Part shown: positions 1 to 64,000 of the stretch, piece by piece
How the letters are laid out: each line of letters begins with the position of its first letter
Position numbering within the stretch: the stretch's first letter is position 1
Virus record (IMG/VR): IMGVR_UViG_3300024239_000011
Location: 1 to 64,000 of that record
Reading direction: 5' to 3' (one strand)
DNA length: 64,000 nucleotides
The notes under the pieces: generated by a model
Told to the model about the DNA's origin: nothing
What the model saw: only the letters and a program-made list of their open reading frames with translations
Databases searched by the model: none
Position numbers and translations under genes: made by a program

Positions 1-408
1 CATGGTGTCGGTGTGCGGGCGGTTCAGACGCTCGACCAGTACCCCTATGCGCTTAGCACGGTCATCGGTCATGAACGGAAGATGCCCTTCACGCATCATG
101 ACGCTCATGCGGGCATCTTCGTTCCATTCGAACCAACTCAGGTCGTAGGGCGGGAGCGAGGACGGGAGGGAGCGTAGAAGAAAACGGGGATCGGCTGCTG
201 CCAAATAGCTGGCGCGCTCGACCAAGGAATCATCAATCAGGAACCTGCGGGCACGCCGAAGGTTGTTCGCCACCGGATGGAACATCGTGTCTTGCTCTTT
301 CGAAGACACGTCGAGCGCGTTCGCCAACTTCTCATACGGCTCCATTTTATCGTGCTTGATGCACGCATATGAGAGCATGTCATGCAAAAGAGGGGTGTCG
401 CGTTCCAT
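1..408 (-). CDS. hypothetical protein, runs off the window edge
   Basis: Open frame from ATG at 408 (MERDTPLLHDML...), AGGA upstream and a TTGACT-N17-TACTAT promoter near 440-465. Confidence 0.7.
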   Translation of the reverse strand, partial: MERDTPLLHDMLSYACIKHDKMEPYEKLANALDVSSKEQDTMFHPVANNLRRARRFLIDDSLVERASYLAAADPRFLLRSLPSSLPPYDLSWFEWNEDARMSVMMREGHLPFMTDDRAKRIGVLVERLNRPHTDTM

Positions 409-472
409 CACAGCTATCCTGTTTCCTAACCCAGGATAGTAAACATTTTGCTATAGAAAGTCAAGTATCTGA

Positions 473-784
473 TTAAATCTTCGCGAAGCCCATAAGCTGA
501 ATTTGCTGGACCAGCTTGGTGATCTGAACGCGGTTTTCTGGTTTCACCGTCTCGCCATATTTCCGTAGTTCGGTGACCACCGCGATCAATTTTTCGATCA
601 CATCTATGACATGCTGTTGGGGACCGAGGGTATGACCACGGGCAGGTACCCGCATGTAATCCTCAGTCCCGGCATCACGCACGCTCTTTGGTTGGATCAC
701 TTCAGCATCGGGCACTTCCCCCCGGTAAAAGGGAATGCCTAAGTTGTTTTCATTGACACTTTCAAAGAGTTCGCGCAGCAGCAT
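473..784 (-). CDS. hypothetical protein with capsid-targeting-like leader (MLLRELFES)
   Basis: ORF; GGAG RBS; N-terminus matches the leader shared by about 20 other ORFs here. Confidence 0.7.
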   Translation of the reverse strand: MLLRELFESVNENNLGIPFYRGEVPDAEVIQPKSVRDAGTEDYMRVPARGHTLGPQQHVIDVIEKLIAVVTELRKYGETVKPENRVQITKLVQQIQLMGFAKI

Positions 785-799
785 TAATCAACTCCTAAT

Positions 800-1915
800 T
801 TAGGCATCATTCTCATTGATGAACTTGGCGAACTCATCTTCCATATCACCGTTGATGAAGTCGTACATACACTCACCAAGGCGTTGCATTTTGGAAAGAC
901 TGGACTGTCGCATCATGTTGATGAATGCTGCGGCCAAATGGGAAACTTCGTTGTCAGTCAATCGGTTGGCACGGTTTTCCTTGATCTTGTCCAGCGCAGT
1001 CATGAATTCGTCGCTGGTGTTCTCGACAAGAATACCAATGCTTTCCTTGAGACGTTCAGTGCCTTCGATGACCGAACGACCACCCATTTCTTCCGGGGTC
1101 TGGTCAAAAAGCACGAGGAATTGATCGCGAATGTCTTGTTCAATCTGGCGAGCATCACGCCCTTCACCGTCAACCGCATTCACATAATCACGAACTGTAG
1201 TAAAGTCATTGGCGTCGATGTCGCTTTTGACTAATTCACACACTGCATTGATGTTTGTGTCGTATTCACTTTCAATAGGAGCTTCTTCATCCATGACCAT
1301 CGGGTTGTCAGCCATGTTGTTGGTGATTCGCAGAGCATTACGCCCCGACTCCGGACGACCTTTATAGTCATAGGCTTTGATATCAGACACCCGACTTTTA
1401 TAGTGGTTATGCCCATAATCGGCTTGAGCAGTTTCATTGACTTTTGTACCACCAGTGCTGGTGTCAAATTGAATATCAATCATATCGTCTGGTCCACATA
1501 CCTCAAATTCTACTGCACCCGTCCCAATCTGATGTTCCAACCAACCTTCGTTGGTCTGGGTATCGGCGTCACAACCGCAACCACAACCTGCCGAGCAACC
1601 ATTTGCACACGCACAAGAGTTGCCACCGGAGCAAGAAGACCCCGCGTCTACAATTTCCACTTCACCGTCTTGGATTTCTACCTCACCATCATTATTCACG
1701 GCAATTGCTGCCTGACGCATGGTCGGTTGATCGTCCATCTTCACGCCAGCCAATTCAAGCATACGGGACAGTTCATCCCAGTTCGTGGCGCTGACGGTTG
1801 TTGTGGTAGTGTAGTTCACAGTCGGAGTAAGTCCGGTGACTTCGGATTTTTGTGCAGTCTGATCAGTACCCGTGCGAGTAATCGTCAGATTAAGGGTGGT
1901 GCTGTCGGTCATCAC
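800..1915 (-). CDS. hypothetical late protein, possibly head/core associated; internal Cys-rich segment
   Basis: 371-aa ORF overlapping the upstream gene by 4 nt; in an operon downstream of a TAAATA box. Confidence 0.65.
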   Translation of the reverse strand: MMTDSTTLNLTITRTGTDQTAQKSEVTGLTPTVNYTTTTTVSATNWDELSRMLELAGVKMDDQPTMRQAAIAVNNDGEVEIQDGEVEIVDAGSSCSGGNSCACANGCSAGCGCGCDADTQTNEGWLEHQIGTGAVEFEVCGPDDMIDIQFDTSTGGTKVNETAQADYGHNHYKSRVSDIKAYDYKGRPESGRNALRITNNMADNPMVMDEEAPIESEYDTNINAVCELVKSDIDANDFTTVRDYVNAVDGEGRDARQIEQDIRDQFLVLFDQTPEEMGGRSVIEGTERLKESIGILVENTSDEFMTALDKIKENRANRLTDNEVSHLAAAFINMMRQSSLSKMQRLGECMYDFINGDMEDEFAKFINENDA

Positions 1916-2736
1916 TTCTTTCCTTTCTTCGCACGAATGCTACCGGTTGTTGCGGATACCTCTTTACGGTTTCCTTTATCGTCTTTAAAGATACCGGTGT
2001 AAGTTTTTTGGTCGTCATCAAAATTACCAGGATCGGCAATTCCGGCGTATGCATCAAAAGCATCACCCTCAAGACGTTCCCACCAAGGCACACTCTTCGG
2101 GGCACCTTCGATGTGCGTGTTGAAATCGTTTTCATCCGCGTTTTCGGGTTTTTTGTGATCGATGAAATTGAACAATTCCGGCGTATCCGGTTTGATTTGT
2201 TCGGGTTTGCGCGTTGCAGCTACTCGTGCTAGATAGTCAAGTAGCTGGCTATTGTGTTCATTACCAACGAAGGATGCTGCATCATCATTATTTTCTGATT
2301 TGTAGTAGCCGCTGGTGTTCAGTAAGCTTGAGCGGGACAATCCAGCTTTCTTAGCTTCCGCGTCAATGTCATGTAAGGCGTTTTGACGTTCAGCCTCTAC
2401 TTCCATTGGATCATTGTCAGTGCGTACCACTATTTGGTCTTCCGGTAGTTCAAGAACAGTACGTATTTCCTGCTGAAGGATATATGCGGATACTGGCAGA
2501 CCTGTGATAACATCCAAAATCCAAACTTCAGCGGCATCAAGCTTTTGAAAATCAAGTGGGTGACGTTGCATCATGGTTTTCTTTGGACGACCGATCTCAC
2601 GAAGGTCGTGCTTCATTAATAGGCGCTCAATCCGATCCAATCTCTCGTCATTGAGTTCGACTACCGTCTTAATGCGGTAATGGTATTCTCGGTCGGCGTT
2701 CGACACGTAATGCTTAAAAGATTTAATCTCTGGCAT
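1912..2736 (-). CDS. hypothetical late (probably virion-associated) protein
   Basis: 274-aa ORF; GAGGA RBS; ATAAATA at about 2765-2771 on the minus strand. Confidence 0.7.
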   Translation of the reverse strand: MPEIKSFKHYVSNADREYHYRIKTVVELNDERLDRIERLLMKHDLREIGRPKKTMMQRHPLDFQKLDAAEVWILDVITGLPVSAYILQQEIRTVLELPEDQIVVRTDNDPMEVEAERQNALHDIDAEAKKAGLSRSSLLNTSGYYKSENNDDAASFVGNEHNSQLLDYLARVAATRKPEQIKPDTPELFNFIDHKKPENADENDFNTHIEGAPKSVPWWERLEGDAFDAYAGIADPGNFDDDQKTYTGIFKDDKGNRKEVSATTGSIRAKKGKK

Positions 2737-2771
2737 GGTTATCCTCGATGCAGCATCTATCTGTGTATTTA

Positions 2772-3281
2772 TTACTTGTCCCTATTCATGAACTTTTCGA
2801 GTAATTCATTTCGGTCAGCAACCATTCCTCCTTCTCCGACAACAACTCCCTCTTGGGTATTACCCTTAAGCATATCAATGCGTTCTTGATCCTGTTTCAA
2901 TTTGATCAGGCGCATTCGTTTATCGATTTTGTCTTTACGAGCATTCATAGCAAGAGTAAGCATCTGAACGGCGCCCGCTACAAAAGCTTCAGCATTCTTG
3001 GGGTCTACATCGGTACTCAAGTCCATGAATGTCTTGTGGTGGGTGAATGCTTCGGTGGCAATTTCATCCATTTTTTGGTCATGCTCAGCAAGCATAAAGT
3101 CCTTAATTTCCAAACTAGTTAAATCTTTGGTACCTTTTATTGCTTTGGCGCATTCTTGTTTGGTTGCCGCTTCAATTTCAGCATCTACATCTTCAAAATC
3201 ATCTTCACCCTCAAGGTCAGCAAGAGCGTCACTTAGTTTGGGTAAGTTAAGCGTGTCTTCAATCCGGCTCATATATATCAC
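2772..3281 (-). CDS. putative terminase small subunit-like protein
   Basis: Helical 169-aa ORF ending GEGGMVADRNELLEKF, reminiscent of jumbo-phage TerS-like proteins; CTAAATA upstream; family call from memory. Confidence 0.4.
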   Translation of the reverse strand: MIYMSRIEDTLNLPKLSDALADLEGEDDFEDVDAEIEAATKQECAKAIKGTKDLTSLEIKDFMLAEHDQKMDEIATEAFTHHKTFMDLSTDVDPKNAEAFVAGAVQMLTLAMNARKDKIDKRMRLIKLKQDQERIDMLKGNTQEGVVVGEGGMVADRNELLEKFMNRDK

Positions 3282-3313
3282 CTCATACGTAGTGATATAT
3301 TTAGCGATCCTAC

Positions 3314-3342
3314 TTGACGGTTTCTGATTGCAACGCTAAGAT
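3314..3342 (+). promoter_or_regulatory. sigma70-like early promoter
   Basis: TTGACG-N17-TAAGAT heading the 3374-6938 run of small genes. Confidence 0.65.
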
Positions 3343-3373
3343 GCGTATAGAAATGATACACAGGATGCACATC

Positions 3374-4105
3374 ATGGATAAACAAACTCGTCCTGCGATC
3401 AGCAGCAGTGGAAATCCCATGCTCTGTCCGTGCTGCAAAAGCCCGTTGGTGATCACCGGGATGTCACTTCAGATTGATCGTCTGGAAGCCCTGGATGAAA
3501 ATGCCGAAGGTGCTATTCGTGACAAGGCGGAATGTATCAATCCCACGTGCTACGCTTATCGTCGGCTGTTTTGGTCGCTATCCGGGGAACTGTACGTCGT
3601 ATCCGGGAGCATGTCCGAGGACGATCAACGCACTTTCTATCAGATTTACCGGCAATGCACCGGGTCTGAAAAAGTCACGACGCCCTTCATAAACAACAAC
3701 ATGGCGCCGTTTGGTACCATCGAACGTGCTGTTCGTATCAATGATAAGAAGGATGAAAACCGCGATTTCTATTTGTTGGGCGGACGTTTCCGATTGGAAA
3801 TCAAATACCAATATACGGCGGATTATGACGGCGAGATCACGTCGCGGATTAGAAAGATTCGTTGGTGGAAACGCCAGGAAGATGGTATGTACGTCATGCA
3901 TACGTTTGGCATTCACATGATCTGGTTTGGAGTCAAACACACGTATTGGAACATGAAGCGTCTGCGCACCAATACCGAGTTGCCGCGCGACGAAATCAAG
4001 AAGCGTCTGTTGCGCGACCACGTGCAAATCCATCAGAATACCGATGGCTGGTGGCGCCGCCCGGTTGCCTTCATCAACCGCATGATCATTGAAAGGGGCG
4101 TGTAA
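3374..4105 (+). CDS. hypothetical protein with N-terminal CPCC/C motifs
   Basis: ORF; start moved to the ATG at 3374 (AGGA RBS, downstream of the promoter). Confidence 0.7.
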   Translation: MDKQTRPAISSSGNPMLCPCCKSPLVITGMSLQIDRLEALDENAEGAIRDKAECINPTCYAYRRLFWSLSGELYVVSGSMSEDDQRTFYQIYRQCTGSEKVTTPFINNNMAPFGTIERAVRINDKKDENRDFYLLGGRFRLEIKYQYTADYDGEITSRIRKIRWWKRQEDGMYVMHTFGIHMIWFGVKHTYWNMKRLRTNTELPRDEIKKRLLRDHVQIHQNTDGWWRRPVAFINRMIIERGV

Positions 4106-4536
4106 TGCCGCGCTTTCGTTACGTCATTATCGATGAGGACAATCGTCCGGTCAAAATCGAGACGGTCAAGACCGACAACGGTGCCTATGCCTGGAACGTT
4201 GCCGATCATCGGCGCCATGCGCTGTCCGACAGCACCGGTAAGACCTATCGGGTCGCCAGCGTCGAACTGGACACCAAGGTGGACATCACGATCAACGGGA
4301 TGATCGATGAAAAGGCGACCGCCTTAAATTACATTGCCTGGATCATCGCCGCCAAGGATGCCCTGGAAATGGTCGATCTGGTGATGCGGGACACGCCGAA
4401 CTTGGGTCTGGCGGATACCTTGCTGTCGAATTTGCGCCTGGGCGCCATCGAAGCCTGCGGCGGCAAGTTCTCGCCTTCGGTAATCGCGTTGGCGGAACGT
4501 CTGAGAGTGGAAGCAGGGGTAGAAAGCGATGCTTGA
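4105..4536 (+). CDS. hypothetical protein
   Basis: ORF translationally coupled (TAATG) to the upstream gene. Confidence 0.7.
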   Translation: MPRFRYVIIDEDNRPVKIETVKTDNGAYAWNVADHRRHALSDSTGKTYRVASVELDTKVDITINGMIDEKATALNYIAWIIAAKDALEMVDLVMRDTPNLGLADTLLSNLRLGAIEACGGKFSPSVIALAERLRVEAGVESDA

Positions 4537-4837
4537 GATCATCTACCGTGATCGGCTTGATACCCTTCGCCCCGATCCACGCAAAGCGACATACAAGAAA
4601 AACGATGATCTGGAATTTATTCCAATGTCAGTCGATACGGTACCGTTGCCCATGCTCCAAACCCAGTTGGGCAACGACAATCTGGAAATCGTTTCCGTCA
4701 AAGCAAATGATGTGGAATGGGTTACCCTTTCTCTTTTATTTCAAAACCTTCCGCTGCGTCATGATGGGTCGTTGGCAGTGCGCCAACATACGATTTGGCG
4801 CGGCGAAATGGCGCATTTTATCGTGGAGAACCTATGA
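4529..4837 (+). CDS. hypothetical protein
   Basis: ORF overlapping the previous stop; purine-rich RBS. Confidence 0.6.
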   Translation: MLEIIYRDRLDTLRPDPRKATYKKNDDLEFIPMSVDTVPLPMLQTQLGNDNLEIVSVKANDVEWVTLSLLFQNLPLRHDGSLAVRQHTIWRGEMAHFIVENL

Positions 4838-4840
4838 GCC

Positions 4841-5635
4841 ATGAATGATTCGTTAATCCAGTTCTATCGTGGTACCGGCACCGATAATGTCGGTCGCATG
4901 CTGGCGCAGATTATCGGGTTTACCGATGTCGAATTTGAGGGGTGCCATAATCACGTGCAGTGGCTTTTCCCGCTGCGTGAACGAAGCATGTTCAATCCGG
5001 TTGCCCCGCTGCTGGATGATGAGACGGTATTTCTATTTCGTACCGATGCCGAATTGCGCAAGGTGGTACGCGAAGTTTTCACCCGCGCTGTCAGATTCCT
5101 CGGTTTTGATTGGCAGGATGGTGATTTGGTCGGCAATCCGGTGCGTATTTCCGAATGGGCGCGACCGAATAATCACAATATTCTAAGAATTACTCGTATT
5201 CTTCGTTTTCTTAATACCATTGATATGCGGCGTCATGCGGAAGCCCTTTTTGAAGCGTTGCATGTTTATGTACCAAGTGATTTCAGTCGGAAGGGTGGGG
5301 TTTCCGCATGGTATTTCTGGCAGGATGCCATGTATTCGATGTTCATGGCAAATATCGAATATACCAACTCGTCCATGGAGCCGGGTACTGGTCGTGCAAC
5401 TCAAATTATTTTCCGAGCAGACAATCCCCAACACGCCGAAGATGAGGCTCAACGGTGGTGGGACGGCTGCCACCAGAGTTTACCGAACCACTTCGAGACG
5501 TTGAGTTGTATCAAAGTTTATCCATTTGGTGTCCATCGTCTGACCGTTAGCGGCGTGGCGGTGCCCAATACCAGTATGCCAACCTACGAATGGACGTGTG
5601 ATCGTGGCGTGTGCCATACCAGCAAGAGGGGTTAA
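4841..5635 (+). CDS. OGFr_N (opioid growth factor receptor-like) domain protein
   Basis: Motifs FY.G...D..GR.L, HNHVQWLFPL, FNPVAPLL, NHNILRITRIL. Confidence 0.75.
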   Translation: MNDSLIQFYRGTGTDNVGRMLAQIIGFTDVEFEGCHNHVQWLFPLRERSMFNPVAPLLDDETVFLFRTDAELRKVVREVFTRAVRFLGFDWQDGDLVGNPVRISEWARPNNHNILRITRILRFLNTIDMRRHAEALFEALHVYVPSDFSRKGGVSAWYFWQDAMYSMFMANIEYTNSSMEPGTGRATQIIFRADNPQHAEDEAQRWWDGCHQSLPNHFETLSCIKVYPFGVHRLTVSGVAVPNTSMPTYEWTCDRGVCHTSKRG

Positions 5636-5640
5636 GGGGA

Positions 5641-5931
5641 ATGGAAACACTTGTTGTTTTTGCGGCAATTTGGCCCACATTCATCGTGCCGAATCTGGAT
5701 GCCAACGCATGCGAAGCCATGACACAAAAAGTCAGTAATGCCTATACGGCATTGGCTGAAAACGTCGAGAAAACGGCATCCGAAGAAGAAGCGGCGGAAG
5801 CGTGGAGTTTCGTCATCCAATGCACCGACAGCAGCATGTCTCCTGCTGATGTTGATAGATTGTTGAGTGGTTTGAAGCGCGATCTAAAGAAATCACAGAT
5901 GGGCGCTACCAAGAAGAAGCTTGACGTATGA
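5641..5931 (+). CDS. hypothetical protein
   Basis: ORF with AAGGGGA RBS. Confidence 0.6.
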   Translation: METLVVFAAIWPTFIVPNLDANACEAMTQKVSNAYTALAENVEKTASEEEAAEAWSFVIQCTDSSMSPADVDRLLSGLKRDLKKSQMGATKKKLDV

Positions 5932-6116
5932 ACCCGGTCGTTCGTTTCTTCATCATCACCCTGGTGTTGATGTTAGTGGTATATGTCGGTGGGTTTTACC
6001 TGATGTACTGGCATCTACCCCCGACATGGGTGAAGCCGGTATTCGTCGGTTTGACCGTGCTGGTGATTATCACCATTTGCTGGTGTGTAAAGATGTTCAG
6101 TGAGGACAATCCCTGA
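5928..6116 (+). CDS. small two-TM membrane protein
   Basis: ATGA overlap; two hydrophobic segments. Confidence 0.65.
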   Translation: MNPVVRFFIITLVLMLVVYVGGFYLMYWHLPPTWVKPVFVGLTVLVIITICWCVKMFSEDNP

Positions 6117-6526
6117 TGAGCAAGAAGAATAGGAGCAATTTGCGTCGCGCTGAGATGATGGCTGACCATCTGCGGATGCTAGGGTTTGAACCAAGCACCG
6201 TCGATGAAGCACACGTTATCACATGGCGCGGCGGTACCTCCGAAGCTGCCAAGAAATTCTACGTCTGGGTGGATTACAGCAGTGATGTCGTCTGGTTAGG
6301 TATCATCGCCACGTTTGATCGGTGGGCGAATAGCCGCGACTATGAGTTTGAAGGCATTCCCGATGACGAAGATTTCTCGTTGCTCTTCGAGATTGCAGAA
6401 GAATGCCTAGCGAAAGGGTTGATGAAGAACGAAGATTGGACGCCGCGAAACCTCAACGAATTCTGGCGCAAGGCAAAGAAGAGTCGGTCACGTCGCGAGC
6501 ATGAAGCTGCGAGGATACATGATTGA
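6116..6526 (+). CDS. hypothetical protein
   Basis: TGATG coupling with the upstream gene. Confidence 0.7.
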   Translation: MSKKNRSNLRRAEMMADHLRMLGFEPSTVDEAHVITWRGGTSEAAKKFYVWVDYSSDVVWLGIIATFDRWANSRDYEFEGIPDDEDFSLLFEIAEECLAKGLMKNEDWTPRNLNEFWRKAKKSRSRREHEAARIHD

Positions 6527-6938
6527 AGAGATTCGGTACGGACTTCTGTGCAGAGTGAAGCATGCAGGGTGGAATCGGGTCATCAATACTGAGGACAATA
6601 TCGCACGTCTGACATCGGTGATTGCTGCCTACGCCAATTGCTCCGTTGGATTGGTTGAGTTTAATTATAACCAAGTAGAAAATCAGTGCTTCGGGGGTTT
6701 GTATGGTGATGCAGGGTTTGTATTTCTTGCAATGGCACGACTGCCATTGCAAGAAATACATGAACCGGTGGATTACCCCGGTGTCGGACCACTTACCACG
6801 TCATTGGTTTCCGCAGAGAATTTACTTACAGCGGTGATATGCCATGAGATTGCTCATGTGGTTCATCCCTTTGATGACCATGGGTCGCGGTGGCAAGAAA
6901 CATACAGGGATTTAAGACAGCATTTTGTGGGTACTTAG
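6519..6938 (+). CDS. SprT-like zincin metalloprotease
   Basis: TAVICHEIAH...HGSRWQETY (HExxH plus downstream H). Confidence 0.65.
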   Translation: MIEEIRYGLLCRVKHAGWNRVINTEDNIARLTSVIAAYANCSVGLVEFNYNQVENQCFGGLYGDAGFVFLAMARLPLQEIHEPVDYPGVGPLTTSLVSAENLLTAVICHEIAHVVHPFDDHGSRWQETYRDLRQHFVGT

Positions 6939-7294
6939 TTTTTATTCCAATACCGCCACCCCTGGAACCCCTTATGAGGTATTGGCGTCGTAAGTCTATT
7001 GAATGCACCTGACCGCTCGATAAAATCACCTGACCATCGTTGACCGGTGGTCGAACATATGAAATCCCCGGAGTGCGTCCCAACAATCTCCATCCAGCCA
7101 ATGATGTGCCCGTGATAGCACAGATAGCACCGTCCACCAATTACATTACGAGTGGGCAACCGTGCCACTTTGAACCGCATTACCTGTGACCGGTCAGCGA
7201 CCGTTGCAATTTCTTTTTCGTAGTCGTCCCAGGAAATGGTAGCCGGGATCGTAATGACAATATTGGATGGTGTTTCAATTTCTGTGATTTTCAT
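6935..7294 (-). CDS. leader-bearing protein (MKITEIE), possible ASCH/PUA-like fold
   Basis: ORF ending KGFQGWRY; ATAAATA 5 nt before the ATG. Confidence 0.6.
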   Translation of the reverse strand: MKITEIETPSNIVITIPATISWDDYEKEIATVADRSQVMRFKVARLPTRNVIGGRCYLCYHGHIIGWMEIVGTHSGDFICSTTGQRWSGDFIERSGAFNRLTTPIPHKGFQGWRYWNKN

Positions 7295-7338
7295 GACAGT
7301 ATTTATTTGTGTTACACTCTAATGTTAGGAGAGTAGAT

Positions 7339-7470
7339 ATGGATTATTTCATGTCCGCAGTGATTATTGTTGCCTTTGGGCTGATCGTCTGGGCTTTCCG
7401 TAAGTCCAACAAGAAAGGCTGTGGCTGTGACTGTGGTACCAATTGTACCAAGGGTTCGAACAAGGCGTAA
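7339..7470 (+). CDS. small Cys-rich membrane peptide (FeoB-associated-like)
   Basis: Hand translation MDYFMSAVIIVAFGLIVWAFRKSNKKGCGCDCGTNCTKGSNKA; AGGAGA RBS; followed by a terminator; absent from the ORF track. Confidence 0.6.
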   Translation: MDYFMSAVIIVAFGLIVWAFRKSNKKGCGCDCGTNCTKGSNKA

Positions 7471-7473
7471 GGA

Positions 7474-7500
7474 AAAAGCCGGGCATTGCCCGGCTTTTTC
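7474..7500. terminator. intrinsic terminator
   Basis: aaaaagccggg-catt-gcccggcttttt. Confidence 0.7.
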
Positions 7501-7570
7501 ATGCTATTGCCCCCAAACGATAGTCCCATCCTTCTGATGGTCGATGTATTTATGTCTATCAAGAAGATGT

Positions 7571-7578
7571 TATAAATA
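7571..7578 (+). promoter_or_regulatory. T4-late-like promoter TATAAATA
   Basis: Exact T4 late consensus, 5 nt before ATG 7584. Confidence 0.7.
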
Positions 7579-7583
7579 ATTCT

Positions 7584-8408
7584 ATGCGCTACCAAGACCT
7601 TCTACTTGAAACGGTTCAAGACCAAAAAAGAACAGAAATCAAACGTCTGTTGAACATGCTTCCTGTCAAATGGAAGGATGAAGATGGTAAAGAAGTATGG
7701 CGTGTTGAACCAAGTCAAATTGATCGCGTACTTGTGGGCAAGAGTGACGATGAACTTGATGATTGGATTGTTGGTATTACAACAACACTTGAATACCTCA
7801 AGCAAAACCCCAAAGCGGTGCTACCTGATCCGTTCGGCGGTTTGACCATAAAAGCCAAAACGACATTGAAGACCATCCTACCGCGCGTGGGTAATAGCTT
7901 CATGAAGTGGCTCAAGGAAATGTATGATCCTGCCGATCTGAAAGCCGCCCAGACAGATGAAAGCACCCTGCTGGACGGACTATCCGAATACCTTCGTGAT
8001 GAACAAAACATCACAGTGCGCGAGGATGGATTGATTGAGTTTTGGGGATTGGACGGAACCAAGCGAAAGATCATCGGTGATCTACCGGTTGTCTTGTTCC
8101 ACTACACTGCCAGTAAGGCGCTTAAATCGATCAAGCACCATGGTCTGTTGCCTGACCGCCCCAGTGTGAATTATCGCAAGGCGCCGGGCGTCTATTTAAC
8201 GACTGAGGGAAGCGGGAATGCAATTGATGGCTATGCCCGTAATGCCGAACAACGGATCGGTGGGTACGCGATCAAGCTTGAGGTGAAGTGCTACCTCCAC
8301 GAGCTTCAGTCTGATCCAGATGATGCCGACATTTCCAGCGGGCGCCATCAGTTCATGGTAAATCAGGTTCCCCCAGACCGAATTATCGGGTCTGATCGTT
8401 ATTTCTAA
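7584..8408 (+). CDS. leader-bearing protein with C-terminal ADP-ribosyltransferase-like domain
   Basis: MRYQDLLLET leader; LFHYT...SIKHHGLLP...GVYLTT ART-fold strands. Confidence 0.6.
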   Translation: MRYQDLLLETVQDQKRTEIKRLLNMLPVKWKDEDGKEVWRVEPSQIDRVLVGKSDDELDDWIVGITTTLEYLKQNPKAVLPDPFGGLTIKAKTTLKTILPRVGNSFMKWLKEMYDPADLKAAQTDESTLLDGLSEYLRDEQNITVREDGLIEFWGLDGTKRKIIGDLPVVLFHYTASKALKSIKHHGLLPDRPSVNYRKAPGVYLTTEGSGNAIDGYARNAEQRIGGYAIKLEVKCYLHELQSDPDDADISSGRHQFMVNQVPPDRIIGSDRYF

Positions 8409-9130
8409 ACCAGCGCCTCGAAGAGTGGTTTGTGCAGTGGGTGGACACTGAAATAATGGCAAAGTAGATGCCGTTGATGTTCTGAAGTCATATCTGGACA
8501 TTTGGCGAGAAGCCGCATTACTTCAACCAAAATTTCCGGCTTAATGGCACCGTCAGGAGTCAACAGAGCCACCGACCGGAAATACCAGCCATAGTAGGCA
8601 CTGAAATCCAACCCGCCCATATGATCAATGTGAGACTGTCGCAGCCATAGGTACTGCTCACGGGTGCAGGGGTTTTTCTTGAATTCGTCGGTGGTCTGAA
8701 AACGCTTCCAGAGGGCTTCATTGCTTTCGTCCTCGGTTTTCGCGAAGAGGATGGTATCAAAGGTTTCCCAGCGAACCAGCAGTTCCCCGACGTTGATTTC
8801 AACTGTGTCCACCGCGTTTAAATCAAGTCCGGTGGTGTCCTTGGTTTCGTGGTCAATCAGGACTTCGTACATGGGCAGCGAATATTCCAGATCAACAGTC
8901 GAGCAGATGTCGGTGAAATCGTCAGCCGTAAACGGCGCTGTTTGTTTGGCTTCGGTGAGGACCACATCACCAACCGTCAGCTTGAGAATTTTGCGATTGT
9001 AATGGTCGCACAGTTTGTCGCTAATCGCATGGCGCTTGGTTTTGGTAAACACACGGGTCACTGTGATTTGCATGGTGAGGTCGGCGGCAATCAAGCCGGT
9101 CTTCTCGATCCATTCCACCAGCGTTTTCAT
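8405..9130 (-). CDS. hypothetical protein
   Basis: ORF; start moved to MKTLVEW at 9130 (AGGAA RBS). Confidence 0.7.
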   Translation of the reverse strand: MKTLVEWIEKTGLIAADLTMQITVTRVFTKTKRHAISDKLCDHYNRKILKLTVGDVVLTEAKQTAPFTADDFTDICSTVDLEYSLPMYEVLIDHETKDTTGLDLNAVDTVEINVGELLVRWETFDTILFAKTEDESNEALWKRFQTTDEFKKNPCTREQYLWLRQSHIDHMGGLDFSAYYGWYFRSVALLTPDGAIKPEILVEVMRLLAKCPDMTSEHQRHLLCHYFSVHPLHKPLFEALV

Positions 9131-9255
9131 AGCGTTTCCTTCATGTGATTGGGTTATATTATCATTCCAACCTAAAATTGTCAAGATTGGACAAAGGATT
9201 TCCTTGTCCGATTGCGAGTTGTAAGGCATATTTGCGGTAACGTTTCGATATCTGA

Positions 9256-10350
9256 TTGAGGTGTGTGGTGGCTTTATTCAATGTGATCCCCGCAGGAGAA
9301 AAGGCGTTGGTGACGAGTTCCGGGGGTGTTCGGACGGTCGTCACTGGACCGAAGCGTGTGTGGCGCGGGTCCAATGTACAAATGTTCCGGCGTGAAGTGA
9401 TTCCTCAGAATTCTCGCGGTACCCTTGTGGATGAGAATGGAAAATTCTCATCAGTACAGGGTCCGTCTGTCGTTCATATTCACCCGGATGGACATTTCAT
9501 CCCGGATTTGATGCGCAATCTGGCGTCCCACGAAGCCATGGTGGTTATTGACCGGAACGGTAAGTATCGTATTGAAACCGGCGATAAAACCCCGACCGTG
9601 TGGGTTACTATGGAAGAGCAGATTCACGAGTTTAAGTGGACTGGATCGCGCGGTGATACTGAGGTGAAAACCCCCGGTGCATTGCGTATCAATTGTCTGC
9701 GAATGCAAGACACTCAGACCTACGTCGAATATCAGGTTCGCACCAAAGACAACATCGTGGCAGCGATCAATCTGATGATTTCGTTCAAATTTGTGGACAT
9801 CGAAAAGTTGCTTGCAAATGACGATCCCATGGGCGCGATGTACAACCGCATCCTGGCGGACATCACCAAGCACGTGGCGACTCTTTCCTTCGATGATTTC
9901 AAGGAAGACACCGAGGCGAAAGTTACCGGGATCGATCTGTTCACAGATACCGGTCGCAAATGGTTCGACAATCTCGGTATTTCGCTTGAGACGGTGGTTC
10001 TACGGGCATGGCGTCCGCTCGACGTGAACGTGCAGCGCATTCTTGAGCAGGCGGCGACTGCTAATGCCCAGAAGGCAGTGGACGCGGCGAATCACGAACG
10101 CAAGATGACTCAGCTTCAGAACGAGGATGCCATCCTTGATCGTGAAGCGTCGCTGGATGCTAAACGCCGTGAAGCTGCCGTTGCACGCGGGCAGGCGTCT
10201 GGTGCGGAGTTGGTCGCCATGTTCGATGCGCTGACGTTAGCGCCATCCAAAATCTCAATGGAAACGGGTGAACGCTTGCTCGCACTTACGCTGGCATCCA
10301 AAGCGGAAACTCTGTGTTTGCCGCCGGAAATGCTGGGGAAGACCCGATGA
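9256..10350 (+). CDS. major vault protein-like / SPFH shoulder domain protein
   Basis: Three ~40-aa repeats (VIP..D.NG....GP), SPFH-like VRTKDN...L segment, C-terminal coiled coil. Confidence 0.6.
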   Translation: MRCVVALFNVIPAGEKALVTSSGGVRTVVTGPKRVWRGSNVQMFRREVIPQNSRGTLVDENGKFSSVQGPSVVHIHPDGHFIPDLMRNLASHEAMVVIDRNGKYRIETGDKTPTVWVTMEEQIHEFKWTGSRGDTEVKTPGALRINCLRMQDTQTYVEYQVRTKDNIVAAINLMISFKFVDIEKLLANDDPMGAMYNRILADITKHVATLSFDDFKEDTEAKVTGIDLFTDTGRKWFDNLGISLETVVLRAWRPLDVNVQRILEQAATANAQKAVDAANHERKMTQLQNEDAILDREASLDAKRREAAVARGQASGAELVAMFDALTLAPSKISMETGERLLALTLASKAETLCLPPEMLGKTR

Positions 10351-10835
10351 GCGAATCTTCCCTTTTTCTCGTCTACAAAAATATGTCCCGTGGGTACGAA
10401 GAGTATCGTAACGGGCATGGCACGGGTCCGATGATCTGGGGGCATTTGGAGCAGCTTTATGGTCTCCCTCGGTGGGTGAGCGATAACAAGAAGCTCTGGG
10501 CGTTGGCGCGTGATCCAAAAGTTCCCGTGCATCTTCGGCTCTGCCATGCCTTCACCTTTGACCGGGCAGTTACGCCTGTTCACAATCTTCTTGAAATGGC
10601 GGAAGCTTTGGAGCTTGCGCATGAAGATATTGTCAAGGGTCGGGAGAATGGGTGGTCGCATTTCGCAGACATCGCCAACGATTTGCGGGCAATCCACAAG
10701 AAGCATAACCGCTATCTTGTTGGGTTGGCACTCAATTGCACATCGGTCGCTGACGTATGGACATACCGTATGAAAGCGAAAGATGGGTGGAACTGCTACA
10801 AATACGCCACCGACTTGACCACAGAAGAAGAATAA
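10347..10835 (+). CDS. hypothetical protein
   Basis: ATGA overlap with the previous stop. Confidence 0.7.
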   Translation: MSESSLFLVYKNMSRGYEEYRNGHGTGPMIWGHLEQLYGLPRWVSDNKKLWALARDPKVPVHLRLCHAFTFDRAVTPVHNLLEMAEALELAHEDIVKGRENGWSHFADIANDLRAIHKKHNRYLVGLALNCTSVADVWTYRMKAKDGWNCYKYATDLTTEEE

Positions 10836-10890
10836 AACGACGAAGGGGAGGCGTGATTGCCTCCCCTTCTGTCTCACGATGAACCGTTAT

Positions 10891-11271
10891 TTACGCGCAC
10901 AGCATTGCGGGCGTCAAGAACTTTTTGTCCGCCCACTTCCCGTAATAAAGCGTCAATTCTTCCCCGGCGGCAATGTCCCGCAATGCTGTGAACTTCATAT
11001 GCCGTTCACTGGTGTTGTTCGATGCCACCATATTCGGTGAAGACGCATGGTTCATAAAACTTCCCACCGCGACCGTGCAGTAGATTTTCTGTTTTGTTCG
11101 CGGGTCTATAGCCCATGGGAACGTGTACGGCTTCAGCGAATTCGGAACCGAATCCCATGAATAGAGGACAACCGGGAACGAATATTCCGACCCGGTTTTG
11201 ATACCTACCTCGGTGAAGACGCCACGTCCATGAATCGGGCTGGGACGAATATCGTAGATCAGGATACCCAT
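10891..11271 (-). CDS. SET-domain lysine methyltransferase-like protein
   Basis: SPIHGRGVF, FMNHASSPN, ALRDIAAGEELTLYYG. Confidence 0.85.
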   Translation of the reverse strand: MGILIYDIRPSPIHGRGVFTEVGIKTGSEYSFPVVLYSWDSVPNSLKPYTFPWAIDPRTKQKIYCTVAVGSFMNHASSPNMVASNNTSERHMKFTALRDIAAGEELTLYYGKWADKKFLTPAMLCA

Positions 11272-11819
11272 GGCATTGGCATCATCGGCAGTAATTGCGA
11301 CGCCGGTAACAAGTATGCCCCTGCAAACGGACCTTCAGTCTTCGGTTCCCGAGGAAGCATTTCATCGGTTGCCCAGCCGCAGATGTGCGCTTTGATGGTC
11401 GGCGTAAGAGTTTCCACCATGACCAATACATAAACACATCCAGTGTGCCGCTCGTGTGGACGCACGAGCAGTTTATAGTCCAGGGGATCGGGAGACGCCC
11501 GCATCAGGCTGGTTTTTACGTCGATGCGACACCGGGGGATGTCGAAACCACCATCCCCTTTGGTCGGATAAAGGTTTGCATAGAACCGACTGACTTTGTA
11601 CGGTTCTATAGTCCCAAACTGGTGCTTACAGAACACCAAAGGACCAATCTGTCCAATTAACTGATCTTCCGACAATCGTTCCGCACGATCATCCGCATCG
11701 CGATGTATCCGTGATACCCCACCAATTTCTGCCGCCTTCGCATTTTCCCGAACCAACGCCTCTTCGTCAGGCGTCAACATGTAGGTAAGTGCGGGCTGGT
11801 CTTTGACCATTCTGACCAT
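11259..11819 (-). CDS. PD-(D/E)XK nuclease-like protein
   Basis: LIGQIG...GDGGFDI...IDVKTS; start moved to 11819 (GGAGG RBS). Confidence 0.5.
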   Translation of the reverse strand: MVRMVKDQPALTYMLTPDEEALVRENAKAAEIGGVSRIHRDADDRAERLSEDQLIGQIGPLVFCKHQFGTIEPYKVSRFYANLYPTKGDGGFDIPRCRIDVKTSLMRASPDPLDYKLLVRPHERHTGCVYVLVMVETLTPTIKAHICGWATDEMLPREPKTEGPFAGAYLLPASQLLPMMPMPWVS

Positions 11820-11937
11820 TACTACCCTCCGAATTGGGCAGTTTATGTATGTTATTAGTTGATTGTCAATTTCCAAACTAATGTTATTCGGTTGACTTCC
11901 CGCTATAAATATAGGATCGTTTTTAGGAGGTATTGTT

Positions 11938-12598
11938 ATGGGTATTTCATTTTCAGGTGGAGTGATTCCTGTAGGGACTTTCAAAATCCATACCAATATT
12001 TCACCAGTATGGGTGACCGCAGCGGGTAGTTTGGGTAATGCTCATACTGGACAGAATTATGTCTTCAATTTTGAAGCTATCGATCCGGATAATGGACCAG
12101 TTACCAATCATTTTCGACATCCAAGGGCATGCCGGTGGTGAATGTGCAGCAATTAATGAAATTCAATTGTTTGATAGTACCGGGCAGGTTACTTTCACGA
12201 CTACATCAACCGATGTTTGGGATAGCGCAACTGGTAATATTCCATATTACTGGAATAATACCGGTTTGTGGGATCGTACCCGGTTAAATGATGGGTACAC
12301 GATTTATGATGGGTATACGGCGACAGCGTTCTTATATAATACCGCCGCAAATAATTCTTATTGGGCACGTGCATTATTGAATGTAACGGGTACTGGCGGA
12401 AAGGCTTTGTCAAAAGCCCGTGTTTGGGTGGGTGGTGGTGCCCGCATTCCATATTCCGTGAGGTTCTATGGTGTTGGAACTTACAATAAAACTGCACAAA
12501 TAAACAACCGCCAAAATACTGGATTGACTTTGTTGGGTTCAACCTCTTTTACGGTTTCCGACACATCGTTGCGTTACGCGGAAATCGTATTCCCATAA
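11938..12598 (+). pseudogene. MGISF-leader fibre/decoration gene, frameshifted near 12105
   Basis: Leader plus partial Ig repeat in one frame (stop at 12141); C-terminal beta domain (IIFDIQG...INEIQLFD) in another frame; TATAAATA at 11904-11911. Confidence 0.6.
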
Positions 12599-12634
12599 AA
12601 GTTTTGGGCGGGGAAAATCCCCGCCCAAAACCGA

Positions 12635-13114
12635 TTAAGCAGCCAACGGTTCCCAGACTGCCGAATACGAGTCGAGAATGTTGTCGCACTTGATGCCGTG
12701 GGTGTAACCCTTCTGATCATCCCAGATGCGACTCTTGGCATCGTCGGTGGGGAAACCCCACGGAAAAGCGGTCGCAAGGTCCGACATGGTGATCAGGCTG
12801 CCCTTGCGGTCGAACATGCGAGTCAGCGTGTACGCCCACATCACCGCATCGCCGGGCGAACTCATCAGGTTGCCGATAAACAGAACAACCGGCATCGATA
12901 CCTTGACACGTTCCGGCAAACGCTTGGTCATCACGGCGATAGTGAAGAATTGCATGAATTCCCGATGCTCACCATCCGGATCATAAGTAACCGGACGATT
13001 ATCCGCCATGGACGCTTGCAGGAAAACGTTCGCCTCTTCCGGCGACATCGGCGCACAATCCTTGTGCTCATCCACGTCCAGCAGAGATTTGGGGACATAA
13101 ATCATGATACGCAC
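12635..13114 (-). CDS. hypothetical protein
   Basis: 159-aa ORF followed by a terminator at about 12598-12633. Confidence 0.65.
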   Translation of the reverse strand: MRIMIYVPKSLLDVDEHKDCAPMSPEEANVFLQASMADNRPVTYDPDGEHREFMQFFTIAVMTKRLPERVKVSMPVVLFIGNLMSSPGDAVMWAYTLTRMFDRKGSLITMSDLATAFPWGFPTDDAKSRIWDDQKGYTHGIKCDNILDSYSAVWEPLAA

Positions 13115-13217
13115 CTGTTATTGTGATAGCCCAGATCATACACCAACTTTCAAATTAAGTCCATCCCTCTTATTCATCCCCAGATATAAATATCTTCAAA
13201 CCACATGAGGCGGCAAA

Positions 13218-14441
13218 ATGGGTATATCGTTCACAGGAAGTTTGATACCAGTTGGTACTTTCAAAATTAAAACCAATATTCCCCCGGTTTGGGTAACAGC
13301 AACCGGATCACTTGGGGAGGCTAATGGCGGACACCCATTTACATTTAATTTGTCGGCAACCGATCCAGAAAACGCACCATTAACGTATTCACTGATTTCT
13401 GGAATTATACCATCCGGGTTGACAATATCAGGTTCGCAAATTATCGGCACACCAGAAAATATCCCAGGTACATATACCTTTGTTGTTCGGGTTAGTGATG
13501 GCGAGGGTAATAATGATCGTCAATTCTCACTACAGGTCACCAATCAAACACCAATTTGGACGACGGCTGGTGGCTTGCTTGGCTCAGTAGTAAGCGGGGC
13601 TACGGTAAACTACACCCTGTCCGCAACTGATCCTAATAATGATCCAATAACCTATTCAATTGTAAGTGGATCATTACCAAGCGGAATAACATTAAACTCA
13701 TCAACTGGGGTTATTTCAGGTTTAACCACTGTTCTCGGCACTTATAATTTCACCGTTCAGGCGAATGATGGTCGTGGTGGATCAGTCAATCGTGCATTTG
13801 AATTTACGGTTAATCCCAACTATCCAAATACAGCATTTCTAGTTCACCCAACTTCATTAACATTTGCAGATAGCAAAAATAGTGTGCTTCCTTCAGCATC
13901 AACCGCAACGTACACAAATGGCGGTGGGTATGAAGTTATGGGGTTTAATCTAAACAATTATATTCGATACCCTAATGCGGCTGGGTTAAACATATCCACA
14001 GGTGATTTCACAGTCGAATTATGGTTCTATCCAAGATCAACCGGTACCTATCGTAATTTAGCAGTGTGGAAAGCAGGAAGTTTGTCCCCACTTTATTTTT
14101 CATATCATTCGGGCTATGCTCGCTTATGGGGTTCGTCGGCGGGCGGATCATGGGATTTGTTTAATGCATGGGGTTCATCTTCACCATTACCGGTAAACCA
14201 ATGGCACCATGTTGCTATATCACGAAGCAGTCAATACTATGTCATGCATGTTAATGGTGTTAAAACAAATGAACTAACAACTGCATTAAATCCAATGGCA
14301 TCTAATATGGGCGTTGTTCTTGGGTCGTATCAGGACACTGCCTCTGAATTCTTTGATGGCTATATGCGAGAATTCCGCGTAACTAAAGGACAAGCACTAT
14401 ACGGTAGTGGGAATTTCACCCCAGAAACCAATCTACTTTAA
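13218..14441 (+). CDS. MGISF-leader fibre/decoration protein: 2 Ig-like (He_PIG/cadherin-like) repeats + LamG/ConA domain
   Basis: ATDPENAPLTYS..SG.LPSG repeats; GDFTVELWFY, WHHVAISR, GYMREFRVTKG; TATAAATA at 13185-13192. Confidence 0.8.
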   Translation: MGISFTGSLIPVGTFKIKTNIPPVWVTATGSLGEANGGHPFTFNLSATDPENAPLTYSLISGIIPSGLTISGSQIIGTPENIPGTYTFVVRVSDGEGNNDRQFSLQVTNQTPIWTTAGGLLGSVVSGATVNYTLSATDPNNDPITYSIVSGSLPSGITLNSSTGVISGLTTVLGTYNFTVQANDGRGGSVNRAFEFTVNPNYPNTAFLVHPTSLTFADSKNSVLPSASTATYTNGGGYEVMGFNLNNYIRYPNAAGLNISTGDFTVELWFYPRSTGTYRNLAVWKAGSLSPLYFSYHSGYARLWGSSAGGSWDLFNAWGSSSPLPVNQWHHVAISRSSQYYVMHVNGVKTNELTTALNPMASNMGVVLGSYQDTASEFFDGYMREFRVTKGQALYGSGNFTPETNLL

Positions 14442-14446
14442 AAGAA

Positions 14447-14483
14447 GAAAGAAGGGGGAGCATTTTGCTCCCCCTTCTTTTTA
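14447..14483. terminator. bidirectional intrinsic terminator
   Basis: aagaagggggagca-tttt-gctcccccttctttt between convergent genes. Confidence 0.75.
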
Positions 14484-16880
14484 TAGCCCTTTGATAGTCA
14501 TTAACGGCCAAACTCTTGCTACTTTATTTGCAATACCCGCATTTACAAGCGTATCGATAGCAGGCAATGTGGGTTTATACATAGATGGTGCTTCTTCGAG
14601 TAGTGATTTCCGGTATTCGTCCGCTATGTCACGACGGCACATACGCGGATCAATTTTTGTTACCACTCGAAGTTCATTAAATTCCTCTACATCTGCACGA
14701 CGAGCAGATTGCCGTGGTGCCATTCTACCAGCCCCATGACATGCGCTACAAAGACAATCATCCAGCCCATTCCCACGAAGGATGAAACTACTACTTCCCA
14801 TACTACCGGGAATAATGACTGGATGACCGTAGGGGAATTCCGGATCAGTTGATGGCCCCCCGGCAGGGCATGCCCCTTTTCGATGAATATGATGGTCCCC
14901 ATTAGACCAAATAAGATTGTGGGGAGCATCATATACAAGACGAGCGTCGATTTCCCGTCCAAGACATTCCGACAGCGCCCGCACTACCATCAATCCAAGG
15001 AACATACGATTTGCAAACGCAAAGTTGGCGGCATTGTTCATTGCACTGATGTAAGCTTTAGCTGGTTCGCTATCTCCTGGAAGTAGATAGAAGTCGTGTT
15101 CGTGCTTGAGAGTTTTCGGAAACCATTTTTTTGCCACATCCATGAAGTGCTTACCAATCATATGTCCAATGGACACCGAACCGGTATGCGCCATGATTGT
15201 AATTGTGTTTTGCTTCAACCCCCAGGAATTGGCAGTATAACCGTCGAAGACTTCCTCAACCCGTTGCACTTCCACAAAGTGGTTTGATCCACCGATGCTG
15301 CCGATCTGGTCATCACGGGAGAATTCAGCACCAGACCCGCGCATGAAATCATCAAGATTGAAGATTCCCTCCGTGGGCAGAGAGCCAAGCAGATGCGACC
15401 GCATCACGTCGGCTACCTGTTGATCCTGGCGCCAGAATTTCCAGATGCCTTCGTCGGCATGGCGTTCGTCAAGGAGTCCCTGAAGACCGTTACGGAAGAT
15501 GGCATTGCGCTGGCGTGCCGACAGAGGAATGTTTCGTCCACCCTCGAAGAAGATGTACCGCAGTTTGCGATCCAGAGCTTCACCAAGGCGGGCAAACTCT
15601 TCCTGGGTCACATCGGTAGCCAGGAGGCGCATTCCACAGTTGCCCGTGATGGCAATATTGCCATTACGGCGTATAACAAAGAATGAAGACGGTACTTCAA
15701 AGCAGTATTCAAAACCATCAGGCGATTGGATGATTTGTGGTACAGACTTGGGGGTGCCGTTAATACCAATCTTTGTATTGGTATGCGCGAACACACGATA
15801 GTCTGTCTGTCCATCACGATAATGGATGTCTTCACGCAATACACTGCGATAACCAACTGCCATAAAAGCATAGTTGATAAAATCCGCAGATTGTTTGTCT
15901 CGCGTGTAAAAACATCGTTCTTTGTGGTTCCCATCCCAATGAAAAATTTCATCGGTGATGATTTTAAGTTGTTCGAATGATGCGTCCCATAGTTGTGTAA
16001 GCGAACGATGAATAATAGGACTATCGATGGTGATAGCCGTTCTATCCCCGTATTGCGCTTCGTGTGTTATTGGGATTCCCGCTTTCTGTAGAAGTTCCCG
16101 AGCGCGATTAATTTTTCGTTCTTTTTTTAAATTCAGGGTGCAGCGATTCCCATACTCGTACAGTCTTCCATCTGCACAAAGCATTATAATCACACGCAAT
16201 TCGTCGTCACTCATATCCAACTTCGTATGTCGCACGAACGACGACGGAGCCGTGAGGATACGATGACGATAGCCATTTTTCAAGTTGTTGTGTTGCGTAT
16301 AGACGCTTCCTGCGGTTTCCACCCCAAACATGGAGAAATCGTAGGTCTTGGTGAAGTGATATACCAACATACGATGGTCAAAGCTTAAAGCCTGATCCAC
16401 CCCGTATTTGGTCTTAAAATGGATCAGTTTTTCGCTTTGACGTTTGATGAAACGTGTAGGAGTCACAAATTCAGCAATACCCGTGTGCGGATCGAATTGA
16501 CAGACATCCTGCCCCTGCCAGTCGGCAATGCGTACCCATCCCGTTGGGGACAAGAATTCGGTATCAGGATCAACACAGCCAATATCTGAGCCAACCGCCT
16601 TAGGAATCACGAAGCCATAGGCATCGAGAACCGTTCCGATGGGGATACCGGCACCCTTGTGGAAATCTGGCGTGAGGACGATACGATCCAAGCGCGCTTC
16701 CGACCCCAAGAAACCATGCTCGCGCAGGCTCTTGATGGTGTCCACGACGGCACTGAAACGCACGATCTCATCGACGGATTGCCCGTCAATGAAGACATCC
16801 TCGTTCGCGTATAGGGTTATATCCACACCCGCAGGGGTAGGGATATGGACCCGGTTAGGGTCCAAACGTTGAAGAGACAT
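14481..16880 (-). CDS. rtcB: RtcB family RNA ligase, intein-containing
   Basis: PDFHKG, AVGSDIG|CGMRLL, GSIGGSNHFVE, HTGS, YDAPHN, HRKGA, PGSMG, SACHGAGR, EEAP..YK; CTAAATA upstream at 16939-16945. Confidence 0.92.
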   Translation of the reverse strand: MSLQRLDPNRVHIPTPAGVDITLYANEDVFIDGQSVDEIVRFSAVVDTIKSLREHGFLGSEARLDRIVLTPDFHKGAGIPIGTVLDAYGFVIPKAVGSDIGCVDPDTEFLSPTGWVRIADWQGQDVCQFDPHTGIAEFVTPTRFIKRQSEKLIHFKTKYGVDQALSFDHRMLVYHFTKTYDFSMFGVETAGSVYTQHNNLKNGYRHRILTAPSSFVRHTKLDMSDDELRVIIMLCADGRLYEYGNRCTLNLKKERKINRARELLQKAGIPITHEAQYGDRTAITIDSPIIHRSLTQLWDASFEQLKIITDEIFHWDGNHKERCFYTRDKQSADFINYAFMAVGYRSVLREDIHYRDGQTDYRVFAHTNTKIGINGTPKSVPQIIQSPDGFEYCFEVPSSFFVIRRNGNIAITGNCGMRLLATDVTQEEFARLGEALDRKLRYIFFEGGRNIPLSARQRNAIFRNGLQGLLDERHADEGIWKFWRQDQQVADVMRSHLLGSLPTEGIFNLDDFMRGSGAEFSRDDQIGSIGGSNHFVEVQRVEEVFDGYTANSWGLKQNTITIMAHTGSVSIGHMIGKHFMDVAKKWFPKTLKHEHDFYLLPGDSEPAKAYISAMNNAANFAFANRMFLGLMVVRALSECLGREIDARLVYDAPHNLIWSNGDHHIHRKGACPAGGPSTDPEFPYGHPVIIPGSMGSSSFILRGNGLDDCLCSACHGAGRMAPRQSARRADVEEFNELRVVTKIDPRMCRRDIADEYRKSLLEEAPSMYKPTLPAIDTLVNAGIANKVARVWPLMTIKGL
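15639..16577 (-). mobile_element. intein (313 aa) with LAGLIDADG endonuclease domain
   Basis: Begins CVDPDTEFLSPTGW, ends RRNGNIAITGN before extein Cys; internal IIMLCADG and EIFHWDG blocks. Confidence 0.9.
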
Positions 16881-16967
16881 TTTCCAACCTCGTTAGTGCG
16901 TGTTCAGCAGCCGCAGTAATACGAAGTTGGATGGTCATTATTTAGCACTCGTGGTTTCGATGGTCAA

Positions 16968-17112
16968 CAAAAAAGAAAGCCACCGGCAAAACCGGTGGCT
17001 TTCTCTTGATCTAGCCAATATGGGTATCAATCCATATCGCGTCAGGAATCCGTGGGCGTCCGATCCGACCTATGGTTTGTTGTGCCCTTTGAGGTAATTA
17101 CCTCAAACCATC
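16968..17112 (-). ncRNA. candidate small RNA
   Basis: TTGACA-N17-TACGGT promoter (17119-17147), no ORF, several hairpins, ends at terminator gaaagccaccgg/ccggtggctttc + T run. Confidence 0.4.
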
Positions 17113-17157
17113 AAAATTACCGTAAGGTATTAATGCGCAAATGTCAAGCTCGGGTGG

Positions 17158-17682
17158 TCAAACCGCATCCGCCAGTTGGTTTTCGACCTCTTGCCGCAGG
17201 CTGACCTTGCGCGTCTTCCCCTTGAAGACCTTCTTCTTCTTTTTGGTCTTGGGGTAGGCGGTGATCAAGGCGCGGCGGGACATGTTGTAGATGCAATAGA
17301 ACTGCTTGCCCATGAAAGCGACATCGCATTCCACGATGGTGTCTTGGCGGCGCTTGACCACATGCACCGCCTTGTCACTGTTTTGGATCATCTGGGCAAG
17401 GACGCCCAGTTCGTTTGGACCGACAACTACATCCAGGCGTTCTTCAAGCCGTTCCGCCACATGGGGCACGGTCAGGCGCGGTGGCGGGGTCAGATCATTC
17501 AGATGAGCATTTACCACCGCCGCCAGATGCGGTTTCTCGGTGATTCGTTGATCCGGGGAAACCGCAGGGGCATTGATCACCGCCTTGCGTTCGTTCGCAA
17601 CCGCATCGGCATAGATTTCTTCGAACTGTTCGGGCGAAAGCTTGTTCCGCGCGATGTCCATGAAGCGTTGGGCGATACTCAT
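17158..17682 (-). CDS. hypothetical protein
   Basis: ORF; start moved to MSIAQRF (GGAG RBS); TTGACT-N17-TATAAC upstream. Confidence 0.7.
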   Translation of the reverse strand: MSIAQRFMDIARNKLSPEQFEEIYADAVANERKAVINAPAVSPDQRITEKPHLAAVVNAHLNDLTPPPRLTVPHVAERLEERLDVVVGPNELGVLAQMIQNSDKAVHVVKRRQDTIVECDVAFMGKQFYCIYNMSRRALITAYPKTKKKKKVFKGKTRKVSLRQEVENQLADAV

Positions 17683-17833
17683 GTGCCTCTCCTGGGTATT
17701 ACCCAATGTTATAGGCACAATACCCCGGTAGTCAACTTCAGGTCAGACGTACACTTAGTAGGCGCATGTACAGTGGTTCGCTTGGCAAAACGTAAAACCT
17801 GACACCATCAAGGCGCTCCACACCGTCGCCCGA

Positions 17834-18070
17834 GTGATATCAGGTTTGTATAAGCAAATTCTCAATAAGGGTGATCAGGACGAGATCATCCAGAAGGCGA
17901 AAGCGTTGTCCGACCGCCTGGATTACATCGACCATCCAGTTGCCAAGAAGATTCGTGACAACATCATGTTCGACCTCACCCATCCAAACATGTGGAAGTT
18001 CACTGATCCATACCACGTTGAATGGATCAAGGAATGGGTTGCCGAACAGATCGAGAAGACGAAAGCCTAG
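17834..18070 (+). CDS. hypothetical protein
   Basis: 78-aa ORF whose stop overlaps the convergent gene. Confidence 0.5.
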   Translation: MISGLYKQILNKGDQDEIIQKAKALSDRLDYIDHPVAKKIRDNIMFDLTHPNMWKFTDPYHVEWIKEWVAEQIEKTKA

Positions 18071-18504
18071 GCGAGGAAACGGCGCAGTTCGTAGGCGACG
18101 CGCTTGGTTGCCTCACACACAGTCATTTCGTCGTATTCCGGGTTTTTATTTGCCATGGTATCCCAGACGGGATTACCACACCCACGGAAGGCATCCACCA
18201 TGGTGTTGTGTAGATTGGCTTCATCGGGCTTGCGAGCTTCATAGAAAGCCCGATGAAAAGACTGGCACTGCTCGACCATTTGCGGGGTGATCGCTTCGCG
18301 CTGCGCGTACAGCGCGGGGTCGATCTTTGCCACTTCGGCAGCCATGATGCGGGCACAATCATACCGCAAGCTGTCGGTACTACCCCACAACGGAACGTGA
18401 CTGTACCGTGCATGCGCCATTGCAGTCCCCACCTGGGGTATGAAGCCATGTTCGATGTCGCGAAAGAACGCCTCCCGTCCAGCCGGGGTCGTGAAAGTAC
18501 GCAT
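18067..18504 (-). CDS. hypothetical protein
   Basis: TAATG coupling with the upstream gene. Confidence 0.7.
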   Translation of the reverse strand: MRTFTTPAGREAFFRDIEHGFIPQVGTAMAHARYSHVPLWGSTDSLRYDCARIMAAEVAKIDPALYAQREAITPQMVEQCQSFHRAFYEARKPDEANLHNTMVDAFRGCGNPVWDTMANKNPEYDEMTVCEATKRVAYELRRFLA

Positions 18505-18788
18505 TATTCAGCCTCCGTAATTACCATAAACGGGACAGCACCGCCACCAGTCACAAATTCACCGTTGATGACCGCCTGATACACTTCATCGGGGGTATTA
18601 CTATCAAAGGCTTCCGAGAACCCGCAGGCGCAGTCATTTTCGATGAACAAATCTTCCAGGGTTCCAGACCATTCCGGCGCGGCAGAGCGGTCACCATTGT
18701 CCCAGGCTTCCATCTGCTCGCTGTCCAACATGAACAGGTTCACAATAGGATTGGTGGGCAGATGGAAGCCTTTCGGGAATTCTTGCAT
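18504..18788 (-). CDS. hypothetical protein
   Basis: GGAGG RBS. Confidence 0.65.
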   Translation of the reverse strand: MQEFPKGFHLPTNPIVNLFMLDSEQMEAWDNGDRSAAPEWSGTLEDLFIENDCACGFSEAFDSNTPDEVYQAVINGEFVTGGGAVPFMVITEAE

Positions 18789-18876
18789 ATTTCCTCCACT
18801 CCCTCTCTTAGTAGAGGGTCATGCAGTATTCCAGTTTAACTATGTCGGTTGCCAATTCCGACGACGTGTGCGAATA

Positions 18877-19263
18877 TTAGCGGGATGGAAAATACTGTTC
18901 AGCGCGTTGCCGAACATTATGTTTCGCAGCAAAGTCAAGGAATTGGGCGCGAAAAGCGTCACTCATATTTGCATAACTTTGAGGGTCATACAGACGAATC
19001 TTCCACGTGATTGTACTCCAATCACGGTACCCCTGATTAACGTCGCCTGCATCATCATGGGGATCGCTTTCAGCGATCATCAGGTACGGGGTCAATTCAT
19101 CAGCCGTATCTTTCCGAGCCAGAAAGATGTAGTCGCCCTTATTGATATTCGGGGGGGTCGGCGCACAAAACATTCCACGTTCTTGATGGAAGGTCATTTG
19201 CCCACGATAGGCAGCGACATAAAAGCGCAGACCGGCGTTGGTGCAATCAAAAATCATGGACAT
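18877..19263 (-). CDS. hypothetical protein
   Basis: ORF behind a TTGACT-N17-TATCAT promoter. Confidence 0.65.
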   Translation of the reverse strand: MSMIFDCTNAGLRFYVAAYRGQMTFHQERGMFCAPTPPNINKGDYIFLARKDTADELTPYLMIAESDPHDDAGDVNQGYRDWSTITWKIRLYDPQSYANMSDAFRAQFLDFAAKHNVRQRAEQYFPSR

Positions 19264-19361
19264 GATGACACCTTAGTTGTTCTATACCTATGATAGCAAA
19301 TTGCTTATGTTTAGTCAAGCCATAAATATTACAATCATTCCATGGAAAACCGTCAAGAAAC

Positions 19362-19714
19362 ATGAAGATCAATGAACTACTCGAAGATACTGCCGCCCAA
19401 ACGTCGCTAATAATTGACCAGATTATTGAGTGAGTTAAACAAGGTGTAACCAATGTTCATGTGCGCGTTATGCTATCGTTGACAGCCCCGGTTTTGTCGA
19501 TTGGGCGAAACAGAAAGGCTTTGACGGCGCCATCCATATGGACGTGTTTGATGTGGGGCAGCGATTAGCACCGGAATTGTTAGGGAAGGGTGAGGTGCGC
19601 GGTTTGAGTGACAACAATCATGTCACTTGCCGCCCGTTCTACTGGTGGCAGATCAAGTCGGTGTTCAACAAGGGGACGTGGAGCAAGGAAGGCGACATAA
19701 CAGAGTCGCGCTAA
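19362..19714 (+). pseudogene. relic of a leader-bearing ART-PolyVal-like gene
   Basis: MKINELLED... stops at 19433; another frame encodes YAIVDSPGFVDWAKQKGFDG...QIKSVFNKGTWSKEGDITESR, matching the C-terminus of 40805-41791; ATAAATA at 19322. Confidence 0.6.
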
Positions 19715-19716
19715 AA

Positions 19717-19763
19717 TGCAAAAGCCGCACGGGAAGTGGCTGGGAAACCATCCGTGCGGCTTT
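19717..19763. terminator. bidirectional terminator
   Basis: 12-bp perfect stem aaagccgcacgg/ccgtgcggcttt. Confidence 0.65.
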
Positions 19764-19831
19764 ACTGCAACCCCGCCCGTGGGCGGTGAAGGAGAACGGC
19801 GGTAAGGCGAACCGTCATGAAACCCCTTCCG

Positions 19832-19904
19832 GGGCAGAGACAGGATTTGAACCTGTGACCCTTCGCGTGATAGGCGAATGCTCAACCAACTGAGCTACTA
19901 CTGA
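19832..19904 (-). tRNA. degenerate tRNA-Asp-like gene, anticodon ATC
   Basis: D arm gctc/gagc, anticodon arm ttcgc-CTATCAC-gcgaa, T arm acagg-TTCAAAT-cctgt; mismatched acceptor stem, no encoded CCA; own TTGACA-N17-TATAAG promoter (19938-19966). Confidence 0.65.
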
Positions 19905-19997
19905 AATGACAATCAGTTCCGCCGTTCTCTGAGGACACTTATAGCCCAGGTCGAGAGATGTGTCAATAAGAAAAATCAACAACGACTAAATATGGCT

Positions 19998-20537
19998 ATG
20001 CGCCTTAATGACCTATACGAATCCGCTTATAGCTATCAAACGACCTATTGGTTTAATCCCCGAACCAATGAGGTCATTTCTGCTGATAATCACGGCACCG
20101 TGGTTATGACTGATCCATCAAATTTTGAAATTGATTCCGCCATCGTTGATCAGATGTGGAATTGTTTTGATCAAGACGATGGTTCATCGAACGATGACGC
20201 AAAATTACCATCCGAACTTGTCGTCGGTTGGCCGCCTTATGGTCGGTGGAATGAGGATGATGCGTGGGAACAATTGGCGATGAATCGGGGCTGGGTTCGT
20301 GTTGGTGAAGGGGGATCGTCGTATGCATCATATTTTAGCGCCAGTACATGCGACGCAATTTGGACAGCAGTGCGCTATGTAACCAACAATGGCAATCCCG
20401 GTATTGGCGTGGAAATCGAAATCAGTCGATCATCCGGGGCAATGTATGGGAAATTAAGTCTCGATTCCCTTGATAAATTTATCAAGGGTGGCGCCCGGCG
20501 AGCAGAAGAGTTTCTGCGACGGAATCTAAGCAACTAA
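19998..20537 (+). CDS. leader-bearing hypothetical protein (MRLNDLYES)
   Basis: CTAAATA 5 nt before ATG 19998. Confidence 0.7.
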   Translation: MRLNDLYESAYSYQTTYWFNPRTNEVISADNHGTVVMTDPSNFEIDSAIVDQMWNCFDQDDGSSNDDAKLPSELVVGWPPYGRWNEDDAWEQLAMNRGWVRVGEGGSSYASYFSASTCDAIWTAVRYVTNNGNPGIGVEIEISRSSGAMYGKLSLDSLDKFIKGGARRAEEFLRRNLSN

Positions 20538-20538
20538 C

Positions 20539-20994
20539 ATGGACAAGCTCGCCCAACTTGAACATCTGATCGGAAATAAAGCATCCCTTGATCCTGTATT
20601 CTGGGAAGGCATGCTCCGGTTGTTGGAGATTAAGGAAAATTGCGTATTTCCCATGCAGACCGTCTCCAAGGGAGAAATTATTTTTGACGAAGGGGATACT
20701 GGTGACGTTGCTTATGCTATTCAGCAGGGCGAAGTTCATATCATGAAACGTCATGGAGATCATGAAACAACACTAAGTGTGTTACGTGACAATGATTTCT
20801 TCGGGGAAATGGCATTGATTGATGGCAAACCCAGAAGTGCATCTGCGGTGGCTACGACAGATTCCGTATTAATTGTGGTTTCACGAGAACAATTTATTCA
20901 TCGCCTTGAGCAATATGATCCCATGCTCAAATGCATAATGAAGCGGTTAGTCGAGGTTATTCGGCGTCTTGATGACGCATTGTGTGCCAATTAG
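20539..20994 (+). CDS. stand-alone cyclic-nucleotide-binding (cNMP/CAP-ED) domain protein
   Basis: GEIIFDEGD...AYAIQQGEV...FFGEMALIDGKPRSASA phosphate-binding cassette; no HTH. Confidence 0.88.
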   Translation: MDKLAQLEHLIGNKASLDPVFWEGMLRLLEIKENCVFPMQTVSKGEIIFDEGDTGDVAYAIQQGEVHIMKRHGDHETTLSVLRDNDFFGEMALIDGKPRSASAVATTDSVLIVVSREQFIHRLEQYDPMLKCIMKRLVEVIRRLDDALCAN

Positions 20995-21212
20995 TTCAGA
21001 TAATGTGGCACCACGGTAAAGGAATCTCTTGCCGTATAGAAATCCTCGAAACGGTCGATTTCGATTTCTCGATCACCATGGGTTAAAATCGTTACAAATC
21101 CGGTATCACCCAGACGAATTTTTCCCAAAACAATCCCAGAATAAACTTCCTTAACCACCCACGAGGTGATTGGATTTGCGCGAAAATCCTCGGCAATCGC
21201 ATGGATATCCAT
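20991..21212 (-). CDS. hypothetical protein
   Basis: GGAGA RBS; convergent overlap. Confidence 0.6.
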   Translation of the reverse strand: MDIHAIAEDFRANPITSWVVKEVYSGIVLGKIRLGDTGFVTILTHGDREIEIDRFEDFYTARDSFTVVPHYLN

Positions 21213-21273
21213 GATAATCTCCGTATCAAATCTATACTGAATGTAAAGGTTATTACATCTGAAGTCAAGGGAT

Positions 21274-21510
21274 TCAGGCTGGTTTTCGTGTTTTCTTTAA
21301 TGTTAAATATTCATCTTCCCAAATATAAACAAGATTGTACATTTTCAATATTTTGTAATTTTACCATTGTAGATGCAAATATCCCCAAAAGTTTGCTTTG
21401 AACGTGTGTTTGTCTTGCCCGGTGGGAAAATACGTGGATTGCCATGCCAGTAATACCAAGGAATTCATATTAGTTTTTGGATCATAACCATCAACTTTAT
21501 AATAATTACC
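21274..21510 (-). pseudogene. decayed Vsr-like/PD-(D/E)XK homing endonuclease fragment
   Basis: Fragments YKVDGYDPKTN / YEFLG / YWHGNP / YNLVYIWEDEY in shifting frames. Confidence 0.6.
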
Positions 21511-21528
21511 ATTAGCCTGCCTTGTGGT

Positions 21529-22026
21529 TTATTTCTTGCGACGCTGGCGCGGTTTCGTTGGAATAGTTCCTTGATGGCATATTTGGGTTTCATCCATTAC
21601 CCTGAACGTCATGTTATTTTTTGCGGCAAATGCCATCGCAGCTTGCCATTTGGCATGATTTACAAGGATTGCTGCTTTATCACGCTTGCTGCGAGTTTCG
21701 TAAATAGATTTAGCGAAACCAGTTTCTTTAAGTGGTTTGATTTCAATAATTTCAGCATGTTGTTTACCATCTTTATCAACATATACAATCACATAATCAG
21801 GTATGTAAATTGTATGACGCCCGGTGAGTGGATTTTGATAAGGAATTTGAAGGGATTCGCTTGACCAATATAATATCGAGGGATGTTTGTCGAACAACAT
21901 ACAGGCGTGTAATTCAAGACCTGACCGATAATATATCGGATATGTCCCGATATATTTCTCCGGGTTTCGTGGGGTAAATTCGCCCTGGCGGTATTTGTCA
22001 GGATTATTTGGTATGTGTTTCGCCAT
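21529..22026 (-). CDS. head completion nuclease, T4 gp4-like (TnsA-like)
   Basis: G.FTPRNPEKY.G...YRSGLE...WSSE...IPY..P......YIPD...IEIKP. Confidence 0.85.
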   Translation of the reverse strand: MAKHIPNNPDKYRQGEFTPRNPEKYIGTYPIYYRSGLELHACMLFDKHPSILYWSSESLQIPYQNPLTGRHTIYIPDYVIVYVDKDGKQHAEIIEIKPLKETGFAKSIYETRSKRDKAAILVNHAKWQAAMAFAAKNNMTFRVMDETQICHQGTIPTKPRQRRKK

Positions 22027-22038
22027 ATAGCCCTCGCC

Positions 22039-22058
22039 TAAATAGTTTCAACTATTTA
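22039..22058. promoter_or_regulatory. face-to-face pair of TAAATA late promoters
   Basis: taaatag-tttcaa-ctattta inverted repeat between divergent genes 22026(-) and 22072(+). Confidence 0.6.
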
Positions 22059-22071
22059 TGGGTAAAGGCTC

Positions 22072-22815
22072 ATGCGGTTACATCAGATTATCAATGAAGC
22101 TCGACAGGCACCACTTGTTCACCGTAAGGCGCTTGAACAAGATATTTCGGACAAAGAAATTCTACTCAATCATCCGGCAGTGGTGATTGTCGATAAGGTT
22201 CAGAAGCAACCTGAAAACGGTCTTGGAACGGTTTACCGAGAGAGCATTAATGAAGTCACTGGGCAGCTTCGAATCAGCAACTCGATGATTCGGAATGCCA
22301 TTGGGTTAAAGGCACAGTGCATCGTGGCAATGGACCCGAAGGACTTCCTCGGATTGACCACCTCGGATCGCGAGGAATACGACCGGATCATTCAGAACGC
22401 CAAGCCGCTTCACCAATATAATCAATGGGCCAAGATTGATGACAACCCCGAATACGGCGAGTTCCTATCCAACCTACGGGGTGAAAAGCAGAGCGCCATG
22501 CGAGTGTGTCCGTTCCTACGTATTATCCTCAGTTTTGAAGGCGGGCGGTATACCGGGTATGTGAAGAGCCATGAGGGGCGCCATCGCGCCGCCGCCGTGA
22601 TGAAGAAGGGCGGGAAGATGATCGCTGCCATTGAGTTAGTCCCGGACGAAACCGTAGATAACCAATTTCCCGGTGTGTACGATCCTACGTACCACCTGAC
22701 ATCCCAACACATCCCGGCGATTTTGTATGGTCAGTACAATGGATCGAAATTGGCGGTGACCAAAGAATGGACCGTCCTCAAGGATGACATGTTGGCAAAG
22801 TATCGCCAGGAATAG
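22072..22815 (+). CDS. leader-bearing protein (MRLHQIINEA) with ParB/Srx-like motif
   Basis: VKSHEGRHRAAA. Confidence 0.55.
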   Translation: MRLHQIINEARQAPLVHRKALEQDISDKEILLNHPAVVIVDKVQKQPENGLGTVYRESINEVTGQLRISNSMIRNAIGLKAQCIVAMDPKDFLGLTTSDREEYDRIIQNAKPLHQYNQWAKIDDNPEYGEFLSNLRGEKQSAMRVCPFLRIILSFEGGRYTGYVKSHEGRHRAAAVMKKGGKMIAAIELVPDETVDNQFPGVYDPTYHLTSQHIPAILYGQYNGSKLAVTKEWTVLKDDMLAKYRQE

Positions 22816-23314
22816 CACGTTGTTCCGCGTAATACGCCGCCTGTTTTCGCGCGAATTCTCGCATCTTCGCGATGAAGTTTGGGCTGTGGTATTCCATGAT
22901 GGGTGGCTGGAACTTTCGTAGCTCGTACCCGTACCGTCTCATAGTCGGGCTGAAAGTTTTTTTGAACCCACCCATGTAGTTTTCGTCATATGCGGTAAGG
23001 ACTAGCACATCTGGTTTATGCTCTCGGATGAACATGACCATTGCTCGGCGCACCCGCGCATAAACTTCCTTGTGCAATCCCTCGTGCGTTCGCTTGGTCC
23101 AGTTAAGCTTACCGCGCCGAAGGGGAGCAAAAAATAACTCGTAGATTACCCATTCATCACAGATGAACTCGCAAATGAATTTCACATGATAGGTGTATTT
23201 GGGGGTAGTGAATTCATAGGTGGGCGGATCGTTAGCCACCTTTGTTGGACGGCTTACGCAATTATTGCCCCGTAGAACGCCCATTTTATTGCCCATGAAA
23301 TCTGAAAATGGCAT
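22778..23314 (-). CDS. hypothetical protein, possibly GNAT-like fold
   Basis: Resembles 39141-39557 (F+...HKPDVLVLTA); start uncertain. Confidence 0.55.
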   Translation of the reverse strand: MPFSDFMGNKMGVLRGNNCVSRPTKVANDPPTYEFTTPKYTYHVKFICEFICDEWVIYELFFAPLRRGKLNWTKRTHEGLHKEVYARVRRAMVMFIREHKPDVLVLTAYDENYMGGFKKTFSPTMRRYGYELRKFQPPIMEYHSPNFIAKMREFARKQAAYYAEQRAIPGDTLPTCHP

Positions 23315-23340
23315 GATAACAAATCATGTGGGAGGATACA

Positions 23341-23736
23341 ATGACAGATATCAATGTTGCTGAACTTTGGGACATTTCAAACGCTGCGAATAAGGCTAAG
23401 GATGATGAAATCGCGGCAGCACGGGCGCGAGATCAAGAAGAACTGGGGGCTGAAGCACGCAAACGTGCGGACAACGTGTTGGCAAAACTTCAGGAAACGC
23501 TCAAGAGTGTCGCCACAAGTGGCAGTTATTCCCATGAAGTGTATAGTTATTCGCGCGGTAAGAATTATCCCAACCCAGCGCCTCGGTATGCCCCAATGGC
23601 ATTAGCGTTGTTGGAGAGTGATCTTCGTGCGCAAGGTTTCAAGACTGATGTTGCCGTATACGAAGATACCCGTGACGGGGATTTGTATGACGAACACATA
23701 TCACTTGTGATCTGTTGGCACCCGAACGCCAAATAA
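23341..23736 (+). CDS. hypothetical protein
   Basis: GGAGG RBS; followed by terminator 23738-23770. Confidence 0.7.
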   Translation: MTDINVAELWDISNAANKAKDDEIAAARARDQEELGAEARKRADNVLAKLQETLKSVATSGSYSHEVYSYSRGKNYPNPAPRYAPMALALLESDLRAQGFKTDVAVYEDTRDGDLYDEHISLVICWHPNAK

Positions 23737-23771
23737 AGAAGGGGCGGTCCTACGGGAGCCGCCCCTTCCGT

Positions 23772-23931
23772 AAACGTGGACCGGACTCGATACCGGCTTC
23801 AAGATCGCGCACCGTCAAACAGACCATCCAAACACAGCACCGCATTCGGGTAGTCCTAAGGTCGTGTCTTCCTCTTGCTATCTCACGATGCTGTTATGGT
23901 GAGCCACGCCCTTCCGTGGAGCCACGTTCAC
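23772..23931 (-). ncRNA. candidate structured RNA (long irregular hairpin with central bubble)
   Basis: Non-coding 160 nt; hand folding gives closing stem aacgtgg/ccacgtt, a bubble and nested stems; followed by a terminator. Confidence 0.35.
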
Positions 23932-23933
23932 CT

Positions 23934-24407
23934 TTACTCTGCGGGAGTTTCCGCAGAAACCTCGGCTCCCGGCGTCGGCGCGGAAGCTTTCTTCTTGACG
24001 TTCACCACCGTCGCAGTGGCACCAACAACGCTGTAGCGGTGTTGGAGGTCCAGAGCCATATTCTTGGCTTCTTCGACCGTGGTGAAGTGGACTGCCAGCC
24101 CAGCATGATCCACGAAGCGGGTCTGAGTTCCGCCCCAATACGCAACCGCCATATTGGGAAGACCCTTGATCTCTACCACAATGCCAGAACCCTTCCGCAT
24201 CGTGTATTCGATCTGATTGCGACGACGCTCTTCGGCGCGACGCTTATTGTCCTGACGACCATTGCGGTTGCGATGGTCGTTATTCTGGGAGGGTTTACCT
24301 TTCCCATCGCGCTTGTCGCCTCTACCGGCGACCTTGGGCGCGGCGTTGACAGCAGTGCTGCTCACTCGCGATGTTCCCTTTCTTTGTTGTGAAGGACGAT
24401 CTATCAC
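23934..24407 (-). CDS. hypothetical protein with basic disordered N-terminus
   Basis: ORF with host-like GC3 codon pattern. Confidence 0.65.
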   Translation of the reverse strand: MIDRPSQQRKGTSRVSSTAVNAAPKVAGRGDKRDGKGKPSQNNDHRNRNGRQDNKRRAEERRRNQIEYTMRKGSGIVVEIKGLPNMAVAYWGGTQTRFVDHAGLAVHFTTVEEAKNMALDLQHRYSVVGATATVVNVKKKASAPTPGAEVSAETPAE

Positions 24408-24545
24408 CAGTAGTTATGCTGGTCAAATTGATTTCGGTTAAAAATGCTTCGAAAACTGAGATTGTTGCATCACCGCCACACCAGTTCTGTTGACATTACC
24501 GCGTTAACTCGCTAAAGTAGTGTTGGTAATTGCTGGAAGATCGCC

Positions 24546-24722
24546 ATGACAAACGCTATCGCTCGCACGCCACCATTGTCGGACAAACGTCCGTATGCAC
24601 AGGGTTGGAATGACTGGTTGGCGTTTGGCGACGCCGCGAACGGCATTCAGCCCGGAGAAGACGGATACGAGGAATATGAGCGCGGAAAGCGCGAAGCGCG
24701 TGACGCTTTCTCCACGAAATAA
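24546..24722 (+). CDS. small protein, weakly ribosome-modulation-factor-like
   Basis: Hand translation MTNAIARTPPLSDKRPYAQGWNDWLAFGDAANGIQPGEDGYEEYERGKREARDAFSTK; TTGACA-N17-TAAAGT upstream; absent from the ORF track. Confidence 0.55.
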   Translation: MTNAIARTPPLSDKRPYAQGWNDWLAFGDAANGIQPGEDGYEEYERGKREARDAFSTK

Positions 24723-24732
24723 GGTTCCCACC

Positions 24733-24978
24733 ATGCAACAACGTTTTCGTATTGGACACCTCGTCCGCATCAACAAGCCGGGCTACGCCGAACATGGACT
24801 GAAAGCCATCATCACTGGTGTGAAAGTCACTGACCAGGGTGTGACTTATATTGCCCCCGTGTGGATGGGGGAACATGGGTCATGGACGCTCGAACCCGTT
24901 TTGGAACGCTTTTTGGTTTCCGAGGACGAGTATCAGGAAATCCGCCGTATGCGGAATAAACCGTGGGATCGAGAATAA
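24733..24978 (+). CDS. small KOW/SH3-like protein
   Basis: FRIGHLVRINKPG...GLKAIITGV. Confidence 0.6.
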   Translation: MQQRFRIGHLVRINKPGYAEHGLKAIITGVKVTDQGVTYIAPVWMGEHGSWTLEPVLERFLVSEDEYQEIRRMRNKPWDRE

Positions 24979-25022
24979 ACGTTTGTGCGATAAGGGCGGG
25001 AACAATCCCGCCCTTAACGTCG

Positions 25023-25364
25023 TCAGATGGGTAAGTTCAGACGATTGAGTGCGTTTAGAGAATCCCAAATTTTGGGACCAAAGGCATTGCTAATCACACC
25101 TTCAAAGATGTAGTGACCCGTGTCGTCGGCTTTTTCGATCCATTCCTCGGGCGATTGAATCACTTCAAACGCACCTTTCACAATGGCATCGAATGCGGCG
25201 AGCTTTTCTTCGATGGTCAGGTTGTGTAGAGCGTTTGAAGTTATCTTACGCCAATCAAGGATGAATTGTTCCTTGATCGTCGCGATCTGGCTCGGATGCG
25301 CGTTGTGCAGTTGTGCCTCGGTGTTTTTCACCAGTTCAAGCAATTGGATATCGATTCGTGACAT
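25023..25364 (-). CDS. hypothetical protein
   Basis: GAGG RBS. Confidence 0.65.
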   Translation of the reverse strand: MSRIDIQLLELVKNTEAQLHNAHPSQIATIKEQFILDWRKITSNALHNLTIEEKLAAFDAIVKGAFEVIQSPEEWIEKADDTGHYIFEGVISNAFGPKIWDSLNALNRLNLPI

Positions 25365-25428
25365 AGTAGCCTCACCTTAAAGGGGTATATGCTCATATCC
25401 CAGGTGAACAGATATGGTCAATGCTAAT

Positions 25429-26064
25429 TTATTTGTCCCGCTCAAACTTCCTCTTGAAGTTGTGTCGCAATCCCTCGTGAGCCAATAGCACACACTCTTC
25501 AAGATAGATGGTCCGATAATACGGGTGATCGTCATAGAACAAAATTTCTTCCTCTCGGGCGAAGAAATTCAGTTCACGGCGTTGCTCGTCGTATTCCCCA
25601 GGCTTAGTATCACCGCACCACGTCATATCATCAAGCGTGCTGGGCACATACAGCATGATCTCCGTGCGGTAAATCGGTTTCTCCACAATCACGCACGGCT
25701 CGATAATAGCGAAATTGCTCGCGGCACCGTAATTCAATGAATAACTGACTATACCATCTGCGCGTAGTGTGAGTTGCCCCTTATTAAGCAAACGATCAAC
25801 TTGATCGGTGGTTAGTTTTATCCCGCGATAGCATGTTTGAGCATTCGGCGGCAGGCGTTTATAGCGTGCCGGGATCGTTACGCTTGGAAGCATTTTTAGC
25901 TGTCGTTTCTTCTCATAGCGCCGATTGACACCGAGCCAGTCTTGAAGCCAGTGCAGCAATGATGCATTTCGTACATATCCCGCACGCGATGGAATGTTGG
26001 GAGTTTGCTTCCCATACATCAAGTCATCGTAGTATTCCCAGTCATCTATTTCATCAAGCCGCAT
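25429..26064 (-). CDS. leader-bearing R-S-E-type ADP-ribosyltransferase-like protein
   Basis: MRLDEIDDWE leader; CYRGI, IVSYSLNYGAASNFA, REEEIL; GTAAATA 5 nt before the ATG. Confidence 0.6.
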   Translation of the reverse strand: MRLDEIDDWEYYDDLMYGKQTPNIPSRAGYVRNASLLHWLQDWLGVNRRYEKKRQLKMLPSVTIPARYKRLPPNAQTCYRGIKLTTDQVDRLLNKGQLTLRADGIVSYSLNYGAASNFAIIEPCVIVEKPIYRTEIMLYVPSTLDDMTWCGDTKPGEYDEQRRELNFFAREEEILFYDDHPYYRTIYLEECVLLAHEGLRHNFKRKFERDK

Positions 26065-26151
26065 GCAGGTATTTACTCATTGTACGTTAAGATTTGACAC
26101 AGGGTTTCGCACTATGTTAAAAATGAGCAAACTTTTTGAGGGGAATAACCC

Positions 26152-26874
26152 ATGCAGAGTAATACAAAGGTGGATGGTAAATCTACCATCCAGGCGTTTG
26201 ACGAAGGTTTGCGTCGTTTTTTGATCAACGTATACAATCTGATGGCGGTGGCGGTTGGGCTGACCGGTATTACCGCCTACGGTCTGGCGCAGAACCCAGA
26301 ACTGGTCAAGGCGATGTTCGATTCGATCATCCCCATGATTTTCTTCTTCGTTCTACCATTTGTCCTGCTTTTTGCCCTCAATGGCGAGCGGGCGCGTAAA
26401 CGATCCCGTGCCACTAATCTGGTACTGTTTGCCCTGTTTGCAGTTTCCATGGGAATCCTGTCGAGTGCCACTGCACTGGTGTATCCAGGGGTGATGGTTG
26501 CCAAGGCATTTCTCGTGTCAGTCGCAGTATTCGCGGGGGCGAGCCTGTACGGCTATACGACCAAAGCCGATCTGACTTCCGTGGGCAGTTTCTTGGTCAT
26601 TGGTTTATGGGGTCTGATCTTTGCAAGCGTTGTCAACCTGTTCCTCGGTTCCACCCTGATGGAATTTGTCATTTCGGTCGCTACTGTGATCGTTTTCACC
26701 GGACTGACTGCGTATGATACCCAGAAGATCAAGGAAACCTATTGCGAAGCCAATGGTTATGACCTATCGCATTATGTGATTATCGCGGCGATGGAACTGT
26801 ATCTCGACTTCCTGAACTTGTTCCTTGCTATCCTGCGCATTTTCGGCATCACGTCGAGCAGTAGCGACGATTAA
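26152..26874 (+). CDS. Bax inhibitor-1/YccA family membrane protein
   Basis: 7 TM; FLINVYNLM, YGYTTKADL, GLTAYDTQKIK, LYLDFLNLF. Confidence 0.9.
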   Translation: MQSNTKVDGKSTIQAFDEGLRRFLINVYNLMAVAVGLTGITAYGLAQNPELVKAMFDSIIPMIFFFVLPFVLLFALNGERARKRSRATNLVLFALFAVSMGILSSATALVYPGVMVAKAFLVSVAVFAGASLYGYTTKADLTSVGSFLVIGLWGLIFASVVNLFLGSTLMEFVISVATVIVFTGLTAYDTQKIKETYCEANGYDLSHYVIIAAMELYLDFLNLFLAILRIFGITSSSSDD

Positions 26875-26988
26875 TTGTCGTCGCAGTGAAAGAAAGAAAA
26901 GGCGGGAGTAATATCCCGCCTTTCGTTTTAGTGGTATTGACAATGTTTGCTCGGGAAGATAGTATTCCATGAGGTATGGAGACAAACC

Positions 26989-27219
26989 ATGGATATCCAA
27001 TACCCCGTCATTGACGTGGAAATCCCCGACAATCTGACCACGCTGCTGGAAAATCTGCAATTGCTTGCGGAATCCACAACATTTCCAATGATCATGTCGG
27101 TTGGGGGCAACCTTCATGGCGTGATCAAGGATAAAGAAGCTCTGGTTTGGTTTGAAATGGGGATGCGCCAGATGTGGAAAATCCTCTGCGAGAGGGACGA
27201 TATCAATGAAACTGTCTGA
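26989..27219 (+). CDS. hypothetical protein
   Basis: GGAGA RBS. Confidence 0.6.
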   Translation: MDIQYPVIDVEIPDNLTTLLENLQLLAESTTFPMIMSVGGNLHGVIKDKEALVWFEMGMRQMWKILCERDDINETV

Positions 27220-27685
27220 CAAACAAATTCAGCGTCTTCTTCAATTTGGCGCTGCCCAATCGGTGGAAAATCCGCTGGGGTATATGTCCAGCGTCACCGA
27301 CCGGTCGTTGCTGAAACTCGGCTTGATCGAGGTCGAAGAAACTCGGATGCGCTTTGGTGGACCCGGTGCCATCGGACGTGCGATGATGACGGTCAAAGTG
27401 GGCAAGCTGACCCCAGCCGGGCATCGCTATCTGGGGGATTGCGGGTTTGCTCCATTCCCCAATGAAGAACGGTTCCTGGGGAAACGGCGGGTCGGTTACT
27501 GCGCAGAACATTATCTGCCGTTTATTGCCTGTCTCGCTAAGGGCTGGGTGGAAATCACCGAGCGCACAATTCAACCACAAGATTGGGTTAAATGGAAAAA
27601 AACCAAAGCTGGTCGGGATGCCATGAAGATCGAACGCAGTCCGGAGGAAATTAACTTGATCAATTCTGTGATGCCGAATGAGTAG
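27206..27685 (+). CDS. hypothetical protein
   Basis: GAGGGA RBS; overlaps the previous stop. Confidence 0.65.
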   Translation: MKLSDKQIQRLLQFGAAQSVENPLGYMSSVTDRSLLKLGLIEVEETRMRFGGPGAIGRAMMTVKVGKLTPAGHRYLGDCGFAPFPNEERFLGKRRVGYCAEHYLPFIACLAKGWVEITERTIQPQDWVKWKKTKAGRDAMKIERSPEEINLINSVMPNE

Positions 27686-27905
27686 TCTCGGTACAGAAGC
27701 TTTCGGAACCGCGATTTTAACCCCGTAGGCGCCACTTGCGGGGTTTTTTGTGTGGTAACACCATCCTCAAGTTAGATAGGTTCCACGGCTCGGATATGCG
27801 CTTTCGAAGTCTTCCGGTGTGCAAACTGGTATAGGGATATATTTACTCTCCCATGATCTATGAATGAGGGTTCGAGGATTTCTCGACTTCGTGTATGCGG
27901 GTATT

Positions 27906-28409
27906 TTAGGTAAACCGGCGGCGATCTTCCAGCGGGAAGCGATGGTTGGTCATCCCCCATTGGTGGTAAACCGCTTCTATCAAAAGATTGTCTGGACAGT
28001 TGCGTTGGATTGGAGGTGCCAGAAGGGTACGCAACCATGTTAAATCTTCCAGAAAATCGTCCACGGCACCTTCACAAATTTCCATTGCTTGTTCAAAGGT
28101 GGTGTAGTGTCCGAAAATGAAGCCGCTATTCAACCGGGCAAGTTGTTCAACCCTCTGAGCAGAAATTGGTTCGAGGGTTTGACCTTTCCAAATGGATGCG
28201 GCGCAGAGATCGTTTTGTGTAAATTGCCCACGGACATCGTAATACAGGTCATCAACGTTAAGGACGACATGAGATTTGTCGAGATACATAATTTCCCCGC
28301 ACCCCCACCGATGTTGAAGTGTTAGGGCAAATTGCCAGCATCTCCCTCTCATATAGATGACTGGGTAGACGGGACGTACCAAGGTTCTACAAACCCTAAA
28401 AGTTGTCAT
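27906..28409 (-). CDS. hypothetical protein
   Basis: GAGG RBS; TTGACT-N17-TATAGT upstream. Confidence 0.6.
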   Translation of the reverse strand: MTTFRVCRTLVRPVYPVIYMRGRCWQFALTLQHRWGCGEIMYLDKSHVVLNVDDLYYDVRGQFTQNDLCAASIWKGQTLEPISAQRVEQLARLNSGFIFGHYTTFEQAMEICEGAVDDFLEDLTWLRTLLAPPIQRNCPDNLLIEAVYHQWGMTNHRFPLEDRRRFT

Positions 28410-28476
28410 GGCGTACCTCTGTCGAAATACCCACTATAATGCTTATAGTTGTAAAGTCAAGTACGGTATCAACAAA

Positions 28477-28662
28477 TTACCAAGTAATGATGAGCTTTCC
28501 GTTACCACCGGGCTGGGTCATTTGACCACCAACGCCAATCCCAGGTATTTGGATTTCCTGGGTTAATACCGGAACCGCTTTGTAGGTTAACGTTGCCGGA
28601 TGGAATTTTTGATTTTATTTTAAACGTTCCAGCAGGAATAACGCCACCAGTGAAACACCCAT
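28477..28662 (-). pseudogene. frameshifted mini member of the MGISF-leader family
   Basis: FTGGVIPAGTFKIKSKIP is out of frame with the ATG; C-terminal PGGNGKLIITW matches 43348-43503; TATAAATA upstream. Confidence 0.6.
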
Positions 28663-28754
28663 TAGACCACCGCCTTACCCAAAACTATATTTATATGGTT
28701 GACTTTCAGCTAGTCATTGGATAGGTTTGACCGTCCATACCGTAGGGTAGTGTT

Positions 28755-29675
28755 ATGCGATCCGATGTCCTTCCAACTCCTGATGCGATCATGGCTGATT
28801 ATGCATTGGTACGCGAATACACCCGTGACGCATTGACCTGTGTGAGTCCAGATTTGGTTGGCAAAGGCTATGCCGATCACGTCAACGTCAGTGCCAGAAA
28901 CAAGCTCGGCTGGTACACCTACCAGTGGGATAGTTTCGACAAATTACCGAAACGCATGCGTGACTTCCTGAATTTTGATTCAGTGGATGTCGGAACAGAT
29001 TTTTCCCGGCTTCAAAACGAATGGTCTACTGTTGAGCGCAAAGCCAAAGAAGCTATTGGGCGGATTGCCCAATATGAGGACGCTCTTGGACGGGTGGATG
29101 CCTTGCCTGATTGGCTCAAGGATGCCACTACCGAAGAAGTGGAATTGATACGCACCCTCAAGGCAAAACGCATCGAAGAAATCAAACGCGCTGAAGAATG
29201 GAAACGGCAGCAGGAACGGCGTCGCGAACGCATCGTTGATGAAATCATGGATATGGTTGATCACTTGGCTGATCGATATGATTGTGAATTCGCTGATTAC
29301 CACGATTATTCGTCACGAAGCATTCGCGAACGGTTCGCGGCGTCTCGGCGCATGGAAGAGATGGAACGCGCAATGCGTCGAAGCGGTCGCCGCTCGCCAC
29401 ATTATGATCGAAATCAATTACGCCTCGGTTTTGTGCGTATACTCCAAAGCGCACCATTGGATGATCCCTATATGTTAGGTGCGGTGATGCGAGCGGTTGA
29501 GCGTATGTCTCCTGTTGACCTCGAACGTATTGCCATGGGTGATTATAATAACTTTATGTATCGTGTGCAGATGGTTGAGTATAGCGAGCATCGGCGGCAC
29601 TACGATACCCCGACGATCACGGTTCCTGCTGCTGCAATTATTCCCCTACCGGAATTGCGCGGTAGGAATTTCTAG
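28755..29675 (+). CDS. hypothetical coiled-coil protein
   Basis: 306-aa ORF behind a TTGACT promoter. Confidence 0.7.
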   Translation: MRSDVLPTPDAIMADYALVREYTRDALTCVSPDLVGKGYADHVNVSARNKLGWYTYQWDSFDKLPKRMRDFLNFDSVDVGTDFSRLQNEWSTVERKAKEAIGRIAQYEDALGRVDALPDWLKDATTEEVELIRTLKAKRIEEIKRAEEWKRQQERRRERIVDEIMDMVDHLADRYDCEFADYHDYSSRSIRERFAASRRMEEMERAMRRSGRRSPHYDRNQLRLGFVRILQSAPLDDPYMLGAVMRAVERMSPVDLERIAMGDYNNFMYRVQMVEYSEHRRHYDTPTITVPAAAIIPLPELRGRNF

Positions 29676-29758
29676 ACAATACTGCACTCCGAAATAAATT
29701 GAAGGTTTACTAGCACTCACACTAATTTGGCCGCTCTGGTCAGATTAGTGAGAATGTC

Positions 29759-30796
29759 ATGCGTAAACTCGTTACTATCCGTGAAGTATCGGAACTTCGT
29801 CCAATTCCGGATTCTGATTTTATTGAACTTGCTATCGTTGACGGATGGCAGGTAGTGGTCAAAAAGGGCGAATTCCAAGTTGGCGACCGTGGTCTATACC
29901 ACGAGATCGACAGCTTTGTTCCAGCATCAGATGAACGCTATGCGTTCCTGTCCAAGGATTTCCGCGAGTACGAAGGAAATCAGGGTGCCCGTCTGCGCAG
30001 CATGCGGTTCCGTGGACAGCTTTCTCAGGGTCTTATGCTGCCGATTTCGTCGTTCCCTGAAGTCGCTGATAAAGCGAACGGTGAGGATGTTACCGAAATC
30101 GTCGGTGTGATCAAATGGGAACCGGCAATGCCTGCCGAAATGAAGGGTGAAGCACGTGGTTTATTCCCGTCGTACATTCCGAAAACAGACGCCGAGCGAG
30201 TTCAGAACATCCCGGATGTATTGGAAATGAACAAGGGTCATCGGTTCGAGGCGTCCATTAAGCTTGATGGCACGTCTTGCACCATGTTCTATGGTGGTCC
30301 GGATCACGACAAGCACTTCGGTATTTGCTCGCGCAATTATGAACTGCGTGAGTCGGACACCCATACTATGTGGGTGCTGGCGCGCAAGTACCGGTTGCAC
30401 GAAATCCTTTCGGAGTTTGGCGAGTTCGCTATCCAGGGCGAAGTAATTGGCGAAGGGATTCAGGGCAACGTGGAGAAATTGAAGGGGCAGGATTTCTTCG
30501 TTTTCAATATCTACGACATCAAAGCAGGGCGTTATATGTCCCCGGTGGATCGTATGGCGGTGATCGACAAGATCAACGAACTATATGGGGTTGGTCTGAA
30601 AAGTGTCCCGGTGCTTGAACAGTCGATTGCTCTAGACGAGAAGTTCACGACTATTCAGGACATCCTTGACTATGCAGATGGTCCGTCCCTCAACCCCCAA
30701 GCTAAGCGTGAGGGTGTGGTGTTCAAGAGACTGGATGGTGGTGCTAGTTTTAAGAGCATATCAAACGCATTTCTACTAAAACACGGTGATCGGTAA
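29759..30796 (+). CDS. ATP-dependent RNA ligase, DRB0094/Rnl2-like family
   Basis: N-terminal OB-like RKLVTI..ELAIVDGWQVVVKKGEF; motif I SIKLDGTS; QGEVIG, FFVFNIYD, REGVVFK, SFKSIS. Confidence 0.88.
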   Translation: MRKLVTIREVSELRPIPDSDFIELAIVDGWQVVVKKGEFQVGDRGLYHEIDSFVPASDERYAFLSKDFREYEGNQGARLRSMRFRGQLSQGLMLPISSFPEVADKANGEDVTEIVGVIKWEPAMPAEMKGEARGLFPSYIPKTDAERVQNIPDVLEMNKGHRFEASIKLDGTSCTMFYGGPDHDKHFGICSRNYELRESDTHTMWVLARKYRLHEILSEFGEFAIQGEVIGEGIQGNVEKLKGQDFFVFNIYDIKAGRYMSPVDRMAVIDKINELYGVGLKSVPVLEQSIALDEKFTTIQDILDYADGPSLNPQAKREGVVFKRLDGGASFKSISNAFLLKHGDR

Positions 30797-30826
30797 AAGA
30801 AAGGGCGGGAGAAATCTCGCCCTTTC

Positions 30827-32371
30827 TTATTGGAGAAAGTCTGCGAATTTTGCCTTCATATCGTCAGTAAGATCATGACGGCGTTGGAGTGCCCATTCCA
30901 TATTGACACCTTCTGCCGCTGCAATCCTCTTTATGAAATTACGAATATTCTCAGAAATCGGCATTTGGTCTTCTAGGATCACGAAGAACGCGACCACCAT
31001 GAACATTTCCTCGCGGCGTCGTTCCGGTGGTAGACTCGCATCATAGAGTTTCTTCAAATTGTCACCGATACCACTGGTATATTTGGACAGCGCATCCCAC
31101 AACAACGCCGCATGAACTTCTGGGTATGTACGCAGTGTTGACCGGCGATGATGGTCCCGAAGCATGGGTGGCACAATTGTCGCGGCTGCCTGGATTGGAA
31201 TGATCTTGAACATCTTGCGGATTTGCGGCAGTGGGATGTTATCCCATACTTCCGGTGACATGTTGTTCGCGATCAGATTGATTACGCTGACCACGCCGCA
31301 ATTGTTAACAAACACCCGCAGGTTCGTCATGACTTCCAGTGGGAAATCAGTGACGAGTTGGGATACTTGTTCAGGTGACAATCTCGACACAAGATTTTCC
31401 CATCCACAATCACTGGCAACGCCAATAAGGTCATGCACTGGCATGAGACGGATCAATTCGGCAAACTGCTTCATTTGTCCACCGAACAACCCGCTTCCGC
31501 TTTTTGCCATCTTGAGGACTGTATCGCGAATGACCGGCCAAATTTTTTCTTTCTCTTCCTTCGACATGTTTCGAATTTTAAATGCGTCAATCAATTTGCC
31601 ACTATTGGTCTTGATCAAGGCATTCGAACCGTCATTGTACAGATGCGGGTTAAGGCAATAAAGCGACGAAAGCTCACGCGGATTGACCTGATCCAGCCAT
31701 GCTTCGACGGTCTTCTTGAAGCCATCGACATTGGTGCCGTACACCGTGCTTTCCGGGTACAAGATGATGTCGTCGCGCACATCTGGATTGACGAAGGGTT
31801 TGATGAGCAATCGCCCGAGTGGATGGTTGATGTTCTTGTCATTGTTCTTGATCAAGTATGCGACCAACGTCCCTTCCTTGATGTCGAAGAACACGTAGTG
31901 GCTATTATCCGTTGTTTCGTCATCATTATTACGCATAGGCGTCAACTGCATACAGCTTTGCCAACCGCGTCCGGTGGACATGCTGGCGATATCATAGGGA
32001 TGTCGCGAAATGCACACGAGATATTCTTCGTTCTTCGACCCGGCACGGTTTGGATCATTCACGAATGTCTGAAGTAGTTCCGGGTCATCCTGAAGTATTC
32101 GCCCGATACGAATTTTCCGGCGTCCATCGGTGGCGATCCCAGCAGCATAATCTTCAATCCGATAGCCTTTTGATTCCACCTTGGAAGCAATGCGCTCCGG
32201 TGCCTGGATGGGTTCTGCCGACCCGTTTAGTGGAAGGTAAATGCGGTATGCGTTCTGGTCATCGGTGAAGCGTTTGAAGATATCCACGTAATTGGTTTTG
32301 TCCCACCCACGGCGGTACATCTTGGCTACGTTCAATGGAATAGTTTCGTTGATGATCTCGCGTATTTTCAT
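30827..32371 (-). CDS. leader-bearing protein (MKIREIINET) with ISRHPYDIASMST...WQSCM domain
   Basis: 514-aa ORF; GTAAATA upstream. Confidence 0.7.
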   Translation of the reverse strand: MKIREIINETIPLNVAKMYRRGWDKTNYVDIFKRFTDDQNAYRIYLPLNGSAEPIQAPERIASKVESKGYRIEDYAAGIATDGRRKIRIGRILQDDPELLQTFVNDPNRAGSKNEEYLVCISRHPYDIASMSTGRGWQSCMQLTPMRNNDDETTDNSHYVFFDIKEGTLVAYLIKNNDKNINHPLGRLLIKPFVNPDVRDDIILYPESTVYGTNVDGFKKTVEAWLDQVNPRELSSLYCLNPHLYNDGSNALIKTNSGKLIDAFKIRNMSKEEKEKIWPVIRDTVLKMAKSGSGLFGGQMKQFAELIRLMPVHDLIGVASDCGWENLVSRLSPEQVSQLVTDFPLEVMTNLRVFVNNCGVVSVINLIANNMSPEVWDNIPLPQIRKMFKIIPIQAAATIVPPMLRDHHRRSTLRTYPEVHAALLWDALSKYTSGIGDNLKKLYDASLPPERRREEMFMVVAFFVILEDQMPISENIRNFIKRIAAAEGVNMEWALQRRHDLTDDMKAKFADFLQ

Positions 32372-32464
32372 CAGGCACCTTAGACTTTTCTCTATTTACT
32401 CCTAACCCGGTTTGACAGTACGGACAAGTTGTGTTAGGATAAAACTACGTAGTGGAGTCCTATT

Positions 32465-32686
32465 ATGTCTGGCAAAATTCGCGAATACCAAGTGTCTCTT
32501 CGTGGGTGCAGCCAGGGTATCTATTGGGGTGCCACCAAGGCGGAAGCCCTGATTGGGTTCTTCCGGGAGAACCGGTATACCACCGAACAAGTGTGGATTG
32601 GTGCTGACGGTAAGATCAATTACGCCAGCGATGATATCAAGAACGCGCTTGGCGACATCAAAGACTATCAGATCGAGCGCGCGTAA
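32465..32686 (+). CDS. hypothetical protein
   Basis: GGAG RBS; TTGACA-N17-TAGGAT upstream. Confidence 0.65.
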   Translation: MSGKIREYQVSLRGCSQGIYWGATKAEALIGFFRENRYTTEQVWIGADGKINYASDDIKNALGDIKDYQIERA

Positions 32687-32707
32687 TAAAAATCTTCTTG
32701 GGTGGTC

Positions 32708-32736
32708 TTGACTAATCTTTGGCTAGACCATATACT
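32708..32736 (+). promoter_or_regulatory. sigma70-like early promoter
   Basis: TTGACT-N17-TATACT. Confidence 0.7.
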
Positions 32737-32759
32737 ACTTCCAGTTTGGAGTTAGAACC

Positions 32760-33224
32760 ATGAAGACGCAGCCCGACATCATCATTGGTCAGGTACACAG
32801 CTACGACGGACCTGAATGCTATCTGGATGTACTGGAACGGCAGCCGCAAGGTTTCTACACGTTCCGCGTCGAAGCCATCGGACCCAACCGTGGTAAGGGC
32901 GTCCGTGCCAAGCTGCGTGCCGAGTTTATCAAGAATGCCGAGGTTGCGGGCAAGACCGTCAAGGGCGTGCGCTTCATCGGTCACGACATGATCAAGACCC
33001 ACTATCACGACTACTTTGAGCGTGGTGACGTGATGAAGTGGGATGATCTGAAGGACGCCGATTTCACCGCCTATCACCACTATTTTATTGATTACCCAGC
33101 GCCGGTCAACATGACCAAGGTGCATGACGGGGAGTACCTGGGGTCGAAAATGGGTTGGCGCGATCTGCGCGATCTGTGCAACGGCGGTAACATCCGTCGT
33201 GCCATCCTCAAGGTGACGGAGTAA
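32760..33224 (+). CDS. hypothetical protein
   Basis: GGAG RBS; GC3-rich codons. Confidence 0.7.
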   Translation: MKTQPDIIIGQVHSYDGPECYLDVLERQPQGFYTFRVEAIGPNRGKGVRAKLRAEFIKNAEVAGKTVKGVRFIGHDMIKTHYHDYFERGDVMKWDDLKDADFTAYHHYFIDYPAPVNMTKVHDGEYLGSKMGWRDLRDLCNGGNIRRAILKVTE

Positions 33225-33269
33225 TCCCATGTCGATGGTACTTACCAATCCCGATCAGTCTCCGGTTGA

Positions 33270-33482
33270 GTGCGCCTATGCACCGACCTGGGCATCACCT
33301 GTAATCCGGATGCCCGGCTGCTGCGGATCGAGCGCGATTCCATGGTCAACGTGATCAACGCCGACGAGCAGGGGAGCTACGATCAGGTGATGCAGTTCCT
33401 TCAGGAGTTTTTCCCGGAACATCGTGTCTATTGGACGCGGCGTTCTGACGATCACATGTGGGTGGAATTCCGCCCCAAGTAA
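33270..33482 (+). CDS. hypothetical protein (start uncertain)
   Basis: ORF; an upstream ATG at 33229 is out of frame. Confidence 0.5.
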   Translation: MRLCTDLGITCNPDARLLRIERDSMVNVINADEQGSYDQVMQFLQEFFPEHRVYWTRRSDDHMWVEFRPK

Positions 33483-33496
33483 AACTTGGAGGGATC

Positions 33497-33679
33497 ATGA
33501 AGTTCGACGTATTTAAGATCGTGGTAGTGTTTGGAATCATTGCGGTCGGCATCGTCATGTTACAGGGATGGCGCGGTAATGTCTATGATCGTTGCATGGC
33601 GGACAACCGCAACGCAGTGCAGTGCGAAATTTACGCCAAAGCCCGCACCGGAATGAGTCGTCCGATGTGGGATGACTAA
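33497..33679 (+). CDS. small membrane-anchored protein
   Basis: GGAGGG RBS, N-terminal TM; followed by terminator 33682-33712. Confidence 0.6.
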   Translation: MKFDVFKIVVVFGIIAVGIVMLQGWRGNVYDRCMADNRNAVQCEIYAKARTGMSRPMWDD

Positions 33680-33709
33680 GGAAAAGCCCGGTCATTGACC
33701 GGGCTTTTT

Positions 33710-34636
33710 TTACTTCGTTTTGTCGATGAATTCACCGTTGTGATCGCGGGCAAAATTATCAGCACCAATGTATAAAGCATGTTGTGCCGCCCACGCAGCA
33801 TCGCGCTCTGGGTGATCCTGCCACGTGATCTTCACGGGATAGAAACCGTTTTTTCCGGCGACGGCATCGCGCCAAACTTCCGCGAATGTGCCTGCGGTCG
33901 TATTGGGATTGCTCATCAGGATGCAATGCCCACCCGTAGACAGGGTTGGGATAATTGACATCCAGAAATCACGCATGGTTTTGTGGCTGACATAAGCAGC
34001 AGAATCAATCACCAAAAGATTGATCGTCATTCCACGCCCAGCATGCTCTTGGACTGCTCTGGTTATAATGCGCGACCCATTGGCAAATTCAATACGCTCT
34101 GAGGTGTAATATTTCACTCCGTCACGAAGATAATCGGGACATGTCTCATAAAAGTATTTGAGAATTTGAACCAGTGCTTTGGCGTGCGTCAGATTGGCGC
34201 TACAAAGCATGATGGTTTGGTTGGCATTGAACATTGCTTTCCATAGTACATACAACATTGTTGTTGTCGATATACCCATTTGACGTGAATGGTTGACTAC
34301 CACCATGCGATGTTCAGCGTATGCCTGTAAAAGATTTTTCTGAAAATCATACAGACTGAAAGGTATTGACCCCTTCACTGGATGTTGAACGAAATTTTTC
34401 TCTGCAAAAATGATCGGTGTGGTCATACACGCTGACAGTTCTTTCAACTGTTCTTCGGTGTATTTGGTCGGGGTAAACGCGGGTTTGATCAATGGTGGTG
34501 TTAACGGTTCGGGGACTGCTTGGACATAACCGGCGATCCGGTCGGCCAACGTGAACAGTTCTTCCATCTTGGCATCATTGCCCAAGCGACGCTCTGCCAT
34601 CAACAGAGCGTTGAAGCGAATATCAGTAATATGCAT
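33710..34636 (-). CDS. terminase large subunit ATPase-domain paralog (gp17-like), catalytically degenerate, no nuclease domain
   Basis: HPVKGSIPFSLYDFQ, SRQMGISTT (Walker A K to I), IEFANGSRI, GRGMTINLLVIDSA (Walker B E to S), PTLSTGG. Confidence 0.8.
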   Translation of the reverse strand: MHITDIRFNALLMAERRLGNDAKMEELFTLADRIAGYVQAVPEPLTPPLIKPAFTPTKYTEEQLKELSACMTTPIIFAEKNFVQHPVKGSIPFSLYDFQKNLLQAYAEHRMVVVNHSRQMGISTTTMLYVLWKAMFNANQTIMLCSANLTHAKALVQILKYFYETCPDYLRDGVKYYTSERIEFANGSRIITRAVQEHAGRGMTINLLVIDSAAYVSHKTMRDFWMSIIPTLSTGGHCILMSNPNTTAGTFAEVWRDAVAGKNGFYPVKITWQDHPERDAAWAAQHALYIGADNFARDHNGEFIDKTK

Positions 34637-34722
34637 GTTCTTTCCTCATCGTGTTACGCCGTATTTCAGGCGCCCGAAGCGTATTTCGGCTTTCGGGGAT
34701 GAGGATATTTAGCAGGACAAAA

Positions 34723-35571
34723 TTACCACCCTGTGATGATCTTGCGATACTGGCGCCAGTTGGATTGTACCCATTTGACCACTTCGGTGATTTCTTCTGA
34801 ACAGAACACACCGGCATGGCTGTCATGGGAATTCTCACGCCGTTTCAAGGGATGCGGCTTCACGCACCATGCTTCATCGGTGTACAATTCATCAGTTTGC
34901 ACTCGCCCGCGCTCGACCACAATGATGGATCGCGGATCAACGTCTTCACCCCAGAACACGACCTGATCTTCTTCGTCGCCGTAGTGGGTGCATTCGACAC
35001 CACTGTTCTGGAAGATCACAAGCTCATTGCCATACTTCCCTTTACTAGCAACCCAATCGACATACTTGGAGTTGGCAGTAAATGCGAAGTTATAACCGCC
35101 ATAGTTCTTCTCTGTTTCATGCACCCATTTGGTTAGACCCAAGCGATCCATGTCATCCATACCTTTGGTAAAACCACTCTTGCCGATGTTGTGAGCATCA
35201 TAGGTAAAATGAACAAGCCATGTATGTCGTGGAAGAAGCGTCTTGTGATTGAGGTCCATATGTGCCCAGGTCGGCGCAGACGCAGGGTCATTTTGCATTA
35301 CTTCGGCGGCAATCGTTTCGCGGAAATCTTCGTAAAACTCTTCTTGCATTTCCTTAGGGAGTTTGAAGAAAACCTCAGGTTCAAGATCATTCACGTCACC
35401 GGATGAGTCAATTTGAGTATCTTCAATTTGAGATAATGCTTGGAGAACTTCGGGATGGTGTTCTGCCCACAGCGAAAATTCCCACCAACGCTGGTAAATG
35501 TCGATCTCTTGATTACGAATATGACGGAGTAACGCCAAATTATTTCTGGAATAAATTTCCCTGATTTTCAT
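34723..35571 (-). CDS. leader-bearing hypothetical protein (MKIREIY)
   Basis: Start moved to 35571; ATAAATA at 35594-35600; LVHFT...GFTKG resembles an ART first strand. Confidence 0.65.
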   Translation of the reverse strand: MKIREIYSRNNLALLRHIRNQEIDIYQRWWEFSLWAEHHPEVLQALSQIEDTQIDSSGDVNDLEPEVFFKLPKEMQEEFYEDFRETIAAEVMQNDPASAPTWAHMDLNHKTLLPRHTWLVHFTYDAHNIGKSGFTKGMDDMDRLGLTKWVHETEKNYGGYNFAFTANSKYVDWVASKGKYGNELVIFQNSGVECTHYGDEEDQVVFWGEDVDPRSIIVVERGRVQTDELYTDEAWCVKPHPLKRRENSHDSHAGVFCSEEITEVVKWVQSNWRQYRKIITGW

Positions 35572-35609
35572 TATCTGTCTCCCTGCGTGGCAATATTTAT
35601 CCAACCGGG

Positions 35610-35638
35610 TTGACAACCATCGCGATTATGGGTATCCT
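35610..35638 (+). promoter_or_regulatory. sigma70-like early promoter, back-to-back with a late promoter
   Basis: TTGACA-N17-TATCCT. Confidence 0.6.
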
Positions 35639-36190
35639 ATGTTGGTTCGAGAATGGAGACATGCCATGGGCGCCGGTAAGTATTCCCCCACTATCAGTGC
35701 TGCGTATCATGCCGATCAAGATTGGTGGCATAAGAATGGCGGCGGTACGGTCGATGTCTGCTACGACAGCGACGGCTATGACTCCTACGGCTACAACAAG
35801 GATAATGTTGATCGCGCCGGTCACGAAGAAGACGATTACGACCGTGACGCCGATCTCGTCTTTGATATTGAAACCGAGTGGTCGTTCAACAAGGAAACCG
35901 GCAAGCCGTGTCTGCGCTTCGAGCGCATTCGCGTGACCAACGAAGACATGGTTGCGCTGTTTGGGCTGAAGGCGATGGACCGGCATATGGTTGTCACTAT
36001 CGACCCCAAGATCGAGCGTCTTGCGCGGGGTGGTTTGATCATCACCGAGTCCATGAAGGGGCAGGGCACCTGTGTCCAGTGGACTGACGCGCATGTGTCG
36101 GTCAAGATCACCCCTGAAGGGGAAACCAAGGTTGCGGAATGGCTCAAGGGCACGTTCCATGTCAAGACCATCACGCATGGAAAGGTGTGA
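35639..36190 (+). CDS. hypothetical protein with YDxxGY repeats
   Basis: YDSDGYDSYGYN; true start probably the ATG after GGAGA. Confidence 0.65.
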   Translation: MLVREWRHAMGAGKYSPTISAAYHADQDWWHKNGGGTVDVCYDSDGYDSYGYNKDNVDRAGHEEDDYDRDADLVFDIETEWSFNKETGKPCLRFERIRVTNEDMVALFGLKAMDRHMVVTIDPKIERLARGGLIITESMKGQGTCVQWTDAHVSVKITPEGETKVAEWLKGTFHVKTITHGKV

Positions 36191-36286
36191 ACATGAGCGA
36201 TTCGCCGTGGTATGGCGAACCCGAAGTGACGCCGGAAGAATACGAGCGCCAGTCCATGTAATAATCCTTTGGGAATGGAGACTGAA

Positions 36287-36472
36287 ATGATCACCACTAC
36301 GATTAATGATTTTGCCGATCATCGGGAAATCGTTGAAACCATCAATGATGGGGTTATTAAGAAATTTTCGGTATCTTTCGATGGTGGTAGGTTCGTGCTG
36401 ACAATCAATGACAAGCCAGTTCACGTGGGCACGGTTAGCATTGATTTTTGTGTCGAAGCAGAAATCAAGTAA
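36287..36472 (+). CDS. hypothetical protein
   Basis: GGAGA RBS. Confidence 0.55.
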   Translation: MITTTINDFADHREIVETINDGVIKKFSVSFDGGRFVLTINDKPVHVGTVSIDFCVEAEIK

Positions 36473-36483
36473 GGGAACCGGGG

Positions 36484-36777
36484 ATGAGTCGCGAGCAATG
36501 GCATTGGGAAGACGGCGAATGCACGAAAGATTGCATTTTTCGTTTGAGTCCGGGGTTTGCCTGGATTGTGTATCCAGAATGCGACGTGGCTGTTGCGACC
36601 GTATCTCAGGATTATGCATTTTACCAAGACACCCTTTTTCACTGGACCATCACTGATCAAAATGGTGTGACGGTTAAAGGGGTTGCATTTTCTATGGATG
36701 AAGCGAAGAAAGTCGTTGAAGCGCATCTTGGTGTTAACACGTTGCCGACATTTGCACGTTCCGACTGGAAGAAATAA
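36484..36777 (+). CDS. hypothetical protein
   Basis: Purine-rich RBS; operon packing. Confidence 0.6.
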   Translation: MSREQWHWEDGECTKDCIFRLSPGFAWIVYPECDVAVATVSQDYAFYQDTLFHWTITDQNGVTVKGVAFSMDEAKKVVEAHLGVNTLPTFARSDWKK

Positions 36778-36779
36778 TC

Positions 36780-36971
36780 ATGGCTGTTACACTCGCCTAC
36801 GCGGTTGCGGATATTCACGACATGGTTAAGATGAAACAACCATCCAGCCATATTCAGGACACCCTCTCGTATTATGCGTCGGAAGTGGCACCGGGTTTGG
36901 GGTTGAAACCCGACGACGCTTATTGGGTGATCAAGGCGGCTTACGAGAAACAATACGGCAAGTTGGAATAG
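36780..36971 (+). CDS. hypothetical protein
   Basis: Operon packing. Confidence 0.55.
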   Translation: MAVTLAYAVADIHDMVKMKQPSSHIQDTLSYYASEVAPGLGLKPDDAYWVIKAAYEKQYGKLE

Positions 36972-37018
36972 TAATACTTGTCCTGGGACTTGACAGTAGT
37001 ACCCAGGACAAGTATTAT
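36972..37018 (+). promoter_or_regulatory. 16-bp perfect inverted repeat enclosing an early promoter
   Basis: taatacttgtcctggg / cccaggacaagtatta; TTGACA (36990-36995) in the loop, TATTAT 17 nt later in the right arm. Confidence 0.7.
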
Positions 37019-37044
37019 GTTATGGTCTAACAAATGGTGCGACC

Positions 37045-37578
37045 ATGACTGCTCAGCCGAAATCCAAGATCAAGGTTCTTGCCTATGTGTTCGGTTGCAA
37101 GGTAACCGAGCAGACGGGTCCGAACCAATTCGCGGTTCGTTTCATCGATGGGGTGAGTGACACCTTCCCCAAGAAATACAAGAATTATAAGGATTTTTGG
37201 TGTAACGAAATCCATGAGGGTGATTTCTCACCGTTGTTCGCGGACGCGGTGGAAGTTGAGACGTATTTCCAGAAAGAGAAAGCCAACGTAATTTCCTCGG
37301 AATTCTACGGCGAGGAATGGACGAAGCGCCAAGAGTGGTTCCGAGGTGTTTGTACTCGCGAGGAATGGAACGTGCTGACCGCGCTTTCCTACGTTTTGTA
37401 CAATTTCTCGATGGCTCACATGGTGATCGAAACTCCGATTATCGCGGACATCCTGCACCGTGAAGCGGGGGTGGTTGACGCCGATTTGGCGGTGCTGCTG
37501 CTGGACCAATTTCAAGAAATCAACGTTGCGATCTACAATGCCGAAATGGCGGAATTCGCCAAGCGTTTGGGGCAGTAA
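37045..37578 (+). CDS. hypothetical protein
   Basis: 177-aa ORF. Confidence 0.7.
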   Translation: MTAQPKSKIKVLAYVFGCKVTEQTGPNQFAVRFIDGVSDTFPKKYKNYKDFWCNEIHEGDFSPLFADAVEVETYFQKEKANVISSEFYGEEWTKRQEWFRGVCTREEWNVLTALSYVLYNFSMAHMVIETPIIADILHREAGVVDADLAVLLLDQFQEINVAIYNAEMAEFAKRLGQ

Positions 37579-37609
37579 TCGACATTCGAGGGATTGGGTA
37601 AATACGCTT

Positions 37610-38401
37610 ATGCGTATTTCAGACCTGATCCCTCTTGCCGAAATGGCATTGCCATCCGAAGTCGTCAAAACGACCCGGTACTATCACGGCACAGCTTCCG
37701 AAATCTTTGCCAAGAAGATCATGAAGCAAGGCATTCAACCGCCTTCGTTCGTGATGGATAATGGGAAAAAACAAAACTCCCATTTGACCCCGGTCGAGGG
37801 GAAAGTCTACATCACGCCTTCCATCGCATACGCCCAGATATACGCTATCGGCGGAAATGTGGCGGGCAACCCCTCACTCCGGGTTCGCTACAAAGGCAAT
37901 GAATCCAAATTCGATTACTACATCAAGACCGACCCGGCGGATCGCCACTACGGGCGCTACGGTTACGTGTTTGTGATCAATGGGTCGCAGCTTGCCGATA
38001 TTCAACCAGATGAAGACAGCATCGGTGAATTTCTTGGTCAGATACTCTGTCGGGAAAGCACCATCGAGTTCATGGACCCGTTTGAGGCGAATAGAATGCG
38101 CACCGCATTGGCGGACAGCACTCTTGTCGGGATGATCAAATATCTCGCAGGAACGCATCTTGCCGATAGCACCTTGCGACGGATCAAGGACGGTGAGTAT
38201 TCCTATATGGCGAAGGCGGGCAAAGTCCTCGTCAAGCGCATGCCGGATTGGGCAAAGGTGTGCATGGTTGAATATGGCTTCCATTGTGCGCACACCGGAC
38301 CATTGATCCCCGATGAAGTATGGAAGATCGACAAAACAAAAATCGGGTGGCTTGTGCGTGACGGTAGCAATTTCTTCGAGATAGCTAAACGGGTTCGTTG
38401 A
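37610..38401 (+). CDS. leader-bearing ADP-ribosyltransferase-like protein
   Basis: MRISDLIPLAEM; YYHGTA...KIMKQGIQP...GKVYITPSIAYAQIYA; GTAAATA 5 nt before the ATG. Confidence 0.65.
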   Translation: MRISDLIPLAEMALPSEVVKTTRYYHGTASEIFAKKIMKQGIQPPSFVMDNGKKQNSHLTPVEGKVYITPSIAYAQIYAIGGNVAGNPSLRVRYKGNESKFDYYIKTDPADRHYGRYGYVFVINGSQLADIQPDEDSIGEFLGQILCRESTIEFMDPFEANRMRTALADSTLVGMIKYLAGTHLADSTLRRIKDGEYSYMAKAGKVLVKRMPDWAKVCMVEYGFHCAHTGPLIPDEVWKIDKTKIGWLVRDGSNFFEIAKRVR

Positions 38402-38994
38402 CAACTGTCAGTGTGTCCGTATATCATCGGACCATGAAACACTTTGCCGTTGATCTCGAAGACAATCCCACGTACTGGTTTCTGAATGAAGAAGCCAAGG
38501 CGTTCTTCGACCAACCGTTCGAGCAAGGCGAAATCATCACCTATTCGCAGCGGTATGAAGGGATCGAACTCATCGAGTTGGCGTCCCGGTCCAACCTGCA
38601 TCTGATGCTGGGGCAGCGCCCGTGCGAACTCATCGTCGTGCGTCGATACGATGTCCTGGCGCAAGGTAGCTGGGTGTTTAACCTATACCATCTGAACAAG
38701 TATTCCCCGACCTTCGGGACAGTCACCGAAGTGATCGGTCCCATGGCGATGGTTCGGTGTTACGACCGCAACGGCAACTCCATCGGGCGTGAACCGTTGG
38801 AACGACGGTATCTCGCCAAGATCGCCAAGCCGATATTCCCGATTAGCAACCCGTGCATCCTGAAGTCAGGACGGGTCAATGCGGCGGCAGTTCTGCACCT
38901 GAAGCGTGACCGCAAAACCGAACTGCTCGATTTCGTGAATGCTAATCCTCTGCTGTGCCGGGCGCTCGACCTCGACATGAGCTATTTCGAGTAA
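38398..38994 (+). CDS. hypothetical protein
   Basis: 4-nt overlap with the upstream gene. Confidence 0.6.
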   Translation: MTTVSVSVYHRTMKHFAVDLEDNPTYWFLNEEAKAFFDQPFEQGEIITYSQRYEGIELIELASRSNLHLMLGQRPCELIVVRRYDVLAQGSWVFNLYHLNKYSPTFGTVTEVIGPMAMVRCYDRNGNSIGREPLERRYLAKIAKPIFPISNPCILKSGRVNAAAVLHLKRDRKTELLDFVNANPLLCRALDLDMSYFE

Positions 38995-39140
38995 TTAGAC
39001 CTCGTAGGTCTTCCTCGTTGCGGCACATAAAGACTGATGGTCGATTTGGTGGGCGGTGAGCCTCGAAGCTCTATGACCCCCATCGCTCCATATAGTCGCT
39101 CTGTGGCGCTAGAATTGCTCCTTCAGGCAATTCTTTCCGA

Positions 39141-39557
39141 CTACCGTGGATATATCTGTTTCGCGTTGAACAGATACATGACTTCCCTGGTATCCTCGGT
39201 ATCAATTTCAAGTTCGTAGTCCGTGAACTCCTGGGCAAGACGCATCGCCATCCGATGGTAGAGCTTGACCCGTGAAGGCTGGTTCCTCTTTGCCGAGAAC
39301 GCAAACATCTTCGGATGACGTTCGTTGATCGCTTCCCGCATGATGTTGATGACCGTGGAGAACACTGCGAAGGCATTCCCGGTGCCGGTGATGCCCTGAC
39401 CATGCTTGGTCGTGAAGCTCACGCTGAGCGAATATGCCCCGGCAATGTCCACCTGATATTCAAGTCCGTCGATCTCGAACACCGCCGACCACAAACCGGG
39501 TTGCTTGGAGGTCCATTCCCAATTCACGATGTCGGAAAACAGTTCTAGCAAGATCAT
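39141..39557 (-). CDS. leader-bearing protein (MILLELFSD), possible GNAT-like fold
   Basis: FAFSAKRNQPSRVKLYHRM. Confidence 0.6.
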   Translation of the reverse strand: MILLELFSDIVNWEWTSKQPGLWSAVFEIDGLEYQVDIAGAYSLSVSFTTKHGQGITGTGNAFAVFSTVINIMREAINERHPKMFAFSAKRNQPSRVKLYHRMAMRLAQEFTDYELEIDTEDTREVMYLFNAKQIYPR

Positions 39558-39563
39558 GAGAGA

Positions 39564-40184
39564 TCACCGTTCGATAAGGTCATCCGCTTTGCCCGCCAGG
39601 GTGACAAAGGGTCGAAGCCGATAGCTTTTGTAGACGTTGCTCCACACCGCCCCGCTTTTGGCCGGATAATAGTCATATTTGTCGGGATTGAAAATGAACA
39701 CGTCAAACCGTGGGTCTTTGACCAATTGCTTCCAAATATACACACCACCGCGTGTTTGAAGATCATCGGGCAATAGGTAATCACAGGCATTATCGAGCAA
39801 CCACTTATAGAGTTGTACCGAGAGGTTCTTCCCGCGAGCTTGTTCGCTGATGTAGACTGCTATGACCCGTTTACCGACACCCTTGAGGTCCGGGTTTGTC
39901 ACCGGGTAGCCATCCCCGAAAGGGGCGGTCGGAGCAATCAGCGCGATGTAAGCGATGGGGGTTCCATCGTTGAAGATATAGTAGATGGATTCCTTTTTGT
40001 CAGCGTTCAGCAATACGTAATATTCGCCAATGCGCCCAACGATTTCCATGTCTGGGGGTAGTGTTGGTTCGGTGGGTACCGGGAACAAGGTCAATTGTTT
40101 TGGCGTGAAGTCTTGATCTTGCGTCAAGTCCTTCAGGTGAGAACCATCAACTCCACCGCCAATGTCGATTTCATCTATCCGCAT
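39564..40184 (-). CDS. leader-bearing GNAT acetyltransferase
   Basis: MRIDEI; VIAVYISEQARGKNLSVQLYKWL...QTRGGVYIWKQL. Confidence 0.7.
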   Translation of the reverse strand: MRIDEIDIGGGVDGSHLKDLTQDQDFTPKQLTLFPVPTEPTLPPDMEIVGRIGEYYVLLNADKKESIYYIFNDGTPIAYIALIAPTAPFGDGYPVTNPDLKGVGKRVIAVYISEQARGKNLSVQLYKWLLDNACDYLLPDDLQTRGGVYIWKQLVKDPRFDVFIFNPDKYDYYPAKSGAVWSNVYKSYRLRPFVTLAGKADDLIER

Positions 40185-40808
40185 TTACAGTTTCCACCCT
40201 TCAAGTCCGCCCCCAAGCGGTTTGTCCAGATTGCCGCCGATAGCTGCCCGGTGGAACACCAGATCATCGTAGTCTTCCTGATCCGTCGAGGTGTTGGGCT
40301 TGAGCGGTTTGTTCGAACGCGGATGATCCACCTCGAATTCATGCGCCGGGTGTGGTGGGGCGTCGTGATCGATGTCGCCAATTGCGTATTCTTCCGCTTC
40401 GTTGCTGTCGGTATGGGTCGGTCCATAATTCATCCGTGATATGAAAGCGTTGTAGACCTGTTCCGCTTTGTGGATGTTGAAATAGCGAATGTCACGCACC
40501 GGGACGATCCGATAATTCTGACGCAATTTGGTATAGTTCAGTCCGATGCGGAATGGTTTCTGACCGGCGACTGCATAGGTCTTCAGAAGATCAAGGGACC
40601 GATCACGAGTGAGGCTGACGCCGGAAACTTCCTTGCCATCGACCAACTGATAACGCCCTTCTTCGTCCCGCTTCAACGTCCCATGAACGACATGGGTGGA
40701 TGCGCCACATTTGATACGGTTGGTCTTGAGCATGCGGCGCAAATGATCCCCTGAGGTGAAGTGGTAGATCAGTTGATCCGGGGCATTGATGATCTCGTCT
40801 ATTCTCAT
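40185..40808 (-). CDS. leader-bearing ART-like protein
   Basis: MRIDEIINA; LIYHFTS...MLKTNRI...GVSLTRD...NEAEEY. Confidence 0.55.
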   Translation of the reverse strand: MRIDEIINAPDQLIYHFTSGDHLRRMLKTNRIKCGASTHVVHGTLKRDEEGRYQLVDGKEVSGVSLTRDRSLDLLKTYAVAGQKPFRIGLNYTKLRQNYRIVPVRDIRYFNIHKAEQVYNAFISRMNYGPTHTDSNEAEEYAIGDIDHDAPPHPAHEFEVDHPRSNKPLKPNTSTDQEDYDDLVFHRAAIGGNLDKPLGGGLEGWKL

Positions 40809-41791
40809 TTCGTCCCCTCGCTGATCCGTGGGTCTTCGCGGTTGTACGTACCGGTGTTGCTCAATGCTGATTTGACTTGGTGGGGATCGAAAACCGCCAA
40901 CGTCAACGGCGCCCCTGGATGTTCACGGGTCCAGAACCCATCGAATTTGTTCCGGCGCATCCATGCCCGCACCGCAGGTTTTTCAAGGATACCGAAGTCA
41001 CCGCCCTTGAGATATCCCACTGCGGTTTTTGGTCCGTACAAGGCGCCAGGAAAAATCGCCTGGAAGTTCTTCTCAAGGAATGCTGCAAGCCTGTCTAGAT
41101 GCTCTTGGTTCTGGTAGTCGAACGGGTTCTCCATCCGCACGTAGCACGGCAGGACATGCCCGCCGCGTGCGAAGTAGGATGCCGTATCCGGGGAGGTCGC
41201 AAAGAAAATCGCGTTACCGCCGGTTCCCCGATTGCCTGGGAGCTTGAACTGATCAAAGGCGGGCTTGGAAGTCCCGTGGTACATCACCGCCGGGTTGCCG
41301 TCTTCATCCACGACTTTGCTGTTTCCGAACCATGCCCAGAACGCCGAATCTGGTTCAGGGAGGCGGGCTTCGAGGATGCTCTCAAACTTGCGTTTGTGGC
41401 GGTAGCTCCAAAATGCGGCGCCATCCGCTTCGAGGTTGCTGGACGAATCAATGGTGTAGCCGATGCGCTCAAGGTGGTCGTACAGCGCCGTTGCGATCCC
41501 ACGACGACGGAAGCTCGGCTTGGTTTCAATGCGGTGGAATTCGCCACTGTCATTTTCATCCGGATAGAACTTACCTTTGGCAACCTCTACCGCGTCGATG
41601 AAGGCACGGACGACCACCATAGTGGCGTCTTCATCTTCATCCGAGGGCTGACGTTGTGCAGTAACGTTCAGCACCGTTCCATCTGCCAATTTGTATTCAG
41701 CAGAGTTACGCGCAAAGCCCCCAACTACATCACCAAGTCTGGTATAGTGGCGATCTTGAAAACGCGCTCCGGTAATCTCAATAATTCTCAT
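40805..41791 (-). CDS. leader-bearing GNAT + ART-PolyVal-like fusion
   Basis: FRRRGIATALYD...GAAFW (GNAT); FWAWFGNSKVVDEDGNPAVMYHGT...AIFFATSPDTASYFA...CYVRMENPF...FDG...AVFDPHQVKS (ART). Confidence 0.75.
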   Translation of the reverse strand: MRIIEITGARFQDRHYTRLGDVVGGFARNSAEYKLADGTVLNVTAQRQPSDEDEDATMVVVRAFIDAVEVAKGKFYPDENDSGEFHRIETKPSFRRRGIATALYDHLERIGYTIDSSSNLEADGAAFWSYRHKRKFESILEARLPEPDSAFWAWFGNSKVVDEDGNPAVMYHGTSKPAFDQFKLPGNRGTGGNAIFFATSPDTASYFARGGHVLPCYVRMENPFDYQNQEHLDRLAAFLEKNFQAIFPGALYGPKTAVGYLKGGDFGILEKPAVRAWMRRNKFDGFWTREHPGAPLTLAVFDPHQVKSALSNTGTYNREDPRISEGTK

Positions 41792-41839
41792 ACCGCATCC
41801 TTCAAATACTCGGATATTTAGTGCGTTATGAGTATTTAA

Positions 41840-42247
41840 TTAACCACTTACCGCTCTTGCAGCACCAAGGTAGTCCACCATAAGTTCTGCTATATTAAAC
41901 TGAATGGTAATGATCATTTCTTGATGGGTGGTCAGCGTGGGATAGTTCGTATGTTCGATCCAGCACTCTTTCAACACCCACTTCGGCGTCTCGACACGGA
42001 ACCGATAACTCACACCAGGGTCGTCGTATCCGTATTTGTCGAAGTATGTCACCTGACGTTCGAGTTGGCGGGTAACCATCGGTGTCAACGCGGTCGGCAA
42101 CACCAGCGATACCGGATAGTACGAGGGATGATGGAAACCCGGTCGTCCAACGGGGTCGGGTGCAGTGCGGCGGTTGATGATCAAGGGATATTCAACCTTG
42201 ACTGTTTCCCGACCACTGCCGAAATTCCGAAGCGTCACGTGCATCAT
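41840..42247 (-). CDS. hypothetical protein
   Basis: GAGG RBS; operon packing. Confidence 0.55.
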   Translation of the reverse strand: MMHVTLRNFGSGRETVKVEYPLIINRRTAPDPVGRPGFHHPSYYPVSLVLPTALTPMVTRQLERQVTYFDKYGYDDPGVSYRFRVETPKWVLKECWIEHTNYPTLTTHQEMIITIQFNIAELMVDYLGAARAVSG

Positions 42248-42271
42248 TTACCTCTCTGTTGAGCGAGGTAT

Positions 42272-42490
42272 TTAGCAGCCATATTTCAGGCGAAAGAGGG
42301 TGGCGATACGCGGATTGGTAATGTCGATCCAATATTCGCAAACGCCATTTACGTTATCCACACCCGCGTCATAAACAGTGCGGTCCCGCTCTTCTAACCA
42401 TTCAAGAGCAGCAATCACTTCGTCGCCAAGTATTTCTTCAAGGGTGCCAGCTTCATATTTCCACGGGCACTTATGGAACACGATCTTCAT
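42272..42490 (-). CDS. hypothetical protein
   Basis: ATGA overlap. Confidence 0.6.
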   Translation of the reverse strand: MKIVFHKCPWKYEAGTLEEILGDEVIAALEWLEERDRTVYDAGVDNVNGVCEYWIDITNPRIATLFRLKYGC

Positions 42491-42735
42491 TCTTGGGGGA
42501 AGAGACGGATTTCCGGTTCATAGGAGTACGTTGGTTTATCCACGTTGCGGATGTAAGAAAAACTTACCCGGCGGATGTCGTCCGCGCATTCATCTGGCAA
42601 GCCATCGCCTGCAACTTCGATACAGAACGTACCATCCTCTTGCTGACAAATGTCAGTGATCCGCAGTCCCATGTTGCTGAACTGTAGCATGTCTTCAAGA
42701 AATTCTTTGGAACAGACTGCGTATGCTTTTTTCAT
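42487..42735 (-). CDS. hypothetical protein
   Basis: GAGG RBS; TATAAATA upstream. Confidence 0.6.
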   Translation of the reverse strand: MKKAYAVCSKEFLEDMLQFSNMGLRITDICQQEDGTFCIEVAGDGLPDECADDIRRVSFSYIRNVDKPTYSYEPEIRLFPQE

Positions 42736-42837
42736 AGTCCACCTCGTTGTTAGACCGGATATTTATAGCGGTCAAAAACAGGTGACGGCATTGACTTATG
42801 GTACAATCTTCAGTAGGATACCCACTCGTTCATCTGG

Positions 42838-43344
42838 GTGCCTACCATGCGATTGATGCGGACCAAAGCCGAACACAAAGACACCCCCGAATGGCTGGAA
42901 ATGTTTTTTACCAAGCTAAGAGTGGTGCGCCGTGTGAAACTGCGTCGCTTGTATGCGGAACAGGACGGGAAGTGCTGCTATTGTGGATGCAACACTAAGC
43001 TGGAAGGTGATGGTAGACGCCGGGCGACCCTGGAACACATCGTCCCGCAATTCCATGGCGGTACCGACGCCATGTGGAACCTAATGATGGCGTGTCAAGA
43101 GTGCAATTCGAAGCGCGGTTCCCGTCTGGATGCGATGACGTTTTTCATGTTGCGGTGTGATCCGGAGGCATGGGAACTTCGCAAGGCTGCTGCCCGCGAG
43201 AAACAGGAACGGGACGTGGCTCGCAAGGCTGCCCGAGCCGAACGTCACCCCGAAGTGGTGTACAAGTTGGCGGTCGTCTTGCATTTGTTCCCGGACTTCA
43301 ACACCCAGGTCAATGAGGCACTGGGGGAGTTGGAAGCGGCGTAA
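42838..43344 (+). CDS. HNH endonuclease
   Basis: QDGKCCYCG...TLEHIVPQFHGG...NLMMACQECNSKRG. Confidence 0.85.
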   Translation: MPTMRLMRTKAEHKDTPEWLEMFFTKLRVVRRVKLRRLYAEQDGKCCYCGCNTKLEGDGRRRATLEHIVPQFHGGTDAMWNLMMACQECNSKRGSRLDAMTFFMLRCDPEAWELRKAAAREKQERDVARKAARAERHPEVVYKLAVVLHLFPDFNTQVNEALGELEAA

Positions 43345-43347
43345 ACC

Positions 43348-43503
43348 TTACCCCCAGTTTATTATTACTTTGCCGTTCCCGCCGGTTGTGCGAGCATTGC
43401 CCATCCCCACCCCAGTTGTCCATCCTATTGCGGTGGCACGGTTCGCTGCGTTAATTTTGAAAGTCCCGACTGGTACTACACCACCTTTAAATGAAATGCC
43501 CAT
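43348..43503 (-). CDS. mini (51 aa) MGISF-leader protein with Gly-rich tail
   Basis: Hand translation MGISFKGGVVPVGTFKINAANRATAIGWTTGVGMGNARTTGGNGKVIINWG; CTAAATA and GGAGG upstream; absent from the ORF track. Confidence 0.65.
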   Translation of the reverse strand: MGISFKGGVVPVGTFKINAANRATAIGWTTGVGMGNARTTGGNGKVIINWG

Positions 43504-43626
43504 AAAAGCCTCCGATATTCCGGAGGTATTTAGTAGTAGAAAGAGAAGTACAGAACCGTTCTTAACCTAAACACGATCAACCGCACCCGGTATTTACCCA
43601 GGTGCGGTTGATCGCGGGTGGGACGC

Positions 43627-44301
43627 TTAGGCGCTGATCAGCAGACCGTCGTCGTCGCCACTCAAGAACACGTAGTTACCGCCGACCAGCTTGATCACGA
43701 TGACCTTGGCGGTGGAGATTTCGTCGCCCCGCACCTTCCAGTCGCCGCGTTCGGTGAACCACACGTTCAGGCATGCTTCACCGAAGGTCTTCTTGATGGC
43801 GGACGCCAGTTCTTCATCCGGCTCCATATAATCGATTTCGTTGGAGCGTTCGTCGGTGCTGCCGTCGCTGTAGAGCGTCTTGACCACCGACTTGACGACG
43901 AACAGGGTGTCGAACGAGCGGTCGAACTCGTAGTATTCTTCCCACTGTTCGACCGCCATGATGCGGACGAACTTCGCGAAAGCGTCGTTCATCAGCTTCA
44001 TCATCTTGTCGAAATCGTTGATGTCCTTCATGCAGTCGCGCACCAGAACGTCACGTTCGTTCGAACGACCTTCACCCTGATCATACTTGGTGTCGATCTT
44101 GGTATCCAGGGTGACAGTTTCGCCCTCGATCATCAGATACGCGATCTCGCGGATGCTGACGTATTTCGGGTTCTTGAAGAAATCCCGAATGCCGATCCCA
44201 TCGTTGACCGAGTGTCCAACGGTTTCGTTGGCAAACTTGACCTTGTTCTGGCGCTGGATTTCGTCGTCGTTGATCCCGATGATCGAATACTTGCGGCGCA
44301 T
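43627..44301 (-). CDS. hypothetical protein
   Basis: GGAGA RBS; TTGACA-N17-TATGAT at 44328-44356. Confidence 0.75.
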   Translation of the reverse strand: MRRKYSIIGINDDEIQRQNKVKFANETVGHSVNDGIGIRDFFKNPKYVSIREIAYLMIEGETVTLDTKIDTKYDQGEGRSNERDVLVRDCMKDINDFDKMMKLMNDAFAKFVRIMAVEQWEEYYEFDRSFDTLFVVKSVVKTLYSDGSTDERSNEIDYMEPDEELASAIKKTFGEACLNVWFTERGDWKVRGDEISTAKVIVIKLVGGNYVFLSGDDDGLLISA

Positions 44302-44396
44302 GGCGTCTCTCCCTGAACAATACGAGGATCATAACAGCCCTGGGTGGTGATGTCAATCATCGGCCAAAATAAATACGAATAGAATAGGAAACGCCG

Positions 44397-44945
44397 ATGC
44401 GAATTTTAGAAATAACCGAACATGTTGCGCGTGTGGTCGATACGGAGCCTCATAAAGGCATATGGTTCCGCCACGAAAGTCCTCATTGGATTACTCGGCT
44501 TCGACCGCTAACCTATGAAGAACTTAAAGTAGCGCGTCCTGAATATGATGTACCCGAACGTGTGAAAACTGAAAAACAATATCACGCAATGCTCCCTACA
44601 CATCCGGAAAATACCAGCTTCTTATATGCGACGGTGACGGGTTGTCACAAGATGCCAGACCCGCTCGATTACCTTGGTTTTACCTATTACTTCAAACTCA
44701 CCCCTGATCAAGTCGAACAGTCAATCTTTGACGTGGTTGATCGGAAGACATGGATGCAGCCAACTGTTGGGGCAGCCGGTTTCCGACAAGCCAAGGAAAT
44801 TTGGGACGCTCATTCGAACGAATTCAAATCCTATGACGACCCTGAAATTGGGCAAATTGATCCACGTATTGAAGTAATCATGCCATTTTCGGTCAGCCCA
44901 CTACTTTACATCCCACAAATTGAAGATAGACAATCTCCTAAATAG
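44397..44945 (+). CDS. leader-bearing hypothetical protein (MRILEITE)
   Basis: ATAAATA upstream; WFRHES motif. Confidence 0.7.
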   Translation: MRILEITEHVARVVDTEPHKGIWFRHESPHWITRLRPLTYEELKVARPEYDVPERVKTEKQYHAMLPTHPENTSFLYATVTGCHKMPDPLDYLGFTYYFKLTPDQVEQSIFDVVDRKTWMQPTVGAAGFRQAKEIWDAHSNEFKSYDDPEIGQIDPRIEVIMPFSVSPLLYIPQIEDRQSPK

Positions 44946-44970
44946 CAGTATGTGACAGGAGGAATTTAAA

Positions 44971-46914
44971 ATGGGTATTTCTTTTAGTGGTGGCGTAATT
45001 CCGATTGGTACTTTCAAAATAAAATCAAATATTCCTCCGGTATGGGTAACGGCAGCCGGGTCGCTTGGATCAGCTAATGGCGGGCAGCCATATACGTTCA
45101 ATTTATCGGCAACTGATCCAGAGAACGCCCCTCTTACGTACACGGTTGTTGGTGGTTCGCTACCAGCCGGTTTAGGCATCAGTGGACCACAAATCATCGG
45201 TACCCCGATCAATAACCCTGGCACGTATCAATTCACGGTGCGGGTATTTGACGGTGAAACGGCGGCTGATCGCGTTTTTACAATCGATGTAACCAATCAA
45301 ACACCGATCTGGACTACTGCGGGCGGATCGCTGATTGACGCCACTGAGAATGCCGCCTATTCATTCTCGTTTGAAGCTGCCGATCCCAATAATGATACCG
45401 TAACCTATTCAATTTCATCTGGCTCGTTACCAGCGGGTCTTACACTTGGTTCAACCGGTGAATTGTCTGGTACACCTACGCAATTAGGTATTAGCAATTT
45501 TACAGTACGGGCTACTGATACATTAGGCGCTTTTGTTGATCGCGCGTTTTCAATAAACGTTGCATCGGCTGGTGATCCATATTGGACTGGTGTTACTTTG
45601 TTGATGCACATGAACGGTAATTTCACCGATCAAAAAGGGCATACATTTACAGCAACCAATGCAACCGCTACCGGCGCCGGTAAATTTGGGTCAAATTCTG
45701 CAAGTATTGGTACGGGATATATTACAACTCCATCTAGCAGTGATTGGCAATTTAAGTCCAGTGATTTTACAGTCGAAAGCTGGGTCTATGTTCCAGATGC
45801 AACGTATCTTGCTAATTCTGCCGTGATTGTTGGAACTCACGGTACCGGATCAACTGACGGGTGGACGGTATATTTAAATACCAATGGTACTGCGACCGGA
45901 TGGACAACAAGTTCGGGTGGGTTTGGAACCGGAAATCATGCAGTCACGTCCGCGTCTCCTATAAATTATGCGTCGTGGAACCATGTTGCGTTTGTACGTA
46001 ATGGTAACGTTTTGACGATTTACCTGAACGGCGTAGGAAATTCAGTTACTATATCTAATGGGTATAGTGTTTATAACACTCCCAATAGTTTACGAATTGG
46101 CGCAAACGTTAATAACGGTAACAATTTTACAAAATCAGGCGCATTGATTGATGAAGTGCGAATCACCAAAGGCGTGGCTCGTTACACTACCAATTTTGCA
46201 CCACCACAGTCTGCCTTCCCGGATACTGTCAAGCCCGATCCGTATTGGGCAAATACCAGTATGCTGTTGCGGTTTGATAATTCACTGTCTGATGTGACTG
46301 GGAAACATACTATTACTGGATCAAGCACCACATACGCTGGTTCTTTAATCGGAAATACGTGTCTACAAATCAATGCTAATGGGTATATCTCCACGCCTGC
46401 CCATGCCGATTTCAATTTCGGTGCGGGAGATTTTACGGTTGAGATGTGGATTTGGACACCATCAACTTCCGCTCTGTCCCAAATACCAATGCTTTTCTGT
46501 CAGTACCAAAGTTATAACCAACCAATAAATGCCACACAGGTATATTTCAACCCTGATGGTACTATTGTTGGATACATAACTGCTAATGGAAAGCACGAAG
46601 TAAATGCGGATCACATTGGCGTAATGTCTTCAGCAATAACATTCAGTGAGTGGAACCATGTTGCGTTTGTACGTAATGGCACGAAACTACAACTGTATGT
46701 TAATGGCAACGGTCAAGCCGATGGTGGGTCTAATGTTCCAGTAGGGTACACTGCCTTTAGTTCGAATCTTCCAGTCACTATCGGTGCATACAATTCAACG
46801 GGTTATCACCGTTTCCAAGCCACCACTTATATTGATGAAGTCCGGGTGACCAAAGGGGTCGCGCGCTATACAAGCAACTTCACTCCGCTAAAAATACCAC
46901 ACGCAGCAGTGTAA
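44971..46914 (+). CDS. MGISF-leader fibre/decoration protein: 2 Ig-like repeats + 2 LamG domains
   Basis: DPENAPLTY..GSLPAG repeats; DPYWTGVTLLMHMNG, DFTVESWV, WNHVAFVR, IDEVRITKGVARYT twice. Confidence 0.85.
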   Translation: MGISFSGGVIPIGTFKIKSNIPPVWVTAAGSLGSANGGQPYTFNLSATDPENAPLTYTVVGGSLPAGLGISGPQIIGTPINNPGTYQFTVRVFDGETAADRVFTIDVTNQTPIWTTAGGSLIDATENAAYSFSFEAADPNNDTVTYSISSGSLPAGLTLGSTGELSGTPTQLGISNFTVRATDTLGAFVDRAFSINVASAGDPYWTGVTLLMHMNGNFTDQKGHTFTATNATATGAGKFGSNSASIGTGYITTPSSSDWQFKSSDFTVESWVYVPDATYLANSAVIVGTHGTGSTDGWTVYLNTNGTATGWTTSSGGFGTGNHAVTSASPINYASWNHVAFVRNGNVLTIYLNGVGNSVTISNGYSVYNTPNSLRIGANVNNGNNFTKSGALIDEVRITKGVARYTTNFAPPQSAFPDTVKPDPYWANTSMLLRFDNSLSDVTGKHTITGSSTTYAGSLIGNTCLQINANGYISTPAHADFNFGAGDFTVEMWIWTPSTSALSQIPMLFCQYQSYNQPINATQVYFNPDGTIVGYITANGKHEVNADHIGVMSSAITFSEWNHVAFVRNGTKLQLYVNGNGQADGGSNVPVGYTAFSSNLPVTIGAYNSTGYHRFQATTYIDEVRVTKGVARYTSNFTPLKIPHAAV

Positions 46915-46980
46915 TCGGATAGACGAAGATGGGAGATATAATTTCCCATCTTATTTGATTTTCGTGCCAGGAGGCTCAGA

Positions 46981-47739
46981 ATGGGTATTGCATTTAAGGG
47001 ATCGTTGATCCCGATTGGATCATTTAAGGTTAAAACAAATATCCCACCGGACCAACATTGGTCCAACGTTAGCCTGCTCATGCATATGAATGGTGCGAAT
47101 AATTCGGGAATATTTGTAGATGAAATCGGTCATGCAATTACTCGCGCATCACCGAATGTCCAGATAATTACGGCTGACAGCAAATTTGGTGATGCGTCGG
47201 CAGTATTTGATGGTTCTTCTCTTGGGTATTTGTCCACACCATATTCTACCGACCTAAATTTCGGCGCAAATAACTACACCATTGAAGCTTGGGTGAAAAC
47301 AACATCATCCAAAGGTGAAATCGTGTCAAGTTTTGTCCCAAGTGGAACATATGGCGGATGGTCATTTGGGATCGGGTCTGCGTCCAATGATGGCACCCTT
47401 AATCATTATCAAGGCGACGGGGTGACAGTTGGTGGGTGGACTTCTGGAACAACCCCGGTCAATGATGGTCTCTGGCACCATGTAGCGGTGACGCGCGTTG
47501 GAACTACAATCAAATACTTTGTTGATGGTGTTTTGGATGCTGTGAAAACAAATACAAATAATGGTGCAAACAACACTAATTGTCCCATTCGTATCGGGGC
47601 AAGTTCGAACGACACCCTTTCAATACTCCGTCCATTCACCGGTAATATAGATGAATTGCGGATTACCAAAGGCGTAGCTCGTTACACTGGTACGTTTACG
47701 GTCCCTACATCTGAGTTCCCAACTCACACCGTGGTTTGA
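46981..47739 (+). CDS. MGISF-leader protein: single LamG domain
   Basis: MGIAFKGSLIPIGSFKVKTNIPP joined directly to WSNVSLLMHMNG...WHHVAVTR...IDELRITKGVARYT. Confidence 0.85.
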   Translation: MGIAFKGSLIPIGSFKVKTNIPPDQHWSNVSLLMHMNGANNSGIFVDEIGHAITRASPNVQIITADSKFGDASAVFDGSSLGYLSTPYSTDLNFGANNYTIEAWVKTTSSKGEIVSSFVPSGTYGGWSFGIGSASNDGTLNHYQGDGVTVGGWTSGTTPVNDGLWHHVAVTRVGTTIKYFVDGVLDAVKTNTNNGANNTNCPIRIGASSNDTLSILRPFTGNIDELRITKGVARYTGTFTVPTSEFPTHTVV

Positions 47740-47740
47740 T

Positions 47741-47814
47741 CCATTTTGTAACTGCGTAGTATGAGGAAAGGGAGCCATTTTGTAACTGCGTAGTATGAGG
47801 AAAGGGAGCCATTT
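47741..47814 (+). repeat. 34-bp tandem duplication (2.2 copies) running into a terminator
   Basis: ccattttgtaactgcgtagtatgaggaaagggag x2. Confidence 0.85.
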
Positions 47815-47906
47815 CGGCTCCCTTTTTGTATCAAAATTGCAAATGGTTGACACAGTTGTTGAGATACCGTAAATTACGCAAATTCTAGGCATATGGGAAA
47901 ATTGCG

Positions 47907-48290
47907 ATGCGAATCGTGTCTCAAGTGGTGGTTTATGAATTGGTGCATCATCCCGATACGACCCACCCATCGGAATCGTGGGATGAGTGGCGGCGGGATT
48001 TTTCGTTTATTCTCAATGACGACGATTTATTTTCGGTATTGAAGCAACAACTGATCTCGCAAAATCCGGGTGGGGTTCTTGCTCCGCATGATATCAAGTC
48101 AAAATTTGAACATGTGTTTACCTTCACCTATGACCGTCCTGAAATTCCTGAAAACATCGCAAAAGATGCGTGGGGACGCATGATGATAAAAATTGCAAAT
48201 GCCACAAAACACCGAACAAAAATTTTTGGCTGTGAAGTGCGTAGGTGTTTGGAAAATAACGGTGAATTATTTGTACTGACACCAGCATAA
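47907..48290 (+). CDS. hypothetical protein
   Basis: ORF behind a TTGACA promoter. Confidence 0.6.
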   Translation: MRIVSQVVVYELVHHPDTTHPSESWDEWRRDFSFILNDDDLFSVLKQQLISQNPGGVLAPHDIKSKFEHVFTFTYDRPEIPENIAKDAWGRMMIKIANATKHRTKIFGCEVRRCLENNGELFVLTPA

Positions 48291-48307
48291 GGAGCCTTTT
48301 GGCTCCG

Positions 48308-49690
48308 TCAGTAGTAATCTGGATCGGGTTGTGGTAGTTTAATTTTCAAACCGAAATACGCGCAAACATTGAAACCTTTACTGCGTTCAATTACGTTATT
48401 CCGAACCGCATCCCGGATGTTCGCAGCAAGTATTTTCCCGGTAATACCCTTCTGCTTCATCATCACCAATAGTCGGCGTTTGATCGCCGGGATGATGGCT
48501 TGGTCAAGGTTCCCGGCAACAAAGTTTACAATGCGCCACGCCACGTTTTCCGGGCTGTTAATGTCGATGTCCTCTCCGTCCAGATCGGTGTACTCTGGGT
48601 TACCGCCTGCAATGTGATAGAACGCTCGACGGGCATTTGGGAACTTGCGAAGTGCCGCATCTACCTCGTTATCCGGTTCACCGGTTTCCCGGCGGGCGGC
48701 AATGATCATACGAGCGATTTTCTCGTGGTATTCACGGGTATAGGCGTTCTCGTCACTTGCAATCAGCATAACTCGGACGAAGCGGAGAATCGCGTTACGG
48801 AGGTCGCCAGGGCGTTGATGGTAGTTGTTTCCACCGAGGATACGGAACTCAACGTACCCACTTTTCTCCATGCGGAAAAACGCCACGGTGAACGATTTCT
48901 CGCTGCCACCACCACCGCCATAATTGTCCTTGAACTGAATACGACCCATATTGTTCATTTCGCGCCCAAGCATAGTGCTCAGATAGTCCATGACTTTCTT
49001 GAGGTCTTTCGAACGGGAAATATCCTGTTTGGGGGTGCGTTCCCATGGGTGAAGGTAATCGTCACGTAGACGCTTGATTAGCGGGTCGATACGGCTGGCG
49101 ATGTTGTTTTTTCCGACCGACAGTACCCGTTCGAAATTAGATTTCAGGTGATCCTCACCGAGAAAAACCATGACTTTGAGCGGGTCGAGTTTGCTCATAC
49201 GAGCTTTGTCGTTGAAAGATATACCAACATGGAACCCCGTGGTTCCGTTGGTCTGGTAATCGTGTTCGGTGTAGTAGGAGAACAGTTCATTCATTGCCTC
49301 GAAGAACTGCGTTGGCTCCATTGGCGGTGAAACGATTTCAAGCGGCATGATACCGTTCTGCTCTTTCGTCTCTTTACCGTCTACGGTGACGATTTCGCCA
49401 ATAGAAACATCTCGGTCAATATACCAATGGCTACCGGAGAAATCCTTCGGTTTTTGGTCAAACACGAGTTTCATGGGACTATCACCCCACCCTTTCTCGC
49501 GTGCAAATTTGAATACCGACGACCGTTGTTCAAGATCGGCTGCCATCTGCTCGATAGTGCGGCGTTCTTGTATGGGATTACCACGGATGAAGAACTCGGA
49601 TTCAAAACCAAGCATCACTTCACCGAGATTCGACCCTGCCAAATCCCGTTGTCCCATGCGCACTGCTTCATTTAGTTCTTTGATTTTCAT
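48308..49690 (-). CDS. leader-bearing putative amidoligase (COOH-NH2 ligase fold)
   Basis: MKIKELNEA; GFESEF, DRDVSI, LEIVSPP, TNGTTGFHVGIS, VEFRILGG; CTAAATA 5 nt before the ATG. Confidence 0.75.
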   Translation of the reverse strand: MKIKELNEAVRMGQRDLAGSNLGEVMLGFESEFFIRGNPIQERRTIEQMAADLEQRSSVFKFAREKGWGDSPMKLVFDQKPKDFSGSHWYIDRDVSIGEIVTVDGKETKEQNGIMPLEIVSPPMEPTQFFEAMNELFSYYTEHDYQTNGTTGFHVGISFNDKARMSKLDPLKVMVFLGEDHLKSNFERVLSVGKNNIASRIDPLIKRLRDDYLHPWERTPKQDISRSKDLKKVMDYLSTMLGREMNNMGRIQFKDNYGGGGGSEKSFTVAFFRMEKSGYVEFRILGGNNYHQRPGDLRNAILRFVRVMLIASDENAYTREYHEKIARMIIAARRETGEPDNEVDAALRKFPNARRAFYHIAGGNPEYTDLDGEDIDINSPENVAWRIVNFVAGNLDQAIIPAIKRRLLVMMKQKGITGKILAANIRDAVRNNVIERSKGFNVCAYFGLKIKLPQPDPDYY

Positions 49691-49694
49691 AGAG

Positions 49695-49952
49695 CTATTT
49701 AGGGCGGTGTACTAAGCCCCGTGCCACCTGAAGAATGGTCCGACTATCAACTATAGTGGCGCCATGTTGAATTGCGTCTTCGCGTTGTTCCCGTGTGACA
49801 TCATAATGCGGATGGACTTTAGGCTTATGATACCAGCACCGCTTTACACCAATCTGTGCAGCGAAATCATGGAGTTCCGAAAGGCTGTCGGCGGTCATAT
49901 GATAGCGCAATTTACCTTTATACAGCATAGCCGCATCATCCACGTAGATCAT
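49695..49952 (-). CDS. DUF4031-like protein
   Basis: IYVDD...HMTADSLSELHDFAAQIG.KR.W...HYDV. Confidence 0.7.
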   Translation of the reverse strand: MIYVDDAAMLYKGKLRYHMTADSLSELHDFAAQIGVKRCWYHKPKVHPHYDVTREQREDAIQHGATIVDSRTILQVARGLVHRPK

Positions 49953-50304
49953 TGATCACACGTTGTCGAAATTCGGTTACTATTTCTGCAAATTTATCAG
50001 CAGAACATTGTCCACGTCCTAGATTTGCCATTCTACTACAAATGACAATATTTTCTTTGGAATATCCAAACTGAGCATCAAGACGATCAACGCTAATTGC
50101 CAGCGGATTGTAAGATGTGAAAATATCAAACGGGTCCAATGGGATATCAAACCAGTAACATCTTGAATTTTGTGCAAGAAATATTTCTTGAAGATCATCG
50201 GGGGTTACTTGGATTTCCTTGGTCATATCCCGACCCTTCCGTTCACGCCACGCCCGCCCATTGATACGCATGTTTGAAATTAATTTTTTCCAGGGGTTCC
50301 GCAT
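49936..50304 (-). CDS. HNH-like endonuclease
   Basis: QNSRCYW...SVDRLD...GYSKENIVICS..AN. Confidence 0.6.
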   Translation of the reverse strand: MRNPWKKLISNMRINGRAWRERKGRDMTKEIQVTPDDLQEIFLAQNSRCYWFDIPLDPFDIFTSYNPLAISVDRLDAQFGYSKENIVICSRMANLGRGQCSADKFAEIVTEFRQRVINDLRG

Positions 50305-50366
50305 TTGTTCCTCTTGATAATGCGGAAATCTTAAAACGCGAAATAGTGATTTTCAATAAATATCAG

Positions 50367-50760
50367 ATGCGTATAAAAGAATTACTCAACGAATACAAGG
50401 TCGAACATACTCCAAACGGGTATATCGTATTTCGCAACCCAAGTGCAACCGAGTTGGCGAATCTTGTCAACCGTATGGGGTCACTACGCGGAATTTACCA
50501 TAGTGGTACCAACTATGTATGGGGAGCAATGGAAGGTGTTCATTGCCACTTATTTTGGGAACTCGGGTTGGACGAACACGACCCGGAATGCCTTATATAT
50601 TTTGTTACGAACGATAAAAACGATAGCGTAGATTGGACGACGCGACTTAGTGTCGCCCCGGCAGGTTTTTAACTACTGTGTGTCACCCTCCCGTCTTGCT
50701 AAAAAATTTCCAAAGTTTCAGCGTATGCTTGGTATAACTGATGCCAAGGTAACAGCCTGA
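50367..50760 (+). pseudogene. leader-bearing gene (MRIKELLNEY) with a 1-nt frameshift in a T run at about 50670
   Basis: Frame stops at 50672; removing one T gives ...GF-NYCVSPSRLAKKFPKFQRMLGITDAKVTA ending at 50760. Confidence 0.5.
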
Positions 50761-50839
50761 AGAAATAGTCGGCCAAGTCCGCTTGACATCTTCCCGGTGG
50801 TCTGATAGTATTCACCCATCAACTGACGGGATGAACGCC

Positions 50840-51010
50840 ATGTCGATGACCAAGGGTAAGAACCGGGCGATCAGCCGTCGTGCTATTCGCCGTGGTCAGT
50901 CGGTCGCCATCAAGCGCGCCCTGGTTCGCGGTGAAGAGCCGACCGTTCTGAACAAGCACGCCGGTCGCCTCGCCCGCTACAATTGGGGCGGTGGCTGCTC
51001 GGGTGCATGA
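50840..51010 (+). CDS. small basic protein
   Basis: TTGACA promoter upstream; GC3-rich codons; terminator at about 51068-51102. Confidence 0.55.
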   Translation: MSMTKGKNRAISRRAIRRGQSVAIKRALVRGEEPTVLNKHAGRLARYNWGGGCSGA

Positions 51011-51167
51011 ACCAATACATCACCAAGTCCGCATGGGCGTGTGCTAGTTTGCCAGAGGTGATAAAATCAAAAGGGCGGTTCCTTCGGGGACCGCTTTTTT
51101 ATTGCGCCCGACGAACACAAAAGCACATAGTCGGCACAACACAAACGAAACGTATGGGAAAGATTCG

Positions 51168-51560
51168 ATGAGCGATCTGGAAACCTATATAACAAAAAAT
51201 GCCGATAAGCTGCGAATGCTGCGGGACACCTTGGATGATCTATTATCCTTACTTGATGAAAACTCAAAGCGTCAAAAAAGTACAATGACATTGGGAACGC
51301 CCAAGCGAATTGGGGACTATCTTGTGTTCCCGCCATTTGGGAACAACGAACCCAAAATGTTTAAACTTCCTTCTGATAATACTGGCGCAAAGCAATTTTC
51401 ACGGGAAGTCCAAGATTGGGTACTGGCAAGTGGTGGAACGCAAGGGCAAGCGGCAGCAGCACGCAAAGCACTTAATGCACTTGGGTTTTACGCAACAAGC
51501 AAACGGCACACCTCTGGCAAGAGCCTTGACGACCTTCTAAACCGCATAAACAGAGACTAA
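51168..51560 (+). CDS. hypothetical protein
   Basis: GGGA RBS. Confidence 0.6.
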   Translation: MSDLETYITKNADKLRMLRDTLDDLLSLLDENSKRQKSTMTLGTPKRIGDYLVFPPFGNNEPKMFKLPSDNTGAKQFSREVQDWVLASGGTQGQAAAARKALNALGFYATSKRHTSGKSLDDLLNRINRD

Positions 51561-51563
51561 GAT

Positions 51564-52445
51564 ATGAACAACTCACTATTCGCAACCTCGTTGACTGGAA
51601 TTCAAAAAACCAAACTCCGCATGACTGTCGCAGATTGGATCGCGATACCCGATCATCCGCGACAACGTGACACCGCGCGCCGCATGAAGAAGGCAAAGCA
51701 TCTGTTGTCTTATTCCCCCACTCATGCACAAGTGTCAATGTGTATTTTACCGGATGGTCGGGCATGTAAGCTTGATGGTCATACTAGAGCTTATGCATGG
51801 GAGCAAAAACTGACCGAAGGTATCCCCACACAGCTTGATGTTGATGTCTACCATTGCTTGAACGAGGCACAACGTTTAGAACTGTATTCGCATTTTGATT
51901 CGCCGCATGCTGTCGAAGACAGTGCTGATATGATTAGTGGTGCATTTCGCGAACACAATATCAATCCGACCTCTACTTTATTCAAGACTGGAAAATGTTC
52001 CACGGCGTACAAACTGGCGTATGCGTACCTCAACGGGTTTAAGTCTCCGAATAATCTCGATATCTATGAGGTCGTCGGGTTCATGAAGTCTGATATTGAA
52101 CTTCTCGATGCCGTGGCAATGAACACCACTTGGTTTAATACCGGGGTAATTGCCGCTGCACTGATAAGCATTCACAAGTACGGTAATGCGGCATTGGATT
52201 TCTGGCACAAATACAGCAAGAATGAAGGGCTTAAAACCAATGCCGGGCGGGACGGAGTTGATCAACTCCGTGAAATCATCAATGGGATGCGCAGCCGCAA
52301 GGTTGGTATGGGTTCTGGCGCAGTGTATGAAGAATTGTGTGGAAAAGCCATTGCATGTTTCGAGGGATATCGCAATGGTAAGACGTTCGGGCGAGCGCCG
52401 AGTGCGTTCGCTTCCCTCGAAAAATATCTTGGTATGAAGCTGTAA
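51564..52445 (+). CDS. ParB/Srx-like N-terminal domain protein
   Basis: HPRQRD...KLDGHTRAYAW. Confidence 0.6.
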   Translation: MNNSLFATSLTGIQKTKLRMTVADWIAIPDHPRQRDTARRMKKAKHLLSYSPTHAQVSMCILPDGRACKLDGHTRAYAWEQKLTEGIPTQLDVDVYHCLNEAQRLELYSHFDSPHAVEDSADMISGAFREHNINPTSTLFKTGKCSTAYKLAYAYLNGFKSPNNLDIYEVVGFMKSDIELLDAVAMNTTWFNTGVIAAALISIHKYGNAALDFWHKYSKNEGLKTNAGRDGVDQLREIINGMRSRKVGMGSGAVYEELCGKAIACFEGYRNGKTFGRAPSAFASLEKYLGMKL

Positions 52446-52489
52446 CCACGTGAAAGAGGCGGTTCAATTGAACCGCCTCTTTCAGACGT

Positions 52490-52843
52490 TTAGTTGATGC
52501 GAGACATAGGCTCGATCCCCGCATCGTCCTTGTCGGAGTCATCCACCCACGCAGCGAACGCCTCAACGAAGGATTTGGTTTGGGCGTAGGACGCAGCGGG
52601 CGCCGCTTCCCGTCTGATGAAGATGATGCAGCCAAGGAAGCTGAAGGGCTGCTCAGCCATATCAGGATTGGCAATCCTGTCGCTGATGGCTTGTTCTTCT
52701 TCCGCGCTGGTCATACCCCGCCCCATACCACACATGCGGACATAGCGAAGGTACCGCGCCTTGAGGTACGCGAAGTCTTCGGTGTTGATAATAGCGAGGT
52801 CGGGGAATTCCTGACGAAGCCGATTATAGTAGGCGATGTCCAT
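52490..52843 (-). CDS. hypothetical protein
   Basis: GGAGA RBS; TTGACA-N17-TATTGT upstream. Confidence 0.65.
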   Translation of the reverse strand: MDIAYYNRLRQEFPDLAIINTEDFAYLKARYLRYVRMCGMGRGMTSAEEEQAISDRIANPDMAEQPFSFLGCIIFIRREAAPAASYAQTKSFVEAFAAWVDDSDKDDAGIEPMSRIN

Positions 52844-53014
52844 GTCATGTCTCCATCTGCATCGTGGTAACACAATACAAGTTCCCATGAGTATGTCAAC
52901 GGGAACAGATGGAGAACAGACAAGTATTCACGCTTACAATATGCAGTCCCGGAAGTGTTTTGTCAAATGTCCGGAAAATGTTTCCTCAGGAAACATCCAT
53001 GTTCTTGTTTTGTT

Positions 53015-53827
53015 CTATGGCTTGAACTCTTCCTTCCATGTGCGTTCAGCAATGATGTCGGCTATTATTGTATATGATAGATTTGGGTAATGATTTCGTT
53101 GAATTTCTTTGCGCGTTTTACCGATGCGAAACAACATTCGAATATCATCCACGGCATCCCACGTCACTTTTTTGTTGGGGGATGGTGCGTTTACATTAGA
53201 AGCACGAATTTTTGCTATGCGGTCTTCTGGCGGACGACCATGTTTTTTACCCAATGCAGCTATACGACATTTCTCTTTATGTTCCGATGATTTAGGTTTT
53301 CCTTTCGCCGCCTCGGACATTTTTTTCTTGGTTTCTTCCGTGTGTGGCTGATCACGCACGGGGGGCTTAATACCGTTTATCAAAGCCCATTGACGCCGTT
53401 TTTCGCGTTCTTCTTTGGACCATGATAAACCGTACCGATGGTTGAGTTCGCCGCGCTGTTTGTCTCCAATTTTCTGCCGAGTCTCGTCCGAGCGAGGTTT
53501 GCCGGAAGGATTCGGCGGACGACTGTCAATACAAATATTGGTTAATATCCCATGGTCCTCATACCCTTTTCGTCCGTATTTCAGGATAAGCGCGCTTTCG
53601 ATTTCGAATGCTTCATCCTCATCCAAATTAGTTACTGCAAATTCAACAAACGGCATCATACCAGTACGTCGAATCGCTTCTATCTTACACCATTTCCGGC
53701 GGTTCTCTGTATTCTGATAGGTTTCAGATAGATGTTTCTTCCAACGATCCCCTTTTCCTTTTCCGACATAAAATGGTTCGTTGTTTCTTCGCGGATCGAG
53801 CAAGATGTAGACATAATATTCAGACAT
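53015..53827 (-). CDS. free-standing GIY-YIG-like homing endonuclease with NUMOD3 repeats
   Basis: YYVYILLDPR...PFYVGKGKGDR; EAFEIESALILKYGR; RSDETRQKIG and HTEETKKKMSEAAKGK repeats; TATAAATA at 53859-53866. Confidence 0.85.
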   Translation of the reverse strand: MSEYYVYILLDPRRNNEPFYVGKGKGDRWKKHLSETYQNTENRRKWCKIEAIRRTGMMPFVEFAVTNLDEDEAFEIESALILKYGRKGYEDHGILTNICIDSRPPNPSGKPRSDETRQKIGDKQRGELNHRYGLSWSKEEREKRRQWALINGIKPPVRDQPHTEETKKKMSEAAKGKPKSSEHKEKCRIAALGKKHGRPPEDRIAKIRASNVNAPSPNKKVTWDAVDDIRMLFRIGKTRKEIQRNHYPNLSYTIIADIIAERTWKEEFKP

Positions 53828-53958
53828 TTGTACTCCAATGTTCGATATAGTAACAATGTATTTATATAAGGCGAAACGCCAACATCTAAATAATGGTAGA
53901 AGAATTTAGCTGTGATAAGCAGCACATGATATAGTACCCGTAAGGGAAGGAGGTACAA

Positions 53959-54801
53959 GTGGATACACTTTCAAAATTCGGTTACTAAGGGAATTGGCTG
54001 AATTAAAATCCCTTTAATTGCTGGGACACCTCTCGGAGGCAATCAGCAGCCAAGCCCAGAAATGGGAAGGTTCATCGACTAGGCGAAAGCCGTACACTCA
54101 AGCGAGTGGAAATGGGGGATAGTAAACAGACAAGGATGGATTTATTCCTTACTGTTTACCGAAGATATAGTCAGGTCTTACAGGCGACTGTAAGCAGTTC
54201 GAAAGAACGGTGTGGGATTAGCGACTCCACATGAACATAAACGGTCCCAATGGGAGGTCAGACCGGTCGCGGCGGTCTTCTTATGCCGAAGCTCAAATAT
54301 CGCTTCCGCGTGCGCTTTGTTAACTTTGGTCCGATTGCGGGTGGTTTGGAATTGACCCAACAGGTTATGTCCTGCACTAAGCCGTCGATTACATATGCAG
54401 AAATACCACTTGATGCATACAACTCGAAAGCATACGTGCATGGTAAGCATGAGTGGTCAACTGTGGACATTACGCTGCGTGACGACATCACCAACGTGAT
54501 TTCGAAGCTGGTCGGACACCAAGTACAAAAGCAGGTAAACCACTTCCAACAGACCGCTTATGCGGCTGGTCAGAACTACAAGTTCAACACCATCATCGAA
54601 CAGATGGACGGCGGCAACGATGTGGTTCTCGAACAGTGGAACCTTGAAGGTTGTTGGATAACATCTGTTAATTGGGGCGATCTGGACTACTCGGCATCTG
54701 ATGCTCAGACAATTCAGATGACGGTTCGGTTTGATAACGCGACCCAGGCTGATGGTCTATTCACGGAAATTCCGAACCTTATCCCCGGTTTCCGCGCTTA
54801 A
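53959..54801 (+). CDS. tail tube protein (T4 gp19-like), split: exon1 53959-53982, exon2 54244-54801
   Basis: Spliced N-terminus MDTLSKFG|VPMGGQTGRGGLLMPKLKYRFRV; GGAGG RBS before GTG 53959; ITLRDD, EQWNLEGCWITSVNWGDLDYS..DAQTIQMTVRFDNA. Confidence 0.85.
53983..54243 (+). mobile_element. group I intron, 261 nt, no ORF
   Basis: 5' exon ends in U paired to G in P1 (aauucggu/gcugaauu); P aattgctggga, Q aatcagcag, R gttcatcgacta, S aagatatagtc; P7 gacta/tagtc; terminal G at 54243. Confidence 0.88.
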
Positions 54802-54816
54802 ACATAAGGGTTTGGT

Positions 54817-56517
54817 ATGCCAGAGTATGATTTACTCCGTCAGGTTGCGAGTGCAAAAGGTAACGATATCAGCGAAGCTGGTGGTACGGTTGCCGGTAAT
54901 GTACCCATTATTGGAAAAACTGCCGGGAATGCTATTGAGTCACTTTTGAGTCTGGGTGGAGAACGTCCCACTCGACTTAAAGACTCGACTCATGCATCCC
55001 GGCGGTTTTCTCTTGATCGACAGTCGTACACTGAAGTACCACGTCCTAAATTTCTATTCTGGGTTCAGTTTTTCGGTAATGGGTTTGCTGATCGTCAGAA
55101 TAGTTCGGCTTTGCGCAATACCGATCAAACACGTCGGTGGGCGGAAGGTATATCATTTCTTGTCAAATACATAGATAAACCAAAGATCACACCTCAGGTT
55201 GAAGAACTTTCACAATACGGAAAGAAACGTCTTATTCATACCGGGGTGCAATACGAACCTGTTACTCTACGCTTTCATGATTCGGTATCTGATGGTGCCC
55301 TGCATTTCTGGCAGGATTATTTTTGGTGGTATTTTGGTGATGCACGGGGCAAAACCCCTCTTTCATGGAATTACGACGCGACCAATATTGAAATGAACCG
55401 GGATGCCGGTGGATGGGGTTTTAACCCGACGAAAGATGCTGCGGTCGGCTCAACGGCGACCAATTTCTTTCTTACTGAAATGAAATTGTGGCAATTCTGG
55501 GGTGGATATTTCACCGCTATGAGTTTTATCAATCCGAAAATCACTTCATTTGATCATGATTCGAACGATTATGCCGAAGGCGCTGTTGGTTCGGAAATCA
55601 CAATGCAAATGAAGTACGAAGGTGTCATTTATCATCAAGAGAAGTCTTCAATTCGTCTACCGCCCGGTCGTGGTGGTATGACTGATGAAGAAAAACGTGC
55701 GTTCCTTCTTGATCTTGGTGATTATTACAATGTTCCGAATATTCGCCAGAATTCCGATCTATTCTCACGTATGAGTGGACAAGTTCTACAGGGTGTTCTT
55801 GACAACGTGTTGCGTGGTAATGGTGCGAATGCTGGTAGTGTATTAAAAAATGTTGTTATGGGTCAGATACCCTTCACTAAGTCCTCAATTAATGCATTGA
55901 AAAACCAAGTATTCAATAATACTATTTCGCGTATCGGATCATCGGCGTTGAATGTGTTTGGTAATTATAGTTTTGGCACGGCAACGGATAACCGGTTACC
56001 CAAATACAATGAAGTTTATGATCCTCGGCTTGTTTCATACAAGGCAACGAATGCGGATGCCCAGGCAGCTTCAGCAGTTTCGACTCGTGGAAAAGCTGGC
56101 GGGACAGATAAAATCATACCCGGCGTCGATTCATTCGGGATGGGTGGTAATACATTGGCGGCAGCTACGTCCGCGATGCAATCTGAAAACAAATCGTTTC
56201 TCGATTCGTTTGGAGGATCAATTGCATCGGCTGCCCGTGATGTGCGTGATGCGGTTGGTAGCGGTGTAGATTGGGTAGGCGATCAAATTAGTTCTGGTGC
56301 ATCCGTGGTTGGATCATTCTTTGATTCGGCAAGCGAAGAAGGTACTCGGCTCGCAGATTCCGGATACGCGGCATTAAATGATATGGCACGATCTTCCACG
56401 CAATACGGCACTGCCATTGCGTCCGATATGGGTGGTATGATTGCAGGACAACAGCAGCGCGATCCTCGAATGGCAGACAATCCGGTGATTTCCGATCCAT
56501 CAAAAGCTTTTGGTTAA
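54817..56517 (+). CDS. baseplate/tail-tube initiator-like protein (tube-fold N-terminal domain)
   Basis: PRPKFLFWVQF, VKYIDKPKIT..EELSQYGKKR, YEPVTLRFHD, ITSFDHD..DYA; directly after the tube gene. Confidence 0.6.
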   Translation: MPEYDLLRQVASAKGNDISEAGGTVAGNVPIIGKTAGNAIESLLSLGGERPTRLKDSTHASRRFSLDRQSYTEVPRPKFLFWVQFFGNGFADRQNSSALRNTDQTRRWAEGISFLVKYIDKPKITPQVEELSQYGKKRLIHTGVQYEPVTLRFHDSVSDGALHFWQDYFWWYFGDARGKTPLSWNYDATNIEMNRDAGGWGFNPTKDAAVGSTATNFFLTEMKLWQFWGGYFTAMSFINPKITSFDHDSNDYAEGAVGSEITMQMKYEGVIYHQEKSSIRLPPGRGGMTDEEKRAFLLDLGDYYNVPNIRQNSDLFSRMSGQVLQGVLDNVLRGNGANAGSVLKNVVMGQIPFTKSSINALKNQVFNNTISRIGSSALNVFGNYSFGTATDNRLPKYNEVYDPRLVSYKATNADAQAASAVSTRGKAGGTDKIIPGVDSFGMGGNTLAAATSAMQSENKSFLDSFGGSIASAARDVRDAVGSGVDWVGDQISSGASVVGSFFDSASEEGTRLADSGYAALNDMARSSTQYGTAIASDMGGMIAGQQQRDPRMADNPVISDPSKAFG

Positions 56518-56551
56518 CACCCCTTGGCTAAATATAGCCACGGAGGTGTTA
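56515..56551 (+). promoter_or_regulatory. late promoter in the loop of an RBS-occluding hairpin
   Basis: taacacc-cc-t-tggcta[aata]tagcca-c-gg-a-ggtgtta; GGAGG lies in the 3' arm. Confidence 0.65.
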
Positions 56552-56552
56552 A

Positions 56553-57101
56553 GTGAAAATACGTGAAATTCTCAGAGAAAGTACGTTTTCCCCCAATGAA
56601 GTTTACCTTCACGGGGGTCCGAAGGCACTCACTACGGGGCATTTCAAACGCTATGGGCGTGATGGGATGGATAGCGGAGCCTTGTTTTTCATCAAGGAAA
56701 GCCCGACCGGATGGCGATATGCGGTCGGTTATGCGATGACCAAACCAGATGGTGGTGTATATCGGTGTCGCATCAAGCTCACACCCGATCAAGTTTTTGA
56801 TTTCGCCAATCCGCAGCACCGTTGTCTTGCCCGTACCAATTTGTCTCCCGAGGAATTTAAATCGTGGAACGACGCTTCGCGGAACGGGCATCTCGATTGG
56901 ACTTCCATAGATGATGAATTGATGGGAGAATGGGGGTTTAAAGGGGCGGTACTGTTTGAACGCCCGGCTGGAATAAACGGCTATGATGAAGACGCCGTGT
57001 CGGTCGGGGTGTTTGACCCGGCGGATGTTGAAATCTTGGGGTTTACCCCGAAGGAAGAAGTTCTACAGAAATACCCATTTCCGGTACCGGGACAAAACTG
57101 A
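56553..57101 (+). CDS. leader-bearing ART-PolyVal-like protein
   Basis: MKIREILRES; YLHGG...GALFF...AVGYA...WGFKGAV...VGVFDP. Confidence 0.6.
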   Translation: MKIREILRESTFSPNEVYLHGGPKALTTGHFKRYGRDGMDSGALFFIKESPTGWRYAVGYAMTKPDGGVYRCRIKLTPDQVFDFANPQHRCLARTNLSPEEFKSWNDASRNGHLDWTSIDDELMGEWGFKGAVLFERPAGINGYDEDAVSVGVFDPADVEILGFTPKEEVLQKYPFPVPGQN

Positions 57102-58090
57102 TGCGTATTCAAGAAATTCTCACTGAAGCATCCAGCCAAGGTGTTCCTGTAATTTCCAAGCAGGAAGCGGCAGATCGTAAACTGTTTGGACCTGTCTATC
57201 ACGGGTCGTCTAGTATCGACACGATTCTGAAGACCGGTTTCGACCCCAACCGATCCCGCCCCACCGGGGTTTCCCGCCAAGGTTTCCGCCTTCAGGCAGT
57301 CGGAAACGGCATCGCCAACGGGTATCCGTTTGACCAATACGCGCCGGGGATGGGCATTCCCGCACCAATCCATCACCTGGGTTTCGCGGTTTACTTCACC
57401 ACGAGCAAGACCATCGCCAAGATGTATAACGGAGACTCGTTGAAGGGTATCCGTGAATTCTACTTGGATGTTCCTAACCGAACCGACATCAATTTCGCTG
57501 CCCCCAACACCATGATGCGATGGTGGCGTCAGCATGGCTACAACCCGGACCCTGATATCCTCAAGAACCATGACGTGGCTAGTTGGATACAGGCGACCGA
57601 CGAACTCACCAAGACCCTTTCGAGCCAATACGATGCGGTATGGTTCAAGGGTAAGAGCATCCGGGGACGCGCCCTCGACGGCGACCAGATCGCGGTGTAT
57701 GACGCCTCACGAATCTATGTCATCGACCCGAAGCTTTCGAGCGGTTTGGACATTGGCGCCAAGGTGCGCCACAACCAGAAAATCCTTCATTACGCGGACT
57801 ACCCCACAGTTGAACTCGATGATGTGATTGCGGATGCGCGTTTCACGGGCTGGCGTGCGATGTACCGCCGGGATGCGGCGGGTTCGGACAGCCCATTCGC
57901 CGGGCGCTCCATTCCGTTGCTGTACATTCCACCACCGACCATGGTCGGGGTCATTGTCAAAAAGAGTGAACTTGCACCACATACCCGCGATCATCATGGT
58001 GGGCGGTCCTGCCTCGTATCAGTTAAATGGCAGAAAGGCGGGACATAGGACAACTATTACGAAGATGAACTCGAACCGGTGGTCAAATGA
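57101..58090 (+). CDS. leader-bearing ART-like protein with C-terminal KOW/SH3-like domain; in-frame TAG at 58046-58048
   Basis: MRIQEILTEA; PVYHGS...LKTGFD...FAVYFTT...YDAVWF...QIAVYD; frame continues past TAG as DNYYEDELEPVVK to a TGA overlapping the next ATG. Confidence 0.65.
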
Positions 58091-58563
58091 AGATACAGGA
58101 AATACTTCAGGAAGGTGTACTCAAGGACGAACCCCATATTGTTCGCACCTTTGATATTCATGACATCGGTAATCGTCGCTTCATGTTTCATCCCAATAAA
58201 CATCAGATGATCCTTGGGGATGCTCGTGGTGCTGGGAAAGGGCGCGTTGTACGAGGCAGCCATGCCGAGGAATATTACGAACTGTTCGGTACCAACAACG
58301 GGTTCGATGACTGCGCTCGTGGCTGGGTTGGTTGTGGAGGATCATATAATAATGGAATCATCCATTTTGCCCCAATGATCCCCGACCCCACCCCGGAGGC
58401 ATGGCAATATTACGAGGCAGGATGGAAATGTCTGGAATATTTTGTCAAGAACGGCGGCGCCACCCCGAAGACAGTCGTGCGTGGATTTGGTCGAACCAAC
58501 TTCGAGCAGACCATCGCTGATATTTTCAAGCCGGTCAGAGATACGTCTTCAGCCAAGCAATAA
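58087..58563 (+). CDS. leader-bearing hypothetical protein (MKIQEILQEG)
   Basis: ORF; HAEE and ARGWVG motifs. Confidence 0.65.
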   Translation: MKIQEILQEGVLKDEPHIVRTFDIHDIGNRRFMFHPNKHQMILGDARGAGKGRVVRGSHAEEYYELFGTNNGFDDCARGWVGCGGSYNNGIIHFAPMIPDPTPEAWQYYEAGWKCLEYFVKNGGATPKTVVRGFGRTNFEQTIADIFKPVRDTSSAKQ

Positions 58564-59161
58564 ACTCTTCCGGGGTTTTTTCTTCGTCATCACCATCCTC
58601 AATGATGGTGGTAAATTTACCCTTAATGACAAAATCGATCAAGGTCTTGGCAGATTCTCGATTTGCCGCTGACGACTGGATAACGTAAAGTGTTTGACCT
58701 TTTGGCTCTAGATTGAAAATTGCATGTATTTGGCGTGCTGCTCGACTTGGGACTAGCTCACCAGTTTCAGTAATACGCATATCTTCTGCCGTGAGTGGAC
58801 GAAAATCACCCGGAACATCATCAGGGTCGTAGTTTTCGGGCACGAATACGAATTCTACCCCAGACTGCCGCACATAGAAACATGGACAATCCCGGAACGT
58901 ACTCTTGTAGTACGTTACATAGGGATCATTACGCAGACGCAAATCACCGGGTTTCTTACCCCAGTTATAGTCAGGGAACGTTTGAGCGAGATTTACCACA
59001 CCAACCGCTTTGACGAGCTTGGTGTATGAAATTTCAACGGCATTGTCCATCATGGCTTCGAGAAACGGTGCCATATGTTCATTTGTGCAATTGCCTATGT
59101 ATTGGAAGCCCTGTCCTTGGTCGGTACTCTCAATGAGATCAAGAATTTCTCGAATATCCAT
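58535..59161 (-). CDS. leader-bearing hypothetical protein (MDIREILDLIES)
   Basis: TATAAATA at 59183-59190; internal MRITE repeat of the leader. Confidence 0.65.
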   Translation of the reverse strand: MDIREILDLIESTDQGQGFQYIGNCTNEHMAPFLEAMMDNAVEISYTKLVKAVGVVNLAQTFPDYNWGKKPGDLRLRNDPYVTYYKSTFRDCPCFYVRQSGVEFVFVPENYDPDDVPGDFRPLTAEDMRITETGELVPSRAARQIHAIFNLEPKGQTLYVIQSSAANRESAKTLIDFVIKGKFTTIIEDGDDEEKTPEEFIAWLKTYL

Positions 59162-59219
59162 GTTTTACTCCGCGCAACGGAGTATTTATAAGAAAGCCCC
59201 CGCTTACGCGGGGCTTTCT

Positions 59220-59453
59220 TTAGGAACGGACACGCGCAGATTGCGTTTCCATAACCATGATCTCGATGTCTGCCGAGCGAAGCGTTTTCACCAAAGACTC
59301 CAGGCTCTCTTCCATCTTTTCCCCAGCTTGCGGATCGGGCGGAACGGTTACTTTGACACCGTTTTCCGACAGAAATTTAGCAAATGTCACGGCCAAAGTT
59401 GTCTTTTTGGAATGCTCGGGTCCGCTGATCTGAACAATTACACGACTGGTCAT
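59220..59453 (-). CDS. hypothetical protein
   Basis: GGAGG RBS; terminator at about 59191-59220. Confidence 0.6.
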   Translation of the reverse strand: MTSRVIVQISGPEHSKKTTLAVTFAKFLSENGVKVTVPPDPQAGEKMEESLESLVKTLRSADIEIMVMETQSARVRS

Positions 59454-59574
59454 TAATCTACCTCCACAGAGTTTGTTGATTCCTTATATCGCAAACGGAA
59501 GAATGCTCAAGTTAATATATCATGTGGTTGGAAAATGTCATAAAACTCGCTGTTAAATAGAAACGGAGGACAAC

Positions 59575-59997
59575 ATGGACATATTCATTCACCCACGTAT
59601 TGAGATCAGTAAGATCGCCCCATCAAAGCCCTACGCGGTCATTTCAATCACCGACGAGGGCAACGACTTTGCGCCGATATTCGTCAGCCCAAACCTCAAA
59701 GATGTTTTGCGCTGCCACTTTGACGACATCGCCCAGCACTACCCTGGTTACACGGTATTTGACGCCGCTATGGCGGCGCGTATTTGGGCGTTTGTGGATC
59801 AGCTTGAGAGTATTGAAGAACTCCATATTAACTGCGAAGCCGGGCGCTCGCGTAGTGCCGCCGTAGCGGCAGCGATCTGCCTATATAAGAATGGCGTAGG
59901 ATCAGATTCCTGGGTGTGGAACGAACAATGGCGGTTCGGTATTTTCAAACGGAACTATCGCATCAGATCAGGTAGACCCCATGGGTTGATCGGCTGA
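59575..59997 (+). CDS. Cys-based protein tyrosine/dual-specificity phosphatase-like protein
   Basis: AVISITD...HFDDI...INCEAGRSRSAAVA (Cx5R); C-terminus may be altered by the adjacent IS. Confidence 0.75.
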   Translation: MDIFIHPRIEISKIAPSKPYAVISITDEGNDFAPIFVSPNLKDVLRCHFDDIAQHYPGYTVFDAAMAARIWAFVDQLESIEELHINCEAGRSRSAAVAAAICLYKNGVGSDSWVWNEQWRFGIFKRNYRIRSGRPHGLIG

Positions 59998-60053
59998 TTC
60001 GACAAATAGCGTGAAACCTGCTACAATAGCGGCGAATCAAACGGATTGCCGCC

Positions 60054-60971
60054 ATGGAACTCGTTCAGTTCTTCCAGAAATTTAGCAGTGAAGAAATCTG
60101 CTACGCCTATCTTGAGCGGGTGGTGTGGTCTGATGGTCGCATCTGCCCCAAGTGCGGCGTCATCGGGGAATCTTGGCGGCTCAAATCCAAGCCCCACTAC
60201 TACGAGTGTAAGTGCGGACATCAGTTCTCGGTGACTGCAAACACTTTGTTCCACAAAACCCGCATCCCGCTGGTCAAGTGGTTCGCCGCTATCTTCCTAC
60301 TGGCGGATTCCTCCAAGGGCATCAGCACGAACAAAGCCGCCAAGTGGCTCGGACTGCACTATCAGACGGCTTGGCACATGACCCAGCGTATCCGTGCCAT
60401 GATGGCTGACGCCGATCCTGCCGTGCTGACCGGGATCGTGGAATTGGACGAAACCTATGTCGGTGGCAAACCGCGTTTCACTCGGGACGAGAACGGCGTG
60501 GTGGTCAAACACAAGACCGGACGTGGTACCGACAAGCAAGCGGTGTTTGTCGCCGTCGAGCGGAACGGCAACGTGCGGGCTGACCTCATAGACAGCCATG
60601 GTGTCACGGACATCAAGCCGCTGGTCAACCAGTGGGTAGATCGGGATGCCCAATTGATGACCGATGAATTGCCCGCCTACAAAGGGATCGGACGGGATTA
60701 CCGCTATCACCATGTTGTGTTCCACAAAGACCGCGAATATGCCCGTGACGGCGGAATCCACAACAACACCGCCGAATCCTTCAACAGCACGATCAAACGT
60801 GCTGTGATCGGCGTCTATCACTACGTCAGCAAGAAACACATGATTCGATATGTTGAAGAGGCGGTGTTCCGTTGGAACACCCGTCGCTCCACCAACATGG
60901 AGCGGTTCGATCTGATCTTGACCCAATCGGTGGGACGGCTCTTGCCGTTCAAGTACCTGACGGGAAATTAA
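60054..60971 (+). mobile_element. IS1595-family DDE transposase (element ends not defined)
   Basis: Zn ribbon CPKCG..ECKCGHQFSVTANTLFH; VELDETYVGGK; LMTDE; HNNTAESFNSTIKR; own TCGACA-N17-TACAAT promoter. Confidence 0.88.
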
Positions 60972-60974
60972 CGT

Positions 60975-61068
60975 CCTGAATAGATTGATGAATAGACTGG
61001 TCGTTCGCCATGCCGTGTCCCTTGGCTACGCACACAACACATCGATGCCTGAATAGATTGATGAATAG
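60975..61068 (+). repeat. 21-bp direct repeat pair
   Basis: cctgaatagattgatgaatag at 60975 and 61048. Confidence 0.8.
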
Positions 61069-61120
61069 CAAATGTGACCCCGCCTCCATTCGAGGGGACG
61101 GACGCCAGAAGTATCAAGTT

Positions 61121-61212
61121 TGCTAAATAGAAGTAGCGGTAATTGTTGGTGTCGTTACCACCAGCAAAACCCCAGCAGATGTATGGGGCTGTCCCGCTTG
61201 ATCTATTTAGCA
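61121..61212. other. three-way-junction inverted-repeat element directly upstream of tnpB
   Basis: Outer arms tgctaaataga/tctatttagca; inner hairpins ttgttggtg/caccagcaa and cccca/tgggg. Confidence 0.55.
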
Positions 61213-61213
61213 G

Positions 61214-62389
61214 ATGAAAACACAGAAAGCATTCAAACTACGACTATACCCGAAGCAATTGCAATCCGAACAACTGAAGCAGTTCGGCGGCAATTGCCGT
61301 TGGTTGTGGAATCATTTGCTTTGGCTGAACCAAGAGCAATACCGCACTGACAAGAAGTTCATCTTCTACGCAGATATGGCAAAGATGTTGCCGTCGATGA
61401 AGAAAGAGACTGATTGGCTCGGGGCAGCACCGGCTTGTTCCCTGCAACGAGTAGCCAGAAACCTTGATGGTGCCTTGAAGGCATCTTTCCGTGGTGGTAA
61501 GGGATTCCCTCGCTTCAAAAAGAAATCGAACTACCGCGACTCATTCTATTTGACCAACCAATCTTTTTCCATAGGGGATGGCGTTGTCCATTTGCCCAAG
61601 ATGGAGCCGATGCGGTTCCGTGCGGGACGAACACCCGAAGGACGGGTTCTATCCGCCACGGTGAGCCAAGACGGCGATCACTGGTTCATGAGTGTGGTGT
61701 GTGAGATCGACGCCCCCAATCAGCCCGTGACACCTGACTTCGATACCTGTGTTGGTATCGACCTCGGATTGAAGGAATTGGTCGTCACCTCCGATGGTGA
61801 GGTAATCGGGAATCCCCGCCATTTGCGGAAGGCAGCCAAGCGGCTACGCCGCCTGCAACGCCGTCTGAGCAAAGCCCGCAAGGGCAGTCAGAACCGAAAG
61901 AAACGCCAATTACGGCTCTACCGGCAACACCGCCGCGTGCGGAACCAACGAGCCGATTTGATCCACAAATTCACCAGTTCGATAACCAAGAACTACAGCG
62001 TGATTTGTGCTGAGAATCTGAACATCAAGGGATTGATACGGAACCACAAATTGGCAAAAGCCATCGCGGATGCCAGTTGGGGCGAAATCCTCCGTCAGTT
62101 GTCCTATAAGGCAATCTGGCAGGGAAAGCATTTCGTCCAAATCGACCGCTTTGATCCCTCAAGTCAGGTATGTTCGTGTTGTGGTCATCGACAGAAAATG
62201 CCGCTGAATCAACGAACCTATCATTGCCCCAACTGCGGTTTGGTCATCAACAGAGACGCTAATGCGTCCCTGAATATCCGCAATTGGGGCTTTACCAATT
62301 TGGTAGGGCAAGGAATGCCCGAACCGACCGCTCATGCGGTCAACGCCTGTGGAGATACCTCTGTCGGGATCAAGTCGCTCGCGGCTTGA
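61214..62389 (+). mobile_element. tnpB: TnpB RNA-guided endonuclease (IS200/IS605/IS607 type), no cognate tnpA seen
   Basis: AFKLRLYP HTH; GIDLG, ICAENL, NRDANA RuvC triad intact; CSCCG/CPNCG Zn finger; tcgctgaaacaggaa right-end-like motif downstream. Confidence 0.9.
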
Positions 62390-62531
62390 TTAGGTATGTG
62401 TCGCTGAAACAGGAATGTCGCTCATCTGGTGTTTACCTGATATGATGCGATAGTTCCGTTGGTCTATGGGATCATGACCAACATGAAAGGGCTTACCCCA
62501 ACCGTTGATCTTGGGGAATTTGAAAAAATGA

Positions 62532-62858
62532 TTAGCTTTGGTGGGATTTGATGTCAGGTAGGGTTTCATCTGACCAATTAAGAAAGGTGTACGACCCGTC
62601 CGCATATGTATGCTGAACAGAAAGCCCGGTAGCCGTATTTTCACCAAGAATATTTCCACATGGAATAACTGGCAATGGCAGTGTCGGACTATCACTGTCA
62701 ATTGCCCACTTCGCTTTGAGGCGGGAACGTTGTTCCCGCATCTCATGATGGGCGGTGGTATCTTTACAATAGTTGAAGTCGGGACGATAGATTTTGTCAC
62801 CGGATTGAATAAACAATCCGGTATCATCTTCCTGTATGGTCAGCTTTTTCCGCGCCAT
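62532..62858 (-). CDS. hypothetical protein
   Basis: GAGG RBS. Confidence 0.55.
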   Translation of the reverse strand: MARKKLTIQEDDTGLFIQSGDKIYRPDFNYCKDTTAHHEMREQRSRLKAKWAIDSDSPTLPLPVIPCGNILGENTATGLSVQHTYADGSYTFLNWSDETLPDIKSHQS

Positions 62859-62907
62859 AAATCACCTCATGTGGTACAGAAGTATTTATGGCGCGGAAAA
62901 TGAAAGC

Positions 62908-63387
62908 CTAATCGGCGCTGGTACCCGCCAGAGCCTTTGCCAGCGCCATGACTTGCTGACGCACCTTAGGGTCATTGATTTTGTAATAGGCACGCACCAG
63001 TTCCAGCGTTTCGCGCTTGGTCATGGGGTCGTTGGTCAACGCGGAAATATCCGGATCGGTGGTTGCCCCGACCATCATGGCAGGACTGTGATCTTTCACA
63101 GTTTCGTTCATGTCATCGAAGAAAAAGCTGACGGGGACATCCATGACCCGGCTCAGATCGAACAGACGCGAAGCACCGACACGATTGGCGCCGCGCTCGT
63201 ACTTCTGGACCTGCTGGAAAGTCAGACCGAGAGCTTCGCCCAACTTTTCCTGGCTCATGCCAAGCAAGGTACGGCGCAGACGCACCCGAGCACCCACATG
63301 CACATCAATGGGGTTGGGATTGCCCGAGGGCGTCCGTCCCCGGCTAGAGGTGCGACGCTGGGTTTTCGGCTGGGCGGTGGTAGTCAT
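62908..63387 (-). CDS. XRE-family HTH regulator, alphaproteobacterial type
   Basis: PNPIDVHVGARVRLRRTLLGMSQEKLGEALGLTFQQVQKYERGANRVGASRLF. Confidence 0.9.
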   Translation of the reverse strand: MTTTAQPKTQRRTSSRGRTPSGNPNPIDVHVGARVRLRRTLLGMSQEKLGEALGLTFQQVQKYERGANRVGASRLFDLSRVMDVPVSFFFDDMNETVKDHSPAMMVGATTDPDISALTNDPMTKRETLELVRAYYKINDPKVRQQVMALAKALAGTSAD

Positions 63388-63494
63388 ATCAACGTTCTCC
63401 ATCGAAATTGATAATGTGAACATATACTCTCATATTCAACAACGCAAGCCAGAAGTTGCAAACCTTGGATTTTACCACTTGGAGCAGCGATGGG

Positions 63495-63522
63495 TTGACA
63501 AATATGAATAAAACTGTATAGT
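63495..63522 (+). promoter_or_regulatory. sigma70-like early promoter
   Basis: TTGACA-N16-TATAGT. Confidence 0.65.
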
Positions 63523-63546
63523 ACATTAGTTTTCGAGGATACGATT

Positions 63547-64000
63547 ATGAGCGCCCGTTTCAAATATCAAACTACACATCATTTTGAGTGGTCGCCCGGT
63601 GTGTCGAACGACGACGAGGTGCTGAAATCCTCTGCTCATTTTGTTGGGAAGCGTGTCATCGCTACCAAAAAGATGGATGGTGAGAACACCAGCATCTATT
63701 GGGACAGTTATATGCACGCCCGCAGCATTGATGGGCATGGTCACGAAAGCCAGGACTGGGTGAAGGGTCAAGTGGTGCCTTATGTGGCGCCGCACCTCCC
63801 CGAAGGCTGGCGCATCTGCGGCGAGAATCTGTATGCGAAGCATTCACTCGCCTACGACAATCTCCCGACCTATTTCATGGTTTTCTCGATCTGGGATGCC
63901 GAGAACCGCGCCCTGTCCTGGGATGACACCAAGGAATGGTGCGAACTGCTGGGGCTTCAGACCGTACCGGTTCTCTATGACGGTATTTGGGACGAAAAAA
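63547..64000 (+). CDS. ATP-dependent RNA ligase family protein (partial, runs off the window)
   Basis: Hand translation MSARFKYQTTHHFEWSPGVSNDD...TKKMDGENTS...ICGENLYAKHS...FMVFSIWD...LGLQTVPVLY. Confidence 0.8.
   Translation, partial: MSARFKYQTTHHFEWSPGVSNDDEVLKSSAHFVGKRVIATKKMDGENTSIYWDSYMHARSIDGHGHESQDWVKGQVVPYVAPHLPEGWRICGENLYAKHSLAYDNLPTYFMVFSIWDAENRALSWDDTKEWCELLGLQTVPVLYDGIWDEK

What the first reader, a model, noticed from the sequence alone, without database searches (positions are those of the whole stretch)
53015..54801. ORF-less group I intron in the tail tube gene beside a divergent free-standing endonuclease: collaborative homing candidate
Seen: the ORF track misses exon 1 (GTG 53959, MDTLSKFG, then an in-frame TAA inside the intron). 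A 261-nt intron with P1 U.G pair, P/Q/R/S, P7 and omega-G restores FG|VPMGG. A GIY-YIG/NUMOD3 gene starts 132 bp upstream on the other strand, and both genes use back-to-back TAAATA boxes (53859-53866 and 53886-53892). Known: intron plus adjacent free-standing endonuclease partnerships have been described in phages, where the intron immunises the cut site. Inference: the nuclease cuts intron-less tube alleles near codon 8, and tail assembly depends on splicing.
Basis: partly seen in the sequence, partly recalled or inferred. Interest (0 to 1): 0.8.

Follow-up and report, generated by a model that had tools for sequence, protein, structure and literature searches.

The report
Split tail-tube gene beside homing nuclease
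A giant phage's tail tube gene is interrupted after its eighth codon by a real self-splicing group I intron. Next to it is a DNA-cutting "homing" nuclease gene that sits at this same spot in at least 13 related phages, so this looks like a new natural example of an intron that relies on a neighbouring nuclease to spread.

Summary
Rfam finds a group I intron (82.2 bits). The predicted splice, exon 1 53959-53982 (M)DTLSKFG joined to exon 2 from 54244 VPMGG, matches the uninterrupted N-termini of Atu_ph07, Phosso, PA5oct and about 160 metagenomic tube genes. The 270-aa divergent gene is an intact GIY-YIG/NUMOD3 endonuclease.

Findings from relatives:
- This endonuclease lineage sits divergently upstream of the tube gene in 13 lineages of Atu_ph07-like jumbo phages. 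Atu_ph07 itself keeps a nuclease-less remnant there.
- An ORF-less intron sits at exactly the same bond in 6 lineages, as three deeply diverged types. All 6 carry the endonuclease.
- No locus without the endonuclease has the intron.
- Seven lineages have the endonuclease but no intron, so the intron is not needed for the nuclease's self-immunity.

The association is not significant once relatedness is controlled. Within one clade the intron copies look younger than their flanks, which suggests the intron is mobile.

Verdict: the intron is real, and a collaborative or trans-homing pairing is plausible. It is a new member of a known kind (S-PM2 psbA/F-CphI, T4 mobE/nrdB, ICP1 terminase). The cut site and the immunity role remain untested.

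The parts
53015..53827 (-). Free-standing GIY-YIG/NUMOD3 homing endonuclease gene (270 aa; ATG at 53827, stop at 53015-53017)
   Evidence: It matches Pfam PF22945 (E 3.8e-8) and PF07460 (E 1.6e-8) and PHROG 314 'homing endonuclease' (E 1.5e-20). The catalytic positions Y7, Y20, G22, R28, H32, E77 and N97 are invariant across 9 homologues. Homologues sit at the same locus in 12 other lineages.
53859..53866 (-). TATAAATA box (T4-late-promoter-like), 31 nt upstream of the endonuclease ATG
   Evidence: The window holds 7 perfect copies against 1.29 expected. An equivalent box is present in only some relatives (L084, L193, L187).
53886..53892 (+). CTAAATA box upstream of the tube gene (late-promoter-like)
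   Evidence: An nnTAAATAnn box lies 35-76 nt upstream of the tube start codon in 16 of 16 related loci.
53948..53953 (+). Shine-Dalgarno AGGAGG, 5 nt before the GTG start of exon 1
   Evidence: Read directly from the sequence. Relatives have GGAGG-type sites in the same place. There is no such site before ATG 54250.
53959..53982 (+). Tail tube gene exon 1: GTG + 7 codons, (M)DTLSKFG, ending in the splice-site U
   Evidence: Translation. It matches the N-termini of intronless homologues. The PHROG 4542 profile leaves 9 positions N-terminal of exon 2.
53983..54243 (+). ORF-less group I intron, 261 nt, IA2-like. Elements in window coordinates: internal guide 53997-54004; P3 54009-14/54114-19; P4 54019-24/54043-48; P5 54029-32/54036-39; P6 54049-51/54069-71; P6a 54055-58/54063-66; P7 54077-81/54168-72; P7.1 54082-84/54089-91; P7.2 54095-99/54104-08; P8 54122-29/54152-59; P9 54177-83/54188-94; P9.1 54197-200/54205-08; P9.2 54210-16/54226-32; omega-G 54243.
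   Evidence: Rfam gives 82.2 bits. In a 5-sequence alignment, 35 of 69 consensus pairs show compensatory changes. There is an in-frame TAA at 53986-53988. No ORF inside the intron exceeds 42 aa.
54244..54801 (+). Tail tube gene exon 2 (VPMGG... 185 codons plus stop)
   Evidence: It matches PHROG 4542 'tail tube protein' (E 3e-61). It is 66% identical to Atu_ph07 gp127 and 47% to the PA5oct tube protein, which the record annotates as detected by mass spectrometry.
54817..56517 (+). Second tube-like gene (566 aa), a conserved downstream neighbour (context only)
   Evidence: It matches PHROG 13438 and 4542 'tail tube protein'. The same gene order occurs in all relatives.

Best explanation
The window comes from an Atu_ph07-like jumbo phage. 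Its gp19-type tail tube gene is split after codon 8 by a genuine ORF-less group I (IA2-like) ribozyme. Full-length tube protein requires RNA splicing, which joins ...TTC GGT to GTC CCA....

The divergent neighbour is an intact free-standing GIY-YIG/NUMOD3 homing endonuclease. It belongs to a lineage dedicated to this one locus, immediately upstream of the tube gene.

Most likely mechanism (inferred): during mixed infection the nuclease breaks the DNA of related phages in or close to the 5' end of their tube gene. Repair then copies from the donor genome. The intron, which has no mobility gene of its own, lies only 155 bp from the nuclease gene and is carried in by this repair. This is collaborative homing if the cut is at the insertion site, and trans homing if it is only nearby.

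The nuclease does not depend on the intron, because it persists next to intronless tube genes. The intron appears to depend on the nuclease.

Shown: the intron, the junction, the nuclease domains, the locus fidelity and the co-occurrence. Inferred: cleavage, its position, immunity and the direction of transfer.
For: Intron and junction:
- Rfam gives 82.2 bits.
- The junction equals the intronless homologues.
- 35 of 69 pairs show compensatory changes. The internal guide co-varies with the exon: TTC GGT with GCUG, against TTT GGT with GCCA in L190.

Nuclease:
- Domains and invariant catalytic residues are intact.
- Homologues lie divergently upstream of the tube gene in L181, L193/L421, L419, L188, L190, L084, L182, L184, L185, L186, L187 and L224.
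- Of the best 80 homologous loci kept from IMG/VR, only 3 adjoin a tube gene: the window's own phage, L193 and L224. The lineage is therefore locus-specific.
- Atu_ph07 keeps a nuclease-less remnant at the same place.

Intron distribution:
- The intron sits at the identical bond in 6 lineages, all with the nuclease.
- None of about 160 nuclease-free loci has it.

Signs of movement:
- Within clade B, intron copies are 89-94% identical. They are still 86-88% identical at unpaired columns that vary between intron types. Exon third positions are 44-56% identical and the nuclease gene 62-73%.
- L181 and L224 have alignable flanks, but about 2.2 kb spanning the intron, the nuclease gene and three small downstream ORFs does not align.

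The mechanism has experimental precedents: PMC6083498, PMC2790892 and PMC3984707.
Against: - There is no cleavage or splicing data.
- Seven lineages carry an intact nuclease with no intron, so the intron is dispensable for the nuclease.
- On the tube tree, intron and nuclease each need about 4 changes. Independent contrasts are too few for significance. Within the Atu_ph07-like clade the count is 5 of 12 against 0 of 7, which gives an uncorrected Fisher p of about 0.07 (my arithmetic).
- The nuclease tree roughly tracks the tube tree, so much of the inheritance looks vertical.
- In clade B the intron is far more similar than the nuclease gene, and there is no co-conversion gradient in the flanking exon. 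The two elements therefore did not simply travel as one unit.
- The three intron types are as distant from one another as from introns in other genes of unrelated phages.
Confidence: 0.6

Rival explanations
1. Strict collaborative homing. The nuclease recognises the intronless exon junction (around codon 8), and the intron protects its own genome by splitting that site.
For: - The arrangement is identical to S-PM2 psbA/F-CphI, where this mechanism was shown (PMC6083498).
- The insertion site lies in the most conserved N-terminal motif, KFG|VP.
- All 6 intron-bearing lineages have the nuclease.
Against: - Seven lineages have an intact nuclease beside an uninterrupted junction. Their junction sequences show no consistent difference from nuclease-free alleles, so immunity there must come from something else.
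- The C-terminal (DNA-binding) domains differ between nuclease clades, which implies different targets.
- The cut site cannot be tested here.
Confidence: 0.3
2. Trans homing or hitch-hiking. The nuclease cuts somewhere else near its own insertion point (the tube 5' region or the sheath-tube spacer of nuclease-free phages). The intron is only co-converted because it lies within recombination distance, and it gives no immunity.
For: - T4 MobE mobilises the nrdB intron without cutting at the insertion site. Co-conversion there reaches up to about 2 kb (PMC2790892).
- The intron lies 155 bp from the nuclease gene.
- The nuclease persists without the intron in 7 lineages.
Against: - In clade B the intron copies are much more alike than the intervening spacer or the nuclease gene. 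Simple co-conversion from a distant break would not produce this.
- No co-conversion gradient is seen.
Confidence: 0.3
3. Endonuclease turnover. The intron once carried its own endonuclease ORF, which was later lost, and an unrelated free-standing nuclease has since settled next door. On this view the present adjacency is a historical leftover, not a partnership.
For: - This was proposed for ICP1-type loci (PMC10448857).
- Related IA2 introns in other phages do carry or adjoin ORFs, for example phiKZ gp72 and a hypothetical ORF in Xanthomonas phage DES1.
- Nuclease cassettes do swap at this locus (L181 against L224).
Against: - None of the 6 intron copies, across three types, shows an ORF or an ORF remnant. 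All are 253-264 nt.
- The nuclease lineage is older and more widespread at this locus than the intron.
Confidence: 0.1
4. Coincidence. Two independent selfish elements each favour conserved late structural genes, and there is no functional link between them.
For: - The association is not statistically significant after phylogenetic control.
- The sheath-tube spacer attracts other nuclease-like genes, for example a T5orf172 gene in L189.
Against: - The count is 6 of 6 intron lineages (three intron types) with the nuclease, against 0 of about 160 loci without it.
- The intron needs at least 3 changes on well-supported branches of the tube tree, always inside nuclease-bearing lineages.
Confidence: 0.1
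5. There is no functional intron. The tube gene simply starts at ATG 54250, and the upstream ribozyme-like sequence is a relic.
For: An ORF from ATG 54250 exists, and gene callers use it.
Against: - Exon 1 with a strong ribosome-binding site restores the universally conserved (S/N/D)KFG|VP N-terminus.
- There is no ribosome-binding site before 54250.
- The ribozyme core is intact and is maintained by compensatory changes in 5 sequenced copies.
Confidence: 0.03

Closest known systems
Collaborative homing: cyanophage S-PM2 psbA intron with free-standing F-CphI (Zeng, Bonocora & Shub 2009, as described in PMC6083498 and PMC3984707)
   Same: [quoted passage not shown] The intron has no mobility gene of its own.
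   Different: - F-CphI is an Endo VII-type enzyme, whereas this one is GIY-YIG/NUMOD3.
- The host gene is psbA there and the tail tube gene here.
- For S-PM2, cleavage at the insertion site and protection by the intron were shown experimentally. Here neither is tested.
- Here 7 related phages keep the nuclease without the intron.
Trans homing: T4 MobE and the nrdB intron with defunct I-TevIII (Wilson & Edgell 2009, PMC2790892)
   Same: A free-standing endonuclease encoded next to an intron-containing gene mobilises a non-autonomous intron by co-conversion. Proximity is the key requirement.
   Different: - MobE is an HNH enzyme and nicks away from the insertion site.
- The nrdB intron still holds a dead endonuclease ORF, whereas the tube intron has none.
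ICP1 T5orf172 endonuclease gene beside the terminase N-terminal exon (Barth et al. 2023, PMC10448857)
   Same: In a virulent phage, an endonuclease gene lies adjacent to a short, easily missed N-terminal exon of an essential late gene that is split by an intron.
   Different: The nuclease family and the host gene differ. That paper raises endonuclease turnover as an alternative origin.
Phage IA2 group I introns (T4 td/nrdB/sunY type; phiKZ gp71-73 intron; terminase introns of Acinetobacter phage YMC13/03/R2096 and Xanthomonas phage DES1)
   Same: The catalytic core of the window intron is 79-83% identical to them. The P7.1/P7.2 extension and the conserved GUUCANCGACUA and GAUAUAGUC elements are shared.
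   Different: - The host gene and insertion site differ.
- Here there is no intron ORF and no P2, in contrast to the L181- and L190-type tube introns, which do have P2.
T4 Seg-type free-standing GIY-YIG endonucleases (reviewed in PMC2988022)
   Same: Both are free-standing GIY-YIG enzymes inserted between conserved genes, with sporadic presence or absence among relatives and modular DNA-binding tails.
   Different: The GIY-YIG domain here matches the LEM-3-like Pfam model, and by sequence it finds no I-TevI structure in the PDB. This lineage is tied to one locus across deep divergence.

Membership tests
Group I intron (Rfam RF00028), IA2-like | Covariance-model score above the curated gathering threshold | tested here: met
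   The window scores 82.2 bits against a gathering score of 50. The copies in L181, L188 and L190 score 85.5, 92.6 and 92.2 bits.
Group I intron (Rfam RF00028), IA2-like | P1 formed by the 5' exon end and an internal guide, with a U.G wobble at the splice site; a terminal omega-G | tested here: met
   AAUUCGGU (53975-82) pairs with GCUGAAUU (53997-54004), giving U53982.G53997, and the intron ends in G54243. The guide co-varies with the exon in L190. All 5 aligned copies end in G.
Group I intron (Rfam RF00028), IA2-like | Conserved core helices P3-P9 maintained by compensatory substitutions | tested here: met
   RNAalifold on 5 copies finds 69 pairs, of which 35 have changes on both sides. The P7 strands are invariant, so they provide no covariation evidence.
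Group I intron (Rfam RF00028), IA2-like | Excision restores an uninterrupted, conserved reading frame | tested here: met
   FG|VP equals the junction in Atu_ph07, Phosso, PA5oct and about 160 other loci.
Group I intron (Rfam RF00028), IA2-like | GTP-dependent self-splicing | not testable with these tools
   This needs in vitro transcription and splicing, or RNA data.
GIY-YIG homing endonuclease (free-standing) | GIY-YIG catalytic domain with its conserved Tyr, Tyr, Arg, His, Glu and Asn residues | tested here: met
   It matches PF22945 (E 3.8e-8). Y7, Y20, R28, H32, E77 and N97 are invariant in 9 homologues. The mapping of these positions onto I-TevI residues rests on my own knowledge.
GIY-YIG homing endonuclease (free-standing) | Sporadic presence, absence or decay among close relatives at a fixed locus | tested here: met
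   The gene is present in 13 lineages and absent in Phosso. Atu_ph07 has a remnant holding only the C-terminal half. Cassette replacement is seen between L181 and L224.
GIY-YIG homing endonuclease (free-standing) | Site-specific cleavage of alleles that lack the element | not testable with these tools
   This needs a cleavage assay.
Collaborative homing pair | An ORF-less intron and a free-standing endonuclease gene adjacent in the same genome | tested here: met
   They lie 155 bp apart in the window. The same layout occurs in 5 further lineages.
Collaborative homing pair | The endonuclease cuts the intronless allele at the intron insertion site | not testable with these tools
   A comparison of junction sequences gave no signal.
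Collaborative homing pair | The intron prevents self-cleavage (immunity) | tested here: inconclusive
   Seven lineages with an intact nuclease and an uninterrupted junction show that the intron is not required in general. This says nothing direct about the window's own enzyme.
Collaborative homing pair | Co-inheritance of the intron with the endonuclease | tested here: inconclusive
   The count is 6 of 6 against 0 of about 160, but phylogenetically independent contrasts are too few. In clade B the intron and the nuclease gene show different degrees of divergence.
T4 gp19-type tail tube protein | Profile match and conserved position in the sheath-tube module | tested here: met
   It matches PHROG 4542 (E 3e-61). 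The Pfam PF06841 match is below its cut-off (25.2 against 28.2). Synteny with sheath, tube and tube-2 genes holds in relatives.

The most novel reading that the evidence does not exclude
The sheath-tube junction of Atu_ph07-like jumbo phages may be a natural series that captures the whole life cycle of a nuclease-intron partnership. In this reading, a locus-bound GIY-YIG nuclease came first. Its breaks at one phosphodiester bond of the tube gene then repeatedly recruited ORF-less ribozymes, giving three deeply diverged intron types at the same bond. The intron now spreads between nuclease-bearing phages on its own schedule, without dragging the nuclease gene. Nuclease decay (Atu_ph07) and cassette replacement (L224) complete the cycle. 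That would be comparative evidence for the nuclease-first route to mobile introns.
Probability: 0.25. Interest if true: 0.75.

Novelty: new member of a known kind. Interest (0 to 1): 0.55.

Why it matters
Practical point: gene callers truncate this tail tube gene in every copy in the public assemblies, always starting it at ATG 54250. The 8-codon first exon and the intron are also missed in the intron-bearing relatives L181, L188 and L190. Annotation of jumbo-phage structural genes therefore needs an intron-aware step.

Biological point: only a few nuclease-plus-ORF-less-intron partnerships are known (S-PM2, T3/T7-like phages, T4 mobE, ICP1). The order of events that creates mobile introns is still argued. 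This locus offers 13 nuclease-bearing lineages, 6 of them with the intron (three intron types), together with one decayed nuclease and several clean intronless, nuclease-free relatives. Two of those relatives (Atu_ph07 and Phosso) are cultured phages. That combination makes the target site, the immunity question and the direction of transfer directly testable.

Tried and rejected
- Nucleotide search of the region against GenBank phages found no match. The phage is known only from metagenomes.
- I looked for a synonymous "immunity" signature at the junction in nuclease-plus, intron-minus alleles. The Gly codon is GGC in 4, GGT in 2 and GGA in 1, against a mixed usage in 97 nuclease-free alleles. 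There is no consistent difference.
- I tested whether the nucleases of the two first-found intron lineages (window and L181) are sisters, as expected if nuclease and intron move as a unit. The tree instead pairs the window with intronless L184 (support 90/91). The AU test does not reject either arrangement (p 0.28).
- Independent-contrast test of intron against nuclease: only 3-4 pairs are available, so it cannot reach significance.
- I looked for a co-conversion gradient in exon 2 next to the intron in clade B and found none.
A more specific pattern recovered only tube loci that also have the nuclease.
- The window holds no second copy of the nuclease and no second intron, even at relaxed thresholds.
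- The PA5oct gene annotated "Hef-like homing endonuclease" upstream of its tube gene has no Pfam match, so I did not count it.
- Candidate truncated tube proteins P0154 and P0135 turned out to be start-codon miscalls of intronless genes.
- P0068, P0091 and P0097 start with MVPLGG and probably carry the L181-type intron.
- Bonocora & Shub 2009 could not be read, so it is cited only through reviews.
Full report
**1. What is in the window**

Rfam's group I intron model matches 53904-54194 on the plus strand at 82.2 bits (gathering score 50, E 2e-19). The model's 5' end is misplaced. Read against the sequence, the intron is 53983-54243 (261 nt).

- Exon 1 is GTG 53959-53982, (M)DTLSKFG. AGGAGG at 53948-53953 precedes it, and an in-frame TAA at 53986-53988 follows it.
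- Exon 2 starts at 54244, VPMGG....
- The ORF list only sees ATG 54250, and the gene callers behind the public assemblies made the same call.
- P1 pairs the exon end AAUUCGGU (53975-82) with GCUGAAUU (53997-54004). This puts U53982 opposite G53997. The intron ends in G54243.
- GGGA (53989-92) can pair with UCCC (54245-48) to form a short P10.
- The core elements are P3 to P9.2, with P7.1 and P7.2 hairpins between P7 and P3'. In my own knowledge that arrangement is the IA2 signature. The helices are mapped.
- No ORF longer than 42 aa lies inside the intron.

**2. The splice junction is confirmed by homology**

The closest cultured relatives are:

| Phage | Tube protein identity to window |
|---|---|
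| Agrobacterium phage Atu_ph07 | 66% |
| Sinorhizobium phage Phosso | 58% |
| Pseudomonas phage PA5oct | 47% |

Their uninterrupted tube genes begin MATLNKFGVPMGG, MAETLSKFGVPLGG and MATLDKFGVPSSAG. That is exactly exon 1 joined to exon 2.

All 80 IMG/VR loci and 80 metagenome loci recovered with exon 2 read straight through ...KF(G/T)|VP.... PHROG 4542 'tail tube protein' matches exon 2 at E 3e-61, starting at profile position 10, which leaves room for the 8-residue exon 1.

The alternative that the protein starts at ATG 54250 would delete the most conserved N-terminal motif, and that ATG has no ribosome-binding site.

**3. The neighbour**

The gene at 53015-53827 (-) encodes 270 aa with a LEM-3-like GIY-YIG domain and NUMOD3 motifs. 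It also matches PHROG 314 'homing endonuclease'.

In an alignment of nine homologues the catalytic-type positions Y7, Y20, G22, R28, H32, E77 and N97 are invariant. The window has no second copy.

A perfect TATAAATA lies 31 nt upstream of its ATG on its own strand. The window holds 7 such sites against 1.3 expected. The tube gene has CTAAATA at 53886-92, and an nnTAAATAnn box lies 35-76 nt upstream of the tube start in 16 of 16 related loci.

**4. Relatives change the picture**

The window's phage occurs nearly unchanged in at least 8 samples, always with both elements. More distant relatives are more informative.

Homologues of the nuclease (41-53% identical) were traced to their contigs. In every case examined the gene lies divergently, immediately upstream of a tube gene:
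- L181, L182 and L184
- L185, L186 and L187
- L188 and L190
- L084
- L193 and L224
- L419 and L421

Of the best 80 nuclease-homologue loci kept from IMG/VR, only three adjoin a tube gene: the window's own phage, L193 and L224. The tube-associated enzymes are therefore a locus-specific lineage. On the nuclease tree that lineage has 87/91 support, apart from the truncated L084 copy.

Atu_ph07 was scored at first as nuclease-free. It actually carries an unannotated 82-aa ORF at the same place and in the same orientation. This ORF matches only the C-terminal NUMOD3/DNA-binding half of the family (E 4e-11 to L193). It is a decayed copy.

**5. Intron distribution**

A group I intron sits at exactly the same bond (GGT|GTY, FG|VP) in these lineages:
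- the window
- L181 (85.5 bits)
- L188 (92.6 bits)
- L190 (92.2 bits)
- L193, which is the same phage as L421
- L419

The copies fall into three types: the window type; L181/L193/L419/L188, which are 89-94% identical to one another; and L190. Between types, identity is 61-66% overall and 72-79% in the core. The window's core is at least as close to introns in other genes of unrelated phages:

| Intron | Core identity to window |
|---|---|
| Terminase intron, Acinetobacter phage YMC13/03/R2096 | 83% |
| Xanthomonas phage DES1 | 81.5% |
| phiKZ gp71-73 | 79.5% |

An alignment of five copies gives 69 consensus pairs, 35 with compensatory changes. The internal guide changes together with the exon in L190.

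The tally is:

| State | Lineages |
|---|---|
| Nuclease + intron | 6 |
| Nuclease, no intron | 7 (L084, L182, L184, L185, L186, L187, L224) |
| Nuclease remnant, no intron | 1 (Atu_ph07) |
| No nuclease, no intron | Phosso, PA5oct, L189 and about 160 metagenomic loci |
| No nuclease, with intron | none |

In the 7 nuclease-only lineages the spacer from the nuclease start to the tube start is only about 70-135 nt, too short for an intron.

**6. How strong is the link?**

On the tube tree the intron needs 4 changes, 3 of them forced by well-supported branches, and the nuclease also needs 4. Intron-bearing lineages lie in two of the three nuclease-bearing clades. Independent contrasts number only 3-4, so no significance is possible. 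Within the Atu_ph07-like clade the raw count is 5 of 12 against 0 of 7. The association is consistent and has no counter-example, but it is not proven.

The nuclease tree is roughly congruent with the tube tree: the window pairs with L184, and L185 with L186. The nuclease has therefore largely been inherited with the locus.

There are also signs of exchange.
- L181 and L224 have the most similar flanks (tube 80%, Ro-like gene 72-78% at the nucleotide level). Yet the 2.2 kb between them, covering the intron, the spacer, the nuclease gene and three small ORFs, does not align at all. The two nucleases are 39% identical.
- In clade B, intron copies are 89-94% identical, and 86-88% identical at unpaired columns that are free to vary between types. 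The flanks are far more diverged:

| Region | Nucleotide identity |
|---|---|
| Intron | 89-94% |
| Exon 2 | 70-80% |
| Exon 2, third codon positions | 44-56% |
| Spacer plus exon 1 | 58-65% |
| Nuclease gene | 62-73% |

The introns therefore look younger than their surroundings, which points to intron mobility. There is no co-conversion gradient in the exon, and the nuclease gene did not travel with the intron. I cannot explain this fully.

**7. Mechanism**

The best-supported reading is a nuclease-driven, non-autonomous intron. The locus-bound GIY-YIG enzyme breaks related genomes in or near the tube 5' region. Repair from the donor then installs the intron, and sometimes the nuclease cassette as well.

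Two experimentally established models fit:
- Collaborative homing: the cut is at the insertion site and the intron protects the host genome. This was shown for S-PM2 F-CphI (PMC6083498, PMC3984707).
- Trans homing: the cut is nearby but not at the insertion site. This was shown for T4 MobE with the nrdB intron, where co-conversion reaches up to about 2 kb (PMC2790892).

Sequence alone cannot choose between them. Seven intact nucleases sit beside uninterrupted junctions, so the intron is not needed for self-immunity in general. A search for a synonymous immunity signature at the junction found nothing. The C-terminal domains differ between the three nuclease clades, so their targets may differ too.

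A third idea, endonuclease turnover (PMC10448857), is not favoured. None of the six intron copies has an ORF or an ORF remnant.

**8. Novelty**

The kind of system is known. What is new:
- the host gene (tail tube);
- the phage group (Atu_ph07-like jumbo phages known only from metagenomes);
- the enzyme family in this role (GIY-YIG/NUMOD3);
- above all, the comparative depth at one locus.

No paper in the held library describes a tail-tube intron in this group.

I rate this a new member of a known kind, with interest 0.55. Nothing in this work required a referred step.

Noticed in passing
whole window; source contigs ENA ERZ27245855 k141_178484 and IMGVR_UViG_3300024239_000011: The window's phage lies on an 869,618-bp assembly contig and on a 543,035-bp IMG/VR contig. 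Related nuclease genes lie on 853,705-bp and 638,563-bp contigs. If the largest contigs are single genomes, they would exceed the largest published phage genomes (about 735 kb, from my own knowledge). Chimeras or concatemers are not excluded.
   Followed up: no
L001 3647-3895 (-), approximately NC_042013.1 93022-93270: Atu_ph07 has an unannotated 82-aa ORF just upstream of its tail tube gene. It is the C-terminal NUMOD3/DNA-binding half of the tube-locus endonuclease and has no GIY-YIG domain. It is either a decayed or a domesticated remnant.
   Followed up: partly
window 60054-60971 (+): A 305-aa ORF carries IS1595-type Zn-ribbon and DDE transposase domains inside the phage structural region.
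   Followed up: no
window 19838-19899 (-): A tRNA gene is found here (Rfam 49.3 bits). Its anticodon was not examined.
   Followed up: no
L185 5246-5323 and L186 5645-5736: Rfam suhB/mmgR sRNA hits (48.7 and 59.2 bits) lie between the endonuclease and the sheath gene in two related phages. This would be an alphaproteobacterial-type sRNA carried by a phage.
   Followed up: no
L272 about 1501-1612 (Acinetobacter phage YMC13/03/R2096, NC_027332 about 21422-21533): An unannotated group I intron core, 83% identical to the window's, lies between a free-standing HNH endonuclease gene and the annotated terminase large subunit gene. This may be another nuclease-plus-intron pair with a missed first exon.
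   Followed up: no
L189 3597-3887 (+): In one relative, a 96-aa T5orf172/MUG113 gene occupies the spot just upstream of an intronless tube gene, on the same strand. The sheath-tube spacer may be a general landing site for nuclease-like genes.
   Followed up: partly
L190 8233-8555 and beyond: The terminase large subunit of this relative is 854 aa and contains a LAGLIDADG_3 domain, so it may hold an intein or an endonuclease insertion.
   Followed up: no
window, seven sites (7571, 11904, 13185, 28688, 42760, 53859, 59183): TATAAATA, the T4 late-promoter consensus (my own knowledge), occurs 7 times against 1.3 expected. The copy at 59183-59190 (-) lies 22 nt upstream of the ORF that starts at 59161.
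   Followed up: partly
samples JGI 3300034072 / 3300034073: Three different relatives occur in the same sample, 3300034072: the window's phage (nuclease plus intron), L193 (nuclease plus a different intron type) and L224 (nuclease, no intron). This gives an opportunity for mixed infection and homing.
   Followed up: no
window 24903-25020 (+): There is a weak PrrB/RsmZ sRNA match (27.2 bits against a gathering score of 44, E 0.025). It is probably chance.
   Followed up: no
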